From assembly GCA_964415615.1 (NCBI GenBank), contig CAYQAW010000005.1, positions 1,902 to 65,901 of the forward strand: a stretch of DNA of 64,000 nucleotides, in the 5' to 3' direction. Positions 1-64,000 of the stretch are shown here, one piece after another. The notes under the pieces were generated by a model. It searched no databases. It was not told where the DNA came from and saw nothing but the letters and a program-made list of their open reading frames with translations. The stretch comes from an uncultured Gammaproteobacteria bacterium (lineage in GTDB: Bacteria > Patescibacteriota > Microgenomatia > Daviesbacterales > UBA10151). How positions within the stretch are numbered: position 1 is the stretch's first letter; the number at the start of each line of letters is the position of its first letter. The position numbers and the translations under genes were made by a program.

Positions 1-2
1 CA

Positions 3-539
3 AAAGAAGGATACACTGCGCCAAACGGAGAAAAATTGGTTGAGAAACGTGGTATTGAAGTAGGAAATATTTTCCAGCTTGGTTTTCATTACTCATCCAG
101 GATGAAAGGAGCTAATTTTAGAGATGCTGATGGGCAGGAAAAGCCATATTATATGGGCTGTTATGGTATAGGGCTTGCAAGGACACTTGCAGCAATAGTT
201 GAGGTTTACAATGATGAGAAAGGAATTATTTGGCCAGAAAGTATAGCTCCATATATGGTTCATCTGGTGGGATTGGATTTAGAAGGGGAAAGCGTAAAGG
301 GTAAAGCGGAAAGTATATACAAATTATTACAGGCAGAGGGTATAGAAGTCTTATTTGATGATAGGCAAGATATCTCAGCAGGAGCTAAATTTGCTGATGC
401 AGATTTACTGGGAATCCCATACAGGATAGTTATTTCCAAAAAAACTAAGGATCAGCTGGAAGTTAAAAAAAGATCAGAAAAAGAAACCAAGTTTTTGGAA
501 TTTGAAGAACTGCTAAAATTTTTGGGACAAAAACCCTAG
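3..539 (+). CDS. proS: Prolyl-tRNA synthetase, C-terminal part; 5' end lies outside the window
   Basis: Open frame runs from position 3 (KEGYTAPNGEK...) with no stop. Anticodon-binding-domain-like sequence YYMGCYGIGLARTLAAIVE is typical of the ProRS C-terminus. Confidence 0.8.
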   Translation, partial: KEGYTAPNGEKLVEKRGIEVGNIFQLGFHYSSRMKGANFRDADGQEKPYYMGCYGIGLARTLAAIVEVYNDEKGIIWPESIAPYMVHLVGLDLEGESVKGKAESIYKLLQAEGIEVLFDDRQDISAGAKFADADLLGIPYRIVISKKTKDQLEVKKRSEKETKFLEFEELLKFLGQKP

Positions 540-614
540 GTGTAGCTTCACTCCCACCTCGGAGGTGGGATCAGGATTGATTTTAAGGCTCATTTCTGGT
601 ACATTACCTAACTA

Positions 615-1703
615 ATGATAACTAAAAATATTGTAAAGCTTCCAAAATCTATAGTTGAAGTAACAATAACAGCTCCTTGGGTTGATATGGCTCAAAGCTG
701 GGATGCTACTTTGCAGAAAATGGCTCAAGATATAGAGTTGTCTGGTTTTAGAAAAGGTGCAGCGCCTTTGCCTGTGGTAGAGCAGCAACTTGGAACAAGG
801 CTTCAGGATGAAGTCTTAAAAACTGCTATGCCTAATTTTTTAATAGAGGCCTTAAAAGGCAGTGATATTGTCCCAATTGACTATCCCAAGTATGATCTAA
901 TTTCTTTCACAAAAGGGCAGCAAATGCAATTTAAGGCAACTGTTACCAACAGACCAGCAGTCGCTGTCGGAAGCTATAAAACTATAAAAGTTTCAAAACC
1001 TACTCCAAAAGCTGTAACTGAGGAAGAAGTCCAAAAAGTGATAGATGATTTATATAAAAGATGGCAAGGAAGACAGTCATCAGCTGTCAGTCCTCAGCCT
1101 TCAGCCACACAGAATCAAAATACAGCAGGAGGAACAGGTCCTTCTGGATCTATTAGTTTTCAAGCTAATGGACAAACAAGCGGGCCAGATGATACTTTTG
1201 CTAAAGCCATGGGAGCTATGAGTTTAATAGATTTAAAAACTAAAGTCAGGAAAGATTTAGAAGCCAATGTTTCTTATAATAATGAGTTAGATTATGAAGA
1301 AGCCATCCTACAAGAAGTAGAAAAAATTACCACAGTAGAACTACCGGAAATCTTAATTCAGGATGAATTAAATAGAATGTTAGTTTCTTTGCAAAGAAGG
1401 GTTGCAGATATGGGACTGCTTTTAGAGGATTATCTAAAAGGCCAGGGCAAAACTTTAGAACAGCTTAAAAAAGAGTGGACAGTTCAAGCTGAGAAAAATG
1501 TCAGGATGGAGTTAGGGCTTGCTGATATTGCCAGACAAGAAAATGTAGCTATTTCTGATACAGAGCTGCAGGCTGAGATTGATAAAATCCAAGACCAAAA
1601 AGTTAAATCCCAATTTGATGCTCAAGAGCCAAGACTACATTTAAGGCATGCCTTGAGACAAACCAGAACCCTAGATCTTTTAAAGAAATTAGTAGGTGGG
1701 TAA
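615..1703 (+). CDS. tig: Trigger factor (ribosome-associated chaperone / PPIase)
   Basis: N-terminal ribosome-binding signature GFRKGAAP (GFRxGxxP). Size ~360 aa with an acidic C-terminal domain. Confidence 0.8.
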   Translation: MITKNIVKLPKSIVEVTITAPWVDMAQSWDATLQKMAQDIELSGFRKGAAPLPVVEQQLGTRLQDEVLKTAMPNFLIEALKGSDIVPIDYPKYDLISFTKGQQMQFKATVTNRPAVAVGSYKTIKVSKPTPKAVTEEEVQKVIDDLYKRWQGRQSSAVSPQPSATQNQNTAGGTGPSGSISFQANGQTSGPDDTFAKAMGAMSLIDLKTKVRKDLEANVSYNNELDYEEAILQEVEKITTVELPEILIQDELNRMLVSLQRRVADMGLLLEDYLKGQGKTLEQLKKEWTVQAEKNVRMELGLADIARQENVAISDTELQAEIDKIQDQKVKSQFDAQEPRLHLRHALRQTRTLDLLKKLVGG

Positions 1704-2035
1704 TGGATGATTGTATTTTTTGTAAGATAATCAGAAAAGAGATACCTAAAGACTTAGGTTACGAGTCTGAAAACTTAGTAGCTTTTGCAGATATCAATCC
1801 TTCAGCAGATATTCATCTTTTAATTGTGCCAAAGGAGCATATTGCTGGGGTATCTGATTTAGATGAGACATGTGGAAGTTTGCTGACTGAAGTCTATAAA
1901 GTAGCCAATAAGCTCGTAAATGATAATAATTTAACTGATAAAGCTTATAGAGTAGTAGTAAATGGCGGTAAGGCTCAACATGTGCCCCATTTACATTTCC
2001 ATCTATTGGGTGGACAATTAAAAAAACTGGTTTAA
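1703..2035 (+). CDS. HIT-family (histidine triad) nucleotide hydrolase
   Basis: C-terminal HxHxH motif HLHFHLLGG; 110 aa. ATGA start/stop overlap with tig. Confidence 0.8.
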   Translation: MDDCIFCKIIRKEIPKDLGYESENLVAFADINPSADIHLLIVPKEHIAGVSDLDETCGSLLTEVYKVANKLVNDNNLTDKAYRVVVNGGKAQHVPHLHFHLLGGQLKKLV

Positions 2036-2178
2036 ATTTATAACCGCTTTGCCAAAAGCAAAGAAAGGTTACAGTCTTCCGTGGACATTAAATGCAAAGC
2101 GGATGTAAACATACAAAAGAAAAAACCGAGGACTTTCAGTCCGCGGAAGTTTATAAAAGGAGGTGTTTTTAATATTTT
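2036..2178 (+). promoter_or_regulatory. Structured 5' leader upstream of rpsU; possible pseudoknot with alternative pairings, followed by SD AAGGAGGTG
   Basis: ccgctttgc (2045-2053) pairs with gcaaagcgg (2091-2099). cttccgtggac inside that stem is complementary to gtccgcggaag at ~2137-2147. That downstream arm can alternatively pair locally (ggac...gtcc). Confidence 0.35.
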
Positions 2179-2376
2179 ATGTCAATAATAGTTAAAGCAG
2201 GCCCGGGCGATAGCACGGATTCAGTGATTAGAAAATTTCAAAAAAAGGTTGTAATGGAGGGATTAGTTCAAGAAATTAGGGATAGATCTGTTTACAGGAA
2301 GCCATCACAGCTTCGTCAAGAATATCTGGCAGAAAAACGCAGGAAAATTATGCGGGCCAAAAGATATGCTAGATAA
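2179..2376 (+). CDS. rpsU: 30S ribosomal protein S21
   Basis: 65 aa, basic; ...RKPSQLRQEYLAEKRRKIMRAKRYAR is the classic S21 C-terminus. Confidence 0.9.
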   Translation: MSIIVKAGPGDSTDSVIRKFQKKVVMEGLVQEIRDRSVYRKPSQLRQEYLAEKRRKIMRAKRYAR

Positions 2377-2809
2377 AATCCAATCTGATTTAAAACAGGC
2401 ACAGCTGGCAAGGGATGAAATTAAGGTTTCTACCTTGAGGCTTTTGCTTTCAGAAATTAAAAATGCTGAGATTGCAAAGGGCAACTCACTTGCCCAGCAA
2501 GATATAATTTCTGTTATCCAAAAAGAAGTCAAAAAGAGAAAAGAAGCTGCAAATGCTTTTAGGTTTGGTGGCAGAGAAGAGTCTGCAGTCAAAGAAGAAT
2601 CTGAACTTAAAGTTTTAGAGCAGTATCTTCCTGCGCAAATCTCAACTGAGGAATTGACTAAAATAGTGGAAGAGTCTATAAATGAACAGGGGGCAACTTC
2701 TATACAGGACATGGGTAAAGTAATAGGAGCGGTGATGGGTAAGGTAAAAGGTCAGACTGATGGAGGCGCGGTAAGCGCTTTGGTAAAAGAGAAACTTTTG
2801 CAGATGTAA
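2366..2809 (+). CDS. GatB/YqeY domain protein
   Basis: ~147 aa; LRLLLSEIKNAEI... and GAVMGKVKGQ resemble the YqeY family. Often follows rpsU. Confidence 0.7.
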   Translation: MLDKIQSDLKQAQLARDEIKVSTLRLLLSEIKNAEIAKGNSLAQQDIISVIQKEVKKRKEAANAFRFGGREESAVKEESELKVLEQYLPAQISTEELTKIVEESINEQGATSIQDMGKVIGAVMGKVKGQTDGGAVSALVKEKLLQM

Positions 2810-2876
2810 AAGGGTAAAGGGATAAGCGTGAAGGGTAAAGTAATTACTTCCCCCTTTCCGCTTTACGCTAAAAAAT

Positions 2877-3290
2877 ATGGTTAACATCATTGTAAATTCA
2901 GATCCAAGATATAATGTAAATAAAGATAGTATTAGAGAAATTATAGCTGAAACGCTAAGAAAACTTCATGTTTCTGGCAGGGTTGAGATAGGAGTAAATA
3001 TTGTAGGTGATAGGAAAATGCATGAACTAAACAGAAAGTTCAGAGGACTGGATTCTACCACTAATATTCTATCTTTTGCCTTGGAGGATACAACTCCTTC
3101 TAGTTTGCAGCATATTCCTAAAATTGGATTTGTGGCAGCCCCAGATAAATGGTTACGACTTGGGGATATTGTTATTTCCTATCCGCAAGCATTAGAAGAT
3201 GCTTCTATGGATGGAATCTCTGTTGATACAGAAATTAGGAATTTAGTGGAACATGGTTTAAATCACCTGTTAGGAATTCATCACAATTAA
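2877..3290 (+). CDS. ybeY: rRNA maturation endoribonuclease YbeY
   Basis: HGLNHLLGIHH (H-x3-H-x5-H zinc motif) at the C-terminus; 137 aa. Confidence 0.85.
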   Translation: MVNIIVNSDPRYNVNKDSIREIIAETLRKLHVSGRVEIGVNIVGDRKMHELNRKFRGLDSTTNILSFALEDTTPSSLQHIPKIGFVAAPDKWLRLGDIVISYPQALEDASMDGISVDTEIRNLVEHGLNHLLGIHHN

Positions 3291-4876
3291 TGTCTAATAT
3301 AGCCTTTTATTTAAAGTATCGTCCTCAAACTTTGGGAGAATTAGTAGGTCAAGAAGCTGTCAGAAAAACCCTTCTCTCATCTTTTCAAAATAGTAAGCTC
3401 TCACATGCTTATCTATTTGTAGGCCCAAGGGGAACTGGGAAAACCTCAACAGCTCGAATACTGGCCAAAATGGTCAATTGTGAGGGTAAGGGGGAAAGCG
3501 GAAAGGGTGAAGTTCCCTGTAATCAATGTTCAATCTGTGTTTCCATTACTGATGGATCTAATTTAGACCTTATTGAAATTGATGCTGCTTCAAACAGGGG
3601 TATAGAAGATATCAGGTCTTTAAGGGATAAAATCAAGCTTGCTCCCAGCAGTTGCAAAAAGAAGGTCTATATTATTGATGAAGTTCATATGTTAACTCCT
3701 GAGGCTTTTAATGCTTTACTTAAAACTTTGGAAGAACCACCCTCTCATGTTTTATTTATTTTAGCAACCACCGAAGTCACAAAAATCCCTCAGACAATTT
3801 TATCAAGAGCTCAAAAGTTAGATTTTAAACTGGCCACATCTTCAGAATTACTGGAAGCTTTAGAAAGAATTGTTAAAAAAGAAGACATAGATATAGATCA
3901 AGAGGCTTTAAAAGCCTTGGTTAAAAAATCAGATGGATCTTTTAGAGATGGAGTTAAGCTTCTGGATCAAGTAGCTTCTATTGGGGAGAAAATTACCACT
4001 TCCTTTATTGAAGAAAATCTTAAATCCTCACAATTTGAAAGTATTTTGAGTCTGATACAAGCTTTTAAAGATAAAAATGCTGCTGAAGGATTGCTTAATA
4101 TTAGCAAGCAACTGGAGAGTGGAGTTGATGCTAAACAATTAATTTTGTCTCTGATGGATACTTTTAGGAGTTTAGTTTTTATTAAAAATAATGTTGGTGA
4201 GCAGTTGGTAAAAAATGGTTTAATAGAAGATAAATATCAGCAGTTAGTAAAAATTTCTGAAGATTTATCTATATCTGATTTAACTGAAAGTCTAAATGCT
4301 TTGCAAAACGCTTTGGAGAAATTAAAATTTGCTTCAATCCCATCTTTGCCTTTGGAGCTGGCAGTTGTAGAGATTTGCGGAGAACAATTGTCACATAAGA
4401 CGATAGATGATGGAAAATTGAAGATAGTGATAGAAGATAGCAAGATAGAAGATAGAAAAGTAATCAATCTTCAATCATCCATAGTCAAAGATTCATCTTC
4501 TATCATCTATGATCAATCGTCTAGCAATGATATCCAAAAGCTTAAGGAAAAGTGGACCTTTGTCTTAGAAACAATCAGACCATATAATTTTTCCTTAGAA
4601 GCTCTACTTAGGAATGTGATAATTAAAGACTGTACTTCTAATGCTGTAATCATGGAGGTGCCTTATTCTTTTCACCAAAGAATTTTAGAATCTCCTAAAA
4701 ACAGAGATCTTTTGGAGTCAATTTTCTCAGATATTTTAGGAAGAAGTATTAAGGCATCTACAGTATTGGGATTCAGGCCAACCAGAAAAGAAGATATAGC
4801 AAATATAGAAATAGCCCAGGACGATGAAATCATCAGAGCAGCAGCAGAAATCTTCAACTCTGATACAGTCAATTAA
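3290..4876 (+). CDS. dnaX: DNA polymerase III subunit gamma/tau
   Basis: AAA+ Walker A LFVGPRGTGKTS. Zinc module NCE...PCNQCSICV. Followed downstream by ybaB and recR. Confidence 0.9.
   Translation: MSNIAFYLKYRPQTLGELVGQEAVRKTLLSSFQNSKLSHAYLFVGPRGTGKTSTARILAKMVNCEGKGESGKGEVPCNQCSICVSITDGSNLDLIEIDAASNRGIEDIRSLRDKIKLAPSSCKKKVYIIDEVHMLTPEAFNALLKTLEEPPSHVLFILATTEVTKIPQTILSRAQKLDFKLATSSELLEALERIVKKEDIDIDQEALKALVKKSDGSFRDGVKLLDQVASIGEKITTSFIEENLKSSQFESILSLIQAFKDKNAAEGLLNISKQLESGVDAKQLILSLMDTFRSLVFIKNNVGEQLVKNGLIEDKYQQLVKISEDLSISDLTESLNALQNALEKLKFASIPSLPLELAVVEICGEQLSHKTIDDGKLKIVIEDSKIEDRKVINLQSSIVKDSSSIIYDQSSSNDIQKLKEKWTFVLETIRPYNFSLEALLRNVIIKDCTSNAVIMEVPYSFHQRILESPKNRDLLESIFSDILGRSIKASTVLGFRPTRKEDIANIEIAQDDEIIRAAAEIFNSDTVN
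4844..4876 (+). repeat. Left copy of a 33-nt imperfect direct repeat (dnaX 3' end, 29/33 identical to 5579-5611)
   Basis: gcagaaatcttcaactctgatacagtcaattaa versus gcagaaatctttaattctgatacaataaattaa. Confidence 0.85.
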
Positions 4877-4937
4877 TTATAATAATACTATTGTCTTATT
4901 GATAATTAAATAGCAATGAGATACAATTGTTATTGAT

Positions 4938-5174
4938 ATGGAAACTCTGACTACTATTACTCCTAAATTCCAAGTTCATATTCCAGTTGCCATCCGCAAA
5001 AAAATTGGCCTGAAAAAACACGGAAGGGCTATCATCAGGGTAGAAAAGAAAAAAATTATTATTGAACCTATTAAGTCTGATTTTTTATCATTGGGAGGAA
5101 AGTTTAGAGTTAAAAATCCCATCCCTGCAGAGAAAATTAGAGATTACATCGATTATACTGAGGGACGATATTAA
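4938..5174 (+). CDS. AbrB/SpoVT-type antitoxin (VapB-like) of a type II TA pair
   Basis: 78 aa, swapped-hairpin-like N-terminus. Immediately precedes a PIN gene with a 5-nt gap. Confidence 0.6.
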   Translation: METLTTITPKFQVHIPVAIRKKIGLKKHGRAIIRVEKKKIIIEPIKSDFLSLGGKFRVKNPIPAEKIRDYIDYTEGRY

Positions 5175-5179
5175 TTTTT

Positions 5180-5611
5180 GTGGATAAGATATTTATAGAT
5201 ACAAGTATCTTTATCAGATTTTTGACTAAAGATATCCCAGAAAAATATGAGGAGTGTGAAAACCTTTTTAAGATTATCCAGAATGGGGAGGCTAAATCAT
5301 ATATTTCAAATTTTGTGATTTTTGAGATAGTATTTGTACTCACCCGCCAGTATAAATTTCCTAAGAAAAGAGTTTTGCAAATACTCGATCAAATACTCAA
5401 GATCCGTAATATCATAGTAATTGAACAGACTGATGTTACTAAAGCTGTGAAGTTTTACAATAAATACAATATCAAGTACGGAGATTGTGTTATCGCCACA
5501 CAAATTCCTAAAGGAGTTAGTATAGTTACTTATGACGCGGATTTTTCTAAAATACCTTCCTTAAAGTCCATCACACCCGCAGAAATCTTTAATTCTGATA
5601 CAATAAATTAA
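5180..5611 (+). CDS. PIN-domain ribonuclease toxin (VapC-like)
   Basis: N-terminal IFIDTSIFI (conserved PIN Asp); 143 aa. The last 11 codons lie in a direct repeat of the dnaX 3' end. Confidence 0.75.
   Translation: MDKIFIDTSIFIRFLTKDIPEKYEECENLFKIIQNGEAKSYISNFVIFEIVFVLTRQYKFPKKRVLQILDQILKIRNIIVIEQTDVTKAVKFYNKYNIKYGDCVIATQIPKGVSIVTYDADFSKIPSLKSITPAEIFNSDTIN
5579..5611 (+). repeat. Right copy of the 33-nt direct repeat; encodes the VapC C-terminus ...AEIFNSDTIN*
   Basis: Direct sequence comparison. Both copies end in TAA and encode EIFNSDT(V/I)N. Confidence 0.85.
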
Positions 5612-5661
5612 ATTTTCCTCCTTGAAAAGTAAGTAATAGTTTTTATATACTCTTTGCATTA

Positions 5662-6951
5662 ATGGTATCAAAGGTTTTTAAATTAATTGCAGAAGAAGCC
5701 CACAGACAAAAGTATGGCCTGGAGATGATCCCCTCAGAAAATTATGTTTCAGAAGACGTCTTAAAAGCCCTAGGTTCAATTTTGACTAATAAATACTCAG
5801 AAGGTTTTCCTGGCAGAAGATATTATGGTGGTAATGAAGTTATTGATAAAATTGAAAGCTATGCTTGTGAGTTGGCAAATAAACTTTTTGGTACCAAATA
5901 TGCTTTTGTTCAGCCCTATTCTGGTTCTCCTGCAAATCAAGCTGTGACTTTAGCAGTATGTGAACCAGGTGATGTAGTGATGGGATTATCACTTGCATCA
6001 GGTGGTCATTTAACTCATGGAGCAAAGCTGTCTTTTTCCAGCATTTTTTACAAAGCTGTAAATTATGAGGTTGGTAAAGATTGGAAAATAGATTATGAAC
6101 AGCTGGAAGCTTTAGCTAAAAAGCATAAACCAAAATTAATTTGGGCTGGAACTACGGCTTATCCTTTTAAGTTAGATTATAAAAAGTTTAGACAAATTGC
6201 AGATATGGTGGGAGCAACTTTGGTTGCAGACTGTTCTCATATTACAGGGTTGATAATTGGAGGGGTGCATCAATCACCAGTTCCATATGTTGATTTGATA
6301 ATGACTACTACCCATAAAACTTTAAGAGGCCCTAGGGGAGCAATTATTTTAGTTACCCAAAGAGGTTTCAAAAAAGATCCGGAAATAAAAGCCAAAATAG
6401 AAAGAGCAATTATTCCTGGTATTCAGGGGGGTCCACATAATCATCAAACTGCAGCTATTGCAGTGTGTTTGGAAGAAGCCTTAAAGCCATCATTTAAAAA
6501 GTATGCTGAACAAATTGCTAAGAATGCTGAGGTTTTAGCAAAAGAATTAGGAACTGTTTCCCAAACTCATCTAGTGCTTTTAAGTCTAACGGATTATGGA
6601 TATGGAATGGGTTATCAAGCGCAGTTCGCTTTAGAAGAAGCAGGAATTACTGTTAATAAAAATTCTATTCCAGGTGAACCAGCCTCTCCTTTTTATCCCT
6701 CAGGAATAAGATTAGGTACTCCAGCTTTAACTACAAGAGGAATGAAGGAAAAAGATATGGTCAAGATTGCGGGTTGGATTAAGAGGGTTTTAGAAGAAAT
6801 CAGGGGTTTAGACTTACCAAAAGAGCAAGATAGCAGGAAAGACTTTTTGAAGGAAGCAAAGGCAATTTTACGTAAAAATAAAAACTTAAAACAAGTAAGA
6901 ATTGAAGTAGAACAGTTTGCTGGTAAATTTCCAGTTCCAGGGATCAAATAA
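5662..6951 (+). CDS. glyA: Serine hydroxymethyltransferase
   Basis: PLP-lysine region TTTHKTLRGPRGAIIL; 429 aa. Confidence 0.9.
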   Translation: MVSKVFKLIAEEAHRQKYGLEMIPSENYVSEDVLKALGSILTNKYSEGFPGRRYYGGNEVIDKIESYACELANKLFGTKYAFVQPYSGSPANQAVTLAVCEPGDVVMGLSLASGGHLTHGAKLSFSSIFYKAVNYEVGKDWKIDYEQLEALAKKHKPKLIWAGTTAYPFKLDYKKFRQIADMVGATLVADCSHITGLIIGGVHQSPVPYVDLIMTTTHKTLRGPRGAIILVTQRGFKKDPEIKAKIERAIIPGIQGGPHNHQTAAIAVCLEEALKPSFKKYAEQIAKNAEVLAKELGTVSQTHLVLLSLTDYGYGMGYQAQFALEEAGITVNKNSIPGEPASPFYPSGIRLGTPALTTRGMKEKDMVKIAGWIKRVLEEIRGLDLPKEQDSRKDFLKEAKAILRKNKNLKQVRIEVEQFAGKFPVPGIK

Positions 6952-6952
6952 C

Positions 6953-7786
6953 ATGAAAGTATCTGGCAAAAAGGTTGCAGATATTATTGCCAAGAAACTC
7001 CAACAACAAGTACAATATTTAGAAGTTAAACCAGCCCTAGCTATAATTTTAGCAGGTGATAATCCAGCTTCCAGGATTTATGTTAATAATAAAATAATAA
7101 GGGCCCAAGAGGTAGGAGTTGAGGCTAGGCTTCTGGAATTTTCCCAAGACCAATTTGAGGATTGTTTAAAAACAATTGAGGATTTAAATTCTGATAAAAA
7201 TATTCATGGAATAATTATCCAGTATCCTACATATGAGGGTTGGGATTTTGATAAGTTACTTTCTAAAATTGATCCTAAAAAGGATGTTGATGGGTTTTTA
7301 CCAGACTCTCCTTTTTTTGGAGCTACAGCAGTAGGGGTGTGGGAAATGTTGACAGCTTTTGCCTATCAGGAAGGATTTAAAAAAACAGAAGATTTCTTGA
7401 AGGGTAAAAAGATTATTTTACTAGGTAGGGGTAAAACTGCTGGAAGGCCCACAAAGGAACTTTTAGAAAACAAGGGATTTGAGGTTGAAGTAGTTTCCAG
7501 AGAAACAGAAAATCCTGAAGAGGTAATAAAACAAGGAGATGTGGTAATTTCTGCAACAGGGGTAAAAAATATTATTAATAAATCTAACTTAAAAAGAGGA
7601 GTATATGTAATAGGAGTAGGTGTTGGGAAAGAGGTAATTGATGGTCAGTCAAAAATATATGGGGATATAAATGAGCAGGAAGTTGCAGAAGTAGCTAAAT
7701 TATATTGCCCAACCATTGGAGGTATAGGGCCATTAACAATTGTATCTCTTTTGGAAAATGTGATAAAATCAGCAAAAGGAGTTTAA
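6953..7786 (+). CDS. folD: Bifunctional methylene-THF dehydrogenase / methenyl-THF cyclohydrolase
   Basis: GRGKTAGRP and GGIGPLTIVSLLENV motifs. Start chosen at the internal ATG (MKVSGKK) to avoid overlapping glyA. Confidence 0.85.
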   Translation: MKVSGKKVADIIAKKLQQQVQYLEVKPALAIILAGDNPASRIYVNNKIIRAQEVGVEARLLEFSQDQFEDCLKTIEDLNSDKNIHGIIIQYPTYEGWDFDKLLSKIDPKKDVDGFLPDSPFFGATAVGVWEMLTAFAYQEGFKKTEDFLKGKKIILLGRGKTAGRPTKELLENKGFEVEVVSRETENPEEVIKQGDVVISATGVKNIINKSNLKRGVYVIGVGVGKEVIDGQSKIYGDINEQEVAEVAKLYCPTIGGIGPLTIVSLLENVIKSAKGV

Positions 7787-7790
7787 ATAT

Positions 7791-8069
7791 ATGGGGTTAA
7801 TGGATAATTTAAAACAGCTTGGGGATCTCAAGAAGATGAGAGATCAAGCTATGGAAGTACAAAAAAGACTGGCTGGCATTAAAATTACTGTGGAACATAG
7901 AGGTGTAACAGTAGTGATGACTGCTGATCAAAAAGTTGTTTCCATTTCTGGAGATAATGATTTGAATAAAGTTGCTGAAGCAGTTAATGAAGCCTTAAAA
8001 CAATCTCAAAAAGTAGCAGCAGATGAGATGAAACCAATGATGGGTGGCATGGGCATCCCAGGGATGTAA
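7791..8069 (+). CDS. ybaB: Nucleoid-associated protein YbaB/EbfC
   Basis: 92 aa. N-terminus MGLMDNLKQLGDLKKMRDQA...VTVVMTADQKVVSISGD is typical. Sits between dnaX and recR. Confidence 0.85.
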   Translation: MGLMDNLKQLGDLKKMRDQAMEVQKRLAGIKITVEHRGVTVVMTADQKVVSISGDNDLNKVAEAVNEALKQSQKVAADEMKPMMGGMGIPGM

Positions 8070-8092
8070 CTCCCTTATTTTTGTGCTAAAAT

Positions 8093-8698
8093 TTGACCAC
8101 AATGGCACATGTTCCCAAATCAGTTCAAAGTTTAATAGAAGCTTTTGAAAGGCTGCCTGGTATTGGTCCAAAAACAGCTCAAAGGCTAACTTATTATCTT
8201 CTTCATGCTCCTATTGAGGAAGCAAAAGCTTTAGCTGAGGCAGCTGTGGGAATGAAAGAAAAAACCAAGATTTGTTCTATTTGTTTCAATATTGGGGAGG
8301 AAGATCTCTGTCAAATTTGTTCTGATCCTAATAGAGAAAAGGAAGTCCTTGCTGTGGTAGAAAACCCTTTAGATGTTTTAGCTTTAGAAAAAGCAAATTT
8401 TAAGGGTCTTTACCATGTTTTACATGGAGTTATTTCACCTTTGGAAAATATTGGTCCTTCAGAAATTCATATCAGGGAGCTTTTGCCAAGACTTAAGGAT
8501 GGTAGTGTTAAGGAGATAATTTTAGCAACTAATCCAACCATGGAGGGAGAAGCTACTGCTATGTATATTCAGAGATTAATTGCTCCTTTGGGAGTTAAAG
8601 TTACCAGGATTGCGAGAGGTTTGCCAGTTGGATCAGATTTAGAGTATGCTGATGAGACAACATTATCCAGAGCATTGGAGGGTAGGAAAGAATACTAG
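8093..8698 (+). CDS. recR: Recombination protein RecR
   Basis: HhH LPGIGPKTAQRL, C4 zinc finger CSIC...CQIC, Toprim domain. Confidence 0.9.
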   Translation: MTTMAHVPKSVQSLIEAFERLPGIGPKTAQRLTYYLLHAPIEEAKALAEAAVGMKEKTKICSICFNIGEEDLCQICSDPNREKEVLAVVENPLDVLALEKANFKGLYHVLHGVISPLENIGPSEIHIRELLPRLKDGSVKEIILATNPTMEGEATAMYIQRLIAPLGVKVTRIARGLPVGSDLEYADETTLSRALEGRKEY

Positions 8699-8699
8699 T

Positions 8700-9104
8700 A
8701 TGAAAGTTATTGGACAATTTAAAGATGAGATAGAAGATACAGCAGGTGAAGTTGCGCAAGATGTGAAAGACTCAGTAGGAGAGGCTATTGAACAAGGGAT
8801 TCAATCTGTAACTGCACCACAACTTACTCCTCAGCAAATGCAACAAAAACAACAGGAAGATCAAAAAAAAGAAATTGATAGACAAAAACAGATAGCTTAT
8901 ACCAGGAATTGGCTGGGTAATCTACAAATGGTCCAGCAAAAAGTCAGGCAGGAAAATAAACAAAAAGAAGAACAACGGTTACAAGCCCAGCAACAAGAAG
9001 AACAAGTTGCTGAAATGGAAGAAAAACAAGAAAAAGAAAAGCCAATTCATCCTGCTATAGCTTATGCTGGTAAAATAGAGATTAAAAGAGGAGTAGGAGG
9101 ATGA
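8700..9104 (+). CDS. Hypothetical Q/E/K-rich coiled-coil protein
   Basis: ATG at 8700 directly after the recR stop. Low complexity (QQMQQKQQEDQKKE...); no recognisable domain. Confidence 0.4.
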   Translation: MKVIGQFKDEIEDTAGEVAQDVKDSVGEAIEQGIQSVTAPQLTPQQMQQKQQEDQKKEIDRQKQIAYTRNWLGNLQMVQQKVRQENKQKEEQRLQAQQQEEQVAEMEEKQEKEKPIHPAIAYAGKIEIKRGVGG

Positions 9105-10504
9105 GAATTTATAACACACTAACCAAAAAAGTAGAGGACCTTATTCCTTTAAATCCCCCAAAGGTGGGAATGTACGCCTGTGGTCCGACAGTTTATGATT
9201 ACTCCCACATTGGGCATTTAAGAAAATATGTAAGTGATGATATTTTAAGAAGAGTTTTGGAAAACAGTGGTTATGAAGTTAAGCATGTGATGAATATTAC
9301 TGATGTTGGACACTTGGTTTCTGATGAAGACTCTGGTGAGGATAAGATGGAAAAAGGAGCAAGGGAATCTGGGAGGACTGTTTGGGAAGTGGCTAAGTTT
9401 TATGAAGATTATTTTTGGAAATCAGTAGATACTGTAAATACAAAAAGACCAAGTATAGTTGCCAAAGCCACAGATCATATTGAAGAACAAGTTAAGTTAA
9501 TCCAAAAACTAGAAAAAAATGGGTTTATTTATCAAACAGATCAGGCAATTTATTTTGATATTTCCAAATTTCCTAATTACACCAAATTATCTGGACAAAA
9601 ATTAGAAGAAAAAGAAATTGGAGCAAGAGAAGATGTAGTCATAGATAAACAAAAGAAAAGTCCAGTGGACTTTGCCCTGTGGTTTTTTACTGTTGGGCAT
9701 TTTGAGGGCCATAGCATGAGATGGCCTTCTCCTTGGGGTGAAGGATTTCCTGGTTGGCACATAGAGTGTTCTGCTATGAGTATGGAATACTTGGGGGATT
9801 CTTTTGAAGTCCATACAGGAGGAATAGATCATATTCCTGTTCATCATACCAATGAGATTGCCCAATCTGAGGCAGCTACAGGAAAACCCTTTGTTAAATA
9901 TTGGGTTCATCATAATTTCTTAATAGTAGATGGAGAAAAAATGTCCAAGTCCAAGAAGAATTTTTATAGAATTGATGAGATTATAGAGAAAGGTTTTGAT
10001 CCTTTGGCTTTAAGATATTTATTTCTAACAGCTCACTACAGAGATAAATTAAATTTTACCTGGGAATCTTTACAAGCTGCCCAAAATGCTTTGAATAACT
10101 TAAGGGAAACTGTCAGGAATTGGGAGCAGCCAAAGATTGGTTGTGCTCAATTTGAGCAGGATTTTACAGCAGCAATAAACAATGATTTAAATACCCCACA
10201 AGCACTAGCAGTTTTATGGGAACTAGTTAAGAGTGACTATCCAACTTCAGCTAAAGCCAAAACTATTTTAGAAATGGATAAAATTTTAGGGCTAAAATTA
10301 GATGAATATTTAGACAAAAAGATAGAAGTTCCAGAAGAGGTACAAGAGCTTGTTAACCAAAGAGAAAAGGTAAGAAAATCAGGAGACTTTAAAGCCTCAG
10401 ATGAGCTGCGTCATCAAATCAAAAAGCTAGGATATGAAATAGAAGACACTCCAACTGGACCAAAAATTAAAGGTTTAGTTGATATAAGACTCCTTCCGTG
10501 TTAA
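9101..10504 (+). CDS. cysS: Cysteinyl-tRNA synthetase
   Basis: HIGH motif (SHIGHLR), KMSKS, zinc-binding Cys near N-terminus (CGPTVYD); 467 aa. Confidence 0.9.
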   Translation: MRIYNTLTKKVEDLIPLNPPKVGMYACGPTVYDYSHIGHLRKYVSDDILRRVLENSGYEVKHVMNITDVGHLVSDEDSGEDKMEKGARESGRTVWEVAKFYEDYFWKSVDTVNTKRPSIVAKATDHIEEQVKLIQKLEKNGFIYQTDQAIYFDISKFPNYTKLSGQKLEEKEIGAREDVVIDKQKKSPVDFALWFFTVGHFEGHSMRWPSPWGEGFPGWHIECSAMSMEYLGDSFEVHTGGIDHIPVHHTNEIAQSEAATGKPFVKYWVHHNFLIVDGEKMSKSKKNFYRIDEIIEKGFDPLALRYLFLTAHYRDKLNFTWESLQAAQNALNNLRETVRNWEQPKIGCAQFEQDFTAAINNDLNTPQALAVLWELVKSDYPTSAKAKTILEMDKILGLKLDEYLDKKIEVPEEVQELVNQREKVRKSGDFKASDELRHQIKKLGYEIEDTPTGPKIKGLVDIRLLPC

Positions 10505-11001
10505 AATGTACCCCTTATATGTCAAAGGAAGTTGTTGCAAGTTATTCTCTGAAATGTGAAGGTGTTAGCCCAACTGAGGTTGCTCCTTTACTAGATCATC
10601 CTGCAGAGCCAAGTTTAACTATCTTCAAAGATGGGTCTAGATCCGTAGGTTGCCCATATTTATTTTCAGGGGTATGCTATGCTTCAGAATCTTCAAAATC
10701 AATATGTACACAACTTTTTCCTGAAACTAATACAGGCATGCCTCAACAGTTTGGACAACATGATAGGCCATTGAAAAATGATGTAGTAGAAGTAGACGGT
10801 GAAAGATTAGGTAGTTTGAGATTACAACACCATTTAACTTTGAGGATCTTAGGTCGAGCAGCAAGAATTAGTGTATCCACATTATCGCAATTGGAAAATG
10901 GAAAAACGACAAGATTAGGTCATCCTAAAGCTGAACGATTAGCACATGCTCTAGGAGTCGATTTAGAACAATTTAGACAAGTAGCTCAGGAAAATAAATA
11001 A
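10498..11001 (+). CDS. XRE-family helix-turn-helix protein with C-terminal HTH; atypical composition
   Basis: C-terminal LRILGRAARISVSTLSQLENGKTT...LAHALGVDLEQF matches HTH_3/XRE. The N-terminal half has no similarity. GC is visibly higher than neighbours. Confidence 0.45.
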   Translation: MLKCTPYMSKEVVASYSLKCEGVSPTEVAPLLDHPAEPSLTIFKDGSRSVGCPYLFSGVCYASESSKSICTQLFPETNTGMPQQFGQHDRPLKNDVVEVDGERLGSLRLQHHLTLRILGRAARISVSTLSQLENGKTTRLGHPKAERLAHALGVDLEQFRQVAQENK

Positions 11002-11022
11002 GAACCCCATTCCCATATAATC

Positions 11023-11334
11023 TTGGACGTGAACATTTTGGTTAAAAGTTCATTTTGTTTTCGATCGAAAAATTTTGTCACAAAAAACGCCAGTGGTTTT
11101 GGTGGTATAATATTACTTAATATGAAATTAAAGATTGCTCAAATTAAAGAAAAAGTTGTGCCTATTTTAAAAGGAGCAGAGGTAACCCGCTCATCTATTT
11201 TTGGTTTCTATGTCCGTGCTTGCGTGATAGAATCCTGGATGAGCAGGTTCGCATTCTATGATAAAAGACCCACAAATTTTTCTTTCAGATATGAGAAGTA
11301 CGCTTATACGCGGTTATTTTCAAGTAGATCTTGA
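11023..11334 (+). CDS. Hypothetical protein (doubtful)
   Basis: ORF only. Contains a 17-nt exact match to the purL coding sequence. Confidence 0.2.
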   Translation: MDVNILVKSSFCFRSKNFVTKNASGFGGIILLNMKLKIAQIKEKVVPILKGAEVTRSSIFGFYVRACVIESWMSRFAFYDKRPTNFSFRYEKYAYTRLFSSRS

Positions 11335-11419
11335 TATTATTTGGGATATGAGTACAAATGATCTGCCATTATTTAAGAAACAAATTAAAGAACTTCTCGA
11401 AGAAACAAAAAAATAGACC

Positions 11420-12070
11420 ATGGGAACAGAAGTAGTTACAATTGATGGTCCAACCAGCTCCGGCAAGAATAGTGTCGGATTTTTACTCTCTCAAAAGTTA
11501 GGCTACCAATATATTGATTCAGGTTCTATTTACCGCTCTGGCTGTATTTTAATTTTACGCAATAATATATCCTTACAGGATTTAGAAAAAATTGTTGATG
11601 TATTTAGTAATCTTCAGATAGAAACCCGAGACCAAAGATTTCTTGTAAATGGTGAAGATTTTACAGATCATTTACATGATCCAGAAGTTACTAAACTGGT
11701 TCCAATTATTGCTGCAATAAGAGAGGTAAGGGAGGCTGTAAAAGTGATTCAATATAAATTAGTAAGCTCCAAAAGTACAGTGATGACAGGCAGGGATATT
11801 GGTTCAGAAATTTTTCCTCAAGCCCATCATAAATTCTACTTAACAGCAGATGTTAAAATAAGAGCCCAAAGAAGATTCAAACAACTTGTTAAAAAAGATC
11901 CAAGTGTAAAATATGAGGATGTGTTAAAAAATATGGAAGATAGAGACAAACAAGATGAAACAAGAGAAGTATCACCTTTAAGAATTCCAGAAAATGCAAT
12001 AGTTGTTGATAACTCAAATTTAGACGTTGAACAAACAGTGGAGGAAATGCTAAAACATATCAATGTATAA
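11420..12070 (+). CDS. cmk: Cytidylate kinase
   Basis: P-loop VTIDGPTSSGKNS and YIDSGSIYR. Confidence 0.85.
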   Translation: MGTEVVTIDGPTSSGKNSVGFLLSQKLGYQYIDSGSIYRSGCILILRNNISLQDLEKIVDVFSNLQIETRDQRFLVNGEDFTDHLHDPEVTKLVPIIAAIREVREAVKVIQYKLVSSKSTVMTGRDIGSEIFPQAHHKFYLTADVKIRAQRRFKQLVKKDPSVKYEDVLKNMEDRDKQDETREVSPLRIPENAIVVDNSNLDVEQTVEEMLKHINV

Positions 12071-13325
12071 GATAAAGACATTATATAATGGTTTAACTTT
12101 AATAACTGTGGACATGTCACATCTTGACTCAGTTACTACTTTGATAGCAGTTGGTGCTGGTTCAAGGTATGAAACAAGAAAAATAAATGGTATCTCTCAT
12201 TTTTTGGAGCACATGTTTTTTAAAGGCTCTACCAAATATCCTAGCGCTGAGCAAATCTCTACTTTGGTAGATAGTATTGGGGCTGTAAATAATGCTGCCA
12301 CAGACAAAGAGGTAACTTATTACTGGATTAAATCTGCAGCAAAATACCTAGAACTTTCTACAGATATTCTTTCATCCATGGTTAAAGAATCGTTGCTTGC
12401 CAAGGAAGAAATCGAAAGAGAAAAAGGGGTAATTATAGAAGAGTTAAGAATGCTTAGGGATAATCCAGCCAGGCATATTTGGGATTTGTATGAAAGACTG
12501 CAATTTGGAGATCAGCCTTTGGGATGGGACATTGGAGGAGATGAAAAAACAATAATGTCTTTAAACAGAGATGATTTTGTTTCATATATGGATTCATTAT
12601 ATTCACCAAAGAATATGGCTTTAGTATATGCTGGAAAATTGCCAAAAAATATTGAAGAATTAGCCAGTAAATATTTTTCAAACCTATCTAAAAAACCAGT
12701 ATCTGTTTTTAATTCCTACAAAAAATCTAAACAATTAAAACCAAAAGTTGATATATTCTATAAAGCTACTGATCAAGCAAATCTTATTTTAGGGGTGGAA
12801 GGTTTTAGCAGGGATGATGAAAGACGTTTTGTTGCCAGGCTTTTGGGAGTAATTTTGGGTGAGGGAATGTCTTCCAGGTTGTTTATTCAAGTTAGGGAAA
12901 GAAGGGGCCTAGCTTATCATGTTAGCGCCAGTCATAGCAGCTATCAAGACACTGGTTCATTTGCTGTCTATGCTGGTTTGAAACTGGAAAAAGTTTATGA
13001 AGGGTTGGAAGTAATTTTAGCAGAGCTGCAGCTGCTTATAGCAGAAAAAGTTACAGATGATGAACTGAAAAAAGCCAAGCAAATGTTAAGAGGTAGGATT
13101 GCTCTGCAGTCTGAGTCAACAAACTTTCTGGCAGAATATTTTGGGACACAATTTGTTTTAGATAGAAAGGTAGAAACTTTTGATGAAATCTTACAAAAAA
13201 TGGATAAAGTCACCAAAGAGGATTTGCAAAAAATGGCACAAGAATTATTTGTAAAAGAAAACTTTAATTTGCAAGTGATTGGTCCTTTTAAGGAGAAAAG
13301 TAAGTTTGAAAAATTTTTCTCTTAA
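12063..13325 (+). CDS. M16-family zinc peptidase (insulinase-like)
   Basis: Inverted zinc motif HFLEHMFFKGS (HxxEH); 420 aa. Confidence 0.8.
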   Translation: MYKIKTLYNGLTLITVDMSHLDSVTTLIAVGAGSRYETRKINGISHFLEHMFFKGSTKYPSAEQISTLVDSIGAVNNAATDKEVTYYWIKSAAKYLELSTDILSSMVKESLLAKEEIEREKGVIIEELRMLRDNPARHIWDLYERLQFGDQPLGWDIGGDEKTIMSLNRDDFVSYMDSLYSPKNMALVYAGKLPKNIEELASKYFSNLSKKPVSVFNSYKKSKQLKPKVDIFYKATDQANLILGVEGFSRDDERRFVARLLGVILGEGMSSRLFIQVRERRGLAYHVSASHSSYQDTGSFAVYAGLKLEKVYEGLEVILAELQLLIAEKVTDDELKKAKQMLRGRIALQSESTNFLAEYFGTQFVLDRKVETFDEILQKMDKVTKEDLQKMAQELFVKENFNLQVIGPFKEKSKFEKFFS

Positions 13326-13812
13326 GTCTTAAACCAATAAATAAAGCAATTCCTGCAACTGCAAATCCTCCCAGAATATCTTGTGGGTAGTGAACACCAA
13401 CAAATACTCTTGCTATTCCTACCCAAAGCATAATAGGGAGCAAAAGTAGTGCCCATTTTGATTTAAAGTAAGCGAAAGAAAAAGCAATTACAGCAGCAAT
13501 TGTGGCATGCCTTGATGGAAATGAGGCATCCATTTTTTCAGCCACAATAGGTAGAAAATTAAAAGCTACGAAGGGCCTATTCACATAAACAAAAAGATGA
13601 ATTATTTTTACAAGTAAAATTGTTACAGACAAGCCAATTAAAATCAGTAAAACAGCTTTTTTCTCTTTTGCTCCACCTTTGAAAGCCAGTATTAAACATA
13701 GTGCAAATACCAGATAAATTAGAGTTGTAGCTCCAAATATCATTACTTGATCTAAAATTGGGCTTTGTTTATTTAGATTAAATATTAAAAAAAATAGATC
13801 CTGATTGCTCAT
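13288..13812 (-). CDS. PAP2-family phosphatase (undecaprenyl-diphosphatase / phosphatidate phosphatase-like)
   Basis: PAP2 motifs PSRHAT and GVHYPQDILGG; multiple TM segments. Confidence 0.8.
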   Translation of the reverse strand: MSNQDLFFLIFNLNKQSPILDQVMIFGATTLIYLVFALCLILAFKGGAKEKKAVLLILIGLSVTILLVKIIHLFVYVNRPFVAFNFLPIVAEKMDASFPSRHATIAAVIAFSFAYFKSKWALLLLPIMLWVGIARVFVGVHYPQDILGGFAVAGIALFIGLRLKRKIFQTYFSP

Positions 13813-14159
13813 CTGCTAACGTATGGAAGGAAGACTATTATACCAATAACTGCAGAAGTAATAGCAGCTATCAAAACTGCTGCTGCTGAGATATCTTTAG
13901 CTAATTTTGCTCCTAGGTGTTCCTTATCTGTAAAAGCATCAACTACTGCCTCAATTGCAGTATTAGTAAGTTCTACAGAAATTACAAAACCCATCAAAAA
14001 AATAACAGTAATCCAGTCTTGCTTTGAGATTTTTAACAGAATAGAGATAGCAAGGACTACAATTCCAATTAAAAAATGAGTCTTTAAATTTGGTTCTTCT
14101 TTCAAAGCAGTTACAAGTCCTGCAAAAGCATATTTAAAAGAAAGTATCTTTCGGGACAT
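13809..14159 (-). CDS. dgkA: Diacylglycerol / undecaprenol kinase (DgkA family)
   Basis: 116 aa, three TM segments; IEAVVDAFTDKEHLGAKLAKD resembles the DgkA core. Confidence 0.75.
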   Translation of the reverse strand: MSRKILSFKYAFAGLVTALKEEPNLKTHFLIGIVVLAISILLKISKQDWITVIFLMGFVISVELTNTAIEAVVDAFTDKEHLGAKLAKDISAAAVLIAAITSAVIGIIVFLPYVSR

Positions 14160-14222
14160 AAGTTTAGTATACCATGATTTTCAGATTCTTGACTTATAGC
14201 CTGGATTTAGTTATATTAGGCT

Positions 14223-15620
14223 ATGGGAACTCGCATTAAAGAGAAATGTGGGATATTTGGAGTTTACGGGAAAGGTTTTGAGGCAGCCCGTTTAGTTCAT
14301 CCAGGCCTTTGGGCTCTTCAACACAGGGGTCAGGAATCTTCAGGAATTGCTTCCTCTGATGGAAGAAAGATTTATCTACATAAAGGTATGGGATTGGTAG
14401 CCCATGTTTTTGAAGAAAAAGATTTAAAGTATTTAAAAGGGTATTTAGCAATTGGTCATAACCGTTATTCCACCTCAGGGGACTCAAAAGTTTCTCATGC
14501 TCAACCTATTTTAGAAAAGATTTCTACAGGAAAGTATATAGCTTTAGTTCATAATGGTAATCTCCCTTCTGTTAAAAGTTTAGAAGAATTTCTCAAAAGT
14601 AAAAAAATTCCCACAAAAGGATTAAATGATTCAGAAATGATTGCAAAAGCTATTGCTTTTTATGCCAAAGATTTAAGTTTAGAAGAAGCTATTAAAAAAG
14701 CTTACCCACTTTTTACTGGAGTATTTTGTTTACTTATAATGGATGAGAAAAAAGTAATTGCAGTCAGGGACAGTTTTGGTATAAGGCCGCTCTCTTTAGG
14801 TAAGCTAAATGGAGGATTTATTGTTGCCTCAGAAACATGTGCTTTAGATATTGTGGGGGCACAGTTTCTAAGAGAAGTAAAACCTGGAGAGATGGTTGTT
14901 ATAGATGATAAAGGTTTAAAAAGTATTCAAGTAGAAAAAGGAAGTCAAAAATTGGATATTTTTGAATTTGTTTATTTTGCAAGACCAGATAGTATTTTAC
15001 TTGGACAGAGTGTTGATGCTGTAAGGCAAAATTTAGGGAAAGAATTGGCAAAAGAAAATAATCTAAAAGCCGATGTTGTTATACCTGTTCCAGATTCTGC
15101 TATCCCTGCTGCTATTGGATTTTCCAGGCAATCTGGTATTCCCTTTGAAATGGGGCTTATTAAAAACCGTTATATCCATAGAACCTTCATTTCTCCTGAA
15201 TCACATACCAGACAGAAAATAGTTCAACTAAAACTAAATCCAATGAAACATGTGCTCGCTGGTAAAAGGGTGATTGTCATTGATGATTCAATAGTAAGAG
15301 GAACAACTTCCAAACAGATTATTAAAATGATTAGAAATGCGGGAGCAAAAGAAGTTCATTTGCTGGTTTCTTCTCCACCAATGAAGTTTCCAGATTTTTA
15401 TGGTATTGATACTCCAGATCAAAAAGAATTAGTTGCAGCAGTAAAGACAATTGAACAAATTGGCAAAGAGCTGGGAGTAGATTCTATCCATTATTTATCA
15501 TATAAAGGTTTAATCAAAGCAACTGGTTTATCAGAGGATGTGCTATGCACAGCTTGTTTTACTGGAAATTATCCAGTTGATATAGGAGAAAGAAAAAAAG
15601 AAATTAGATATGATGTGTAG
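14223..15620 (+). CDS. purF: Amidophosphoribosyltransferase
   Basis: N-terminal CGIFGV nucleophile Cys and a PRT-type C-terminal domain. Confidence 0.9.
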   Translation: MGTRIKEKCGIFGVYGKGFEAARLVHPGLWALQHRGQESSGIASSDGRKIYLHKGMGLVAHVFEEKDLKYLKGYLAIGHNRYSTSGDSKVSHAQPILEKISTGKYIALVHNGNLPSVKSLEEFLKSKKIPTKGLNDSEMIAKAIAFYAKDLSLEEAIKKAYPLFTGVFCLLIMDEKKVIAVRDSFGIRPLSLGKLNGGFIVASETCALDIVGAQFLREVKPGEMVVIDDKGLKSIQVEKGSQKLDIFEFVYFARPDSILLGQSVDAVRQNLGKELAKENNLKADVVIPVPDSAIPAAIGFSRQSGIPFEMGLIKNRYIHRTFISPESHTRQKIVQLKLNPMKHVLAGKRVIVIDDSIVRGTTSKQIIKMIRNAGAKEVHLLVSSPPMKFPDFYGIDTPDQKELVAAVKTIEQIGKELGVDSIHYLSYKGLIKATGLSEDVLCTACFTGNYPVDIGERKKEIRYDV

Positions 15621-17505
15621 GTTAGCAGTTTTAATATCAAATAAAGGCACAGGTACTAATTTACAAGCAATCATCGATGGGGTAAAAAGCAAAAAAATAC
15701 AAGCAAAAATTGTAGCAGTTGTTAGTGATGCTCCAGATGTTCTAGGTCTGCAAAGAGCAAGAAAACATGAACTTCCTATCAAAATAGTGCCCAAAAAAGA
15801 AGAACTTTCAGGTGTATTAAAAAAATTAGATTTAGACTATATCTGTTTGGCAGGTTGGAAGCAGATTATTTTAGATGAGGCAATAGAGGCTTTTCCAAAT
15901 CGTATTTTAAATATTCACCCAGGACTTATACCAGATGATATAAAAGGAGAAGTGGTAAATCCAGATGGCACAGAGGGATTATGGAATAAGGGGAAATTAA
16001 CAGATTTGGCAATACAGCAATTTATAGAAAGTAAAGCTACTTATGCAGGTTCCACAATTCACTTTTTAACAAAAGAATTTGATTTTGGACCAGTTTTGGG
16101 AAGAGTTTTTGAAAAAGTTAAAAAAGGAGATACAGTTGAATCTTTATACAGCAGGCTTAAAGTTAAAGAAAATAAACTTTATGTAGAAGTGCTATCAAAA
16201 CTATGTAGTCAAAAAACAATATTAATTACTGATGGCGGTGGAAGAGGAGCAGCTTTAGTAGATAAATATGCTCAATTTAGTGATGTGGGCAGAATTTTAG
16301 TAGTACCAGGAAATGATTTAATGCAAATTAATACAAAAAAACCGGTTCTAACTTTTTCTAATTTGAAAACAACCAGTGTTAAAGAAATTTTAGAAATTTG
16401 TAAAAAAGAGAAAGTAGATTTTGTAGATGTTTCTCAGGACAATGCAGTGGAGGTTGGGATAGTGGATAGAGTAAGTAAATTAGGTATTGCTGTATTTGGG
16501 CCAACTAAAAAAGCAGGACAAATAGAATGGGATAAAGCCTGGGCTAGGGATTTTATGGAAAAATATGAAATTCCTTCTCCAAAATTTTATAAATTTACAT
16601 CAGAAAAAGATGGAATTGATTTTGTCAGTAAAAACTCTAATTCTAGATGGTTTGTGAAGGCTTCAGGTTTGGCAGAAGGAAAGGGAGCTATTCCAGCATC
16701 AGATCTAAATGAAGCAATCTCTGCCATCAAAGAGATGAAAAAGTTTGGATCTTCAGGTGAAACTTATTTATTGGAAGAATGGTTAGCTGGAGAAGAGTTT
16801 TCTGCATTTGCGCTGTGTGATGGAAAAGACTTTAAAATAGTTGGTTTTGCTCAAGATCATAAAAGGGTAAATGATAGAGACCTTGGACCAAATACTGGAG
16901 GAATGGGTTGTGTGAGCAATCCTTTAGTAATTTCAAATTACAAATTACAAATTTCAAATATTTTTAGGAAAACAGTTGAAGGATTAAGAAAAGAAAAAAG
17001 ACCTTACAAAGGAGTATTGTACTTAGGGGGAATCGTAGTTGGGGGTACGGTTTATATTATAGAGTTTAATGCCAGATGGGGAGACCCTGAGGCAGAAGTT
17101 TTGTTGCCAAGTATAAAAAATGATTTATATGAAGTAGCTTTAGCAATTATTGAAGGAAAAATAAATAAACTAAATCTGAAAGTTGATAAAAAAGTTAGGG
17201 TAGCAGTAGCAGCTTGCGCTAAAGGTTATCCTGTTGATTACTCTAAAGTAAAAGGTAAAAAAGTACTAGGAATTGAGAAAGCTCTAAATACCGGAGTTAA
17301 AGTTTATGGAGCAGGTGTTAAAAAAGTAGGACAAGATTTTGTAGTAAATGGTGGCAGGGTTTTATATGTAGTTGGTGAAGGAAAAAATATAATTGAGGCA
17401 AGAGAGAAAGCATATCAAGCTATGGAATTAATAAGCATTGAAGGGAATAATTTACATTTTAGAAAAGATATTGGCTGGAGGGATTTGAAGAGAATGGAAA
17501 ATTGA
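15610..17505 (+). CDS. Fusion protein: GAR formyltransferase (PurN) N-terminal ~200 aa plus GAR synthetase (PurD) C-terminal ~430 aa
   Basis: PurN motifs AVLISNKGTGTNLQAI and NIHPGL...HFLTKEFDFGPVL. These are followed by a PurD ATP-grasp (ITDGGGRGAAL..., NARWGDPEAEV). Confidence 0.8.
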   Translation: MMCRLAVLISNKGTGTNLQAIIDGVKSKKIQAKIVAVVSDAPDVLGLQRARKHELPIKIVPKKEELSGVLKKLDLDYICLAGWKQIILDEAIEAFPNRILNIHPGLIPDDIKGEVVNPDGTEGLWNKGKLTDLAIQQFIESKATYAGSTIHFLTKEFDFGPVLGRVFEKVKKGDTVESLYSRLKVKENKLYVEVLSKLCSQKTILITDGGGRGAALVDKYAQFSDVGRILVVPGNDLMQINTKKPVLTFSNLKTTSVKEILEICKKEKVDFVDVSQDNAVEVGIVDRVSKLGIAVFGPTKKAGQIEWDKAWARDFMEKYEIPSPKFYKFTSEKDGIDFVSKNSNSRWFVKASGLAEGKGAIPASDLNEAISAIKEMKKFGSSGETYLLEEWLAGEEFSAFALCDGKDFKIVGFAQDHKRVNDRDLGPNTGGMGCVSNPLVISNYKLQISNIFRKTVEGLRKEKRPYKGVLYLGGIVVGGTVYIIEFNARWGDPEAEVLLPSIKNDLYEVALAIIEGKINKLNLKVDKKVRVAVAACAKGYPVDYSKVKGKKVLGIEKALNTGVKVYGAGVKKVGQDFVVNGGRVLYVVGEGKNIIEAREKAYQAMELISIEGNNLHFRKDIGWRDLKRMEN

Positions 17506-17530
17506 GAATTGAAAATGGAGAATTAATATC

Positions 17531-20356
17531 ATGATACAGAAAGTTAGAGTGCAAACAGTAATTGGTCCTGATTTAAAGGGTGACGGGATATTAAATGATA
17601 TCCAAAATATCTTAGGGATAAAAGAGGTTACCAAAGTTTCGGCAATTAAAGTTTACCGTTTAGAGGGAATTTCCAACAAAGAGGCAAAAATGCTGGCTGA
17701 TAAATTATTATGTGAATCAATCAACCAATCATGTGTTATAAATGAATCAATAGTTAACTCCAAAGCTAAGATGGTCGAAATAGCTTACCAACCAGGAGTA
17801 ATGAATCCCGAGGTTGCATCCATTATAAAAGCTGCTGGGGATTTAAAAATTAAACTTTTAGCCTGTGATAGTTCTTGGGAATATGCTTTTTTTGGTGTTT
17901 CTCAATCTGAAGCGATAGAAATTACTCAAAAACTTAAACTCTACAACCCTCTGATAGAGCACATAGTAAAAGAAGAACCGCTAACTTTAGTTATTAAAGG
18001 TAAGGCAGAAAAAACTCAAATTATTGCAATTAGAAATTGCACTGATGAGCAATTAATGGAATTATCCAAAGATAAACTATTTTTAAATTTGGAAGAAATG
18101 CAAACTATTAAAAAGCATTTTCAAAATATTAAAAGGGATCCTACTGATTTAGAGCTGGAAACTTTAGCTCAAACTTGGAGTGAGCATTCTGGGCATAAAA
18201 CTTTTAAAGCTAAAATTGTAGTAGATGGTAAAGAAAAAGATCCTCTAATAATAAGGCTTAAGAAAGAAGCTTTAAAGCATGATAAAAATATTGTTTCAGC
18301 ATTTTCTGATAACTCTGGGGTGATGGATTTTTACGATGGTTTCGGAATTTGTGGCAAAGTAGAAACCCATAATGCTCCTTCAGCTATAGAACCTTATGGG
18401 GGGGCTATGACTGGATCTGGAGGAGTGTTTAGGGATATTGCTGCAACTGGGAAGGGGGCAAAAAATATAGCCTCTACAGATATTTTCTGTTTTGCACCAC
18501 TTGATCTACCAGCAAAAGATTTACCAGCAGGGTGTTTGCCACCACAGTATTTATTAAAAAGGGTAGTTACTGGTGTTAAAGATTATGGAAATAGAATAGG
18601 AATTCCTACTAATAATGGATCTGTTCATTTCCATAAAGACTTCAGAGCTAAGCCTTCAGTAATTGTGGGAGCATATGGAATTGTTCCTAAAAAATATGCT
18701 TTAAAAGATGATCCCCAAAAAGATGATCTAATTATTACTGTGGGTGGCAGGACTGGCAGGGATGGTATTCATGGAGCTACTTTTTCCTCAGGCATAATGA
18801 GCGAAAAAACGATAGATGTACATTCATCTGCAGTTCAAATCGGAAATGCTATTGAGGAAAAAAGGACACTTGATGCGCTTTTGGAAGCCCGTGATCAAGG
18901 ACTTATAAGACTGGTCCAGGATTGTGGAGGTGGAGGTTTTTCTTCTGCTATTGGAGAGATAGGGGAAAGTTTGGGAGTTTCAATACAACTAGAGAAGGCT
19001 CCTTTGAAATATCCAGGACTTTCTCCTTGGGAAATTTGGGTGTCAGAATCTCAAGAGAGAATGATTGTGGTGCTGTCACAGAATAACTTAAAAGCTTTTG
19101 AAAAAGTTTGCAGAAAATACAATGCGGAAATGGCAGTATTAGGAAAATTTGATGGAAGCAAAAAATTAAAAGTAACTTTTGGTAAAGAGATTGTAGGTGA
19201 TTTGGATATGCAGTTTTTGCATCATGGGTTGCCAAAGAGAGTATTAAAAGCAAGTCATCAGCCATCAGTCATCAGCTATCAGACAAAACAAGTAAAAGAA
19301 CCAAAATCAGAAAAAGAATGGATCGGTGTTTTGAAAAAAGTATTAGCACATGGTAATGTTTGTTCAAAAGAACCAATTATTAGGTTATATGATCATTCGG
19401 TGCAGGGGACTAATGATTTACAGCCCTTTTCAGGAGTAAACCTTGATGGTCCAAATGATTCTCCAGTTTTAAGACCATTTTTGGATAAAAACTATGGCAT
19501 GATAATTTCACATGGCTTAAACCCAATTCTAAATAAAATAGATCCTTACTGGGGAAGTATCTGGGCAGCAACTGAAGCATTGTCTAATTTTGTAGCAGTT
19601 GGAGGAGACTACAAAAATGCATCTTTGATTAACAATTATATTTGGCCATTTCCAGATCCCGAGTCTTTATGGTCTTTGGACAGGTCTGTTGATGCAGTGG
19701 TAGATTTTATGAAAGTTTTTAAAATTCCAGTAATTTCTGGAAAAGATAGTTTGTCTTCAACTTATAGAAAGTCCAGTGGAGAGGTTATTAAAATCCCTCC
19801 AACACTTTGTATTTCTGTATTAGGAAAAATTAAAGATAGTAGAAAAACTGTGACTGCAGATTTTAAAAAAGTTGGATCAACAATAGTCTTAGTTGGGGAG
19901 CTTGACGAGCAATTGGGTGGATCAACCTATTTTGATGTTCAGGGGGTTCTAGGGTCTAATATACCTAGGATTGATTTGAAGATTTTACCAAAAACTTTTA
20001 ATGCTCTTTATAAGGGAATACATACAGGGAAAATCCTATCTTGCCATGATGTTTCAGAAGGTGGGATAATTTCTGCTATCTTTGAGATGTGTGTTGGAGG
20101 AAATTGTGGAGTAAAGATCGACAAAATTTCTCGATCGAAAAATTTTGATGAAACCATTTTTAATGAAACTGCAGGATGTTTTATTGTTGAGGTAGAAAAT
20201 GAAGGAATAGCAGAAAAACTTTTCAAAGATGTTCCTTATAAGATTATTGGAGGAACTAAAACAGAAAAAGAAATAGAAATAAAAAACATTTTTAAAGCAA
20301 ATGTTGATGACTTGAAAAAATCTTGGCAGGAACCAATGAAGGAAATGTTTCCATGA
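17531..20356 (+). CDS. purL: FGAM synthase subunit PurL with a ~215-aa PurS-like N-terminal extension (PurS-PurL fusion)
   Basis: Conserved PurL start DPTDLELETLAQTWSEHSGHKTF appears only at ~aa 215. Tandem AIR-synthase-related domains follow. 941 aa against ~740 for the small PurL. Confidence 0.8.
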   Translation: MIQKVRVQTVIGPDLKGDGILNDIQNILGIKEVTKVSAIKVYRLEGISNKEAKMLADKLLCESINQSCVINESIVNSKAKMVEIAYQPGVMNPEVASIIKAAGDLKIKLLACDSSWEYAFFGVSQSEAIEITQKLKLYNPLIEHIVKEEPLTLVIKGKAEKTQIIAIRNCTDEQLMELSKDKLFLNLEEMQTIKKHFQNIKRDPTDLELETLAQTWSEHSGHKTFKAKIVVDGKEKDPLIIRLKKEALKHDKNIVSAFSDNSGVMDFYDGFGICGKVETHNAPSAIEPYGGAMTGSGGVFRDIAATGKGAKNIASTDIFCFAPLDLPAKDLPAGCLPPQYLLKRVVTGVKDYGNRIGIPTNNGSVHFHKDFRAKPSVIVGAYGIVPKKYALKDDPQKDDLIITVGGRTGRDGIHGATFSSGIMSEKTIDVHSSAVQIGNAIEEKRTLDALLEARDQGLIRLVQDCGGGGFSSAIGEIGESLGVSIQLEKAPLKYPGLSPWEIWVSESQERMIVVLSQNNLKAFEKVCRKYNAEMAVLGKFDGSKKLKVTFGKEIVGDLDMQFLHHGLPKRVLKASHQPSVISYQTKQVKEPKSEKEWIGVLKKVLAHGNVCSKEPIIRLYDHSVQGTNDLQPFSGVNLDGPNDSPVLRPFLDKNYGMIISHGLNPILNKIDPYWGSIWAATEALSNFVAVGGDYKNASLINNYIWPFPDPESLWSLDRSVDAVVDFMKVFKIPVISGKDSLSSTYRKSSGEVIKIPPTLCISVLGKIKDSRKTVTADFKKVGSTIVLVGELDEQLGGSTYFDVQGVLGSNIPRIDLKILPKTFNALYKGIHTGKILSCHDVSEGGIISAIFEMCVGGNCGVKIDKISRSKNFDETIFNETAGCFIVEVENEGIAEKLFKDVPYKIIGGTKTEKEIEIKNIFKANVDDLKKSWQEPMKEMFP

Positions 20357-21105
20357 TAAAACCTAAAGTTCTAGTTTTAAAAGCAGATGGGACAAATAGG
20401 GATGAAGAAATGGCTTTTGCTTTTAAAGTTGCTGGAGCAAATCCACAAATAGTCCATATCAATGAATTAAGAGAAAATAAACAAAGCTTGGAAAATTTTC
20501 AGATACTCGCTCTACCAGGAGGTTTTGCTTATGGGGATGATATTGTCTCAGGAAAGATTTTAGCAATAGAGTTGACTTCATTTTTAGGTAAAGAGATGAA
20601 AAAATTTATAGAAAGGAAAGATACAGCAATTATTGGAGTTTGTAATGGGTTTCAGGTTTTGGTAAGAACAGGGCTTTTACCATTTAGGAAAATAGGAGAG
20701 ATGGATGTAACGCTGACCAATAATGACTCAGGACATTTTGAATGCAGATGGGTAAAAGTAAAAGTTAATAAAAATAATAATTCTAAATTATTAAAAGGAA
20801 TGGATGAAAAGATTTTATGGTTTCCCATAGCTCATGGGGAAGGCAAATTTTTTACAGATCAAAAAACTTTAAAAGAAGTAGAGGATAAAAATTTAGTGGC
20901 ATTTAGGTATATGGATAATCCAAATGGTTCTTTAAATGATATAGTTGGGATAACTGATCCAACAGGTAGAATCCTGGGAATGATGCCGCATCCAGAATGT
21001 TTTATAAGGGCAGAGCAGCATCCAAACTTTAGGCGTGGTAAAGTAGAGATAGATGGTTTACCTATTTTTGAAAATATAGTAAATCTTGTGAAAGGAAAAC
21101 TATGA
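20353..21105 (+). CDS. purQ: FGAM synthase glutamine amidotransferase subunit
   Basis: GVCNGFQVL catalytic Cys; HPE near the C-terminus. ATGA overlap with the purL stop. Confidence 0.85.
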   Translation: MIKPKVLVLKADGTNRDEEMAFAFKVAGANPQIVHINELRENKQSLENFQILALPGGFAYGDDIVSGKILAIELTSFLGKEMKKFIERKDTAIIGVCNGFQVLVRTGLLPFRKIGEMDVTLTNNDSGHFECRWVKVKVNKNNNSKLLKGMDEKILWFPIAHGEGKFFTDQKTLKEVEDKNLVAFRYMDNPNGSLNDIVGITDPTGRILGMMPHPECFIRAEQHPNFRRGKVEIDGLPIFENIVNLVKGKL

Positions 21106-22634
21106 TAATACTTATAGATTTTGGGTCACAAACAACACATTTAATATTAAGAAGAATTAGGGAACTTGGGGTAGAAGTTTTAATTACTATTCCTGAGTTG
21201 GCTCTACAAAAAATTGAAGAAGTAAATCCTAAAGGAATTATATTATCAGGTGGTCCTGCATCAGTCTATGAAAAAGACTCTCCTATAATTGATCCAAAGA
21301 TTTTTAAAATAGGCATTCCGGTTTTAGGAATTTGTTATGGACAACAGTTAATGTGCCACCTATTAGGAGGAGAAGTAAAAGCAGGATATAAAAAGGAATA
21401 TGGACCAGCTGAGCTAAGGATAAAGGGTGAAGGGGAAAGGGGGAAGCTATTGGAGGGTATACCAAGTGGGATTACTGTGTGGATGAGTCATGGAGATGAG
21501 GTGGTAAAGATACCAGAGGGCTTTGAAACTGTTGCAACAACTAAAACAATTCCTCATGCAGCAATAGAAAATAAAAAAGAAAAACTTTATGGAATTCAGT
21601 TTCACCCAGAAGTAGTCCATACTGAGCATGGGGGAGAGCTTTTAGAAAACTTCCTGAAAATTTGTGGGTTAGCTATTACAAAACAAGAAATAAACAAAGA
21701 ATTTGTGGATGGTCTTATCAAAGATATAAAAGATTCTGCTTTAGAGGATAAAGCAATTTGTGCTCTGTCTGGAGGGGTGGATTCTTCTGTGGCAGCACTT
21801 TTAGTCTATAAAGCAATTGGCAAAAATCTAGCATCTTTTTATATAAACTCAGGATTGATGAGAGAAAACGAGACAGAGACTTTGAGGGAAGTTTTTAAAA
21901 ATGATTATGATATGGATATAGAAATTATTGAAGCAAAGCATGAATTTTTAAAAAGCTTAAAAGGAGTTACTGACCCAGAGCAGAAAAGAAAAGCAATTGG
22001 TAAAACTTTTATAGAAAGTTTTGATATTGCTGCTAAAAAAACTGGAGCAAAGTTTTTAGTACAGGGGACAATTTATCCAGATGTGATTGAGTCTGCAGGC
22101 AGTAAGTATTCTCAGGTAATAAAATCTCATCATAATGTTGGAGGGCTGCCTGAAAATATGAATTTGGTATTACTTGAGCCTTTGAGGAATTTTTATAAAG
22201 ATGAGGTAAAAAAGATAGGTAAGATTTTAGGTCTGCCAGATAAAATTTTAAACAGGCAGCCTTTTCCAGGTCCAGGACTTGCTGTCAGAATTATTGGGGA
22301 AGTAACAGAAAATAAGTTAGAAATTTTAAGAAAAGCAGATAAAATTGTTCAAGAGGAAATTCAAAAAACAAAGTTAGAAGGAAGTCTTTGGCAAGTATTT
22401 GCTGTATTTACTGGGATCAAGACAACAGGGGTCAGAGGTGATGAGAGGGCATATGGAGAAACTATTGCCATAAGAGCCATTGAAGCCCAGGATGCTATGT
22501 CTGCCAATTTTGCCAAACTGCCTTATGAGGTTTTAGAAAAAATCAGTTTAAGAATTGTCACAGAAGTACCAGAAGTAAACAGAGTTGTTTATGATATTAC
22601 CAATAAACCCCCAGCCACTATGGAATGGGAATAA
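21102..22634 (+). CDS. guaA: GMP synthase (glutamine-hydrolysing)
   Basis: GATase domain (GICYGQQL), PP-loop SGGVDSSV, C-terminal dimerisation domain ...ATMEWE*. Confidence 0.9.
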   Translation: MIILIDFGSQTTHLILRRIRELGVEVLITIPELALQKIEEVNPKGIILSGGPASVYEKDSPIIDPKIFKIGIPVLGICYGQQLMCHLLGGEVKAGYKKEYGPAELRIKGEGERGKLLEGIPSGITVWMSHGDEVVKIPEGFETVATTKTIPHAAIENKKEKLYGIQFHPEVVHTEHGGELLENFLKICGLAITKQEINKEFVDGLIKDIKDSALEDKAICALSGGVDSSVAALLVYKAIGKNLASFYINSGLMRENETETLREVFKNDYDMDIEIIEAKHEFLKSLKGVTDPEQKRKAIGKTFIESFDIAAKKTGAKFLVQGTIYPDVIESAGSKYSQVIKSHHNVGGLPENMNLVLLEPLRNFYKDEVKKIGKILGLPDKILNRQPFPGPGLAVRIIGEVTENKLEILRKADKIVQEEIQKTKLEGSLWQVFAVFTGIKTTGVRGDERAYGETIAIRAIEAQDAMSANFAKLPYEVLEKISLRIVTEVPEVNRVVYDITNKPPATMEWE

Positions 22635-22636
22635 AA
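22599..22636 (+). repeat. Left copy of a 38-nt direct repeat (guaA 3' end, 35/38 identical to 23190-23227)
   Basis: accaataaacccccagccactatggaatgggaataaaa versus accaacaaacccccagttactatggaatgggaataaaa. Confidence 0.85.
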
Positions 22637-22640
22637 ATAA

Positions 22641-22898
22641 ATGGATACAAAAATCATTCGCGAAAAAATTATTAAAAGTGAATTTGATCTTTCAGAACAT
22701 GCGCATAAGGAACGCCAGATCGAACAAATAACTATCAAAGAGATAGAGCAAACTATTTTAGAAAATGATATAATTGAAAAGTATCCAAAAGATCCAAGAG
22801 GTCCAAGTTGTCTAATTGGAAACGCTAGTTTGCACGTTGTTTGTGGATTCAGAAATGCTAGACTGCTTGTAGTTACAGTCTACCCTACCGACCAGTAA
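22641..22898 (+). CDS. DUF4258-family protein (putative toxin of a DUF4258 / YgiT-zinc-finger type II TA pair)
   Basis: 85 aa. Basic C-terminal ...VVCGFRNARLLVVTVYPTD. Gene pairing with a YgiT-type zinc-finger partner. Confidence 0.55.
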   Translation: MDTKIIREKIIKSEFDLSEHAHKERQIEQITIKEIEQTILENDIIEKYPKDPRGPSCLIGNASLHVVCGFRNARLLVVTVYPTDQ

Positions 22899-22946
22899 CC
22901 CCAACTTGGAAGGATTATAAAACAAGAGTAAAGGAGTTAAAAAGCC

Positions 22947-23183
22947 GTGTCTAAATGTTATTTTTGTGGGGGGAATACTCAAATAAAAAAGATTGATATA
23001 GACTTCAGATGGGGAGATAAACTTTATGTGATTCAAAAAGTTCCCGTAGAAGTTTGTACCAGATGTGGTGAAAGATATTATTCTGCCAAGGTATCTCATA
23101 AGATCGATAAAATAGTTCAAGAAAGCTCTAAGACTAAAAAGCCTAAAAGGATTATTGAAGTTCCTGTTTTTAACTTTGCCTAG
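22947..23183 (+). CDS. YgiT-type zinc-finger protein (MqsA-like N-terminal zinc ribbon; putative antitoxin)
   Basis: CYFCGG...x22...CTRCGERY zinc-ribbon pattern typical of YgiT/MqsA N-domains; 78 aa. Confidence 0.6.
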   Translation: MSKCYFCGGNTQIKKIDIDFRWGDKLYVIQKVPVEVCTRCGERYYSAKVSHKIDKIVQESSKTKKPKRIIEVPVFNFA

Positions 23184-23189
23184 AATTTC

Positions 23190-23227
23190 ACCAACAAACC
23201 CCCAGTTACTATGGAATGGGAATAAAA
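23190..23227 (+). repeat. Right copy of the 38-nt direct repeat; non-coding, abutting the purA stop
   Basis: Direct sequence comparison. Confidence 0.85.
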
Positions 23228-25582
<2,355 letters not shown>

Positions 25583-26674
25583 ATGAATAAACCACAAATA
25601 ACAATAGTAGTATTGGGTAGCCATTCCGCACTGGATGTATGCCGTGGCGCTAAAGATGAAGGTTTTAATACTTTAGTTATTGTTCAAAAGGGTAGAGATA
25701 AAACATATGCAAAGTACTTTAAAACTCAAGGTGAGGTTGGTTGTGTTGATGAGGTTATAGAACTGGAAAAATTTGTTGATATTTTAAAGCCAGAAGTTCA
25801 AGAACAATTATTAAAAAGAAATGCTATATTTGTTCCTCATAGATCTTTTGAAGTTTATATTAACGATTACAATGCAATTGAAAAAAAGTTTAAAGTACAA
25901 ATGTTTGGCAACAGATTTTTACTTAAGTCAGAAGAAAGAGGAGTAAAACCCAATCAATATGATTTATTGGATGAGGCAAAGATCCGTTATCCTAAACAAT
26001 TCAAGGATCCAAAAGAAATAGATAGGCTTTGTATAGTAAAAGTATTGGAAAAGATGAGAGGGTTTGAGAGAGCGTTTTTCTTTGCATCCTCTTTTGAAGA
26101 GTATCAAGCAGGAATAACCCATGGACTGGGTTTAGGGAAGTTTACAGAAGAACAAGTAAAAAATGCAGTGATAGAAGAGTTTATAGTGGGAGTTCAGGTT
26201 AATTTTAATTTCTTTTATTCACCAATTAACAAAAGAGTTGAATTAATAGGTACTGATACTAGAAGACAAACAAATATAGAGGGTTTAACTAAATTACCTT
26301 CCATTTACGAGCAGGAGTTAATGAAGAAAATAGAAGTAAAGTATGAAGAAGCAGGACATATTGCAGTAACAGTTTTAGAATCGTTGCTTGAAGATGCTTA
26401 TGCTTTGGGAGAAAGATTTGTTGAGGCTTCACAAAAATTATATATACCTGGTGTAATAGGCCCATTTGGTTTGCAAACTATGATAACAGCAGGTCCTCCT
26501 AAAAAAGAAATAATTGTTTTTGATGTGTCTCCCAGAATGCCAGGATCCCCTGGAATATTTGCTACTCCTTATAGCGGGTATTTGTATGGTAAAAATATTA
26601 GTATGGGAAAAAGGGTAGCAATGGAAATAAGATATGCTTTAGAAAAAGGAGAAATAGAAAAAGTACTAACATGA
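25583..26674 (+). CDS. PurP-like ATP-grasp protein, copy 2 (tandem paralogue)
   Basis: LGSHSALDVCRGAKDEGF. Collinear similarity to the upstream ORF (for example FFYSP, GPF.L.T.I). Confidence 0.6.
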   Translation: MNKPQITIVVLGSHSALDVCRGAKDEGFNTLVIVQKGRDKTYAKYFKTQGEVGCVDEVIELEKFVDILKPEVQEQLLKRNAIFVPHRSFEVYINDYNAIEKKFKVQMFGNRFLLKSEERGVKPNQYDLLDEAKIRYPKQFKDPKEIDRLCIVKVLEKMRGFERAFFFASSFEEYQAGITHGLGLGKFTEEQVKNAVIEEFIVGVQVNFNFFYSPINKRVELIGTDTRRQTNIEGLTKLPSIYEQELMKKIEVKYEEAGHIAVTVLESLLEDAYALGERFVEASQKLYIPGVIGPFGLQTMITAGPPKKEIIVFDVSPRMPGSPGIFATPYSGYLYGKNISMGKRVAMEIRYALEKGEIEKVLT

Positions 26675-28188
26675 GTGGCAAAAAATATGCATTAGTTAGT
26701 GTTTATGACAAAACCGGAATTGTTGATTTTGCTAGAGTTTTGACAAAATTAGGGTATGAAATTATTTCTACAGGTGGGACATTAGAAGTTTTAACAAAAG
26801 ACGGGATAAAAGTTACACCAATTGAAGAGATAACAGGAAATCCCAGAGATTCTTTTGATGGCAGGATGAAAACGATCAGTTTTCAGATAGAATCAGGTCT
26901 TTTATATGATAGAAAAAATCACCAACATGTTGAGCAAGCTGAAAAATTAAATATTCCTCAAATAGATATAGTAGTTTGTAATTTTTATCCGTTTGAGCAA
27001 AAACCTGGTATTGAAACAATAGATGTAGGCGGGCCTACTATGATTAGGGCAGCTGCTAAAAATTATGAAAACGTACTAGTAATAGTTGACCCTAGTGATT
27101 ACAAAGAAGACTTAAACGTCTTGAATGAACAAAGTCAGCAATTAGCAGCTAAAGCTTTTTACCATCTTTCATTTTATGATAGCCAGATAGGTAAGTTTTT
27201 CTCCAAAGAGAAATTTCCCAAAGAAGTAACTGTGCCACTGCGAAAAACTAATATCTTGAGGTATGGAGAAAATCCTCATCAGGAAGGGGCTTTATATTTA
27301 ATACCCAATACTAATTCACCATTTGCTAAATTAAAACACCTTTGGGGTAGGGAATTATCTGGCACAAATATTGGTGATATTCAAGCGGGTCTGGAAACTG
27401 TCAGACAATTTAGGCAACCTGCTGCTTGTGTAATTAAACATTTAAGCCCTTGTGGGATAGCAACTGGTGCAGATGTTAGAGAGGCTTTATATTATGCTAT
27501 TGAAGCAGACCCTGTTTCCGCTTTTGGAGGAGTGATTGTTTTAAACAAAGTAATGGATTTAGAAGCTGCCAAGAATGTGGCAACGTTTAAAAATGAAAGG
27601 GAAGAAAATATAGATATTGTAGCTGTGCCAGATGTAACTCCTGATGCTTTAGAACTTTTGAAAAAGGTTAGGAAGAGTATGGGAGTTTATACTTTTGGGG
27701 AGATTGAAGATAAAAGAAGTGAAAAGTGGGATCTAAAATATTTTGCAGGAGCAGTGCTTTTGCAGGATTTTGATGATAATGTAGAGGATAGTTTTAAAGA
27801 CTGGAAAGTGGTGACTAAAGAGAAACCCACAGAAAAGCAGCTGCAGCAAATGCAGTTTGGTTTTAAATGCGTAAAAGCTGTGCGTTCTAATGCAGTGATT
27901 GTGATTGATAAAGATATTCCGATGACCCGTGGTATTGGTTCTGGACAAACTTCCAGAGTTGGTGCTACCAAAATTGCTTTAGAGCAAGCTGGGGATCTAG
28001 CAAAAGGTGGAATTTTAATAAGTGATAGCTTTTTCCCATTTGATGACAGTGTAAATTTAGCAGCAAAATATGGAATTGGTGCAATAGTTGAGCAGGGTGG
28101 GTCTATAAATGATAAACTTTCAATAGAGGCAGCTGATCAAGCAGAAATACCAATGGTATTTACAGGAAGGAGAGCATTTAGACACTAA
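26671..28188 (+). CDS. purH: Bifunctional AICAR transformylase / IMP cyclohydrolase
   Basis: MGS-like N-terminus (ALVSVYDKTGIVDFA...ISTGGT) and an AICARFT C-terminal domain; 505 aa. Confidence 0.8.
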   Translation: MSGKKYALVSVYDKTGIVDFARVLTKLGYEIISTGGTLEVLTKDGIKVTPIEEITGNPRDSFDGRMKTISFQIESGLLYDRKNHQHVEQAEKLNIPQIDIVVCNFYPFEQKPGIETIDVGGPTMIRAAAKNYENVLVIVDPSDYKEDLNVLNEQSQQLAAKAFYHLSFYDSQIGKFFSKEKFPKEVTVPLRKTNILRYGENPHQEGALYLIPNTNSPFAKLKHLWGRELSGTNIGDIQAGLETVRQFRQPAACVIKHLSPCGIATGADVREALYYAIEADPVSAFGGVIVLNKVMDLEAAKNVATFKNEREENIDIVAVPDVTPDALELLKKVRKSMGVYTFGEIEDKRSEKWDLKYFAGAVLLQDFDDNVEDSFKDWKVVTKEKPTEKQLQQMQFGFKCVKAVRSNAVIVIDKDIPMTRGIGSGQTSRVGATKIALEQAGDLAKGGILISDSFFPFDDSVNLAAKYGIGAIVEQGGSINDKLSIEAADQAEIPMVFTGRRAFRH

Positions 28189-29573
28189 TGAGAAAAGATT
28201 TTACAACTTATACCTCACCTTTTTCCTGGAGATATGGATCAGTGCAGATGAGAAAAATATTTTCAGAAGAGAAAAAATACAGACTTTGGAGAAAGATTTG
28301 GGTGGAACTTGCTAGGGCTCAAAATAAACTGGGGCTGGTTTCTACTGAAGAACTGAAAGATCTTGAAGATAATCAGGAAAATATTGATATAGATAGAATT
28401 TGGGAGATAGAAAAAGATACCCGTCATGATGTGGTGGCAGCCATTAAAGAGTTCGCCGAGAAAGCCAAAATTGGAGGAGGAAAAATTCACCTCGGGGCTA
28501 CCTCTATGGATATTAATGATAATGCAGAAACTATTAGAATTACCCAAGCCTTAAACTTAATAGAAAAAGAACTATTAAATGTTATTAAAGCTTTTGGTAA
28601 AAAAGTGGAACAATATGCTGATTTTGTATGTATGGGTTATACCCATTTGCAATCAGCAGAACCAACCACTTTAGGTTACAGGTTTGCTTTCTATGCACAA
28701 GATTTATTAATGGATTTAGAGCTTTTAGAATTTGTAAAGAAAAACTTAAAAGGCAAAGGATTAAAAGGAGCTGTAGGAACTTCAGCCAGTTATGCTAAGT
28801 TGGCAGGTATAGAAGAAGCTTCTGAGATGGAAGGATTAGTAATGGAAAAATTAGGAATTGAGATTATCGAGGTTGCCAATCAAACATATCCAAGAAAAAT
28901 TGATTTATTAGTTGCGAATTTACTTTCATCTATTGCCCAATCTTTATACAAATTTGCTTTTGATTTAAGAATTATGCAATCTCCAGGATTTGGAGAGTGG
29001 CAGGAGCCTTTTGGTAAATTTCAAGTAGGCTCATCTGCTATGCCTTTCAAGAAAAATCCAATCAAGTCTGAGCAGATTTGTTCCTTATCTAGGTTAGTAG
29101 TTAGCCTGTCTAGAACCAGTTGGGATAATGCTGCACATATGTTGCTTGAGCGAACTTTGGATGATTCAGCAAACAGAAGAATAGCTATTCCTGAGATGTT
29201 TTTGGGGCTGGATGAAATGTTAACTTCTGCAATAGATATAGTTGAGGGTTTAACGATTAACGATAAACGAATAACGAAGAACATATTAACCTATTGGCCT
29301 TTTTCAGCCAGTGAAGCAATAATTATTGAGTCAGTAAAAAAAGGCGCAGATAGGCAAAAAATGCATGAGGAGTTAAGAGAGATTTCTATGAGAGCATGGG
29401 AGGATATTGCTGAAGGTAGCTCTAATCCCATGGAAGATTTACTGAAAGAGAATTCATATATAGGACAGTTTCTAAAACCAATAGAAATTACTAACTTGCT
29501 GGATGCTCAAAATCATATTGGTAATGCTAATAAAAAAGCTTTAGAATTAGTAGGTAAAATAGCAAAACTATGA
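28188..29573 (+). CDS. purB: Adenylosuccinate lyase
   Basis: Fumarate-lyase signature GSSAMPFKKNP. Confidence 0.85.
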   Translation: MRKDFTTYTSPFSWRYGSVQMRKIFSEEKKYRLWRKIWVELARAQNKLGLVSTEELKDLEDNQENIDIDRIWEIEKDTRHDVVAAIKEFAEKAKIGGGKIHLGATSMDINDNAETIRITQALNLIEKELLNVIKAFGKKVEQYADFVCMGYTHLQSAEPTTLGYRFAFYAQDLLMDLELLEFVKKNLKGKGLKGAVGTSASYAKLAGIEEASEMEGLVMEKLGIEIIEVANQTYPRKIDLLVANLLSSIAQSLYKFAFDLRIMQSPGFGEWQEPFGKFQVGSSAMPFKKNPIKSEQICSLSRLVVSLSRTSWDNAAHMLLERTLDDSANRRIAIPEMFLGLDEMLTSAIDIVEGLTINDKRITKNILTYWPFSASEAIIIESVKKGADRQKMHEELREISMRAWEDIAEGSSNPMEDLLKENSYIGQFLKPIEITNLLDAQNHIGNANKKALELVGKIAKL

Positions 29574-30019
29574 AACAAGTTTTAATAATAGCTGGCTCTG
29601 ATTCTGATGTACATGTAATGAAAGATGCTGCGAAAGTTTTAGAAGAATTTGGAGTAGAGTATGAGCTTACAATTTCTTCCGCTCATAGGTCTCCAGAAAG
29701 AACTAGGGAGTTGGTAGAAGATGCTAAAAGCAGTGGAGTAAAAGTGATTATTGCAGGGGCTGGGATGGCAGCCCACTTAGCAGGTGTTATAGCAGCGCAG
29801 TTTCCTTTGCCAGTTATTGGGGTACCTTTACAAAGTGGAGTATTAGGTGGGGTTGATGCTTTGCTTTCTACTATGCAAATGCCATCAGGTGTTCCTGTTG
29901 CAACTGTTGCTATTAATGGAGCTAAAAATGCAGGAATCTTGGCAGTACAAATTTTGGCAACTTCAGATAAAAATTTAGAAGAAAAATTAATTGAGTTTAA
30001 AAAGAAACTGGCATTTTAA
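29570..30019 (+). CDS. purE: N5-CAIR mutase / AIR carboxylase catalytic subunit
   Basis: VLIIAGSDSD...AHRSPERT...IIAGAGMAAHLAGV. Confidence 0.9.
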   Translation: MKQVLIIAGSDSDVHVMKDAAKVLEEFGVEYELTISSAHRSPERTRELVEDAKSSGVKVIIAGAGMAAHLAGVIAAQFPLPVIGVPLQSGVLGGVDALLSTMQMPSGVPVATVAINGAKNAGILAVQILATSDKNLEEKLIEFKKKLAF

Positions 30020-30020
30020 A

Positions 30021-30983
30021 ATGGTACAGGCAAAAACAATTTTAAAATCCCTGCCCCATATTTTAAAAGAAGTAAATATTCCTAACTTAGGTAAAAGATA
30101 TAATGGTAAGGTTAGAGATTTCTACATAGTAGATGGCAAGAGAATAATTATTACCACAGACAGACAATCTGCTTTTGATGTTATTTTAGGCCATATTCCA
30201 TACAAAGGAGCAGTATTGAACTTACTCTCATCATTTTGGTTTGAAAAAACCAAAGATATAGTCCCAAACCATATTATTTCTATCCCTGACCCAAATGTGT
30301 CTATTACCAAAGATGCCACCTTAATTCCAATTGAGATGGTAGTCAGAGGTTATATTAGTGGAGTTACAAATACATCTATTTGGGGATCTTATGAAAAAGG
30401 GGAAAGAGAAATTTATGGAATTAAATTTCCAGATGGTTTAAAAAAGAATCAAAAGTTGCTTACTCCTGTTATAACTCCTACCACCAAAGCTTCCAAAGGC
30501 CATGATGAAAGGCTAACAGAAAAGGAAATTTTACAAAAAAAGATTGTTAGCCCAAAAATATGGAAACAGATGAAAGAGGTAACTCTAAAACTTTTCGAAA
30601 GAGGAACAAAAATTTGCGCAAAGAAAGGAATAATTTTAGTTGATACGAAATATGAGTTTGGACTTTTGAATGGAAAACTGATTTTAATTGATGAGTTGCA
30701 TACTCCAGATGGATCCAGGTTTTGGATCAAAAAGACATACAAAGAAAGATTTGAAAAAGGCTTGGAGCCAGAAAATTTTGATAAAGAATTCTTAAGGCTT
30801 TGGTATGCCCAAAAAGGTTATAAAGGTAACGGAGTACCCCCTAAAATGAGTAAAGACTTAATAGTAAGTTTATCCCAAAGATATATTTCCATCTATGAAA
30901 AATTAACAGGCAAAAAGTTTAAAGTATTTGAGTATCCAATAGAGGAAAGAATAAAAAATAATTTAAGGAATATATATGCTTGA
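30021..30983 (+). CDS. purC: SAICAR synthetase (long, eukaryote/archaeal-like form)
   Basis: GKVRDFY motif. Start set at MVQAKT immediately after the purE stop. Confidence 0.8.
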   Translation: MVQAKTILKSLPHILKEVNIPNLGKRYNGKVRDFYIVDGKRIIITTDRQSAFDVILGHIPYKGAVLNLLSSFWFEKTKDIVPNHIISIPDPNVSITKDATLIPIEMVVRGYISGVTNTSIWGSYEKGEREIYGIKFPDGLKKNQKLLTPVITPTTKASKGHDERLTEKEILQKKIVSPKIWKQMKEVTLKLFERGTKICAKKGIILVDTKYEFGLLNGKLILIDELHTPDGSRFWIKKTYKERFEKGLEPENFDKEFLRLWYAQKGYKGNGVPPKMSKDLIVSLSQRYISIYEKLTGKKFKVFEYPIEERIKNNLRNIYA

Positions 30984-31656
30984 TGGACCAGCACAAATTG
31001 AAGGTAGCAGAGGAGCTTTTTCTTTTCTTCGGGATCGTTTAAAAAACCATCAATGGACTGAAGAGATTGAAGCAAGGTATAATTCCGTAGTAGAACCAGT
31101 AGGGATTGTTTCAGAGAGACAAGGCTTAGTGTCTGTATTTATAGATAGCCAAGCAATTAATGTGTTTGAAAAACACTGGAGGAGATATGGAGGTAGAGAA
31201 GTTGGAGGTTGGTCAATAGGTGAAGAAGGGATGGTTGGTAATCATCCATTTCAGCATATCACAACAGTAATACCAGATTTAGGCAGTTGATCAATGGGAG
31301 ATTTTAAATTCAACGGTTCTTTGGAAGCTCTAAATTATGTCAGACAAAGAAGGACACAAGGGGCAAGACTAGTAATTATAGGGACAGCGCATACTCACCC
31401 AACTGCCTGGTCAGGAAGAATAACTGGACCTGGGAGAGATTCATCTGTTTTTGCAGCATATGATCCTAGTCTGATAGTTGAAGAAGAATGGTCCAAAGTA
31501 AGAACTCACTTAGTTTTAACGCCACAAGATAATAATGCCTTGGATATTTGGCAAGCAAAATCTACCAAAGAACCTTGGGAAAAAAGATTAGTGAGAAATG
31601 GATATTTTCTTTTGCAGCCTAAGAATACTCCCCGAAGTAGGATAAAATTACTTTAG
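30976..31656 (+). pseudogene. JAB/MPN (JAMM) metalloprotease-like gene interrupted by an in-frame TGA at 31288-31290
   Basis: Part 1 carries E-x2-G-x-S-x-G (REVGGWSIGEEG). Part 2 carries HTHP...S...D about 62 aa downstream, which is the spacing expected of the JAMM E...HxHx7Sx2D signature. TGA is a genuine stop elsewhere in this window. GC is above local background. Confidence 0.45.
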
Positions 31657-31681
31657 TGATATTTAATCTAATAAACTTTAC

Positions 31682-31710
31682 TTAAACTTGACGATCGTTA
31701 CAAATAAGTA
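31682..31710 (+). repeat. Left copy of a ~29-nt direct repeat flanking the PaaX-like cassette
   Basis: ttaaacttgacgatcgttacaaataagta versus ctaaacttaacgatcgttaatatttagta at 32233-32261 (23/29 identical). Confidence 0.6.
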
Positions 31711-31728
31711 TATTCTGAAAATATACCA

Positions 31729-32232
31729 ATGATTAAGAAAAATTCATTGAGCTATTTTTTGCTATTAGGTTTGGAGAAATCAATTCAAAGCGGAGTTTTG
31801 TTGATGGATTTTGCCTATAATTCCCACCTTTATGTTTACCCTGGACGTGACCCAAGAGAAATTAATTATGGTGCTCTTTATCAGGCAGTTAGAGATCTGC
31901 GCGAAAAGGGTTTTATTGAAACAGAAAAAGATGGGAGCAAGCTTTTATTGAAGTTGACAGAGACAGGAAGACAAGAAGCTATCATCAGAAAATTACTTAC
32001 AGAAGAAGTCTTGGATGGTAAATGGAGAGTTGTCATTTTTGATATTCCAGAAAAGCATAAAAAATTAAGGCACGCCTTAAGGTGGAAATTAAGAGAGTGG
32101 GAATTTATTCCCTGGCAAAAGAGTGTTTGGATATCTAAAAAAGATTTAGTAGTTCCATTAAGAAATTTTATAAACGAGATAGATATTTCTCAATGGGTTA
32201 AAGTGTTTACAGCAGAGGATATCAATCTTTAG
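31729..32232 (+). CDS. Small PaaX-family-like regulator (N-terminal winged helix plus PaaX middle-domain-like region)
   Basis: Winged-helix-like N-terminus (GALYQAVRDLREKGFIETEKDGSKLLLKLTETG). The next segment, LDGKWRVVIFDIPEKHKKLRHALRWKLREWEFIPWQKSVWIS, resembles PaaX WDGKWLLLL...LIWQGFG. Confidence 0.45.
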   Translation: MIKKNSLSYFLLLGLEKSIQSGVLLMDFAYNSHLYVYPGRDPREINYGALYQAVRDLREKGFIETEKDGSKLLLKLTETGRQEAIIRKLLTEEVLDGKWRVVIFDIPEKHKKLRHALRWKLREWEFIPWQKSVWISKKDLVVPLRNFINEIDISQWVKVFTAEDINL

Positions 32233-32261
32233 CTAAACTTAACGATCGTTAATATTTAGTA
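32233..32261 (+). repeat. Right copy of the ~29-nt direct repeat
   Basis: Direct sequence comparison. Preceded by the palindromic 10-mer tttagctaaa. Confidence 0.6.
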
Positions 32262-32295
32262 AAGTAACTGAAAGTTATAAAGTCATATTGATCAC

Positions 32296-32817
32296 TTATA
32301 TTTCCTTATACATATAAATGTGATCTACAAATTTTCCTTTGTGAAGGATGCCCTTGGGGAGTCTGCCGTATTCAACAAATCCCCTTTTTTCATACAAACT
32401 TTTTGCTATTGGGTTGTCTCCAAAAACTCCCAGATCAATTATTTTTAGACCTGTTAAATTCTTTTTAGCTTCTTTTAAAACTTTTTCCATCAAAGTTTTA
32501 CCTATACCTTTATTTCTAAAATTCTTTGCCAAAGTAATACCAAAAACTCCAATATGTTTTTCAGCCCTATCTTTCATTGTTATCCCAGAAACACCAATTA
32601 ATTTGTCTCCAGCAAATGCAAAAATTTGGACAGACTTTTTATCAATAATCTTTTTCAACTCTCCCTCAAGCCATTTTGCTTCCATTTCCCAGGTAATCTC
32701 CTCTCCCTGAAAAAGAATAAAAGTTTGCTCTTTGGAGATAGTATTAATATATTCCCAGACAGCTTTTAGGTCATTTTTGGTAGGGTAACGGAAGGTAATA
32801 TTTTTTGTCAGTTTCAT
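32296..32817 (-). CDS. GNAT-family N-acetyltransferase
   Basis: Acetyl-CoA binding motif FRNKGIGKTLMEKVL (Q/RxxGxG/A). Confidence 0.75.
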   Translation of the reverse strand: MKLTKNITFRYPTKNDLKAVWEYINTISKEQTFILFQGEEITWEMEAKWLEGELKKIIDKKSVQIFAFAGDKLIGVSGITMKDRAEKHIGVFGITLAKNFRNKGIGKTLMEKVLKEAKKNLTGLKIIDLGVFGDNPIAKSLYEKRGFVEYGRLPKGILHKGKFVDHIYMYKEI

Positions 32818-32839
32818 GATATAATTATATCAAGGCAAT

Positions 32840-33823
32840 ATGGCAACCAACAATGGGTTTGTACTTTTAACAGGAACTGCAAATTTACCCCTAGCCCGAG
32901 ATATTGCCAAAATTTTAGGAAGAGAAGTTGATGAAACTGTGACTGTTTTTGCAGATGGTGAGAAAAGAATTGTTATCCCCGAGAATTTGAGAAGAAGAGA
33001 TGTTTTTATTATTCAGCCAACTTGTCCTCCTCAAGTTGATGCCAATATCATGGAGCTGCTTTTAATAATAGATGCAGCAAAAAGATCATCTGCTGCAGAG
33101 ATTTCCGCTATAATTCCTTATTTTGGATATTCCAGGCAGGATAGAAAAGACAGACCCAGGGTTCCTATTTCTGCTTCTTTGGTTGCAGGGTTGATAGAGC
33201 ATGCGGGAGCAGATAGGATTGTGACAGTTGATATTCATAGCGAGCAAGAGCCAGGATTTATTAAAAGCCCCTGGGATGTTTTATACAGCAGCTATTCTCT
33301 GCTGCCGAAACTAGAAAAATACTTTGGAAAAAACCTGGTGGTAGCATCACCTGATAAAGGTGGAGTTCCAAAGGCTGCATTTTTTGCAGAACTTTTAGAA
33401 GCAGATGGAGTTGCTATAGTTTTTAAAGAAAGGGATGTAATGCAGAGAAATTCCAGTAAGGTTTTAGATATGATAGGTCATGTTGAAGGCAAAGATGTTT
33501 TAATTGTTGATGATATGATTGATACTGCAGGAACTGTATGTGATGCTGCGCAGTTGTTTGCCCAAAGAGGAGCAAAAAGTATTTCTGTTGCTGCTACTCA
33601 TGGAATCTTTTCTGATCCAGCTCCTGGCAGACTAGAAAAATCTGTTATAGAAAAGATTTTTATTACAGATACTGTGCCAATCAGAAAAGAAATGCTGCAA
33701 AATTCTAAATTAACTGTTATTTCTGTGGCAGAACTTTTGGCAGAGGCTATTAAACGTATTTATAATGGTGATTCACTCTCGGAAGAGCTAATACCTAAAA
33801 CTCACAAAGAAGAGAGAAACTAA
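32840..33823 (+). CDS. prs: Ribose-phosphate pyrophosphokinase
   Basis: PRPP-binding DDMIDTAGT; VDIHS; 327 aa. Confidence 0.85.
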   Translation: MATNNGFVLLTGTANLPLARDIAKILGREVDETVTVFADGEKRIVIPENLRRRDVFIIQPTCPPQVDANIMELLLIIDAAKRSSAAEISAIIPYFGYSRQDRKDRPRVPISASLVAGLIEHAGADRIVTVDIHSEQEPGFIKSPWDVLYSSYSLLPKLEKYFGKNLVVASPDKGGVPKAAFFAELLEADGVAIVFKERDVMQRNSSKVLDMIGHVEGKDVLIVDDMIDTAGTVCDAAQLFAQRGAKSISVAATHGIFSDPAPGRLEKSVIEKIFITDTVPIRKEMLQNSKLTVISVAELLAEAIKRIYNGDSLSEELIPKTHKEERN

Positions 33824-34923
33824 CGCAACCCTAAAGTTTCAGCATTAAAGACAATATTTTTAGGTTTGATAACTATTTGTTTTAGTCCTTTTTTAACGAC
33901 TCCTGCATTCCAGGATTTGAAACCATTTTCTGCAATTTTCTTTTGAGCTTTTTCTGCTTGATCTGTTGGTAAATATATAGCAAAGCCTGCGCCCATGTTA
34001 AAGGTGCCATACATTTCCTTATTACTGCTTCCAGAGTGTTCCTGAATAAAGTTAAAGATTGGAGGAATTGGAGGAATTTGAGCAAGTAGGTAAGTAAAAT
34101 TTCTGTCTGCTCTCATGAGTTTTCTCCAACCATGCCCAGTAATATTGACCATATAATGAATATCTACATTATTTTCAAACAAAGATTTTATTAGCTTTAC
34201 ATAAATATGAGAAGGAATAAGTAGTGTGTCACCAAATGATGTACCATCAGGCAGTTTAGTAGCATATCCATTTGGTAAACTCTCAGCGAGCTTTCTTGCT
34301 AAGGATAAACCATTTGTATGAATACCACTGCTTTCTATCAGTATTATTGTATCTTGATCTTGCAATTTATCTTCCAAAGTGAGTCTACTTTTAGGCTTTA
34401 CTATCCCAATGCATGCTCCTGCCAGGTCTATAGTGTCAGGGTTAATAATACCTGTAAGTCCAGGTGTTTCACCACCACCCCATGTTACTCCTGCCAAATT
34501 ACAAGCCTGTGCCCAGCCATCTATTAAAGATTGAGAGCGGGAGGTATCAGAAAACCAACCTGGTCCACCTGATCCAAAATATGCATTTACAACCTGTGGT
34601 ATGGCTCCAACTGTGAGGATATCATTTACAATTGCAGCTACTGTGTCTTGAGCAATTTGATCATAATAAGTTTTGCCAGTGATTTTTTGCATCTGATCTG
34701 CGACTAAGTTTTTAGTACCCAATCCTTCAACAACAAATGCCCGATAAGAATCTTCCTCTTCCCAAACATAAGCAGACTCACCTCTGCTTTGCTCAACTTC
34801 TTTGGCTCCAAAGTATAATAGGTTTTTGGAAGTTTGCTTACCTGCTTGTTGAGCAGATTTTTTTAGAGGATCTATTACTGAATAGTCAACACCAGTTTGA
34901 GCATAATTAATTTTAGATTTCAT
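33820..34923 (-). CDS. purM: Phosphoribosylformylglycinamidine cyclo-ligase (AIR synthetase), somewhat divergent
   Basis: Collinear matches to E. coli PurM: YAQTGVD, EGLGTKN, VNDILTVGAIP, GGGETPG, SSGIHTNGLSLARK, MYGTFNMGAGF. Start chosen at MKSKINY. Confidence 0.65.
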   Translation of the reverse strand: MKSKINYAQTGVDYSVIDPLKKSAQQAGKQTSKNLLYFGAKEVEQSRGESAYVWEEEDSYRAFVVEGLGTKNLVADQMQKITGKTYYDQIAQDTVAAIVNDILTVGAIPQVVNAYFGSGGPGWFSDTSRSQSLIDGWAQACNLAGVTWGGGETPGLTGIINPDTIDLAGACIGIVKPKSRLTLEDKLQDQDTIILIESSGIHTNGLSLARKLAESLPNGYATKLPDGTSFGDTLLIPSHIYVKLIKSLFENNVDIHYMVNITGHGWRKLMRADRNFTYLLAQIPPIPPIFNFIQEHSGSSNKEMYGTFNMGAGFAIYLPTDQAEKAQKKIAENGFKSWNAGVVKKGLKQIVIKPKNIVFNAETLGLR

Positions 34924-34954
34924 GAACTTATGATACCATATAGTTTCCAATCTC

Positions 34955-35815
34955 ATGAAAAAAGCACGTACCCCTAATCATAAATCTTCTAAAAAATTAA
35001 TTTCATCATTGACCTTAATTCTGATATTTCTAAGTGTTTGTGTAATTTACCAATCATTTTATTTTAGAAAATCTATCCCTGATATGACAGAGTTACCTAA
35101 AGATGTAAAACAATCAATTAAAGATGTAAAACCCCAAAAAAACCTAGAGGTGCCAATACTTTTATATCATTATGTAGAGTATGTCAAAGATCCTGGAGAC
35201 ACTATCAGAAAATCTTTGAATATTTTACCTCCTACTTTTGAAGTTGAAATAAAAACCTTAAAAGACGCAGGCTACTCTTTTGTTACGATGGCTGATTTAG
35301 CAAATGCTTTAGATGATAGAGTAACTTTATCTCCTAAATCTGTAATCTTAACTTTTGATGATGGTTACAGGGATTTTTATACGGATGTATTTCCTATTCT
35401 AAAAAGACAACAGGTAAAAGCTACTGTTTTTATTGTGCCAAATTTTTTAGATAAACCAAATAATATGGATACATGGATGATTAAAGAAATTGCCCAAAGT
35501 GGTTTAGTAGAAATAGGAGCCCATACAATGAATCATACATATTTGACTAGTTTACCTTTGAAAAGAGTAGAGTATGAAGTGATACAAAGTAAGAAATATT
35601 TAGAGAAGCTTTTGGGGTATAGAATTGTTTCCTTTGCTTATCCTTATGGAGCTTTTGATAATACTACTATTGATGTAGTGAAAAAGGCAGGTTTTAGATC
35701 TGCTGTGACGACTATTTCTGGTTTTTTCACTCAAGATTTAAACAGGTTTTTCCTTTATAGAATAAGGCCAGGGGGTAGGGTAGGAGAATCACTTTTAGAG
35801 CTGCTTAAATTCTAA
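34955..35815 (+). CDS. Polysaccharide deacetylase (NodB-domain), membrane-anchored
   Basis: N-terminal TM segment. LTFDDGY motif and H-x4-H. Confidence 0.75.
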   Translation: MKKARTPNHKSSKKLISSLTLILIFLSVCVIYQSFYFRKSIPDMTELPKDVKQSIKDVKPQKNLEVPILLYHYVEYVKDPGDTIRKSLNILPPTFEVEIKTLKDAGYSFVTMADLANALDDRVTLSPKSVILTFDDGYRDFYTDVFPILKRQQVKATVFIVPNFLDKPNNMDTWMIKEIAQSGLVEIGAHTMNHTYLTSLPLKRVEYEVIQSKKYLEKLLGYRIVSFAYPYGAFDNTTIDVVKKAGFRSAVTTISGFFTQDLNRFFLYRIRPGGRVGESLLELLKF

Positions 35816-35819
35816 AGAT

Positions 35820-36083
35820 ATGAGGATTTTTGTAAAAGCTAGACCAAAAAGTAAAAAAGAATATATTAAAAGAGAAGGGGAAGGTAGTTTTATAGTGGCA
35901 GTAAAAGAGGTGTCAGAAAAAGGAAAAGCAAATCAAGCAATTATAAAAGCCCTAGCTGAATTTTTTAATATTCCAATCTCTTCCATAGTTTTGGTTTCTG
36001 GACAAACTTTTAAACAAAAAGTATTTGAAATTCCTTTAAGTTTGAGAGATCTTGAAAAAACTTACGATCTTACATTATTCTAA
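35820..36083 (+). CDS. DUF167 (YggU-like) protein
   Basis: 87 aa; ...KGKANQAIIKALAEFFNIPISSIVLVSGQTFKQKV fits DUF167. Confidence 0.6.
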   Translation: MRIFVKARPKSKKEYIKREGEGSFIVAVKEVSEKGKANQAIIKALAEFFNIPISSIVLVSGQTFKQKVFEIPLSLRDLEKTYDLTLF

Positions 36084-36140
36084 CTATCTTCTTATATATT
36101 TGTGATATTTAAAAGTGTATACTAAAAAAGATTTAGATTA

Positions 36141-36584
36141 ATGAATAATAATAAAATTATTATTGGAATAATAGTTATAGCCTTGGTTGTAGGAATAGTA
36201 TTTATTGTTAGTAGTAATAAAGGTTATACACCCTCAAGTCCTACTTTGACTACTACTCCTCAGGCGACGATCGAGCCAACTTCACAAGCAACTGTTTCTT
36301 CACAAATTATCCAAGAGCAAAATACAATAACATTAGATTCTTCAGGGTTTTCGCCTAACTCTTTAACTGTTAAGGCCGGAGATAAAGTTACCTGGGTTAA
36401 CAAAAGCGGTGCTGATGCATCCGTAAATTCCAGCCCTCATCCTACTCATACAGATTACTTACCACTTAATTTAGATGCTTTTCCTGATAATGGAACACTT
36501 TCTTTAACCTTTGATAAATCAGGTACTTACAAATATCATAATCATTTAAATCCCAGCCAATTTGGCACGATTGTTGTTGAATAA
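36141..36584 (+). CDS. Secreted/anchored cupredoxin-fold-like protein lacking the copper-ligating Cys
   Basis: Signal anchor plus Thr/Ser-rich linker. FSPNSLTVKAGDKVTWVN...GTYKYHNHLNP...GTIVV resembles a plastocyanin-like domain, but with no Cys. Confidence 0.4.
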   Translation: MNNNKIIIGIIVIALVVGIVFIVSSNKGYTPSSPTLTTTPQATIEPTSQATVSSQIIQEQNTITLDSSGFSPNSLTVKAGDKVTWVNKSGADASVNSSPHPTHTDYLPLNLDAFPDNGTLSLTFDKSGTYKYHNHLNPSQFGTIVVE

Positions 36585-36635
36585 TTTCCTCCTTACAATT
36601 GAATTATTCCTTGGTAGTTACTGTATAATTTCTAT

Positions 36636-37523
36636 ATGGGTAGGCATGCTAGAAGAATAACTCTCTTTATACCTATAGCTTATATTATTGTTGTTAGTAT
36701 TTTTCTGTTTTGGCACAGGGTAGGATTTTCTCCTGATCAGTTTTTTGCAGTTGCCCTTCTTATTACTCTTATTATTGGCAGATCAAAACAATTTGTGCTG
36801 GATTGGTCGGTTCCTGTGGTTTTATTTTTGAGTTATGACTATTTGAGAGGACTCCTGCCTAAATTAACTCAGCAAGCCCATATATTCCCAATGATTAATT
36901 TTGACCAAGCAATTTTTGGAAATTTACCTACAAATAGTTTACAAAATGTGTTTTATTCTGACGGAGCAATTCATTGGTACGATTATTTGGCAACTGTTTT
37001 ATATATGTCACATTTTGTAGTCCCTATGGTGGTGGCTTTCTTATTTTGGTTAAAAAGCAGGGAAGATTTTAGGAATTATTCTCTAACTCTTTTAGTTTTA
37101 TCTTATGCTGCCTTTATAACCTTTCTTATATTTCCAGCAATGCCCCCTTGGATGGCTGCCCAAAAGGGTCTTATTCCGGAGATTACTAAAATAATGGATC
37201 AGGTTTTTGCAAATCTGCCTCAACGGGTTGATCTGCCCAGCTTTTATAAATTTGTTGGCGCTAATTTAGTGGCAGCGGTCCCATCCTTACATGCAGCTTA
37301 TCCTGTGATTACTTTTTTGTTTTTAGCGCGAAAATATAGAAAGTGGGGTTTGCTGATTTTACCCTATGTTCTGGGTATATGGTTCTCTATAGTTTATCTT
37401 GGGGAACATTATGTTCTTGATATTGTGGTTGGTGTTGTGTATTCCCTAATTGCATTTAGCTTAGTTATGTATAGCGGAGAAATTTGGCGGCGAAATCCGA
37501 AAATATACAATTTAAATAAATGA
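36636..37523 (+). CDS. Polytopic membrane protein of the PAP2 superfamily (PAP2_3-like)
   Basis: Multiple TM helices; PSLHAAYP motif. Confidence 0.4.
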   Translation: MGRHARRITLFIPIAYIIVVSIFLFWHRVGFSPDQFFAVALLITLIIGRSKQFVLDWSVPVVLFLSYDYLRGLLPKLTQQAHIFPMINFDQAIFGNLPTNSLQNVFYSDGAIHWYDYLATVLYMSHFVVPMVVAFLFWLKSREDFRNYSLTLLVLSYAAFITFLIFPAMPPWMAAQKGLIPEITKIMDQVFANLPQRVDLPSFYKFVGANLVAAVPSLHAAYPVITFLFLARKYRKWGLLILPYVLGIWFSIVYLGEHYVLDIVVGVVYSLIAFSLVMYSGEIWRRNPKIYNLNK

Positions 37524-38911
37524 AAATCATTGATGACTTATTAAATGGTATTACCATGTATCGCTTAATGCTGTATGTTTTGTTATTTCTTGTTTCTGTT
37601 GCCATAATTTTGAGTTTTTTTAGACTCTTACCATTTGATCCTATTAGCTTATTTTTATCTGCAGCTTTTTTAACTTTAGTTTGTTGGGTAACAAACACTA
37701 TTTTTGCTAAACTTTTTAAAGTTCCTACTAATTTTGAGTCAGTCTATATAACAGCACTGATTTTGACTTTAATTTTGACTCCTGCAAGAACCCCTCATAG
37801 TTTTGTCTTTTTTTTCTGGGTAGCAGTCATCTCGCAATCTTCCAAATATATTTTAGCTATCAACAAAAAACACTTTTTTAATCCAGCAGCTTTTGCAGTA
37901 GCTTTAATTGGCGGGGCCAGCTGGTGGGTAGGTACAATCTGGATGACACCATTTGTTTTGGTAGCAGGATTGTTAGTTGTAAGAAAGATTAGAAAGTTTG
38001 TTTTAGTATTCAGTTTTCTTTTTGTCGCATTAACTTTAATGCCAGTTTCTCAGAAATTAATTCTGGATACACCAATACTTTTCTTTGCTTTAGTGATGCT
38101 AATAGAACCATTAACAACTCCTCCAAATAAAAAATTGCAAGTAATTTATGGGGGTTTAGTAGGAATAGGATTTTCCCAGGTGACACCAGAAATTGCCCTT
38201 TTAGTTGGTAATATTTTTTCCTATATTGTTAGTCCTAAAGAAAAATTGTTACTTATCTTAAAAGAAAAAATACAACTTACTACGGATATTTATGATTTCG
38301 TATTTGGTTTGGATAAAAAATTGAGATTTTTACCAGGACAATATATGGAGTGGACATTGAATAATAAGCCTGATAGTAGGGGAAACAGAAGATATTTCAC
38401 TATTGCTTCATCACCTACAGAAAAGAATCTGCATATTGGTGTAAAATTTTACCCCGATTCTTCCAGTTTTAAGAGGACATTAATATCTTTAAGCCCCGGA
38501 GATGAAATAATAGCTGGACAACTTTCTGGAGAATTTATCCTGCCAGAAGATGTAAGCAAGAAGCTTTGTTTTATCGCAGGAGGAATTGGGATAACTCCTT
38601 ACAGAAGTATTATCAAATATTTACAGGATATTAGTCAAAGAAGAGATATAATTTTACTTTATTCGAGTAAAAAAGAATCAGACTTTGTTTATAAGGATAT
38701 TTTAAACTATGTAAAAACTATTTATATAGTAACAGAAAAAGGACAATTTATTGATGAAACAATGATAAAAATGCAAATTCCTGATTTCAAAGACAGGATT
38801 TTTTATATCTCAGGCCCACACAGTATGGTGGATGCTTTTGAAAAAACTCTGAAAGAGATGGGGATATCTAATAACCAAATTAAGGTAGATTTCTTTCCTG
38901 GATATGCCTAA
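37520..38911 (+). CDS. Membrane-anchored oxidoreductase: N-terminal multi-TM domain fused to a ferredoxin-reductase-type FAD/NAD(P)-binding domain
   Basis: RYFTIASSP (RxYS FAD motif), GGIGITP (NAD-binding), C-terminal FFPGY-like end. Six or more predicted N-terminal TM helices. Confidence 0.6.
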   Translation: MKIIDDLLNGITMYRLMLYVLLFLVSVAIILSFFRLLPFDPISLFLSAAFLTLVCWVTNTIFAKLFKVPTNFESVYITALILTLILTPARTPHSFVFFFWVAVISQSSKYILAINKKHFFNPAAFAVALIGGASWWVGTIWMTPFVLVAGLLVVRKIRKFVLVFSFLFVALTLMPVSQKLILDTPILFFALVMLIEPLTTPPNKKLQVIYGGLVGIGFSQVTPEIALLVGNIFSYIVSPKEKLLLILKEKIQLTTDIYDFVFGLDKKLRFLPGQYMEWTLNNKPDSRGNRRYFTIASSPTEKNLHIGVKFYPDSSSFKRTLISLSPGDEIIAGQLSGEFILPEDVSKKLCFIAGGIGITPYRSIIKYLQDISQRRDIILLYSSKKESDFVYKDILNYVKTIYIVTEKGQFIDETMIKMQIPDFKDRIFYISGPHSMVDAFEKTLKEMGISNNQIKVDFFPGYA

Positions 38912-39027
38912 CTTTGCTGTTGCATGTATTACTCTGATGTATTAAATGCTCCTTTCTGAGCCTGTATTTGATACTGCCATGCAAAGGACTATAGACTTTT
39001 TAAAGAAGTATCTGAAATAATGTAAAT

Positions 39028-41391
39028 ATGCCCCAAAAGTACACTTTACTTTTTGAAGAAGTAAATATTGATGATGTTACTGAAGTAGGTGGTAAAAATG
39101 CTTCTTTAGGGGAGATGATCCAGCAGTTAAAGGATATTAGAATTCCTAGCGGATTCGTAGTGACTGCTACTGCGTATAAACAGTTCCTTGCAGAAACAGG
39201 ACTTGATAAGTATATTAGCGAACAGCTAAAAGATCTAAATACTAGAAATTTAAAAGACTTACAAATAAAGGGTAAAAACATTAGAGAAAAGATTATTAGT
39301 ACTTCTTTTCCTGATGAGTTAAATCAAGCAATCCAATCTGCTTTCGAGGCAACTGAAAAAAGATATGGCAAAGGAGCAGATTTTGCAGTCAGGTCTTCTG
39401 CTACAGCTGAAGATTTGCCAGAAGCTTCATTTGCAGGAGAGCATGAAACTTATTTAAACATTAGAGGGTTGGAAAATATTTTGAGAGCCATTAAAGCAGC
39501 AATGGCTTCACTTTTTACCAATAGGGCTATATCTTACAGGGTAGATAAAGGATTTAATCATTTGAAGGTTTATCTATCTGTGGGAGTACAAAAAATGGCC
39601 AGATCAGATTTAGGTTGTTCTGGAGTAATGTTTTCTCTGGATACTGAAACAGGTTTTTCTAATGTGGTATTAATCAATTCTTCCTGGGGTTTAGGAGAGA
39701 TGATAGTTCAGGGTGAGGTTACTCCTGATGAGTTTTTAGTCTTTAAAAAAACTGCTACCATTATTGATAAAAAATTAGGAGTTAAGAATAAGAAAATGAT
39801 TTATGGAAGTGATGCTCCTACAAAAATTGTGCAAACTTCAGAAAAAGAAAAACAAACACTTACTCTTTCAGATAAAGAAATTCTAACACTTGCCAGATGG
39901 GCTATGAAAATTGAAGATCATTACAGCAAGAAAAAAGGCAAATGGACACCTATGGATATGGAGTGGGCAAAGGATGGTATTGATAATAGACTCTATATTA
40001 TCCAAGCCAGGCCTGAAACTATTCATGCAGTCAGGGATTTATCTAAGCTTAAAGAATATATATTAGAAGAAACTGGAGAAAAAATAGTAAGTGGCGCATC
40101 AGTGGGAAGCAAGATTGCAACAGGTAGGGCAAGAATTATCTTTGATCCCAAAGATATTGAGGAATTCAAAGAAGGGGAAGTTTTAATTACTAAAATGACA
40201 GATCCTGATTGGGAGCCAATTATGAAGATTGCTTCAGCAATTGTTACTGATCAAGGAGGAAGGACTTCACATGCAGCAATAGTTTCAAGGGAACTGGGGA
40301 TTCCAGCAATTGTTGGTTGTATTGATGCCACAACTAAAATTAAAAACGGACAGGATTTAACTGTTGATTGCTCCCAGGATTTAGGTACAGTTTATAAAGG
40401 CAAATTAAAGTTTAAAATTGTCGAGCACGATACTAAAAATATTCCTCAAACAAAAACTCATATTATGATGAATATTGCAACACCTCAGACAGCTTTTGAA
40501 AAATCTTTTTTACCAAATGAAGGGGTAGGACTTGCCAGGGAAGAATTTATTATTACCTCAGAAATTGGGATTCATCCTCTGGCTTTAATAAATTATGAAA
40601 AATTACCAAAACTGCTACAGAAAAAAATTGATAAAGTTACTGTTGGGTATTCTGATAAAAAGCAATTTTATGTTGATAGATTAGCTTACGGTGTTGCTAA
40701 AATCTCAGCTGCTTTTTTCCCAAATCCAGTTATTGTCCGTTTTTCTGATTTTAAAACTAATGAATACAGATCACTTTTAGGAGGATATTTATTTGAGCCA
40801 AATGAAGAAAATCCTATGATTGGTTGGAGAGGGGCCTCTAGATATTATTCTCCAGATTTTGCTCCTGCTTTTGTATTAGAGCTTGAAGCTATTAAAAAGG
40901 TAATTGGAGAAATGAGTTTAACAAATACTGTAGTGATGGTGCCTTTTTGCAGGACTCCAGAAGAAGGTAAAAAAGTTTTAGATTTGATGGAAAAAAATGG
41001 AGTTTCAAAAAAAGAGTTTAAAGATTTAAAAGTTTATGTGATGTGTGAAATTCCTGCTAATGTAATAATTGCTGATGAGTTTTTGCAAGTGTTTGATGGG
41101 ATGAGTATTGGCAGCAATGATTTAACACAGCTTACTTTAGGTATTGATAGGGATGGAAATGAAAAAATAAAAGGCATCTCTAATGAAAATGATCCAGCTG
41201 TTAAAGAATTAATCAGGCAGGTAATCAAGAAATGTAAAGCAAAAGGAAAATATATAGGTATCTGTGGTCAAGCCCCTTCTGATTATCCAGACTTTGTAAA
41301 GTTTTTGGTAGAAGAAGGTATAGATAGTATGTCTTTAAATCCTGACTCCATCATTAAAACTATACTTGCTGTGCATAAATTGGAATCTTGA
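39028..41391 (+). CDS. ppsA: Phosphoenolpyruvate synthase (pyruvate, water dikinase)
   Basis: Phospho-His domain GGRTSHAAIVSRELGIPAIVG, PEP-utilising C-terminal domain; 787 aa. Confidence 0.9.
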   Translation: MPQKYTLLFEEVNIDDVTEVGGKNASLGEMIQQLKDIRIPSGFVVTATAYKQFLAETGLDKYISEQLKDLNTRNLKDLQIKGKNIREKIISTSFPDELNQAIQSAFEATEKRYGKGADFAVRSSATAEDLPEASFAGEHETYLNIRGLENILRAIKAAMASLFTNRAISYRVDKGFNHLKVYLSVGVQKMARSDLGCSGVMFSLDTETGFSNVVLINSSWGLGEMIVQGEVTPDEFLVFKKTATIIDKKLGVKNKKMIYGSDAPTKIVQTSEKEKQTLTLSDKEILTLARWAMKIEDHYSKKKGKWTPMDMEWAKDGIDNRLYIIQARPETIHAVRDLSKLKEYILEETGEKIVSGASVGSKIATGRARIIFDPKDIEEFKEGEVLITKMTDPDWEPIMKIASAIVTDQGGRTSHAAIVSRELGIPAIVGCIDATTKIKNGQDLTVDCSQDLGTVYKGKLKFKIVEHDTKNIPQTKTHIMMNIATPQTAFEKSFLPNEGVGLAREEFIITSEIGIHPLALINYEKLPKLLQKKIDKVTVGYSDKKQFYVDRLAYGVAKISAAFFPNPVIVRFSDFKTNEYRSLLGGYLFEPNEENPMIGWRGASRYYSPDFAPAFVLELEAIKKVIGEMSLTNTVVMVPFCRTPEEGKKVLDLMEKNGVSKKEFKDLKVYVMCEIPANVIIADEFLQVFDGMSIGSNDLTQLTLGIDRDGNEKIKGISNENDPAVKELIRQVIKKCKAKGKYIGICGQAPSDYPDFVKFLVEEGIDSMSLNPDSIIKTILAVHKLES

Positions 41392-41417
41392 CAATGTAAT
41401 ACAAATGTAATACAATA
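41392..41417 (+). repeat. Tandem 12-mer (aatgtaatacaa x2) in the brnT promoter region; putative operator
   Basis: caATGTAATACAAATGTAATACAAtatt, seen directly in the sequence. Confidence 0.5.
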
Positions 41418-41696
41418 TTGACCAGAATAGTAATTAGAAAATTGATTTGGGATGATTGGAATGTTGAACATATTAAGAAGCATAATGTTATACAGTCTGA
41501 AGTCGAGGAAGTAGCTAAAAATATTGTAACTCATCGGAAATCTAAGCTAGGTAGATATCTAATAATTGGGAGAAGTGGTTCAAGAATAATATCTGTAGCT
41601 ATTAGTAGAAAAGAAATTGGAGTTTACTATCCAGTTACAGCAAGAGATTCAGCCAGAAAAGAAAGGAGGCTAGTGTATGAAAAAGAAAAAATTTAA
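41418..41696 (+). CDS. brnT: BrnT-like (DUF497) ribonuclease toxin
   Basis: LIWDDWNVEHIKKHNV matches the BrnT F-x-WD-x-x-N-x-x-H-I-x-x-H-G-V signature; 92 aa. Confidence 0.7.
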   Translation: MTRIVIRKLIWDDWNVEHIKKHNVIQSEVEEVAKNIVTHRKSKLGRYLIIGRSGSRIISVAISRKEIGVYYPVTARDSARKERRLVYEKEKI

Positions 41697-41952
41697 ATTT
41701 CCTGATTTTAATAAAATGACTTATGAAGAAGAAGCAAATTGGTGGGATACCCATGATTGGGGAGAGTTTTGGGATGAACTTGAGGAAGTTGATATAGTAG
41801 TGGATCTCCACAAGCCTAAAGATGAAACTATCATAGTGAGGTTGCAAAAACAATTTAAGGATAAACTGGCAAAAGTTGCTAAATCAAAGGGTTTAAATAT
41901 GTCTGCCTTGGCGCGTCTGTGGTTAATGGAAAAACTCCAATCCAGCCACTAA
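41677..41952 (+). CDS. brnA: BrnA-like antitoxin
   Basis: Overlaps brnT by 20 nt. C-terminal RHH-like ...VRLQKQFKDKLAKVAKSKGLNMSALARLWLME. Confidence 0.65.
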   Translation: MKKKKFKFPDFNKMTYEEEANWWDTHDWGEFWDELEEVDIVVDLHKPKDETIIVRLQKQFKDKLAKVAKSKGLNMSALARLWLMEKLQSSH

Positions 41953-41957
41953 GACTT

Positions 41958-41982
41958 TACCAATTTGTAACGATCGGTCAAT
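41958..41982 (-). repeat. Inverted third copy of the TTGAC(C)GATCGTTACAAAT motif, adjacent to the palindromic tttagctaaa
   Basis: Reverse complement attgaccgatcgttacaaattggta versus cttgacgatcgttacaaataagta at 31688-31711. Confidence 0.55.
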
Positions 41983-42039
41983 TTAGCTAAAGTTCAATCT
42001 GTTCAAGAATATATATCCTATTCTACATACCATTGACTT

Positions 42040-42366
42040 TTGTACGAAAGTGTACTAATATGTACATATATGACACAAGTAATGAAAGCATCTGAAGCCA
42101 GGCAACAATGGTCTCAGTTGCTAAATAACGTATTCCGTAATCAGGCTAGGGTAGTAGTTGAAAAGAGCGGTATTCCCATCGCAGCTGTAATTTCAACTGG
42201 AGAGTTAAAGCGTTTTATTCAGTTAGAAGAACAGAGAAAAAAGCATTTCAAAGCTTTGGATAGAATGAGAGCAGCGTTTAAAGATGTTCCTGCCAAAAAG
42301 TTAGAGCAAGAGATTAGTAAAGCTTTAGCTGAAGTTAGATTGGAAAAACGAAAACAACTAAAGTGA
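42040..42366 (+). CDS. Phd/YefM-family antitoxin
   Basis: MKASEARQQWSQLLNNV...ARVVVEKSGIPIAAVIS matches the Phd/YefM N-terminus. The true start is probably an internal Met. Confidence 0.65.
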   Translation: MYESVLICTYMTQVMKASEARQQWSQLLNNVFRNQARVVVEKSGIPIAAVISTGELKRFIQLEEQRKKHFKALDRMRAAFKDVPAKKLEQEISKALAEVRLEKRKQLK

Positions 42367-42608
42367 TTTCAGCAGTTTTGGATACTAATGTTTTGGCATC
42401 AGGTACTATAAGTTATTCAACTCCTCCAGGACAAATACTAAATGCTTGGCGCAATGGTAAGTTTGAACTATTAAGCGCCAAAGCAAGTTATTTCATAACA
42501 GGGGATGGGTCGTTGCTCCGTAGAGTTGGCCCAATTTATAAAGGAGTGACTTTTCTTAGTCCTGGGGATTTTGTTAAGATACTCAAAGGAAGGATTAATG
42601 AAAATTGA
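42363..42608 (+). pseudogene. PIN-domain toxin with an in-frame internal deletion (81 aa against ~135 aa); probably inactive
   Basis: N-terminal VLDTNVL...RNGKFELL and C-terminal YFITGDGSLL...GVTFLSPGDFVKIL match the two ends of TIGR00305-type PIN toxins. The ~55-aa middle is missing. Confidence 0.5.
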
Positions 42609-43773
42609 GGATATAAAGCTTAAGGTTATTTCTGATTCCAGAGGACAAGATACGCTAGAGGCTACATTAAAATCTGGAGGTTTTGCGTCTATTGCTTCTG
42701 TTCCTGCTGGAAAGAGTAAAGGAAAATTTGAAACAACTTCTATTGAGCCAAGTTTGGCCATCAGTAAATTTGAAGAGATAAAACAAGAAATCTTAAGCAA
42801 AGATTTTTCCTCAGTTTCAGATCTTGATGACCTCTTAATAGAGTTAGATGGAACTGATGATAAATCTAATCTCGGAGGGAATTTAATTTTAGTTTTATCA
42901 ATTGCTTTTACCAAACTTTTAGCAAAGATAAATAATCTGCAAACATATCAGCTAATTGGGCAAATATTAGGGAAGGATAATAAAAAGTTTCCTTATCTTT
43001 ACTTTAATTTAATAGGAGGAGGGTTACATGCCCAGAATAGCTTGCCTTTTCAGGAATATATCCTGGTTACAAAATTTGATTCCCCTGCGAAAGGGTTACG
43101 ATTTGCTCAGGATATGGTAGGAAAATTAGGAGAAGATATAGCAAAAAATTTTGGAGAAATAAGAAGAGGAGATGAGGGAGCCTATACTATAAGAAGTGAT
43201 GATCCAGAGTTAGGTCTTAAGGTATTGCAAGGAAATCTAGAAGAGACAGAGGTAAGTTTAGCTCTGGACGTCGCAGCCTCAACTTTTTTCCAGAATGGCT
43301 CTTATAACATAGGAGATAAAATCATGAGTAGAGTTGATTTACTTTCCTACTATGAACTACTTACTACCAACTATAAACTCTTATCTATAGAAGATCCTTT
43401 TTCTGAAAATGATATAGAAGGATTTATTGAAATTTGTCAAAAATTTAAAGGGTCTTTGTGGGTTATTGCAGATGATTTAACAGTTACCAATCCAAAGTTA
43501 ATTAAAAAAGCTGGCAAGGAAAAGGCTGCTTCTGGAATTATAATAAAACCGAACCAAATAGGTTCTGTGTCAGAAACTCTTGAGGCTGTAAGGTTGGCGC
43601 AGAGTTTTGGGTGGAAGATAATTGTTTCTCATAGATCGGGAGAAACTATGGATGATTTTATTGCTGACTTGGCTTTTGGAGTAGGAGCAGACGGATTAAA
43701 GAGTGGTGCTCCAACACAACCACAAAGATTGGTAAAATATGAAAGATTGATGGAAATAGAAAGGAGTATCTAA
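42598..43773 (+). CDS. eno: Enolase
   Basis: SHRSGET, IKPNQIGS motifs. Start chosen at MKIEDIKLKVISDSRG. Confidence 0.9.
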   Translation: MKIEDIKLKVISDSRGQDTLEATLKSGGFASIASVPAGKSKGKFETTSIEPSLAISKFEEIKQEILSKDFSSVSDLDDLLIELDGTDDKSNLGGNLILVLSIAFTKLLAKINNLQTYQLIGQILGKDNKKFPYLYFNLIGGGLHAQNSLPFQEYILVTKFDSPAKGLRFAQDMVGKLGEDIAKNFGEIRRGDEGAYTIRSDDPELGLKVLQGNLEETEVSLALDVAASTFFQNGSYNIGDKIMSRVDLLSYYELLTTNYKLLSIEDPFSENDIEGFIEICQKFKGSLWVIADDLTVTNPKLIKKAGKEKAASGIIIKPNQIGSVSETLEAVRLAQSFGWKIIVSHRSGETMDDFIADLAFGVGADGLKSGAPTQPQRLVKYERLMEIERSI

Positions 43774-43774
43774 T

Positions 43775-44389
43775 ATGGCTTATTTAGTCTTAGTTAGACA
43801 TGGGGAGTCAACCTGGAATGCCAAAGGAATTTGGACAGGAATTACGGATATAGAGTTAACTGAAAAAGGCAGGCAAGAGGCTAGAATTGCGGCAAAAGTA
43901 ATTGCTGATATTAATTTCCAAGCTGCATTTGTTTCTCCTTTAAAAAGATCAGAAGAGACTTTGCAAGAAATGGAGAAAATTTGGGGAGTAAAATTGCCTA
44001 GATTAATAAGTGAAGCTATAACTGAAAGAGACTATGGAGATTATACTGGTAAAAATAAATGGCAAGTTAAAAAAGAAATAGGCGATGAAGCTTTTTTGAA
44101 GCTCCGTAGAAGTTGGGATTACCCTGTGCCAAATGGTGAATCCTTAAAACAGGTTTATCAAAGAGCTGTTCCTTACTACCAGGAACAAATTTTACCTAAA
44201 TTAAAGATGGGTAAAAATGTGGTGGTTTCAGCTCATGGTAATTCTTTGAGGGCTTTGGTCAAATTTCTAGATAATATTTCTGATGCAGATATTGCCAACC
44301 TAGAAATCCCCACTGGTCAGGTAATAGTTTATTCAATTGATCAGGAAGGAAAAATTACCTCTAAAGAAATTAGAGGACCTCTTACATAA
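43775..44389 (+). CDS. gpmA: 2,3-bisphosphoglycerate-dependent phosphoglycerate mutase
   Basis: LVRHGESTWN catalytic His motif. Confidence 0.85.
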   Translation: MAYLVLVRHGESTWNAKGIWTGITDIELTEKGRQEARIAAKVIADINFQAAFVSPLKRSEETLQEMEKIWGVKLPRLISEAITERDYGDYTGKNKWQVKKEIGDEAFLKLRRSWDYPVPNGESLKQVYQRAVPYYQEQILPKLKMGKNVVVSAHGNSLRALVKFLDNISDADIANLEIPTGQVIVYSIDQEGKITSKEIRGPLT

Positions 44390-44436
44390 CTCTTCTGAGT
44401 TTTTCATCCAAAACAAGATCAAAAGGAGGTGGGTAT

Positions 44437-44508
44437 ATGCCTAAATTTGGATTTTTATCATATAATACTGCAAGAGATATATGGAGAATGATTTTACTGT
44501 CGGTTTAA
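44437..44508 (+). CDS. 23-codon upstream ORF (MPKFGFLSYNTARDIWRMILLSV) with a perfect SD, overlapping the start of the next gene out of frame
   Basis: AAAGGAGGTGGGTAT-ATG. The main ORF at 44481 has no SD of its own. Confidence 0.3.
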   Translation: MPKFGFLSYNTARDIWRMILLSV

Positions 44509-45413
44509 GATTGAGGCATCAGAGAGATAGAAGAAAAAAACTGATCAGAGCTGGAATATTTATTTTTGTAGGAGTGATCAGCATATATCTGATTTTTAAT
44601 CAGTTTAATAAGACAAATAATTCAACTACTAAAAATACTCAGGTCAAAATTAGCTCTTTGGAAGAAACTGTAGGTAATGCTTTGGAAGGAACAAAAGGAA
44701 CTTATGCAATTGCTGTAAAGAATTTAAAAACAGGTGAAAAATATTATTTAGATGAACATAGAGTTTTTGAGACAGGAAGTCTTTATAAGTTATGGATTAT
44801 GGCAGTAGTTTACCAGCAAATTCAGAATGGGCAGTTAACCGAAGATCAGGTTTTAAGTGAAGACGTAGCTACTTTGAATGATAAATTTAATATTGATTCG
44901 GATTCTGCGGAGCTGACAGAAGGAACAATCACATTTACAGTCCGTGATGCCCTAAATCAAATGATTACTATTTCTCACAATTATGCTGCTTTACTTTTAA
45001 CAGAGCAAATAAAATTATCTTCTGTGGCCACTTTCTTAAAAGATAAAGGTTTTTCCGAGTCAATAGTGGGAACTAATGGCGAGTCTCCAACAGCTACAGC
45101 TTCTGATATAGCCCTTTTTTATGAAAAGTTATACAAAGGTGAACTAGCCAATAAACAATACACAGACGAAATGATCGGTTTGTTAAAAAACCAGCAACTT
45201 AATGATGGCTTACCTAAATATATATCAGATAAGTCAATGGTTGCCAGTAAAACTGGGGATATTGGTTGGTTTAAACATGATGCAGGGATAGTTTTTACAG
45301 ATAGAGGAGATTACATCATAGTAATTATGTCTGAAAGTGATAATCCTCAAGCTGCCCAAGAGAGAATAGCCTTAGTTTCCAAAGCAGTTTTTGATTATTT
45401 TGCAAACAAATAG
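44481..45413 (+). CDS. Membrane-anchored class-A beta-lactamase-like serine hydrolase
   Basis: SxxK (SLYK), SxN (SHN) and KTG triads in the right order and spacing. N-terminal signal anchor. Confidence 0.65.
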   Translation: MENDFTVGLRLRHQRDRRKKLIRAGIFIFVGVISIYLIFNQFNKTNNSTTKNTQVKISSLEETVGNALEGTKGTYAIAVKNLKTGEKYYLDEHRVFETGSLYKLWIMAVVYQQIQNGQLTEDQVLSEDVATLNDKFNIDSDSAELTEGTITFTVRDALNQMITISHNYAALLLTEQIKLSSVATFLKDKGFSESIVGTNGESPTATASDIALFYEKLYKGELANKQYTDEMIGLLKNQQLNDGLPKYISDKSMVASKTGDIGWFKHDAGIVFTDRGDYIIVIMSESDNPQAAQERIALVSKAVFDYFANK

Positions 45414-46441
45414 TCCTGGTAAAAATTAAGACTTCGAGAAACTGCGCCTGCCCAACCATTGGGTTGTAAATTATGATCTGCGCCAGGATATGTAAAATAT
45501 GTTACATCAACCTTATCTTTTTTGAGTGTTTTAACAAGATTATCAGACCACCATACAGGTACTTCCTGGTCTGCTGCACCTTGATTTATTTCTATGGGTG
45601 CTTTGATCCATTGGTAATAATTGATAGGGGAAAATTGCTCAGTATCATAATCCTGCTCGAAATTTGCAAGAGCTTTACGTAATGCTTTACCTTGATCATC
45701 AGATTCGTCTGTGTAATATAAAATAGAATAAGGGAAGGATTTTGAGACCGGTGCCCACAGTACTGTTGGGTATGGCAGCCCGCTTATAGCCAGAGTTGAC
45801 AACGCAATTTGTCCACCATTGCTGTGTCCCCAGATACCAACTTTTTCTATATCAGCTTTAATTTTTCCTGAATAGCTGGCTTCTAAACCAGCATTGAGTG
45901 TTGGCAGTGATGATAAAAGTGTCAAAGCAGTTGTGTAGGTTTGTAATCTATCCTCAAATCCATTAGCAGAGGCATTATCTGACTGCCCATATCCTAAAAA
46001 ATCTGCAGCCAATGTAATAAACCCGTTTTGGGCAAAGACTTTAGCTGAAGGCTGCGTACCAATGCCTGACTTGTAGGTTTCTTTTGGCACAAAACCGCGG
46101 AACATGATAATAACTGGGTATGTGCCAGGTTTTATTGGTAGATTAAGCACTCCGCTCACTTTTTTCATAGTTGTGCTACCAGGAGTTTGGGGAATTGAGA
46201 AATAAAATATCTGTGAAAGAAAATTAGGATTTTCCTGAGTTTCACTGACTTTGTGACCAACTGTTATTTGAGTTTGGGGGAATTTAGTTTGCCTAAGATT
46301 TTCAAAGGTATAAGCCAATAAGGGTTTGGGTTTGGGAGCTGTTTGTATAAGGGGAGACAAGAGGGGTTGTTTTGGATTTAGAAAATAAATAAATATTACT
46401 AAGGCAACTGGGATTAAAATAATAAATATTATTTTTTTCAT
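45395..46441 (-). CDS. Secreted alpha/beta hydrolase (S9 / dienelactone-hydrolase-like)
   Basis: Nucleophile elbow GHSNGG. N-terminal TM/signal. Confidence 0.6.
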   Translation of the reverse strand: MKKIIFIILIPVALVIFIYFLNPKQPLLSPLIQTAPKPKPLLAYTFENLRQTKFPQTQITVGHKVSETQENPNFLSQIFYFSIPQTPGSTTMKKVSGVLNLPIKPGTYPVIIMFRGFVPKETYKSGIGTQPSAKVFAQNGFITLAADFLGYGQSDNASANGFEDRLQTYTTALTLLSSLPTLNAGLEASYSGKIKADIEKVGIWGHSNGGQIALSTLAISGLPYPTVLWAPVSKSFPYSILYYTDESDDQGKALRKALANFEQDYDTEQFSPINYYQWIKAPIEINQGAADQEVPVWWSDNLVKTLKKDKVDVTYFTYPGADHNLQPNGWAGAVSRSLNFYQDYLFAK

Positions 46442-46468
46442 ATAAGTAAGTATTATAATATTTTAGAT

Positions 46469-47596
46469 ATGCAAAAAGTATTGATAGCTTTGGTTGGAAT
46501 AATAATTGGGGTTTTAGGTACTTATCTTATTGCCTCACATATAATTTCCGTACCTCTTATTAGTCCGCAAAAGCAAGTGATTGGATTTTTGCCATATTGG
46601 TTGCTGGACAAAATGGACAAAGATTATTCAAAATTTATTACCACACTTGCTTATTTCAGTTTGACTATTGATACAGATGGAAGCATATTAAAACTAAGCA
46701 GCCCCCAAGAGACAGAACCAGGTTGGAATGCTCTTAAATCAGGAAAGTTAGATGTTATTTTTAGTAATATGACCAAAAATAGAGTTAAGCTATCACTGGT
46801 GGTCTTTGCAGGTGATGAGCAGTCAATATATTCTCTAATAGATGATCCTATACCACATGCTAAAAACTTAGTTGATGCAGTTGCTCCAGTTATGAAGCAA
46901 TATTCTTTTTCTGATCTTAATTTAGATATAGAAAGCTCGAAAGAGGCATCGGAGGAGGCAAGATTGAAGTTTACTCAATTTATTAGAGAGGTCAAAAATG
47001 GTTTGGACAAAAATCAGTTAGGAACACTGACTGTAGATGTAAGTCCAACAATTTTTATTAAGAAATATTTAATTGATCCAAATAGCATTGGTTCTATTGC
47101 TGATTATATATTGATAATGGGTTATGACTATCATTATCCAGGATCACTTGTTACAGGGCCAGTTGCGCCATTATATGGAGCAGGCAGCATTGCAGAATTT
47201 GATACTAATGTTCCGGTGCAACTTGCTTTAAAAATTATTCCCAAACAAAAAATAATATTAGGATTACCTTTGTATGGTTATGAATGGGAAACTATAACTA
47301 ATTTTCCCAGATCAGCTACTATTCCAGCTTCCTCTCTTATTTCCAGTAATAGAAGAGTAGAGCAGTTTTTAAAATCTTGTGCAACCTGCAGCGCTCAGGT
47401 AGATAATGTGGCAAAGGAGCAATATTTGATCTACAGGGATGCTGAAACAGGCACATATCATCAGGTTTTCTATCCAGATAAACAGTCAATGATAGATAAA
47501 GTCAGCTTTACCAAGGAGGTTGATTTAGGTGGTATTGGTCTTTGGGCATTAGGGTATGAGGGATCTACAATCTTGGAAGGGTTATCTCCCTGGTGA
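46469..47596 (+). CDS. Glycoside hydrolase family 18-like protein (variant catalytic motif DLNLDIE)
   Basis: GH18 DxxDxDxE region present with the middle Asp replaced by Asn. MGYDYH motif. N-terminal TM. Confidence 0.6.
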   Translation: MQKVLIALVGIIIGVLGTYLIASHIISVPLISPQKQVIGFLPYWLLDKMDKDYSKFITTLAYFSLTIDTDGSILKLSSPQETEPGWNALKSGKLDVIFSNMTKNRVKLSLVVFAGDEQSIYSLIDDPIPHAKNLVDAVAPVMKQYSFSDLNLDIESSKEASEEARLKFTQFIREVKNGLDKNQLGTLTVDVSPTIFIKKYLIDPNSIGSIADYILIMGYDYHYPGSLVTGPVAPLYGAGSIAEFDTNVPVQLALKIIPKQKIILGLPLYGYEWETITNFPRSATIPASSLISSNRRVEQFLKSCATCSAQVDNVAKEQYLIYRDAETGTYHQVFYPDKQSMIDKVSFTKEVDLGGIGLWALGYEGSTILEGLSPW

Positions 47597-48191
47597 GATC
47601 GTTAAAAATTAGCTGTTTTCCTTCATTTATTGTGACTTCCTGGCTGATATTTTCTGCATCATTGTAAGCTATTGTTGCCTCTCCTTTTTTAATATTAATA
47701 GTAATATGAGGTTTATCTTTGCTTATTGAAACAATCATATCTCCTGAAGTTTGCTGTATTAAAAGATGCAGTACTCTTGCAGATATATTTTCTTTTCCTA
47801 ATTTTTGATATTGTACTGAACCTTTGCTTTGAACAAGGACTATATTTGCAGGTAAAGTTTGGGCAAAGTTGATTTGTGAGTCTGGAGAAATTTTTATCAG
47901 GGAAACACCAGGAAATTCTATGGTTAGCTTACCAGTGTAGTCAGTTTCTATTTGTTCTCCTTGCTGGATAAATGTTGGTAAATTTACCCGGGCAGCCTCA
48001 GTTGCCATTCTTGATTGCCATTTAATAATACCAGAAAAAGTAGCAATTTTCCCCTGCAGTGATTCAGTCGGGGCTTTTTGCAGGCTGAATGAAGTTTGAG
48101 TTGATTTTTGTTTAGTGAGTTTAACAAAAGAAATCATTAATATGCTACCTAAGATAATTGAGAAGATAAATATAATAATGTAGGTCTTCAT
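47565..48191 (-). CDS. Hypothetical membrane-anchored protein (FecR-like beta-rich region)
   Basis: N-terminal TM. No catalytic motifs. Confidence 0.4.
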   Translation of the reverse strand: MKTYIIIFIFSIILGSILMISFVKLTKQKSTQTSFSLQKAPTESLQGKIATFSGIIKWQSRMATEAARVNLPTFIQQGEQIETDYTGKLTIEFPGVSLIKISPDSQINFAQTLPANIVLVQSKGSVQYQKLGKENISARVLHLLIQQTSGDMIVSISKDKPHITINIKKGEATIAYNDAENISQEVTINEGKQLIFNDLTREITLPRL

Positions 48192-48502
48192 CAGTGCCAG
48201 TTTTCCTTATGATATCATTTTTTCTGTTGTTGACTCCTTACTTAATCAAGATATATATTTAATTATAGGGGGTGGTAAAGTATAAAACTTAATAGTTTTC
48301 TTAAAATTTCAGGTTTCATATTTTCAGCAAAGGCTGTTTTCGGAGTACTTTATTTGCTTTTAGGCTGGCAGGCTACTATAGCAGGGTGGGTTATACCAGT
48401 ATGGTTAGTGGCAGTGGCAGTTGTGGCAGATGCGCTTCTAGCCAGCGCAGCATTTAATTTTGTAAAAAAGTAACTTTTTGACTGAAAATATGGTATTCTA
48501 AA

Positions 48503-49042
48503 ATGATGGATGATAAACAGGATATTTGCCCAAAATGTAGTTCTCCTTTATCTGAAGTTACAGAAACTTCAACAGGAAAAAAACTGCAGCGTTGCAGTAA
48601 GGGTTTTTGGAATAAGGAAACACACAAAAATGAAGGTTGCGAGTATGTAAAATGGCTTGCAGTTGAGCCAAAAGAGTTGGATGAAAAGTGCCCCAAGTGT
48701 GGATCTCATTTAATGCTGCAAGTTACCCGTTTTGGTAAAAAGATGAAGAAATGCTCAACTGGAGGTTGGGATAAAGAAGCTAAAAAGGCTACAGGTTGTG
48801 ACTTCGTTGAGTGGATTAATGGAAGCAGTGAGCCTTTAGATTTGGATTGTCCGGATTGTGGAAAGAAATTAGTGCTTTTTACAACTTCTTCCGGTAAAAA
48901 GATGGAAAAATGCTCAACAGCTGGTTGGGATGCTGCAGCAAGACTTGCTACAGGCTGTGCTTATATCAGATGGTTAAAACCAGGAGAAGTGCCAGTCAGC
49001 AGCGCTGGAGAAGAATTTCTTTCTCCAGAACCAAAGATTTAG
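48503..49042 (+). CDS. Topoisomerase-I-type zinc-ribbon protein with three repeats (YrdD-like)
   Basis: Three ~60-aa repeats. Each has CPxCG...L, then GKKMxKCSxGGW, then GC.Y/F..W (four Cys per repeat). Confidence 0.6.
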   Translation: MMDDKQDICPKCSSPLSEVTETSTGKKLQRCSKGFWNKETHKNEGCEYVKWLAVEPKELDEKCPKCGSHLMLQVTRFGKKMKKCSTGGWDKEAKKATGCDFVEWINGSSEPLDLDCPDCGKKLVLFTTSSGKKMEKCSTAGWDAAARLATGCAYIRWLKPGEVPVSSAGEEFLSPEPKI

Positions 49043-49290
49043 AAATTATTAAATAGTACAAAATATTAACTTCCTGATATAATCTCCAAGTATGAGTTTA
49101 AGTGTAGGAATGGACAAGTCCAGAATCAACATTTTGTATTTCCTCAATTGGTAAATAACACAAAAATTCCATATGAGCTTGTAATTAACCTTCCCAAACC
49201 CAGATATGAGAGGAATGTAACTGAAAGGGATAAATTTGGAAGGATTTTGCATTCCCAACCATTAGAATCCTTGGTGTAGAATAAAATCAG

Positions 49291-49911
49291 ATGAAACCAG
49301 TTAAGCAAAAGCTTTCTTTTTCGAAGAAAAATAGTGGTTTTGCGAAGCAAAAACTTTATTGTTATGTTGATGAATCAGGTCAGGATACAAAAGGAGATGT
49401 TTTTGTAGTATCAATTGTAGTTACTGGTAAAGAAAGAGATGAGTTATTAACCCTTTGTGAGGAAATTGAAAAAGAAAGTGGTAAAGGAAAATTTAAGTGG
49501 GGCAAAGCTGAGCATAATCGTAGAATGGAGTATATTAAGAGGATATTCTCAAGTAAGATCTTTAGAGGTAAACTCCGTTATACAGTTTATAAAGAACAAG
49601 TCAATTATGACATGGCAACTATCATGGGAATTGCCAAAGCTGTTCACTTTAAAGAGCCTAAAGAATATACAACTTTAGTCTATGTAGATGGTTTAGCTAA
49701 GACTAAAAGAATGGAATATGGAAGTGAATTAAGAAAACTTGGCGTGCCTACCAGAAAAGTTCAAGGTGTAAGCAGAGATGAGAATAATGCTTTAACCAGA
49801 CTAGCTGATGCTATAGCTGGGTTTGTCAGAGATGTATTGAGAAAAGAGGGTGAGGATATGGAAAAGCTTTTCCAAGAGGCTATTAAGGAAGAAAGTTTAA
49901 TTAAAGTTTAA
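49291..49911 (+). CDS. DUF3800-family protein
   Basis: N-terminal CYVDESGQD (the YIDESG motif of DUF3800). Confidence 0.5.
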   Translation: MKPVKQKLSFSKKNSGFAKQKLYCYVDESGQDTKGDVFVVSIVVTGKERDELLTLCEEIEKESGKGKFKWGKAEHNRRMEYIKRIFSSKIFRGKLRYTVYKEQVNYDMATIMGIAKAVHFKEPKEYTTLVYVDGLAKTKRMEYGSELRKLGVPTRKVQGVSRDENNALTRLADAIAGFVRDVLRKEGEDMEKLFQEAIKEESLIKV

Positions 49912-49914
49912 CCA

Positions 49915-49941
49915 AAAAAAACCACCCACAAGGGGTGGTAG
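49915..49941 (-). terminator. Hairpin plus T8 on the minus strand (A8 plus hairpin on the plus strand)
   Basis: aaaaaaaa-ccaccc-acaa-ggggtgg. The minus-strand reading is a stem followed by TTTTTTTT. Confidence 0.3.
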
Positions 49942-50244
49942 AACCTAGTCTTTCGACAGCTTACCGATACGGCCAGTTTTTGGTTCGATTTGTCTATATA
50001 TTACCATAAAACTCACAAATAGACAAATTTCTGTAAAATCTGATATCTAGATAAATATAAATCCAAGGTTACTCTTACTTTGTTCATACATAGCTTTAAT
50101 TATATCTTAAATGCTTTGAGGTAATCTAAGTCATTAGAAGTTAGTATCAGGAGATAGGCACAGCTTAAAAAAATTAAAGGTTTGAAATTAGGTTCAGAGA
50201 TTGGAGGTTTGCAAAAGAAGCATTTATGAAAGCATTTAAAAAAT

Positions 50245-50715
50245 TTGGAGGAGGTGATAGATAAAATGGCAATCGTTAGATGGAATCCTATTAGAGCTAT
50301 TGATAGATTTTTTGATGATGATTTTGACTTTGACCTTCCTACACTTCCAGGCATATCAAGGCTGGCTGGACAAGGATTAAATCTTTATGAAACTGATAAT
50401 GAAATAGTAGCAGAGGCAGCTGTACCTGGTATTCCTGAAGACAAAGTGGATGTGACTGTTGATAACGGAGTGGTAAGAGTTACTGGCTCCTATGAGGATA
50501 CACAGGAAGATAAAGGTAAGAAAAGGTACTACATGTCATCTATGTCTTCTTCATACAATTATGCCTTTAGATTACCTGAAGGAGCAGTCAAAGACAAAGA
50601 GCCAGCTTGTGAATTAGATAATGGGGTATTAAGAATTAAGTTTGAAAAGGCTCAAAAAGCAGCACCAAAAAGGCTTAAGATTCTAACAAAATCTAAACCA
50701 AAAGAGCTCCAATAG
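50245..50715 (+). CDS. Small heat-shock protein (Hsp20 / alpha-crystallin family)
   Basis: Alpha-crystallin domain pattern (VRVTGSYEDTQ...GVLRIKFEK). Confidence 0.8.
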   Translation: MEEVIDKMAIVRWNPIRAIDRFFDDDFDFDLPTLPGISRLAGQGLNLYETDNEIVAEAAVPGIPEDKVDVTVDNGVVRVTGSYEDTQEDKGKKRYYMSSMSSSYNYAFRLPEGAVKDKEPACELDNGVLRIKFEKAQKAAPKRLKILTKSKPKELQ

Positions 50716-50740
50716 AGTTGCCTAAGGGAGGTAAGAGAGT

Positions 50741-51196
50741 ATGGCAAAAGAATTTGTGACTAAAACAGGTAATACCCTAGCATGGGTGGCGATAGGAATT
50801 TCAATCCTAGCATTGATTATTTCTCTTATGGCTTTAAACCAACCAGCTAGAGTAAGACCAGCTTCAGAAACTGCCTCTCAGGATTTACAAACTCAAATTA
50901 AGTCACTTCAACAACAATTTGATATAAATCAAGCCCGTCAAAAATTAGAGGATGTAAGGCAGAGAGTAGCCACAGGTGGTGCAGATATGACACAAATACA
51001 AAAGGATATAGCACAAATTAGAAATGATTTAAGAGAAAGATTTCAAAATGCAGCAGAGATAACTAAACAATCTTGGCAACAATTAGATGATGAGTTAAAC
51101 CAGGTGGAAATAAGTTTAAAGGAAGGTGGAGCTAATATTTTAGATGCTATAGATAAAGCTATAAATACATTGAAGACAAAAATCAGATATGGATAA
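50741..51196 (+). CDS. Hypothetical membrane-anchored coiled-coil protein
   Basis: One TM segment, then heptad-like Q/L-rich sequence. Confidence 0.4.
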   Translation: MAKEFVTKTGNTLAWVAIGISILALIISLMALNQPARVRPASETASQDLQTQIKSLQQQFDINQARQKLEDVRQRVATGGADMTQIQKDIAQIRNDLRERFQNAAEITKQSWQQLDDELNQVEISLKEGGANILDAIDKAINTLKTKIRYG

Positions 51197-51336
51197 ACAA
51201 AAGACTAGCTATGAAATGTCAAGTATTAAAAATTAATACAGCTAAAAGCTCTTCAAGGAGGTGTACGTTGTACCCAAAACTTTGAGTAATTCGAATATAT
51301 CAAATTACTTAAGTACATTATGAAAGGAAGTGTCAG

Positions 51337-51870
51337 TTGCCTGGGGTAAATGCTGCTATTTTGGATGGAATGGTGTGGAATGAATTAATGAAATTTGTAA
51401 AGAATCCAACACTTCTAAAAAGTAAAGTTGAAGAAGTTTTAAGAGAAAGAAAAGAAAAAGCTGCTGATAAGCTGGAAAACGATAGATTAACCAGTCTTGT
51501 TAGTAAGATCGAGGAAGAAGAGCAAAGATATGCAAAAGCCTATGGATCAGGTTCTTTAGATTTTGAGCAATTTAAAGACTTAATGAGAGATGCCAAGAAA
51601 AGAAAACTGATTTTCCAAACCCAGCTTAATAGTTTAAAATCAACCACTCAGGAGGAAGATTTAGATAAGGTTCAGGTAGATGACATTTGCTATGAGGCAA
51701 ATAAGGTACTAAATGAGATAGAATATACAGATAAGTCTAGATTTATTAAAACATTAGTAGATAAAGTAATTATAAAAGAAGGAGGATGGGTTAACGTATG
51801 CGGACATATACCATTGTTTATCCAAAAGTTGGGAGATGAGCCTACGAGTGGGAATAGTTGGATTGCCTAA
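51337..51870 (+). CDS. Hypothetical coiled-coil protein; possibly a C-terminal remnant of a large serine recombinase
   Basis: Coiled-coil plus terminal ...FIKTLVDKVIIKEGGWVNVCGH resembles the tail of serine integrases. No catalytic domain. Confidence 0.25.
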   Translation: MPGVNAAILDGMVWNELMKFVKNPTLLKSKVEEVLRERKEKAADKLENDRLTSLVSKIEEEEQRYAKAYGSGSLDFEQFKDLMRDAKKRKLIFQTQLNSLKSTTQEEDLDKVQVDDICYEANKVLNEIEYTDKSRFIKTLVDKVIIKEGGWVNVCGHIPLFIQKLGDEPTSGNSWIA

Positions 51871-52867
51871 TGTGGGGAAGTCTACTTTATTTAATGCCCT
51901 GTTGAAAAAGAGGGTAGCCCTTAGTGCAAATTATCCTTTTGCCACCATTGAACCAAATGTTGGGGTAGTTGCTGTACCTGATGAGAGATTAGACAAGTTA
52001 GCAGAATTGGTTAAAAATGAAGAGAAAATGGTTCAATTGCCTCCTATTGTTCCAGCAATTGTGGAATTTGTAGATATTGCAGGTTTAGTTAAAGGTGCTG
52101 CAACTGGAGCAGGACTGGGTAACCAGTTTTTGTCTCACATAAGGGAAGTAGATGCCATAATTCATGTGTTAAGGGATTTTTCTGATTCTAATATTATCAG
52201 AGAGGGAAGTATTGCCCCTGATGAAGATAAATTGATAGTAGAGACAGAATTAGGTCTGGCTGATTTGGAAACTTTAGAGAAATTATTAAAAGATAAAGCT
52301 CTGGAACCAGAAAAAAAAGAGATATTAAATAAAATAAAAGAAGACCTGGATGCAGGCAGAAATCCTGGAATTTATCCTGATTTACCATTACTGTCTACAA
52401 AACCTGTTTTGTTAGTTTTTAATGTTTCAGAGGAGGAATATAAACAAAAAGTTACTGGCCAGAAACAAAATGAAATGGTTATATCAGCCAGACTGGAAGA
52501 AGAATTGGCTGATTTATCTGAGCAAGAGAGGGTGGAGTATCTAAAAGAGCTAGGAATAGAACAGACTGGTTTGGAAAGGCTGATTAAAAAAGCTTACAGC
52601 CTGCTTGGTTTGATCTCCTTTTTAACAGCAGGCAAAAAGGAAGTTAGGGCTTGGACTATTCAAAAAGGGACCAAGGCTCTACAGGCAGCAGGGGTTATCC
52701 ATACAGATTTTGAAAAAAAGTTTATCAGGGCTCAGATTGTTTCTTATGAGAAACTAATAGAAGCAGGTTCTTTAGCTGCTGCTAAACAAAAGGGTTGGGT
52801 AAGAACTGAAGGAAAAGATTATGAGATGAGAGATGGAGATGTGGTGGAATTTTTAATTGGTTCATAG
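51836..52867 (+). CDS. ychF: Ribosome-binding ATPase YchF (Obg-like)
   Basis: GIVGLPNVGKSTLFNAL G1 motif and a TGS C-terminal domain. Confidence 0.85.
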   Translation: MSLRVGIVGLPNVGKSTLFNALLKKRVALSANYPFATIEPNVGVVAVPDERLDKLAELVKNEEKMVQLPPIVPAIVEFVDIAGLVKGAATGAGLGNQFLSHIREVDAIIHVLRDFSDSNIIREGSIAPDEDKLIVETELGLADLETLEKLLKDKALEPEKKEILNKIKEDLDAGRNPGIYPDLPLLSTKPVLLVFNVSEEEYKQKVTGQKQNEMVISARLEEELADLSEQERVEYLKELGIEQTGLERLIKKAYSLLGLISFLTAGKKEVRAWTIQKGTKALQAAGVIHTDFEKKFIRAQIVSYEKLIEAGSLAAAKQKGWVRTEGKDYEMRDGDVVEFLIGS

Positions 52868-53835
52868 TAAACCCCTTTGGTTGTCCCTCTTTTTCTGATT
52901 AAACCTTGATCTGCTAGTTTTTTTAGATCATAACGTAGTGTCCTTTCGTTTATAGACATAAATCTTCTTTTGATAGTATCAAAGTTTATAAGCGCGTGGT
53001 CTTTTATAATATTTAAAATCTCTGCCCTTCTAGGAAGCAATAGGTCTTCCATACTCACTTTTTGTTTTTCCAGAATTTGTTGTTTAGCCTTTTCTGATGC
53101 AGAGGATATAGCCTCTAACATAAATTGTAAAAAATCTGTGACATCATTTTCTGATGATTCCAGTGTTTGATAATAAGCAGAGCGGTGGTTATCTAAATAT
53201 TCCTCAATTACTGCCAGTCCCTTCATACCATAATCTCCTTTATTCAAAACTGCTTGTAGAAATAATCGGCCTATTCTGCCATTTCCATCTAAAAAGGGAT
53301 GAATTTTTTCAAAGGTATAATGAGTTAAACAAGCTTTAATGGGAGTAAATTGTTCTTTAGAACTATTTACAAACTTTAATAGTTTGGTAATTAGTGAGGA
53401 TATCTTACCAGGTGATGGAGGCATATAAATGGCAATACCAGCAGAATTAAAAATAGCGCTAACTTCAACTCTGAATCTTCCCAGATCTGATTTTTCTATT
53501 AAGTTACCCATAACCATTTGATGTAGAGTTAGCAAATCCTTAGTATTAAAATCCCGCGCGCTTCTTTGAATAATCCATTCTAAAGCTTTTAAAATATTAA
53601 AAATTTCACGGCGTTTTTGGTCTTTGGAAGAAAGTTGAGAGAGGGTATCTTCTGTTGTATTGTTGCCTTCAATACGGGCAGAAAAAAGAGAGCTTTTTAA
53701 AATTGATTTTCTTCTAATATTAATTTCTATCTCTAAAGGTGTGAAAATAGAATTAATTACTTCTTTGTTGGCCTCGATAGTTTGAAGAAGCTGAGATATT
53801 TTTGGAGTTAAAAAGTATTTAGGAGGAATTTGCAT
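52819..53835 (-). CDS. Fic-family protein (Fido domain plus C-terminal winged helix)
   Basis: Canonical Fic motif HPFLDGNGRIGR. Its 3' end overlaps the ychF 3' end convergently by ~49 nt. Confidence 0.85.
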   Translation of the reverse strand: MQIPPKYFLTPKISQLLQTIEANKEVINSIFTPLEIEINIRRKSILKSSLFSARIEGNNTTEDTLSQLSSKDQKRREIFNILKALEWIIQRSARDFNTKDLLTLHQMVMGNLIEKSDLGRFRVEVSAIFNSAGIAIYMPPSPGKISSLITKLLKFVNSSKEQFTPIKACLTHYTFEKIHPFLDGNGRIGRLFLQAVLNKGDYGMKGLAVIEEYLDNHRSAYYQTLESSENDVTDFLQFMLEAISSASEKAKQQILEKQKVSMEDLLLPRRAEILNIIKDHALINFDTIKRRFMSINERTLRYDLKKLADQGLIRKRGTTKGVYYEPIKNSTTSPSLIS

Positions 53836-53900
53836 GGTAATTTCCTAATATTACCAGATATTTCCTAATCTTGCCAGATATTGCCTAATCTGTCCAAAAA
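53836..53900. repeat. Three tandem ~20-bp direct repeats (TTTCCTAATATTACCAGATA-like) directly upstream of fic; putative operator
   Basis: tttcctaatattaccagata / tttcctaatcttgccagata / ttgcctaatctgtccaaaaa. Confidence 0.6.
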
Positions 53901-53950
53901 AAATTTGCTATTGAATCTTAATGGATTATCCTGTAAAATTGCTTAAGTTT

Positions 53951-54220
53951 ATGAACAATTATAATTTAACACTAGTTTTAAAACCTAATTTGGAAGAGAA
54001 AGCCCGCCAAGCGCTTTTGGAATCTTTAAAAAAGAAATTTGCCAAGGTAGAAAAAGAAGATCTCTGGGGACAGCGTTCTTTGGCTTACCCGATTAAAAAA
54101 CAAACTTCTGGGTTTTATGCTCATTTTGTAATTGAAGCTGAGCCTAAAATTGCCAAAGAGCTTGACAAAACTTTGAGATCAGAGGAAGATGTATTGCGGT
54201 ATTTGTTTGTAAGGGTTTAA
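53951..54220 (+). CDS. rpsF: 30S ribosomal protein S6
   Basis: MNNYNLTLVLKPNLEE... Sits in the rpsF-ssb-rpsR arrangement. Confidence 0.8.
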   Translation: MNNYNLTLVLKPNLEEKARQALLESLKKKFAKVEKEDLWGQRSLAYPIKKQTSGFYAHFVIEAEPKIAKELDKTLRSEEDVLRYLFVRV

Positions 54221-54226
54221 TAATTT

Positions 54227-54709
54227 ATGGCTTCAAGATCGTGGAATAGGATTGAGCTGATAGGTAATTTAACAAGGGATCCAGAACTCCGTTATACTCC
54301 TTCTGGCAGCGCAGTAGTCACTTTTGGCATTGCCACAAACCGTTATTACACCACCTCTGATGGTGAGAAAAAAGAAGAAACAGATTTTCACAGATTAGTT
54401 GCCTGGAATAAATTAGCAGAAATTTGTAACCAATTCCTCAAAAAAGGCATGAAAGTATTTGTTTCGGGGCGTTTGCAATACAGGGAATGGGAAGGCCAGG
54501 ATGGTCAAAAAAGAAGAGATGCAGAAATTACTATAGAAGATATGATAATCCTTTCTCCAAAAGGAACAGGGGAGCCAATGACTGTCAGAGAAGAAGAATC
54601 CAAGATAGAAGAGAAAAAGACAGAAGAAATAAAAGAAGCAGAACCTGAAGCACCTGCAGTTGTAGAGAAAGCCCCTCAAGAAGAGGTTAAAGACGATCTG
54701 CCATTTTAA
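54227..54709 (+). CDS. ssb: Single-stranded DNA-binding protein
   Basis: OB-fold N-terminus NRIELIGNLTRDPELRYTPSG; acidic tail ending DDLPF. Confidence 0.9.
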   Translation: MASRSWNRIELIGNLTRDPELRYTPSGSAVVTFGIATNRYYTTSDGEKKEETDFHRLVAWNKLAEICNQFLKKGMKVFVSGRLQYREWEGQDGQKRRDAEITIEDMIILSPKGTGEPMTVREEESKIEEKKTEEIKEAEPEAPAVVEKAPQEEVKDDLPF

Positions 54710-54752
54710 GGCACTCTTGTTCCTAAGTTAGATTTAAGATATAATCCCACAT

Positions 54753-55055
54753 ATGGCTGAGAAGAAAATAACCAGAAAAATTACTAAAGTCTCAAAAGAG
54801 GCAAACGAACCTGTTGAGAAACCAGTTGAAGCAGAAGCAGAAAAAGTAGTCAGAAAAAAAGTCTGCTTTTTTTGCCAAAGCAAAACCACTCCTTCTTATA
54901 CTGATACATCAGTTTTACGTCACTATCTTTCTGATAGGGTAAAAATTGTCTCAAAACTTAAGAGCAATGTTTGTAGCAGACATCAAAGAGCAGTTACTAA
55001 ACAGATCAAGTATGCCAGGCATTTAGGCTTACTTCCTTTTGTCCCCAAAGTTTAA
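54753..55055 (+). CDS. rpsR: 30S ribosomal protein S18
   Basis: CFFC...YTDTSVLRHYLSDRVKI...RHQRAVTKQIKYARHLGLLPF. Confidence 0.85.
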   Translation: MAEKKITRKITKVSKEANEPVEKPVEAEAEKVVRKKVCFFCQSKTTPSYTDTSVLRHYLSDRVKIVSKLKSNVCSRHQRAVTKQIKYARHLGLLPFVPKV

Positions 55056-55057
55056 TT

Positions 55058-55140
55058 CAGTTCATAGTTATTAGTTCATAGTTCATAGAAAAAAACTACC
55101 AACTACTAACTACAAACTAAAAACTATCTAGTGTAAACTA
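55058..55140. repeat. AT-rich simple repeats (gttcatag x3; actaactacaaactaaaaacta)
   Basis: Seen directly in the sequence. Low complexity, intergenic. Confidence 0.5.
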
Positions 55141-55145
55141 GATCT

Positions 55146-55814
55146 ATGCCCAAGTTATCCGGCTTGTTTGATAGCTTTGATAATTTAGATCAAATTCTTC
55201 CTGAAGATATAGCTTCCTTTCTAAAACCTGTTCCTCAGCTTGCTACTCTGGAAGATTATTTGGCAAATAGAATTTTATATCCTCAAGCCATACCGCAAAC
55301 AGCCTTTGATATGCAGATAGATCTGGGTATTCTCAGGGAGGCTTTAAAAATGAATGGACCTAAGCCCGGTATAGATAAAAATAATGCTCTGCTTGGTAGT
55401 AATCCATTTTTAAATATTACTTTAAGGAAGTTACTGGTACCTGCAAAATTTCTTAATTTTGTGCCAAATCTTGCTCAATTAACACAGGTTTTTATAGACG
55501 CCCTACTTTTGGATAGAAAAAAAGAAGATTGGTTTGAAGATTTGTGGACTATTGTTTTAACAGATGATACTGATGAGATAGTGGGTTCTATAATTTTAAC
55601 CCAGTTTGATGGCAGTGGCGGAGTGATGGAACTAAGCGTACTTAATAAGAATTACCAGATTAGGCAAGGCAGCATGATGGTGATATCTTGTCCTAAAGAC
55701 AGGTGTGAGATATCGTATAAGCTCAAAGGGGGTCATGTTTTAGGTAAGACTGAGAGCGCAATTGAAGTTTATGGTGGAAAACTGGGTGTAATGGTTGATG
55801 GGAGGGGGCCATGA
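55146..55814 (+). CDS. Hypothetical protein
   Basis: ORF with an ATGA overlap to the next ORF. No recognisable motifs. Confidence 0.4.
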   Translation: MPKLSGLFDSFDNLDQILPEDIASFLKPVPQLATLEDYLANRILYPQAIPQTAFDMQIDLGILREALKMNGPKPGIDKNNALLGSNPFLNITLRKLLVPAKFLNFVPNLAQLTQVFIDALLLDRKKEDWFEDLWTIVLTDDTDEIVGSIILTQFDGSGGVMELSVLNKNYQIRQGSMMVISCPKDRCEISYKLKGGHVLGKTESAIEVYGGKLGVMVDGRGP

Positions 55815-56956
55815 AGTATTTTGCCCCTGTTAGAATCAGAATAGAAAAAGATGTGGTAACGCTGGTTACCAGAGTTTTAAGAGGGAAAGGAACCTTGAAT
55901 GTTAATGTGGGCCAACAGGTTAGCCCTGAGGAAATAATAGGTACTGGAGAAGTGACTTCAGGATTTAGAACATTAAACTTATCTACGCTGCTTTCTGTTG
56001 CACCTGAGCAGGTGGAAAAATTCCTTATAAAACAAATTGGCCAACGGATTTACCAGGGTGAACTTCTAGCTTACAGAAAAGGAGGATTTTTTACTCCTAA
56101 AAAACAGATCACTTCGCCTACAGATGGGATACTTGATTTTTTCAATAATAAAACTGGGGAATTAAAGATTTCTCTTGCTCCCAGGAAAGCAGATTTGCCA
56201 GCAGGGGTTTATGGAATAATTGATATGGTTGATCAGAGTCGTGGTCAAGTTATGATCCGTACTCAAGTGAGCAGAATTTATGGTATATGTGGTTCTGGCA
56301 GATCCCGCGATGGTATTTTACATATTTTAGGTAAAAAAGATGAGTTAGTCCCTAAAAATATGATCCAAAATAAATTCGATGGGCAGATATTAGTGGGGGG
56401 CAGTTTGTTTTTTAAAGATACTATCTCTGCTTCAATTTCAGCTGGTGTTTCAGGAATTATTATCGGAGGTATCAATGCTACAGATTACAAAGGCATGGCT
56501 GGCGGGCGTTTGAGTTTTCCTAAGAAATTAGATAATGATATAGGTATTTCAATTATAGTTTGTGAGGGGTTTGGATCAATTCCTTTGGGTAATGATATTT
56601 TTGACGAATTAAAAGAATATGAAGGGAGATTTGTTTTTATTGATGGAAATAAAGCAGTAGTCAGCCTGCCTTCACCTGTTTCATCTAGCTTAATTAAAGT
56701 AAAAAACACAGGAATACCTATGCAGCAGACTAATGATTTTGTATCAGGAAATCCTGCGGAGCAGATTTTACAGCTTAGTGTGGGTATGAAAGTTAGAGTG
56801 GTGGGCAATTATTATCTTGCAGCGCAGGGGAAGCTTTTGGCAGTGGACGATTCTCCAACCCTTTTGCCTTCTGGGATTAAAACCTGCCTGGCAACAGTGG
56901 AAACAGCCAGCAAAAAGATTCAGGTGCCAGTTGCTAACTTAGAGGTAATGATGTAA
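55811..56956 (+). CDS. Hypothetical protein (Gly-rich beta-like segments)
   Basis: 381 aa, co-directional, upstream of ctpA/htrA. No recognisable catalytic motif. Confidence 0.4.
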   Translation: MKYFAPVRIRIEKDVVTLVTRVLRGKGTLNVNVGQQVSPEEIIGTGEVTSGFRTLNLSTLLSVAPEQVEKFLIKQIGQRIYQGELLAYRKGGFFTPKKQITSPTDGILDFFNNKTGELKISLAPRKADLPAGVYGIIDMVDQSRGQVMIRTQVSRIYGICGSGRSRDGILHILGKKDELVPKNMIQNKFDGQILVGGSLFFKDTISASISAGVSGIIIGGINATDYKGMAGGRLSFPKKLDNDIGISIIVCEGFGSIPLGNDIFDELKEYEGRFVFIDGNKAVVSLPSPVSSSLIKVKNTGIPMQQTNDFVSGNPAEQILQLSVGMKVRVVGNYYLAAQGKLLAVDDSPTLLPSGIKTCLATVETASKKIQVPVANLEVMM

Positions 56957-56969
56957 AGTTTCCTGTTAT

Positions 56970-58190
56970 ATGAAAGATTTCCTCAAGAATATGAATCCCA
57001 GAATTGTTTTAATAGTAATTTTAGCATTTCTTTTAGGCTGGCAATTGGGTCATAAAGATGTACAGATTAAAGTAGCTGCCTATAGGCCCTCAATTTCCAT
57101 AATAAATAAAGAACCTCCAAAGCAGATTAATGTAGACTTTAAGCTATTTTGGGACACTTGGGATCTTTTATACCGCTCTTATTTAAATAAAAAAACAATA
57201 GATCCTAACAAATTATTTTATGGGGCTATTTCTGGGATGGTTTCTGCTTTAGGTGATCCTTATACAGTCTTTTTACCACCAGATCAGCAAAAATTTACCA
57301 AGGATGAATTAAATGGCAGTTTTGAAGGTGTAGGGATTCAACTTGGTTTTAATAAAGATAAGAGATTGGTGGTTATAGCTCCACTTTCAGGAACACCTGC
57401 TCAGAAGGCAGGAATCAAACCTGGAGATCAGATTATTAAAATTGATGATAGAGATACTACCAATATGGCGCTTCCAGAGGCAGTTAATCTAATCAGAGGC
57501 ACTAAGGGTACCCAGATAACTTTAACTATTTTTAGAGAAGGAGATACAGACACTAAATCTTTTATTTTAAAAAGAGATACGATCATTGTTAAAAGTGTAG
57601 AGGTTTCTTACAAAGAGACAAAGTCCGGTAAAAAAGTGGCAGTTATTAAATTATCACGTTTCGGTGAAAGAACAGAAGACGAGTGGAAGAGTGGTATCTC
57701 TGATTTAATTTCAGCAAATTCTCAGGCAGTTGTGTTAGATTTAAGAAATAATCCAGGTGGATTCCTGGAAGGGGCAGTTTTTATTGGATCAGAGTTTTTA
57801 GATGGAGGGGATGTGGTATTACAAGAGAATAGTGAGGGGGCAAGAACGCCGTTTAAAGTTGTCAGACAAGGAAAATTGACTTCAATACCAATGGTAGCTT
57901 TAATAAATAAAGGATCTGCCTCAGCTTCAGAAATTGTGGCAGGGGCATTGCAGGATCGGAAACGCGGGCAGCTGATAGGTGATCAATCATTTGGTAAGGG
58001 GACGATTCAGGAAGCACAGGAGTTGACGGGAGGGACCGGGATTCATATTACTGTAGCAAAGTGGTTAACACCAAATGGCAAGTGGGTTAATGACACTCAA
58101 GGTCTTGTTCCTGATGTTAAAATAGATATGGATAAAGAAGATACAATCAAGGATCCACAGTTGGATAAAGCATTAGAATTGCTTGATTAG
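56970..58190 (+). CDS. ctpA: Carboxyl-terminal processing protease (S41)
   Basis: PDZ plus S41 catalytic region ...GSASASEIVAGALQD. N-terminal TM. Confidence 0.85.
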   Translation: MKDFLKNMNPRIVLIVILAFLLGWQLGHKDVQIKVAAYRPSISIINKEPPKQINVDFKLFWDTWDLLYRSYLNKKTIDPNKLFYGAISGMVSALGDPYTVFLPPDQQKFTKDELNGSFEGVGIQLGFNKDKRLVVIAPLSGTPAQKAGIKPGDQIIKIDDRDTTNMALPEAVNLIRGTKGTQITLTIFREGDTDTKSFILKRDTIIVKSVEVSYKETKSGKKVAVIKLSRFGERTEDEWKSGISDLISANSQAVVLDLRNNPGGFLEGAVFIGSEFLDGGDVVLQENSEGARTPFKVVRQGKLTSIPMVALINKGSASASEIVAGALQDRKRGQLIGDQSFGKGTIQEAQELTGGTGIHITVAKWLTPNGKWVNDTQGLVPDVKIDMDKEDTIKDPQLDKALELLD

Positions 58191-59319
58191 TATGGATTAT
58201 TCAAAATTACCAAGACCAAGTTTATCTGGAATAGTTATTAGTATAGCTTTAGGAGTGGTGGTAGCTGTTGGGCTATACCAGGCTCAAGTAAGAGGTTTGC
58301 TTCCTGGGTCAATCAGTGAAAAACTGCCCCAGCCGGGTATCTTAGAAACAAGAAAAATAGTTTCAGAAGAGAATGCTGTAATTGATGTAGCTGAAAAAGT
58401 TTCACCATCTGTAGTAGCAATTGGGGCAACACAACGTGTTTTTAATCCTTTTGATCCTTTTTCAGTTCCAAGAAGCCAAAATACCACCATTGGTACAGGC
58501 TTTGTAGTTTCTGATAAAGGGATTATTGTAACTAATAAACATGTTGTTTCAGATACAGATGTTAAATATTCAGTTGTTACCAGGGATGGTAAAAAGTATG
58601 AGATTAGGAAAATTTATAGGGATCCAGTTTTAGATTTGGCGGTAGTGCAGGTAGACGGCAGTGATTTAAAATCTTTAGAACTAGGAGATTCTTCTAAATT
58701 AAAAATAGGCCAAACAGTTATAGCAATAGGAAATGCTTTAGGAAAGTTTACTAATACTGTGACAACAGGAGTAGTTTCTGGGGTTGGCAGAAGAGTGGTA
58801 GCTGGAGATCCTTTTTCAGGTTCATCTGAAGCTTTGGATGATTTAATTCAAACAGATGCTGCTATTAATCCTGGTAATTCAGGGGGGCCACTGTTAAATT
58901 CTGCAGGTCAAGTAATTGGGGTAAATGTGGCTACCACTGAAGGAGCTCAAAATATTGGGTTTGCAGTGCCTATAAATTCGGTTAAAAAAATAACAGATGA
59001 GTTTATTAAAACTGGTTCTGTTTCCAGGCCGGTTTTAGGGATTAGATATAGATTTATCTCCAGGGATGTGGCTATTATGAACGAGGTGCCCCAAGGAGCA
59101 TATATTCAAGAAGTGGTTCCTGATTCCTCAGCAGATCTAGCTGGAATAAAAGAAGGGGATATTATTACTAAAATAGATGGTCAAGCAGTAGATGCTGAGG
59201 CTAAAATCTCTCAGACTATAACTGGCAAAAAAATAGGGGACAAACTTAATTTAACTATCTGGAATGATGGTAAAGAAAGATCAGTAACAGCTACTTTACA
59301 AGAATTACCTAATCAATAA
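58183..59319 (+). CDS. htrA: HtrA/DegP-family serine protease with a C-terminal PDZ
   Basis: GNSGGPLLN serine motif; His and Asp upstream; PDZ domain. Confidence 0.9.
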   Translation: MISMDYSKLPRPSLSGIVISIALGVVVAVGLYQAQVRGLLPGSISEKLPQPGILETRKIVSEENAVIDVAEKVSPSVVAIGATQRVFNPFDPFSVPRSQNTTIGTGFVVSDKGIIVTNKHVVSDTDVKYSVVTRDGKKYEIRKIYRDPVLDLAVVQVDGSDLKSLELGDSSKLKIGQTVIAIGNALGKFTNTVTTGVVSGVGRRVVAGDPFSGSSEALDDLIQTDAAINPGNSGGPLLNSAGQVIGVNVATTEGAQNIGFAVPINSVKKITDEFIKTGSVSRPVLGIRYRFISRDVAIMNEVPQGAYIQEVVPDSSADLAGIKEGDIITKIDGQAVDAEAKISQTITGKKIGDKLNLTIWNDGKERSVTATLQELPNQ

Positions 59320-59958
59320 AATTCTTTGTTTGTGGGAAAGGTCTGTTTTTACATCAGTTTGAGCCTTTGGAAAATATTTTTGGGCTTCGTTTATAGCTAG
59401 TTCTCCATGAGTGTAGTCAACTTCTCCAATTATCAATTTAGGTTTCCAGCCTTTTTCATTAATTTGAGCAAATAATTTTCTATAAAGTTCAAAGCCATCT
59501 TCTCCACCATCTAAAGCTATATGGGGTTCAAAGTCTTTAACAGAAGAATCTAAATAGGGAATTCTTCCAGAAGGAATATAGGGAAGATTGGTTACAATGA
59601 TGCTTACACCCTTGGGGTGTAATCGAAGGTTTGATAACAAATTACTCTGTATAAATTTAATTTTATCTTCAACCCCATGTAGCTTGGCATTTTGCTGGGC
59701 AATTTTTAAAGCTTTTGCTGAAATATCAGTGGCTATAATTTTTACACTTGAATCATTTTTAGCAATAGAAATAGCTATATTTCCAGTTCCTGTTCCAATA
59801 TCTAAAACTAGAGTTTTACCTGTAATATTTCTCAAAACTTCATCTACTAATAGTTCTGTTTCAGGGCGGGGGATTAATACATCAGGAGTTACTTTAAACT
59901 TAAGTTTATAGAATTCAACCCAGCCCTTAATGTACTGAGAGGGCTTCGATGATTTCAC
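59305..59958 (-). CDS. prmC: Release-factor glutamine N5-methyltransferase (PrmC/HemK), short form
   Basis: SAM-binding [13 protein letters not shown] and NLPY (NPPY-class) motif. Directly downstream of prfA. Confidence 0.75.
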
Positions 59959-60853
59959 CTAAATCTCCTTCCAATATCCTATCCAAATTGTGCCAGGATT
60001 TACCAATTCTATGATCTGTAACTCTGTTTTGAGGGAAATTATAGGTTCTAATTTTCTCTGATCTGTCACCACTGCCAATCTGAGAGGACCTTTGTTCTGT
60101 AATGTTTCCTACCAATTTTTTTTGTTCCATTTCCCAGAGTCTGGAACGCAGCAGTGACAGGGCATTTTCCCTGTTTTGCAGCTGCGATCTTTCTGTCTGG
60201 CAGGTAACTATAATACCAGTTGGAATATGGGTTAATCTTACAGCAGTTGAGACTTTATTAACATTTTGTCCTCCAGCTCCACCAGATCTGAAAGCTTCAA
60301 ATTCTATATCAGCAGGATTGATACTAACTTGGGCTTCTGTAACTTGTGGAAGCACTGCTACAGTGGCAGTTGAGGTATGTATCCTGCCTCCGGATTCAGT
60401 AACAGGCACTCTTTGTACTCTGTGAACACCTGACTCAAATTTTAGGGCGTTATATGAATTTTTGCCAACTATTTTGAGAACAATTTCTTTGATTTGTCCC
60501 AGTTTGCCTTCTGATCTATCCAGTTCCTCCATTTTCCAGCCTGAATTTTGAGCAAACCTGGTGTACATCCGTAGTAAATTACCTGCAAAAAGACCTGCTT
60601 CATCACCACCAGCAGCGCTTCTCACTTCCAAAATGGCTATATTAGGATTGACCCCAGCATCTCCTGTCACCTGGGAGGTGGGCCCTGACTCCTCCCAGGT
60701 GTTCTGGCTTGATGCCTCAAGTTCTTTTTTTTGCTTTTCAAGTTCTGCAATTTCTTCTGCAGCCAATTCAGACATTTCTGGATCGGCAAGGAGGAGTTTG
60801 ACTTCTTCAATTCTTTTACTTATTTGATCTATTTGTTCTTTTAGATAATCCAT
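59927..60853 (-). CDS. prfA: Peptide chain release factor 1
   Basis: GGQ motif ([11 protein letters not shown]), RF1-type PVT/PxT tripeptide region, conserved [18 protein letters not shown]. Confidence 0.85.
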
Positions 60854-61201
60854 CTAAGAAGAGATTTGTTTGTCCCGATTAAATCGGGATTTGCGGGCTT
60901 GCATCAGTAGATCTTTTAAGGATGGTCTTTCTTTCTTTTTCTCTGCTACTTTAGAACTGCGGTATTCTAAAATTTTCTTTCTTTCTTCCTGTTTTACTTT
61001 AGAAGTTTCTGTCTTTTTGATAAATCTATCTACTTGTCCTAAGGTATCAACAAACTTTTGCTGTCCTGTAAAAAATGGGTGACACTGGCTGCAAATTTCC
61101 ACGCGGATGGCAGATATTGTTGAGCCTGTTTCAAAGGTAGCACCACAAGCGCAAGTCACTTTTGCATTAGTGTACCAAGTTGGATGTATATTTGCTTTCA
61201 T
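60854..61201 (-). CDS. rpmE: 50S ribosomal protein L31 (Zn-ribbon type) with a ~45-aa basic C-terminal extension
   Basis: [10 protein letters not shown]...CxC...[10 protein letters not shown] core (~70 aa), followed by a K/E/R-rich tail. Confidence 0.75.
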
Positions 61202-61212
61202 GGTAGAAGATA

Positions 61213-62151
61213 TTATACTCTATGAGCTTTGTGGTGTCTATGGTGGGCTTCCTTGGCCAGCGTACCTAAATATGCTCCTATTGCAATTAGAGCTCCTCCT
61301 ACTGCAAATTGATTAGATATTCTCTCACCTAAAATTAATACAGCTAAAACAGTGGCTATAAATGGTTCTATATATTGGAAAAGATCAGCCACAATTACAG
61401 ATGTTTTAGCAAGTCCCCATTCAAAAAGGAAATAAGCAGAAATGGAAGAAAGCAGAGTCATAAAAATAAGGCCTAATATACCTAGAACAGTTACCTGATT
61501 TATCCAGGCAGGATTTTGAATATATTCAATACTGGCTGGGATAAACATTGAAATAGTACCTACTAAAAAAGCTATGGCTGTAACTTCCAAAGAAGAATAT
61601 TTTTTTAGAATTTTTTTAGAAATAGTAGTACCAAAAACCCAAAAAACTGCAGCTAAAATTATTAAAATATTGCCTGTTAAAACCTGGTTTGAAACAGTGC
61701 CAGAGAAGACTTGAGGCAGTCCCACAATAATCAAAGCCCCTCCGAAGCCTAAAGCTATTCCCAAAAGATTAATTAGATAAACTTTTTCTTTTAAAAACCA
61801 CCAGCCTGAAAGTACACTAAGCATAGGGACAATTAAAGATAAAACTGAGGCATCTATAGCGGTGGTTCTTCTGATGCCTTCAAAAAAGAAGGTAATATTT
61901 AAAGTTATTACAAAAACACCAATAGCAATCAGTTTTGGCAAATCTTTTTTATCAATTTTTACTTTTTTTGTTTCTGCCAGGAAAAATGGGGCTAAAAGCA
62001 AGGATGCTAAAGCAAATCTTAGAAAAGCCAAGCTCATTGGGGGAAATTCCTGTAAAGCAATTTTTGCAACAACAAAGTTAGCACCCCAGATCAAGTGAGC
62101 AAGAATTAATGCCAGGTAAGGAATAGGTTTTTTAAGAATCTGAGATGACAC
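61213..62151 (-). CDS. EamA/DMT-superfamily transporter
   Basis: About 10 TM helices in two EamA-like repeats. Confidence 0.7.
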
Positions 62152-62155
62152 TCTA

Positions 62156-63349
62156 TTATGATGTCAGTTTTTGGATAGCTTCGTCAAGTGTGAGAGCTTC
62201 CTGGGTTTTTCCGCCAGCTGGCGGATTAAGGTTTTTGAGCATAACTTTATTTAAAGCAGCTTCTTCTGGGCCAATGATAATTACAAATGGTATTCCTTTT
62301 TGATCAGCATATTTGAGCTGTTTTTCCAGCTTAGTTTTTGGATCTAACCAGAGTTCGGAATTGATACCCCGTAAACGTAGCCGATCGGCTACATCTATGG
62401 CAACTGGGGACAGATCTTTATTAAAAATGGTCACCAGGACTTTGGTGGTAGTTAAATCTTTTGGAAACAAATCCATCTGGTCCATAGCTTCAATAACCCT
62501 GTCAAAGCCAAAAGCTACTCCGACAGCTGGGATTTGTTTATCAGCAAACATGCCAACTAAATTATCATATCTTCCGCCACCAGCCACTGATCCAACACTG
62601 TAACCTTCAATTTCTACTTCAAAAATCATGCCAGTGTAGTAATCAAGTCCCCGGGCTAAGGTAGGGGAAAATTCTACTCTATCTTCTAAAGCCATTAAAA
62701 TAGTTTTGATAGTTTCAGTAGGCTGTGAACTTTCAAATTTTTCTACTAAATTTGCAGGAAAGCCTGCTTCAGCTAACTGGTGAGAGACCTGTTCTTTACC
62801 AATTTTTTTCAGTTTATCAATGATCCTGATTGCCTGAGAAGACATTCCTACGAAAAGCTGACGGTCATTTATTAAGACCTTAAATTTTTTAAACCCTAAT
62901 GATTCTAAACACTTAATACTACAGGCAATTACTTCTGCATCAGAAAGAGGGGAGTCTAGTCCTACAGTATCAATATCACACTGTAAAAACTCCCTGAATC
63001 TGCCTTTTTGAGTATTTTCTGCTCTCCAGACAGGTTGAATCTGGTATCTTTTAAATGGAGTAGGGAGTTTATCACCATATTCTGCTACAACTCTAGCCAA
63101 AGGCACAGTTTGATCATATCTTAAAGCTACTTTTCTGCCACCATTGTCTGTAAAACGGTACATTAATTTATCGCCTTCCGTACCATATTTGCCCAAGAGT
63201 ACATCTTCGTACTCCAAAGCAGGGGTTTCTAAAGGTTCAAAGCCATAAGATTCAAAAACCTTTTTTAAAATATTTATGACATATTGCCTCTTCCTGGCCT
63301 CACCAGGTAAAAAATCCCTAAATCCTTTTAATGTTTGAGCTTTAATCAT
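62156..63349 (-). CDS. hisS: Histidyl-tRNA synthetase
   Basis: N-terminal KGFRDFLPGEA, class II motifs, anticodon-binding C-terminal domain. Confidence 0.9.
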   Translation of the reverse strand: MIKAQTLKGFRDFLPGEARKRQYVINILKKVFESYGFEPLETPALEYEDVLLGKYGTEGDKLMYRFTDNGGRKVALRYDQTVPLARVVAEYGDKLPTPFKRYQIQPVWRAENTQKGRFREFLQCDIDTVGLDSPLSDAEVIACSIKCLESLGFKKFKVLINDRQLFVGMSSQAIRIIDKLKKIGKEQVSHQLAEAGFPANLVEKFESSQPTETIKTILMALEDRVEFSPTLARGLDYYTGMIFEVEIEGYSVGSVAGGGRYDNLVGMFADKQIPAVGVAFGFDRVIEAMDQMDLFPKDLTTTKVLVTIFNKDLSPVAIDVADRLRLRGINSELWLDPKTKLEKQLKYADQKGIPFVIIIGPEEAALNKVMLKNLNPPAGGKTQEALTLDEAIQKLTS

Positions 63350-63524
63350 AGTCTTCTCCTATCTTAACAACTTTAGCAGCAACTGTAAATTTATTACACT
63401 TTTGTTCAACTTCTCCCAAATATCTATTTATTATTTCACTTCTCTGAATTTGAGGACAATTCCAAACTAATAAAGTGGAATTACCTCCAGCAATAGTAAG
63501 CTTTTGTCTTCTCATTCTTCCCAT
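63342..63524 (-). CDS. Small ORF (60 aa) with SD AAGGAG; translationally coupled into hisS; function unknown
   Basis: ATGATTAA overlap with the hisS start. Weak resemblance to the N-terminus of DapF-like epimerases; not reliable. Confidence 0.25.
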   Translation of the reverse strand: MGRMRRQKLTIAGGNSTLLVWNCPQIQRSEIINRYLGEVEQKCNKFTVAAKVVKIGEDYD

Positions 63525-63706
63525 CTCCTTAATAGAATTCTTCCTTCACCTAACGGTAAACCCTCTCCTAAAACATCTCTCACTCTTTGTACATACCTAC
63601 TATCAGCATCTCCTAATATTTGAGCATCCCAATCAGGGGTAGTCTCTTCACTTGCAAGAGCATCAAATATTTCTGACATAGATGGTCTGTTATTAAATTT
63701 TTCCAT
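63512..63706 (-). CDS. Small acidic ORF (64 aa) immediately after the second terminator; may be spurious
   Basis: ATG directly follows the T-run. No similarity recognised. Confidence 0.2.
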   Translation of the reverse strand: MEKFNNRPSMSEIFDALASEETTPDWDAQILGDADSRYVQRVRDVLGEGLPLGEGRILLRRWEE

Positions 63707-63759
63707 AAAAAAACTCCCGTTCTTTGCTCATTACAAATGTAATGAACAAGGAACGAGAG
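63707..63759 (-). terminator. Rho-independent terminator (long imperfect hairpin plus U7) on the minus strand
   Basis: Minus strand reads ctctcgttccttgttcattaca-tttg-taatgagcaaagaacgggag-ttttttt. Confidence 0.6.
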
Positions 63760-63790
63760 GTATCCGACTTCGCTCATACTCATGAGCATT

Positions 63791-63813
63791 AAAAAAGGAC
63801 CTCCCGCGGTCCC
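63791..63813 (-). terminator. T-box terminator hairpin (GGGACC-GCGGGA-GGTCC plus U6)
   Basis: Minus strand reads gggaccgcgggaggtcc-tttttt. The 5' arm overlaps the T-box consensus. Confidence 0.65.
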
Positions 63814-64000
63814 ATCCTGTTTGTCTCGATGATTACTCATCAGACCTCTTGGTGGCGACTTTGGTTTTCCAACATCGTCTGTTTTATTTAACGGTTAAAC
63901 TTCCGTAGAGTATTTGGCTCTCAACTCCTGGATCGTGACTCCAGTACAAACGCTTTTAAACTCCGATTAAATCGGAGCCAATATTCAATTGTGTAATTAG
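63791..64000 (-). ncRNA. T-box riboswitch leader (His-specific) regulating hisS; 5' end may extend past the window edge
   Basis: The minus strand contains AAACAGGAUGGGACCGCGGG, which matches the T-box consensus AAUUAGGGUGGNACCGCGG. UGGG fits discriminator C73 of tRNA-His. An upstream stem has CAC in a loop context (ggagtCACGatcc), with a GAGAG element nearby. There is no ORF across this region. Confidence 0.55.

Follow-up and report, generated by a model that had tools for sequence, protein, structure and literature searches.

The DNA analysed here (the window, 64,000 nucleotides) carries at its right-hand end, on the minus strand, a stretch that a first-pass annotation read from the letters as a His-specific T-box leader with tandem terminators upstream of hisS, possibly in a CPR organism. 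T-boxes are regarded as belonging mainly to Gram-positive bacteria. Our literature search found no paper linking T-boxes to CPR/Patescibacteria, and the class II model of TBDB is applied to Actinobacteria only. The locus raises the question of whether a genuine tRNA-sensing leader is present in such a genome and, if so, how it might control transcription.

The first-pass reading is upheld with refinements. Judged from the DNA and its relatives, the segment from about 63992 to 63704 on the minus strand is a genuine histidine T-box leader in the genome of a Candidatus Daviesbacteria member (CPR, Microgenomates). We put at roughly 0.8 the probability that it works as a histidine T-box riboswitch controlling an operon that consists of ORF1, the remnant of a gene, and hisS.

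Results

Locus and operon

The CPR host considered at first pass is borne out by ORF1, which is 100% identical to a Candidatus Daviesbacteria protein (lineage Patescibacteria / Microgenomates; Table 1). Three more homologues are 69-77% identical and the gene has the same position in the related locus L003; a Pfam search with ORF1 found no family. In a BLASTP comparison with a 219-aa protein of locus L008, residues 4-41 of ORF2 correspond to residues 1-38 and residues 38-56 to residues 201-219. ORF2 is thus evidently what an internal deletion has left of a gene of roughly 220 aa, which is intact in relatives, and Pfam gave no match for the family of that gene. The synthetase matches tRNA-synt_His (8e-44) and HGTP_anticodon (2e-14) and shares 57-72% identity with HisRS proteins from 80 Microgenomates loci. 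The two small ORFs said to separate leader and hisS are real, but the distance is not the oddity it was taken for, as in relatives the leader heads operons of 0.25-3.2 kb ending in hisS. The genes found under the leader in relatives are hisS, hisG, hisD, hisI, hisE and a HisRS-like paralogue, and also M20 and M15 peptidases, a SLOG-family protein and a tRNA-His gene; the downstream genes are always histidine-related.

Judged against L009 and L003, the end of the window removes the promoter only, leaving two bases of the -10 box. Alignment of L009, L003, L002 and others gives TTGACA...TATACT followed by AATTACACAAT, and by this comparison the promoter is TTGACA, 17 nt, TATACT, mostly outside the window; exact-sequence look-ups of HisRS and ORF1 gave no contig record that continues beyond 64000. 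Hairpins differing in sequence stand at the place of the 5' hairpin in L009, L011, L036 and L171, and this element is possibly a 5'-end stabiliser. As a whole, the 311-nt leader folds with z = -4.95.

Table 1. Positions of the leader elements and operon genes in the window, in order of transcription
Feature	Position	Strand	Basis or remark
-10 box TATACT, last two bases CT	63999..64000	-	rest beyond window end, placed from relatives
Optional 5' hairpin GCUCCGAU-UUA-AUCGGAGU at transcript start	63960..63980	-	-10.2 kcal/mol, z = -4.1
Basal helix of Stem I, AGC 63954-63952 / GUU 63925-63923	63923..63954	-	encloses K-turn-like internal loop and Stem I hairpin
Ultrashort Stem I CUGGA-GUCACGA-UCCAG, 5 bp, 7-nt apical Specifier loop GUCACGA	63928..63944	-	covariation, RNAalifold, Rfam
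Specifier codon CAC (His)	63935..63937	-	followed by invariant purine G63934
Short Stem II hairpin AGAG(C)/CUCU, conserved A-rich loop CCAAAUA	63907..63921	-	covariation
Stem IIA hairpin CGG/CCG 63905-63892 and IIB pseudoknot	63881..63905	-	covariation, RNAalifold
Extra hairpin GACGA.../...UCGC, inner UUGG-AAAA-CCAA	63855..63879	-	linker between pseudoknot and Stem III
Stem III 63845-63823, 5' purine flank AAGAG 63850-63846, AA on 3' side	63823..63850	-	covariation
T-box sequence AAACAGGAUGGGACCGCGGGAGG	63800..63822	-	aligned by Rfam to T-box consensus AGGGUGGUACCGC
T1 hairpin GGGACC-GCGGGA-GGUCCU and U6	63791..63813	-	terminator scan; 5' arm = tRNA-acceptor-binding bulge
Lineage-specific hairpin GCUCAU-GAGU-AUGAGC in antiterminator A2 loop	63772..63787	-	predicted folds; common to L007 only
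Antiterminator 3' strand CCUCUCGU (A2) and UCCU(U)GU (A1)	63745..63760	-	= 5' arm of T2
T2 hairpin, 20 bp (one C-A mismatch), and U7	63707..63760	-	folding, homologous hairpins
Shine-Dalgarno GGGAG 63718-63714 in T2 3' arm, U7 spacer, ORF1 AUG 63706-63704	63704..63718	-	sequence
ORF1, 64-aa conserved hypothetical protein, first gene under leader	63512..63706	-	= NCBI HYT74_01970 (Ca. Daviesbacteria)
ORF2, 60-aa remnant, N-terminus fused to C-terminus	63342..63524	-	overlaps ORF1 by 13 nt, hisS by 8 nt
hisS, histidyl-tRNA synthetase, 397 aa, last regulated gene of operon	62156..63349	-	tRNA-synt_His, HGTP_anticodon

A family of related leaders

At the gathering score, Rfam gave 0 matches across the whole window, tRNA included, and RF00230 recognised no T-box in the 16 homologous leader-bearing loci tested. 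The Rfam covariance-model check suggested at first pass went the same way for the leader itself: RF00230 is the sole plausible Rfam match and extends over the whole length of the model (positions 1-219), Stem I being collapsed, but scores 20.4 bits against a gathering score of 93. Formally, this triggers the first of the refuting conditions set at first pass, a covariance-model score below threshold. This low score is explained by the ultrashort Stem I, in which 76 model positions shrink to 7 nt, and not by the absence of a T-box. Under a covariance model built from the family, the window leader is a complete copy scoring 184 bits. The pattern AGGRTGGNACCRCG has an exact match at 63818-63805 (minus strand) and, with one mismatch, two matches in the window, against 0.04 expected by chance. 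The second of these T-box-like 14-mers (37274-37287, one mismatch) lies antisense in a gene for a 295-aa membrane protein, has neither leader features nor a model match, and is taken as chance. Another family-model match, at 50680-50822, reaches 15 bits (E = 0.3) within coding sequence and is taken as noise.

Homologous leaders number at least 42 distinct sequences from Microgenomates genomes and metagenomes, with CAC and UGGG in 42/42. In the metagenome scan, the discriminator position could be any base (N), and at least 120 stretches matched; as for other amino-acid specificities, every true family member among the matches listed carries UGGG and CAC. In a MAFFT alignment of 36 leaders, compensatory changes are seen at 34 of 43 pairs and the share of paired cells is 89%, whereas slid controls give 32-46%; none of 500 shuffles reaches the observed values, pseudoknot included. 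RNAalifold independently finds Stem I, Stem II and the pseudoknot helix. Covariation thus supports the predicted Stem I, basal helix, Stem II, IIA/B pseudoknot, extra hairpin and Stem III.

These results bear on two other explanations. The leader could be a chance resemblance or a decayed, non-functional relic, in keeping with an Rfam score under threshold and with signs of decay, namely the ORF2 remnant at this locus and the 3'-truncated leader of L005; however, a complete copy, a motif so rarely expected by chance and strong covariation across lineages whose HisRS is only 57-72% identical to the window's make this very improbable. Even less credence can be given to a leader-peptide attenuator, in which a His-codon-rich small ORF would control the hairpins as in the enterobacterial his operon. 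Two terminator-like hairpins upstream of histidine genes are what such a device would present, but no His-rich ORF is found in the leader (the sole overlapping ORF, 63840-63613, has 3 non-adjacent His in 75 aa), and the conserved elements are covarying RNA helices, not codons.

Decoding module

All of the features listed at first pass were found on the minus strand where it had placed them. The CAC triplet seen in a stem-loop lies in the apical loop of Stem I, a hairpin that in every member has 5 bp and an apical loop of 7 nt. Four of its five pairs covary (GG/CC to CC/GG, GA/UC etc.; 94% of cells paired), A25, G26, C28, A29, C30 and G31 are invariant among the 36 aligned leaders, and CAC is complementary to the anticodon GUG of the tRNA-His genes in L104, L155 and L188. 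The basal helix has compensatory changes in 3/3 pairs (AGC/GCU, GAC/GUC, UCC/GGA, UGC/GCA), with 96% of cells paired. The K-turn consensus (a 3-nt bulge and tandem GA/GA) is present in 10 of the 36 leaders; the window has G-UA opposite GA.

The "GAGAG" element of the first pass is the 5' strand of the next hairpin, Stem II, which across the family has only 4-6 bp, closed by the conserved loop C(C)AAAAU. Each of the five pairs is backed by compensatory changes (91% paired), and loop positions A50, A52 and U53 are invariant; no S-turn or loop-E internal loop was recognised in this short stem. Stem IIA is 99% paired, with compensatory changes in two of three pairs, and in the IIB pseudoknot GUUU (63900-63897) pairs with AAAC (63884-63881), with compensation in 4/4 pairs (GUUU/AAAC, GUUG/CAAC, GUUA/UAAC, GUC/GAC; 92% paired). 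The same segment holds an F-box-like CCGUUAA, conserved as CCGUWAA across the 36 leaders, in agreement with the description in PMC7583486. The extra hairpin is compensated in 7 of 8 pairs (86% paired; -7.2 kcal/mol, z = -3.3), and some relatives have a long insertion at its site. Stem III is compensated in 8/8 pairs (81% paired), with its flanks A116, G117, G119 and A143 invariant, and the AAGAG-Stem III-AA arrangement agrees with the RRRxG-Stem III-AA motif that PMC7583486 describes for the discriminator.

Antiterminator and tRNA-His specificity

The close match to the T-box consensus reported at first pass is present, and its parts can be assigned: AGGA (63816-63813) is the 5' strand of helix A1, UGGGACC (63814-63808, with UGGG at 63814-63811) is a 7-nt bulge, and GCGGGAGG (63807-63800) is the 5' strand of helix A2. 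Positions A147-C157 are invariant in the 36 leaders, as is the bulge. UGGG is complementary to the CCCA-3' end of a tRNA-His with C73, and the tRNA-His genes of L104, L155 and L188 have anticodon GUG, G-1 and C73. The suggestion that UGGG suits tRNA-His therefore stands for relatives, at related loci; the window holds no tRNA genes, and C73 in its own genome is presumed from those relatives.

In the predicted antiterminator, AGGA and GCGGGAGG pair with UCCU and CCUCUCGU (63760-63749). A fold mutually exclusive with the first hairpin (63813-63791), on which the first-pass reading hung, thus exists. When its strands have been transcribed and UGGG is blocked, it is predicted to be the fold of lowest energy (-24.6 kcal/mol); it shares its bulge and A2 strand with the first terminator-like hairpin, T1, and its 3' strand with the second, T2. 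The 3' strand is kept in 40 of 42 leaders and 93% of cells are paired, against 42-62% when slid, with 26 distinct strand pairs. Changes are one-sided and conservative only, and the 1 covarying pair is within shuffle range; the helix lacks true covariation because both strands are nearly invariant. The discriminator, made up of a Stem III with purine flanks, helices A1 and A2 and the 7-nt bulge UGGGACC between them, is canonical; within the family the length of its A2 loop varies from 6 to 101 nt.

Two terminator-like hairpins

Both hairpins proposed at first pass are present, and T1, which uses the 3' half of the T-box, is also on the terminator-scan list. T1 folds at -10.8 kcal/mol (z = -2.2; 4 of 200 shuffles fold as well). 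It is nested in the A2 loop of the antiterminator and is predicted to sequester the UGGG bulge. T2 is far more stable (-27.8 kcal/mol, z = -8.0; 0/200 shuffles), and since its 5' arm, CCUCUCGUUCCU, is the partner of the T-box strand and hence the 3' strand of the antiterminator, T2 would be the canonical T-box terminator. Homologous hairpins followed by U5-7 occur in 29 of 42 leaders; their base, CCUCUCGUUC/GAACGGGAGG, is conserved, and distally the sequence varies but pairing is retained.

It is conceivable that T2 alone is regulated in a histidine T-box, T1 being a constitutive pause, a partial terminator or an A2-loop insertion insensitive to tRNA. The T1 3' arm does sit in a loop of very variable length, T1 is weak, the mini-antiterminator that could compete with it has almost no A2 helix, A2 insertions are frequent in short-Stem-I T-boxes (PMC7583486), and L123, with T2 only and a short A2 loop, manages without T1. 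We nevertheless think this unlikely. T1 is kept in 41/42 distinct leaders, 39 of them with a U-run of at least 5; 35 leaders have it as GGGACC/GGUCC, one more has this form with an insertion in the loop, and 5 form it anew in a second register, GACCGC/GCGGUC; its 5' arm is exactly the tRNA-binding bulge; and L013 has no other expression platform.

The 3' arm of T2 contains the Shine-Dalgarno sequence of ORF1, and in 20 leaders GGGAG(G) is followed 6-7 nt on by a start codon, opening hisG, an M20 peptidase gene, the ~220-aa gene or ORF1 homologues. This arrangement could point to a mainly translational T-box like that of actinobacterial ileS, in which T2 would serve to sequester the Shine-Dalgarno sequence and the U-runs would be a by-product of the AT-richness of the genome. 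A short Stem I with an apical Specifier loop has so far been linked to translational control (PMC7583486, PMC10482949), and the L120 group combines T1 with a Shine-Dalgarno sequestrator that has no U-run. Against this, a long GC-based hairpin is directly followed by U5-7 in 29 leaders, T1 is also followed by U5-8, L008, L009 and L015 have a separate Shine-Dalgarno sequence further downstream, and in L075, L104, L155 and L188 T2 precedes a tRNA gene, so that no such sequence is there to be hidden. A mainly translational switch is thus improbable, and transcription termination remains our preferred reading.

Discussion

The switch that we propose would make two decisions with one sensor. tRNA-His (anticodon GUG) would dock onto the CAC Specifier and, if uncharged, pair its 3'-CCCA (discriminator C73) with UGGG. 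At the first decision the tRNA 3' end would compete directly with T1, whose 5' arm is the bulge itself; by outcompeting T1 it would let RNA polymerase past the first U-tract. A transient mini-antiterminator, AGGA/UCCU, may aid this bypass, although its predicted fold is weak (-3.6 kcal/mol). At the second decision, CCUCUCGUUCCU, once made, would pair with GCGGGAGG and AGGA to give the full antiterminator, with the T1 3' arm looped out in A2, preventing the very stable T2, which with its 3' arm would also mask the first gene's Shine-Dalgarno sequence. If tRNA is absent or charged, both T1 and T2 would fold (-46 kcal/mol), and transcription would stop or any read-through RNA would be untranslatable. 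One could also speculate that the T1 U-tract serves as a pause, giving time to a sensor that has no fast elbow contact.

The decoding module most closely recalls the "class III" T-boxes of actinobacterial ileS genes in Nocardia farcinica and Mycobacterium tuberculosis (Sherwood 2015, as described in PMC7583486 and PMC10482949). By its predicted structure it shares with them a short Stem I that has no interdigitated T-loop platform (IDTM) for contact with the tRNA elbow, the Specifier (here CAC) in the apical loop with a purine after it, dependence on a Stem II domain and IIA/B pseudoknot, a purine-flanked Stem III, a UGGN bulge, an insertion in helix A2 and a Shine-Dalgarno sequence hidden in an alternative hairpin. 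It differs in its amino acid (histidine rather than isoleucine), its host (CPR/Microgenomates rather than Actinobacteria), its apical loop (7 nt against 5-6 nt; PMC10482949), its extra linker hairpin and its twofold hairpin and U-run features of intrinsic terminators. Class III leaders also have a long Stem II whose S-turn, a string of 5 purines, latches the codon-anticodon duplex (PMC7583486, PMC10482949), whereas Stem II here is a hairpin of 4-6 bp with an A-rich loop.

With class I T-boxes (the Bacillus subtilis tyrS type, RF00230) the leader shares the T-box, a terminator 5' arm that is also the antiterminator 3' strand (T2 here), a possibly K-turn-like base of Stem I, Stem II, IIA/B and Stem III in identical order, and readout of both codon and discriminator. 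Absent here are the distal two thirds of Stem I (Specifier internal loop and S-turn, AG bulge, distal loop platform), in line with the low RF00230 score, and an additional upstream terminator-like hairpin is built from the bulge itself. Firmicute histidine T-boxes (hisS; the his operon of Lactococcus lactis), reportedly described by Vitreschak et al. in 2008 and Delorme et al. in 1999, are said to follow the same logic, with the genes for HisRS and histidine biosynthesis under a CAC Specifier. In those leaders Stem I is long and there is one terminator, and the regulon of the relatives studied here adds the two peptidases, the SLOG-family protein and the tRNA-His gene. A lineage-specific structured insertion within the discriminator switching domain is also known from the staphylococcal glyS T-box ("stem Sa" in its antiterminator/terminator domain; PMC9177973), but the insertion here provides the 3' arm and U-tract of T1, a terminator-like hairpin that pairs with the bulge, and is not an accessory stem.

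Taken together, these comparisons lead us to propose, tentatively and at a little short of even odds, that the leaders form an undescribed, Microgenomates-wide T-box class in which a minimal decoding module free of elbow contact is joined to transcription termination, one sensor serving two sequential checkpoints. At the first, a hairpin acting as terminator or pause would directly take up the bulge that binds the tRNA acceptor end; the second would be the canonical terminator doubling as a Shine-Dalgarno sequestrator. A geometry in which the first terminator pairs with the bulge itself is undescribed. Transcriptional T-boxes are held to need the elbow platform of Stem I (PMC7583486), which is absent here. 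Because a short-Stem-I sensor is joined to terminator-like platforms, the family offers a natural test of the claim that this platform is required for fast tRNA capture; if our proposal is true, an elbow-free sensor would be coupled to termination in a manner that is kinetically unfavourable under current models.

Standard detection routes would miss this leader family, as RF00230 fails on every member tested. Its distribution suggests that reduced, ultra-small genomes keep a tRNA-sensing RNA for their histidine supply, from the synthetase and partial or full his pathways to dipeptidases and tRNA-His. In those relatives where the switch would drive a tRNA-His gene, the ligand may control its own synthesis. 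Finally, the leader could provide a native regulatory part for CPR genetics.

Results

The minus-strand leader upstream of hisS carries every element that the first-pass annotation had described there, and the interpretation of these elements as a histidine T-box with tandem terminators (T1, a first hairpin plus U6; T2, a second, strong hairpin plus U7) is supported. We put the probability that the leader is a bona fide histidine T-box at about 95%. Its T-box-like 14-mer has one exact match in the window, and two matches with up to one mismatch, against 0.04 expected. The second, AGGATGGGACCGCT at 37274-37287 (minus strand), one mismatch off the T-box core, is probably due to chance, since it lies antisense in a 295-aa membrane-protein gene (36636-37523, plus strand) with no leader features nearby. 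T1 was listed by a terminator scan of the window, T2 has an energy of -27.8 kcal/mol (z = -8), and the whole-leader fold has z = -4.95.

At the gathering threshold, Rfam found no family in the whole 64-kb window. The T-box model RF00230, proposed earlier as a check, was the best match in E-value mode and fell well short, scoring 20.4 bits where the gathering score is 93. The match spans the full model (positions 1-219), and Stem II, IIA, Stem III and the T-box sequence fit well; the score is low because 76 Stem I positions have shrunk to 7 nt. Rfam likewise missed the T-box in 16 of 16 leader-bearing relatives tested. With a covariance model built from the leader family, the window reaches 184 bits, and 18 of 80 hisS loci give a leader hit, including one 3'-truncated relic. 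This relic (L005:3522-3668), on the upstream side of hisS at a distance of ~330 nt, has lost Stem III, T-box and terminators and keeps an intact promoter, Stem I (CAC), Stem II, pseudoknot and linker hairpin.

Locations of the leader elements and associated genes (L numbers denote related Microgenomates or metagenome loci)
Feature	Location	Strand	Basis or motif
-10 box, last two bases	64000-63999	-	sequence
5' hairpin, then AAAAGCG	63980-63960	-	sequence
Small hairpin CUGGA-GUCACGA-UCCAG (Stem I)	63944-63928	-	sequence
Second hairpin (Stem II)	63921-63907	-	sequence
ACGG-AAGUUUAA-CCGU (IIA)	63905-63892	-	sequence
Compound hairpin (extra linker hairpin)	63879-63855	-	sequence
AAGAG, then third stem (Stem III)	stem 63845-63823	-	sequence
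T-box sequence AAACAGGAUGGGACCGCGGGAGG	63822-63800	-	sequence
GGUCCU + U6 (T1 3' end), then small insert hairpin	to 63791	-	sequence
Long hairpin + U7 (T2)	63760-63707	-	sequence
AUG of ORF1	63706	-	sequence
ORF2, remnant of ~220-aa gene	63342-63524	-	motifs IAGGNSTLLV and MMGNELSINATLA
M20 peptidase, first gene behind His T-box	L027:2110-3270; L146; L154:1629-2765; L168
M15 (D-Ala-D-Ala-dipeptidase-like), first gene behind His T-box	L120:3868-4575 (-); L185:1533-2216
SLOG cluster 4 (SLOG/LOG-like), first gene behind His T-box	L002:2343-2897; L008; L176
tRNA-His(GUG), G-1, C73	L104:3735-3809 (+); L155:4528-4600 (-); L188:1842-1914 (+); L075:935-1006 (+)

HisRS relatives (57-72% identity) were taken from 80 genomes of Daviesbacteria, Levybacteria and other Microgenomates. 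On the hisS strand, 0.25-3.2 kb upstream, 16 of the 80 loci have an exact GGAUGGGACC(G/A)CG motif, so that the distance between leader and hisS, earlier thought unusual, is ordinary in the family. Scanning metagenomes with a free discriminator position brought in at least about 25 more leaders, giving at least 42 distinct ones, and in 42 of 42 CAC sits in a small hairpin loop and UGGG in a bulge. Thirty-six leaders were aligned with MAFFT and judged for pairing in a structure specified by hand, made up of Stem I with its base helix, Stem II, IIA, the IIB pseudoknot, the extra hairpin and Stem III. Pairing holds in 89% of cells, versus 32-46% with slid partners, and 34 of 43 pairs show compensatory changes, values reached by none of 500 shuffles. 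The IIB pseudoknot, for example, varies as GUUU/AAAC, GUUG/CAAC and GUUA/UAAC. The pseudoknot helix and Stems I and II are also found independently by RNAalifold.

Pairing of the T-box strand with CCUCUCGU-UCCU (63760-63749, minus strand) forms antiterminator helices A2 (GCGGGAGG/CCUCUCGU) and A1 (AGGA/UCCU) and leaves the canonical 7-nt bulge UGGGACC. Among 26 distinct strand pairs, 93% of antiterminator cells are paired versus 42-62% when slid; only one-sided, conservative changes (G-U to A-U, G-C to G-U) are seen because both strands are almost invariant. Since CCUCUCGUUCCUUGU of the 3' strand doubles as the T2 5' arm, T2 is the canonical T-box terminator. It is found in 29 of 42 leaders as a hairpin of -20 to -43 kcal/mol followed by U5-7, its base conserved and its distal part varying in sequence yet remaining paired. 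The antiterminator also excludes T1, as anticipated for a T-box. T1 is an unusual hairpin: the bulge (GGGACC) serves as its 5' arm, it shares the A2 strand of the T-box, and within the A2 loop, between the two antiterminator strands, lie its 3' arm and U-tract. T1 is kept in 41 of 42 leaders; in five, the register is an alternative one (GACCGC/GCGGUC), again followed by U5-8. This retention, second register included, speaks for selection on the combination of hairpin and U-run itself.

With nothing blocked, the leader folds into an OFF state containing T1 and T2 (-46.4 kcal/mol). Blocking UGGG, as a mimic of the tRNA 3' end, first yields a weak AGGA/UCCU mini-antiterminator, followed by the full antiterminator (-24.6 kcal/mol) when the distal strand can take part. 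These predicted folds support the proposed switch model. Natural variants show, at the sequence level, that each platform may stand alone: L013 has T1 as sole platform, L123 lacks T1 and has a 6-nt A2 loop ahead of T2, and the L120 group retains T1, with T2 replaced by a Shine-Dalgarno (SD) sequestrator without a U-run. We infer, at odds slightly better than even, a mechanism of two checkpoints, T1 and then T2. The metagenome contigs L120 (1126+ and 4666-), L152, L156 and L160 each carry two near-identical leaders on opposite strands, ~3.5 kb apart, heading operons that converge, hisG-hisE and others from one side and the M15 peptidase from the other; the second element of these leaders is the sequestrator UUCCUUGGG/CCUGAGGAG, without a U-run.

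In the window, an SD (GGGAG) lies within the T2 3' arm, 7 nt ahead of the ORF1 AUG. ORF1 (64 aa) matches a Daviesbacteria protein annotated as hypothetical without a difference and has conserved counterparts in a few relatives. In ORF2, which overlaps hisS by 8 nt, the N-terminal ~38 residues of a 219-aa protein are fused to its C-terminal ~19; the protein is full-length in relatives, and ORF2 is therefore a deletion remnant. The ~220-aa gene is intact in L007, L008, L041 and L171, is reduced to a C-terminal remnant in L004 (3817-3999), has no Pfam match, and is consistently under His T-box control.

Operons headed by the leader in relatives include hisG, hisI, hisE, hisD, a SLOG-family protein, M20 and M15 peptidases and a HisRS-like paralogue, and hisS ends the operon in 17 of 17 leader-bearing hisS loci (16 relatives and the window). 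Many Daviesbacteria loci retain only the first histidine biosynthesis steps (HisG, HisE, HisI) beside hisS, L001, L009, L013 and L132 having only hisG, hisI and hisE there; L075, L110 and L155 have longer operons (hisG, hisD, hisC, hisB and more). In L123 (4567-5448), L154 (2783-3655) and L132 (304-aa ORF, minus strand), HisRS-like proteins of 290-304 aa without the anticodon-binding domain occupy the position of full-length hisS in the window, and the EamA transporter, L31 and RF1 genes follow as they do there; these proteins may be HisZ-like. The L132 locus also has a hisS start (MIKAQTLKGFR...) joined to unrelated sequence.

ARAGORN found no tRNA gene in the whole 64-kb window. A tRNA-His(GUG) gene directly follows T2 in L104, L155 and L188, with G-1 and, at the discriminator position, C73, the complement of the G in UGGG. 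These genes, and that of L075, lie between T2 and hisG, in L155 abutting the U-tract. The tRNA-His-like sequences of L075 (935-1006) and L106 (minus strand, just downstream of the leader) have an odd T-arm, GAGCAUUAC for the usual GGUUCGAAUCC, and were not called by ARAGORN; the Rfam tRNA model gives the L075 sequence 49 bits.

Discussion

In class III T-boxes (actinobacterial ileS), Stem I is short and lacks the elbow platform, the Specifier sits in an apical loop, and Stem II is required (PMC10482949). Transcriptional T-boxes generally depend on a long Stem I platform, and ultrashort Stem I is associated with translational control and frequent helix A2 insertions (PMC7583486). The leader's decoding layout is that of class III, and its helix A2 carries an insertion. 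What sets the leader apart is its amino acid (histidine), a 7-nt apical loop, a short Stem II with no recognisable S-turn, an extra linker hairpin and, foremost, two terminator-like platforms. Its K-turn is canonical only in part. The sensor is non-canonical and class III-like, and the expression platform, judged from its sequence, appears dual and terminator-like. The TBDB short-Stem-I model was applied to Actinobacteria only, and no paper linking T-boxes to CPR, Patescibacteria or Microgenomates was found in the open-access literature searched, an absence that does not prove novelty.

The leader is of interest to riboswitch and Candidate Phyla Radiation (CPR) researchers. Where a tRNA-His gene lies behind T2, the T-box would control transcription of its own ligand's gene, an arrangement of which we know no earlier description. 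The operons also hint that, in these CPR bacteria, histidine shortage may be answered by peptide cleavage as well as by HisRS synthesis.
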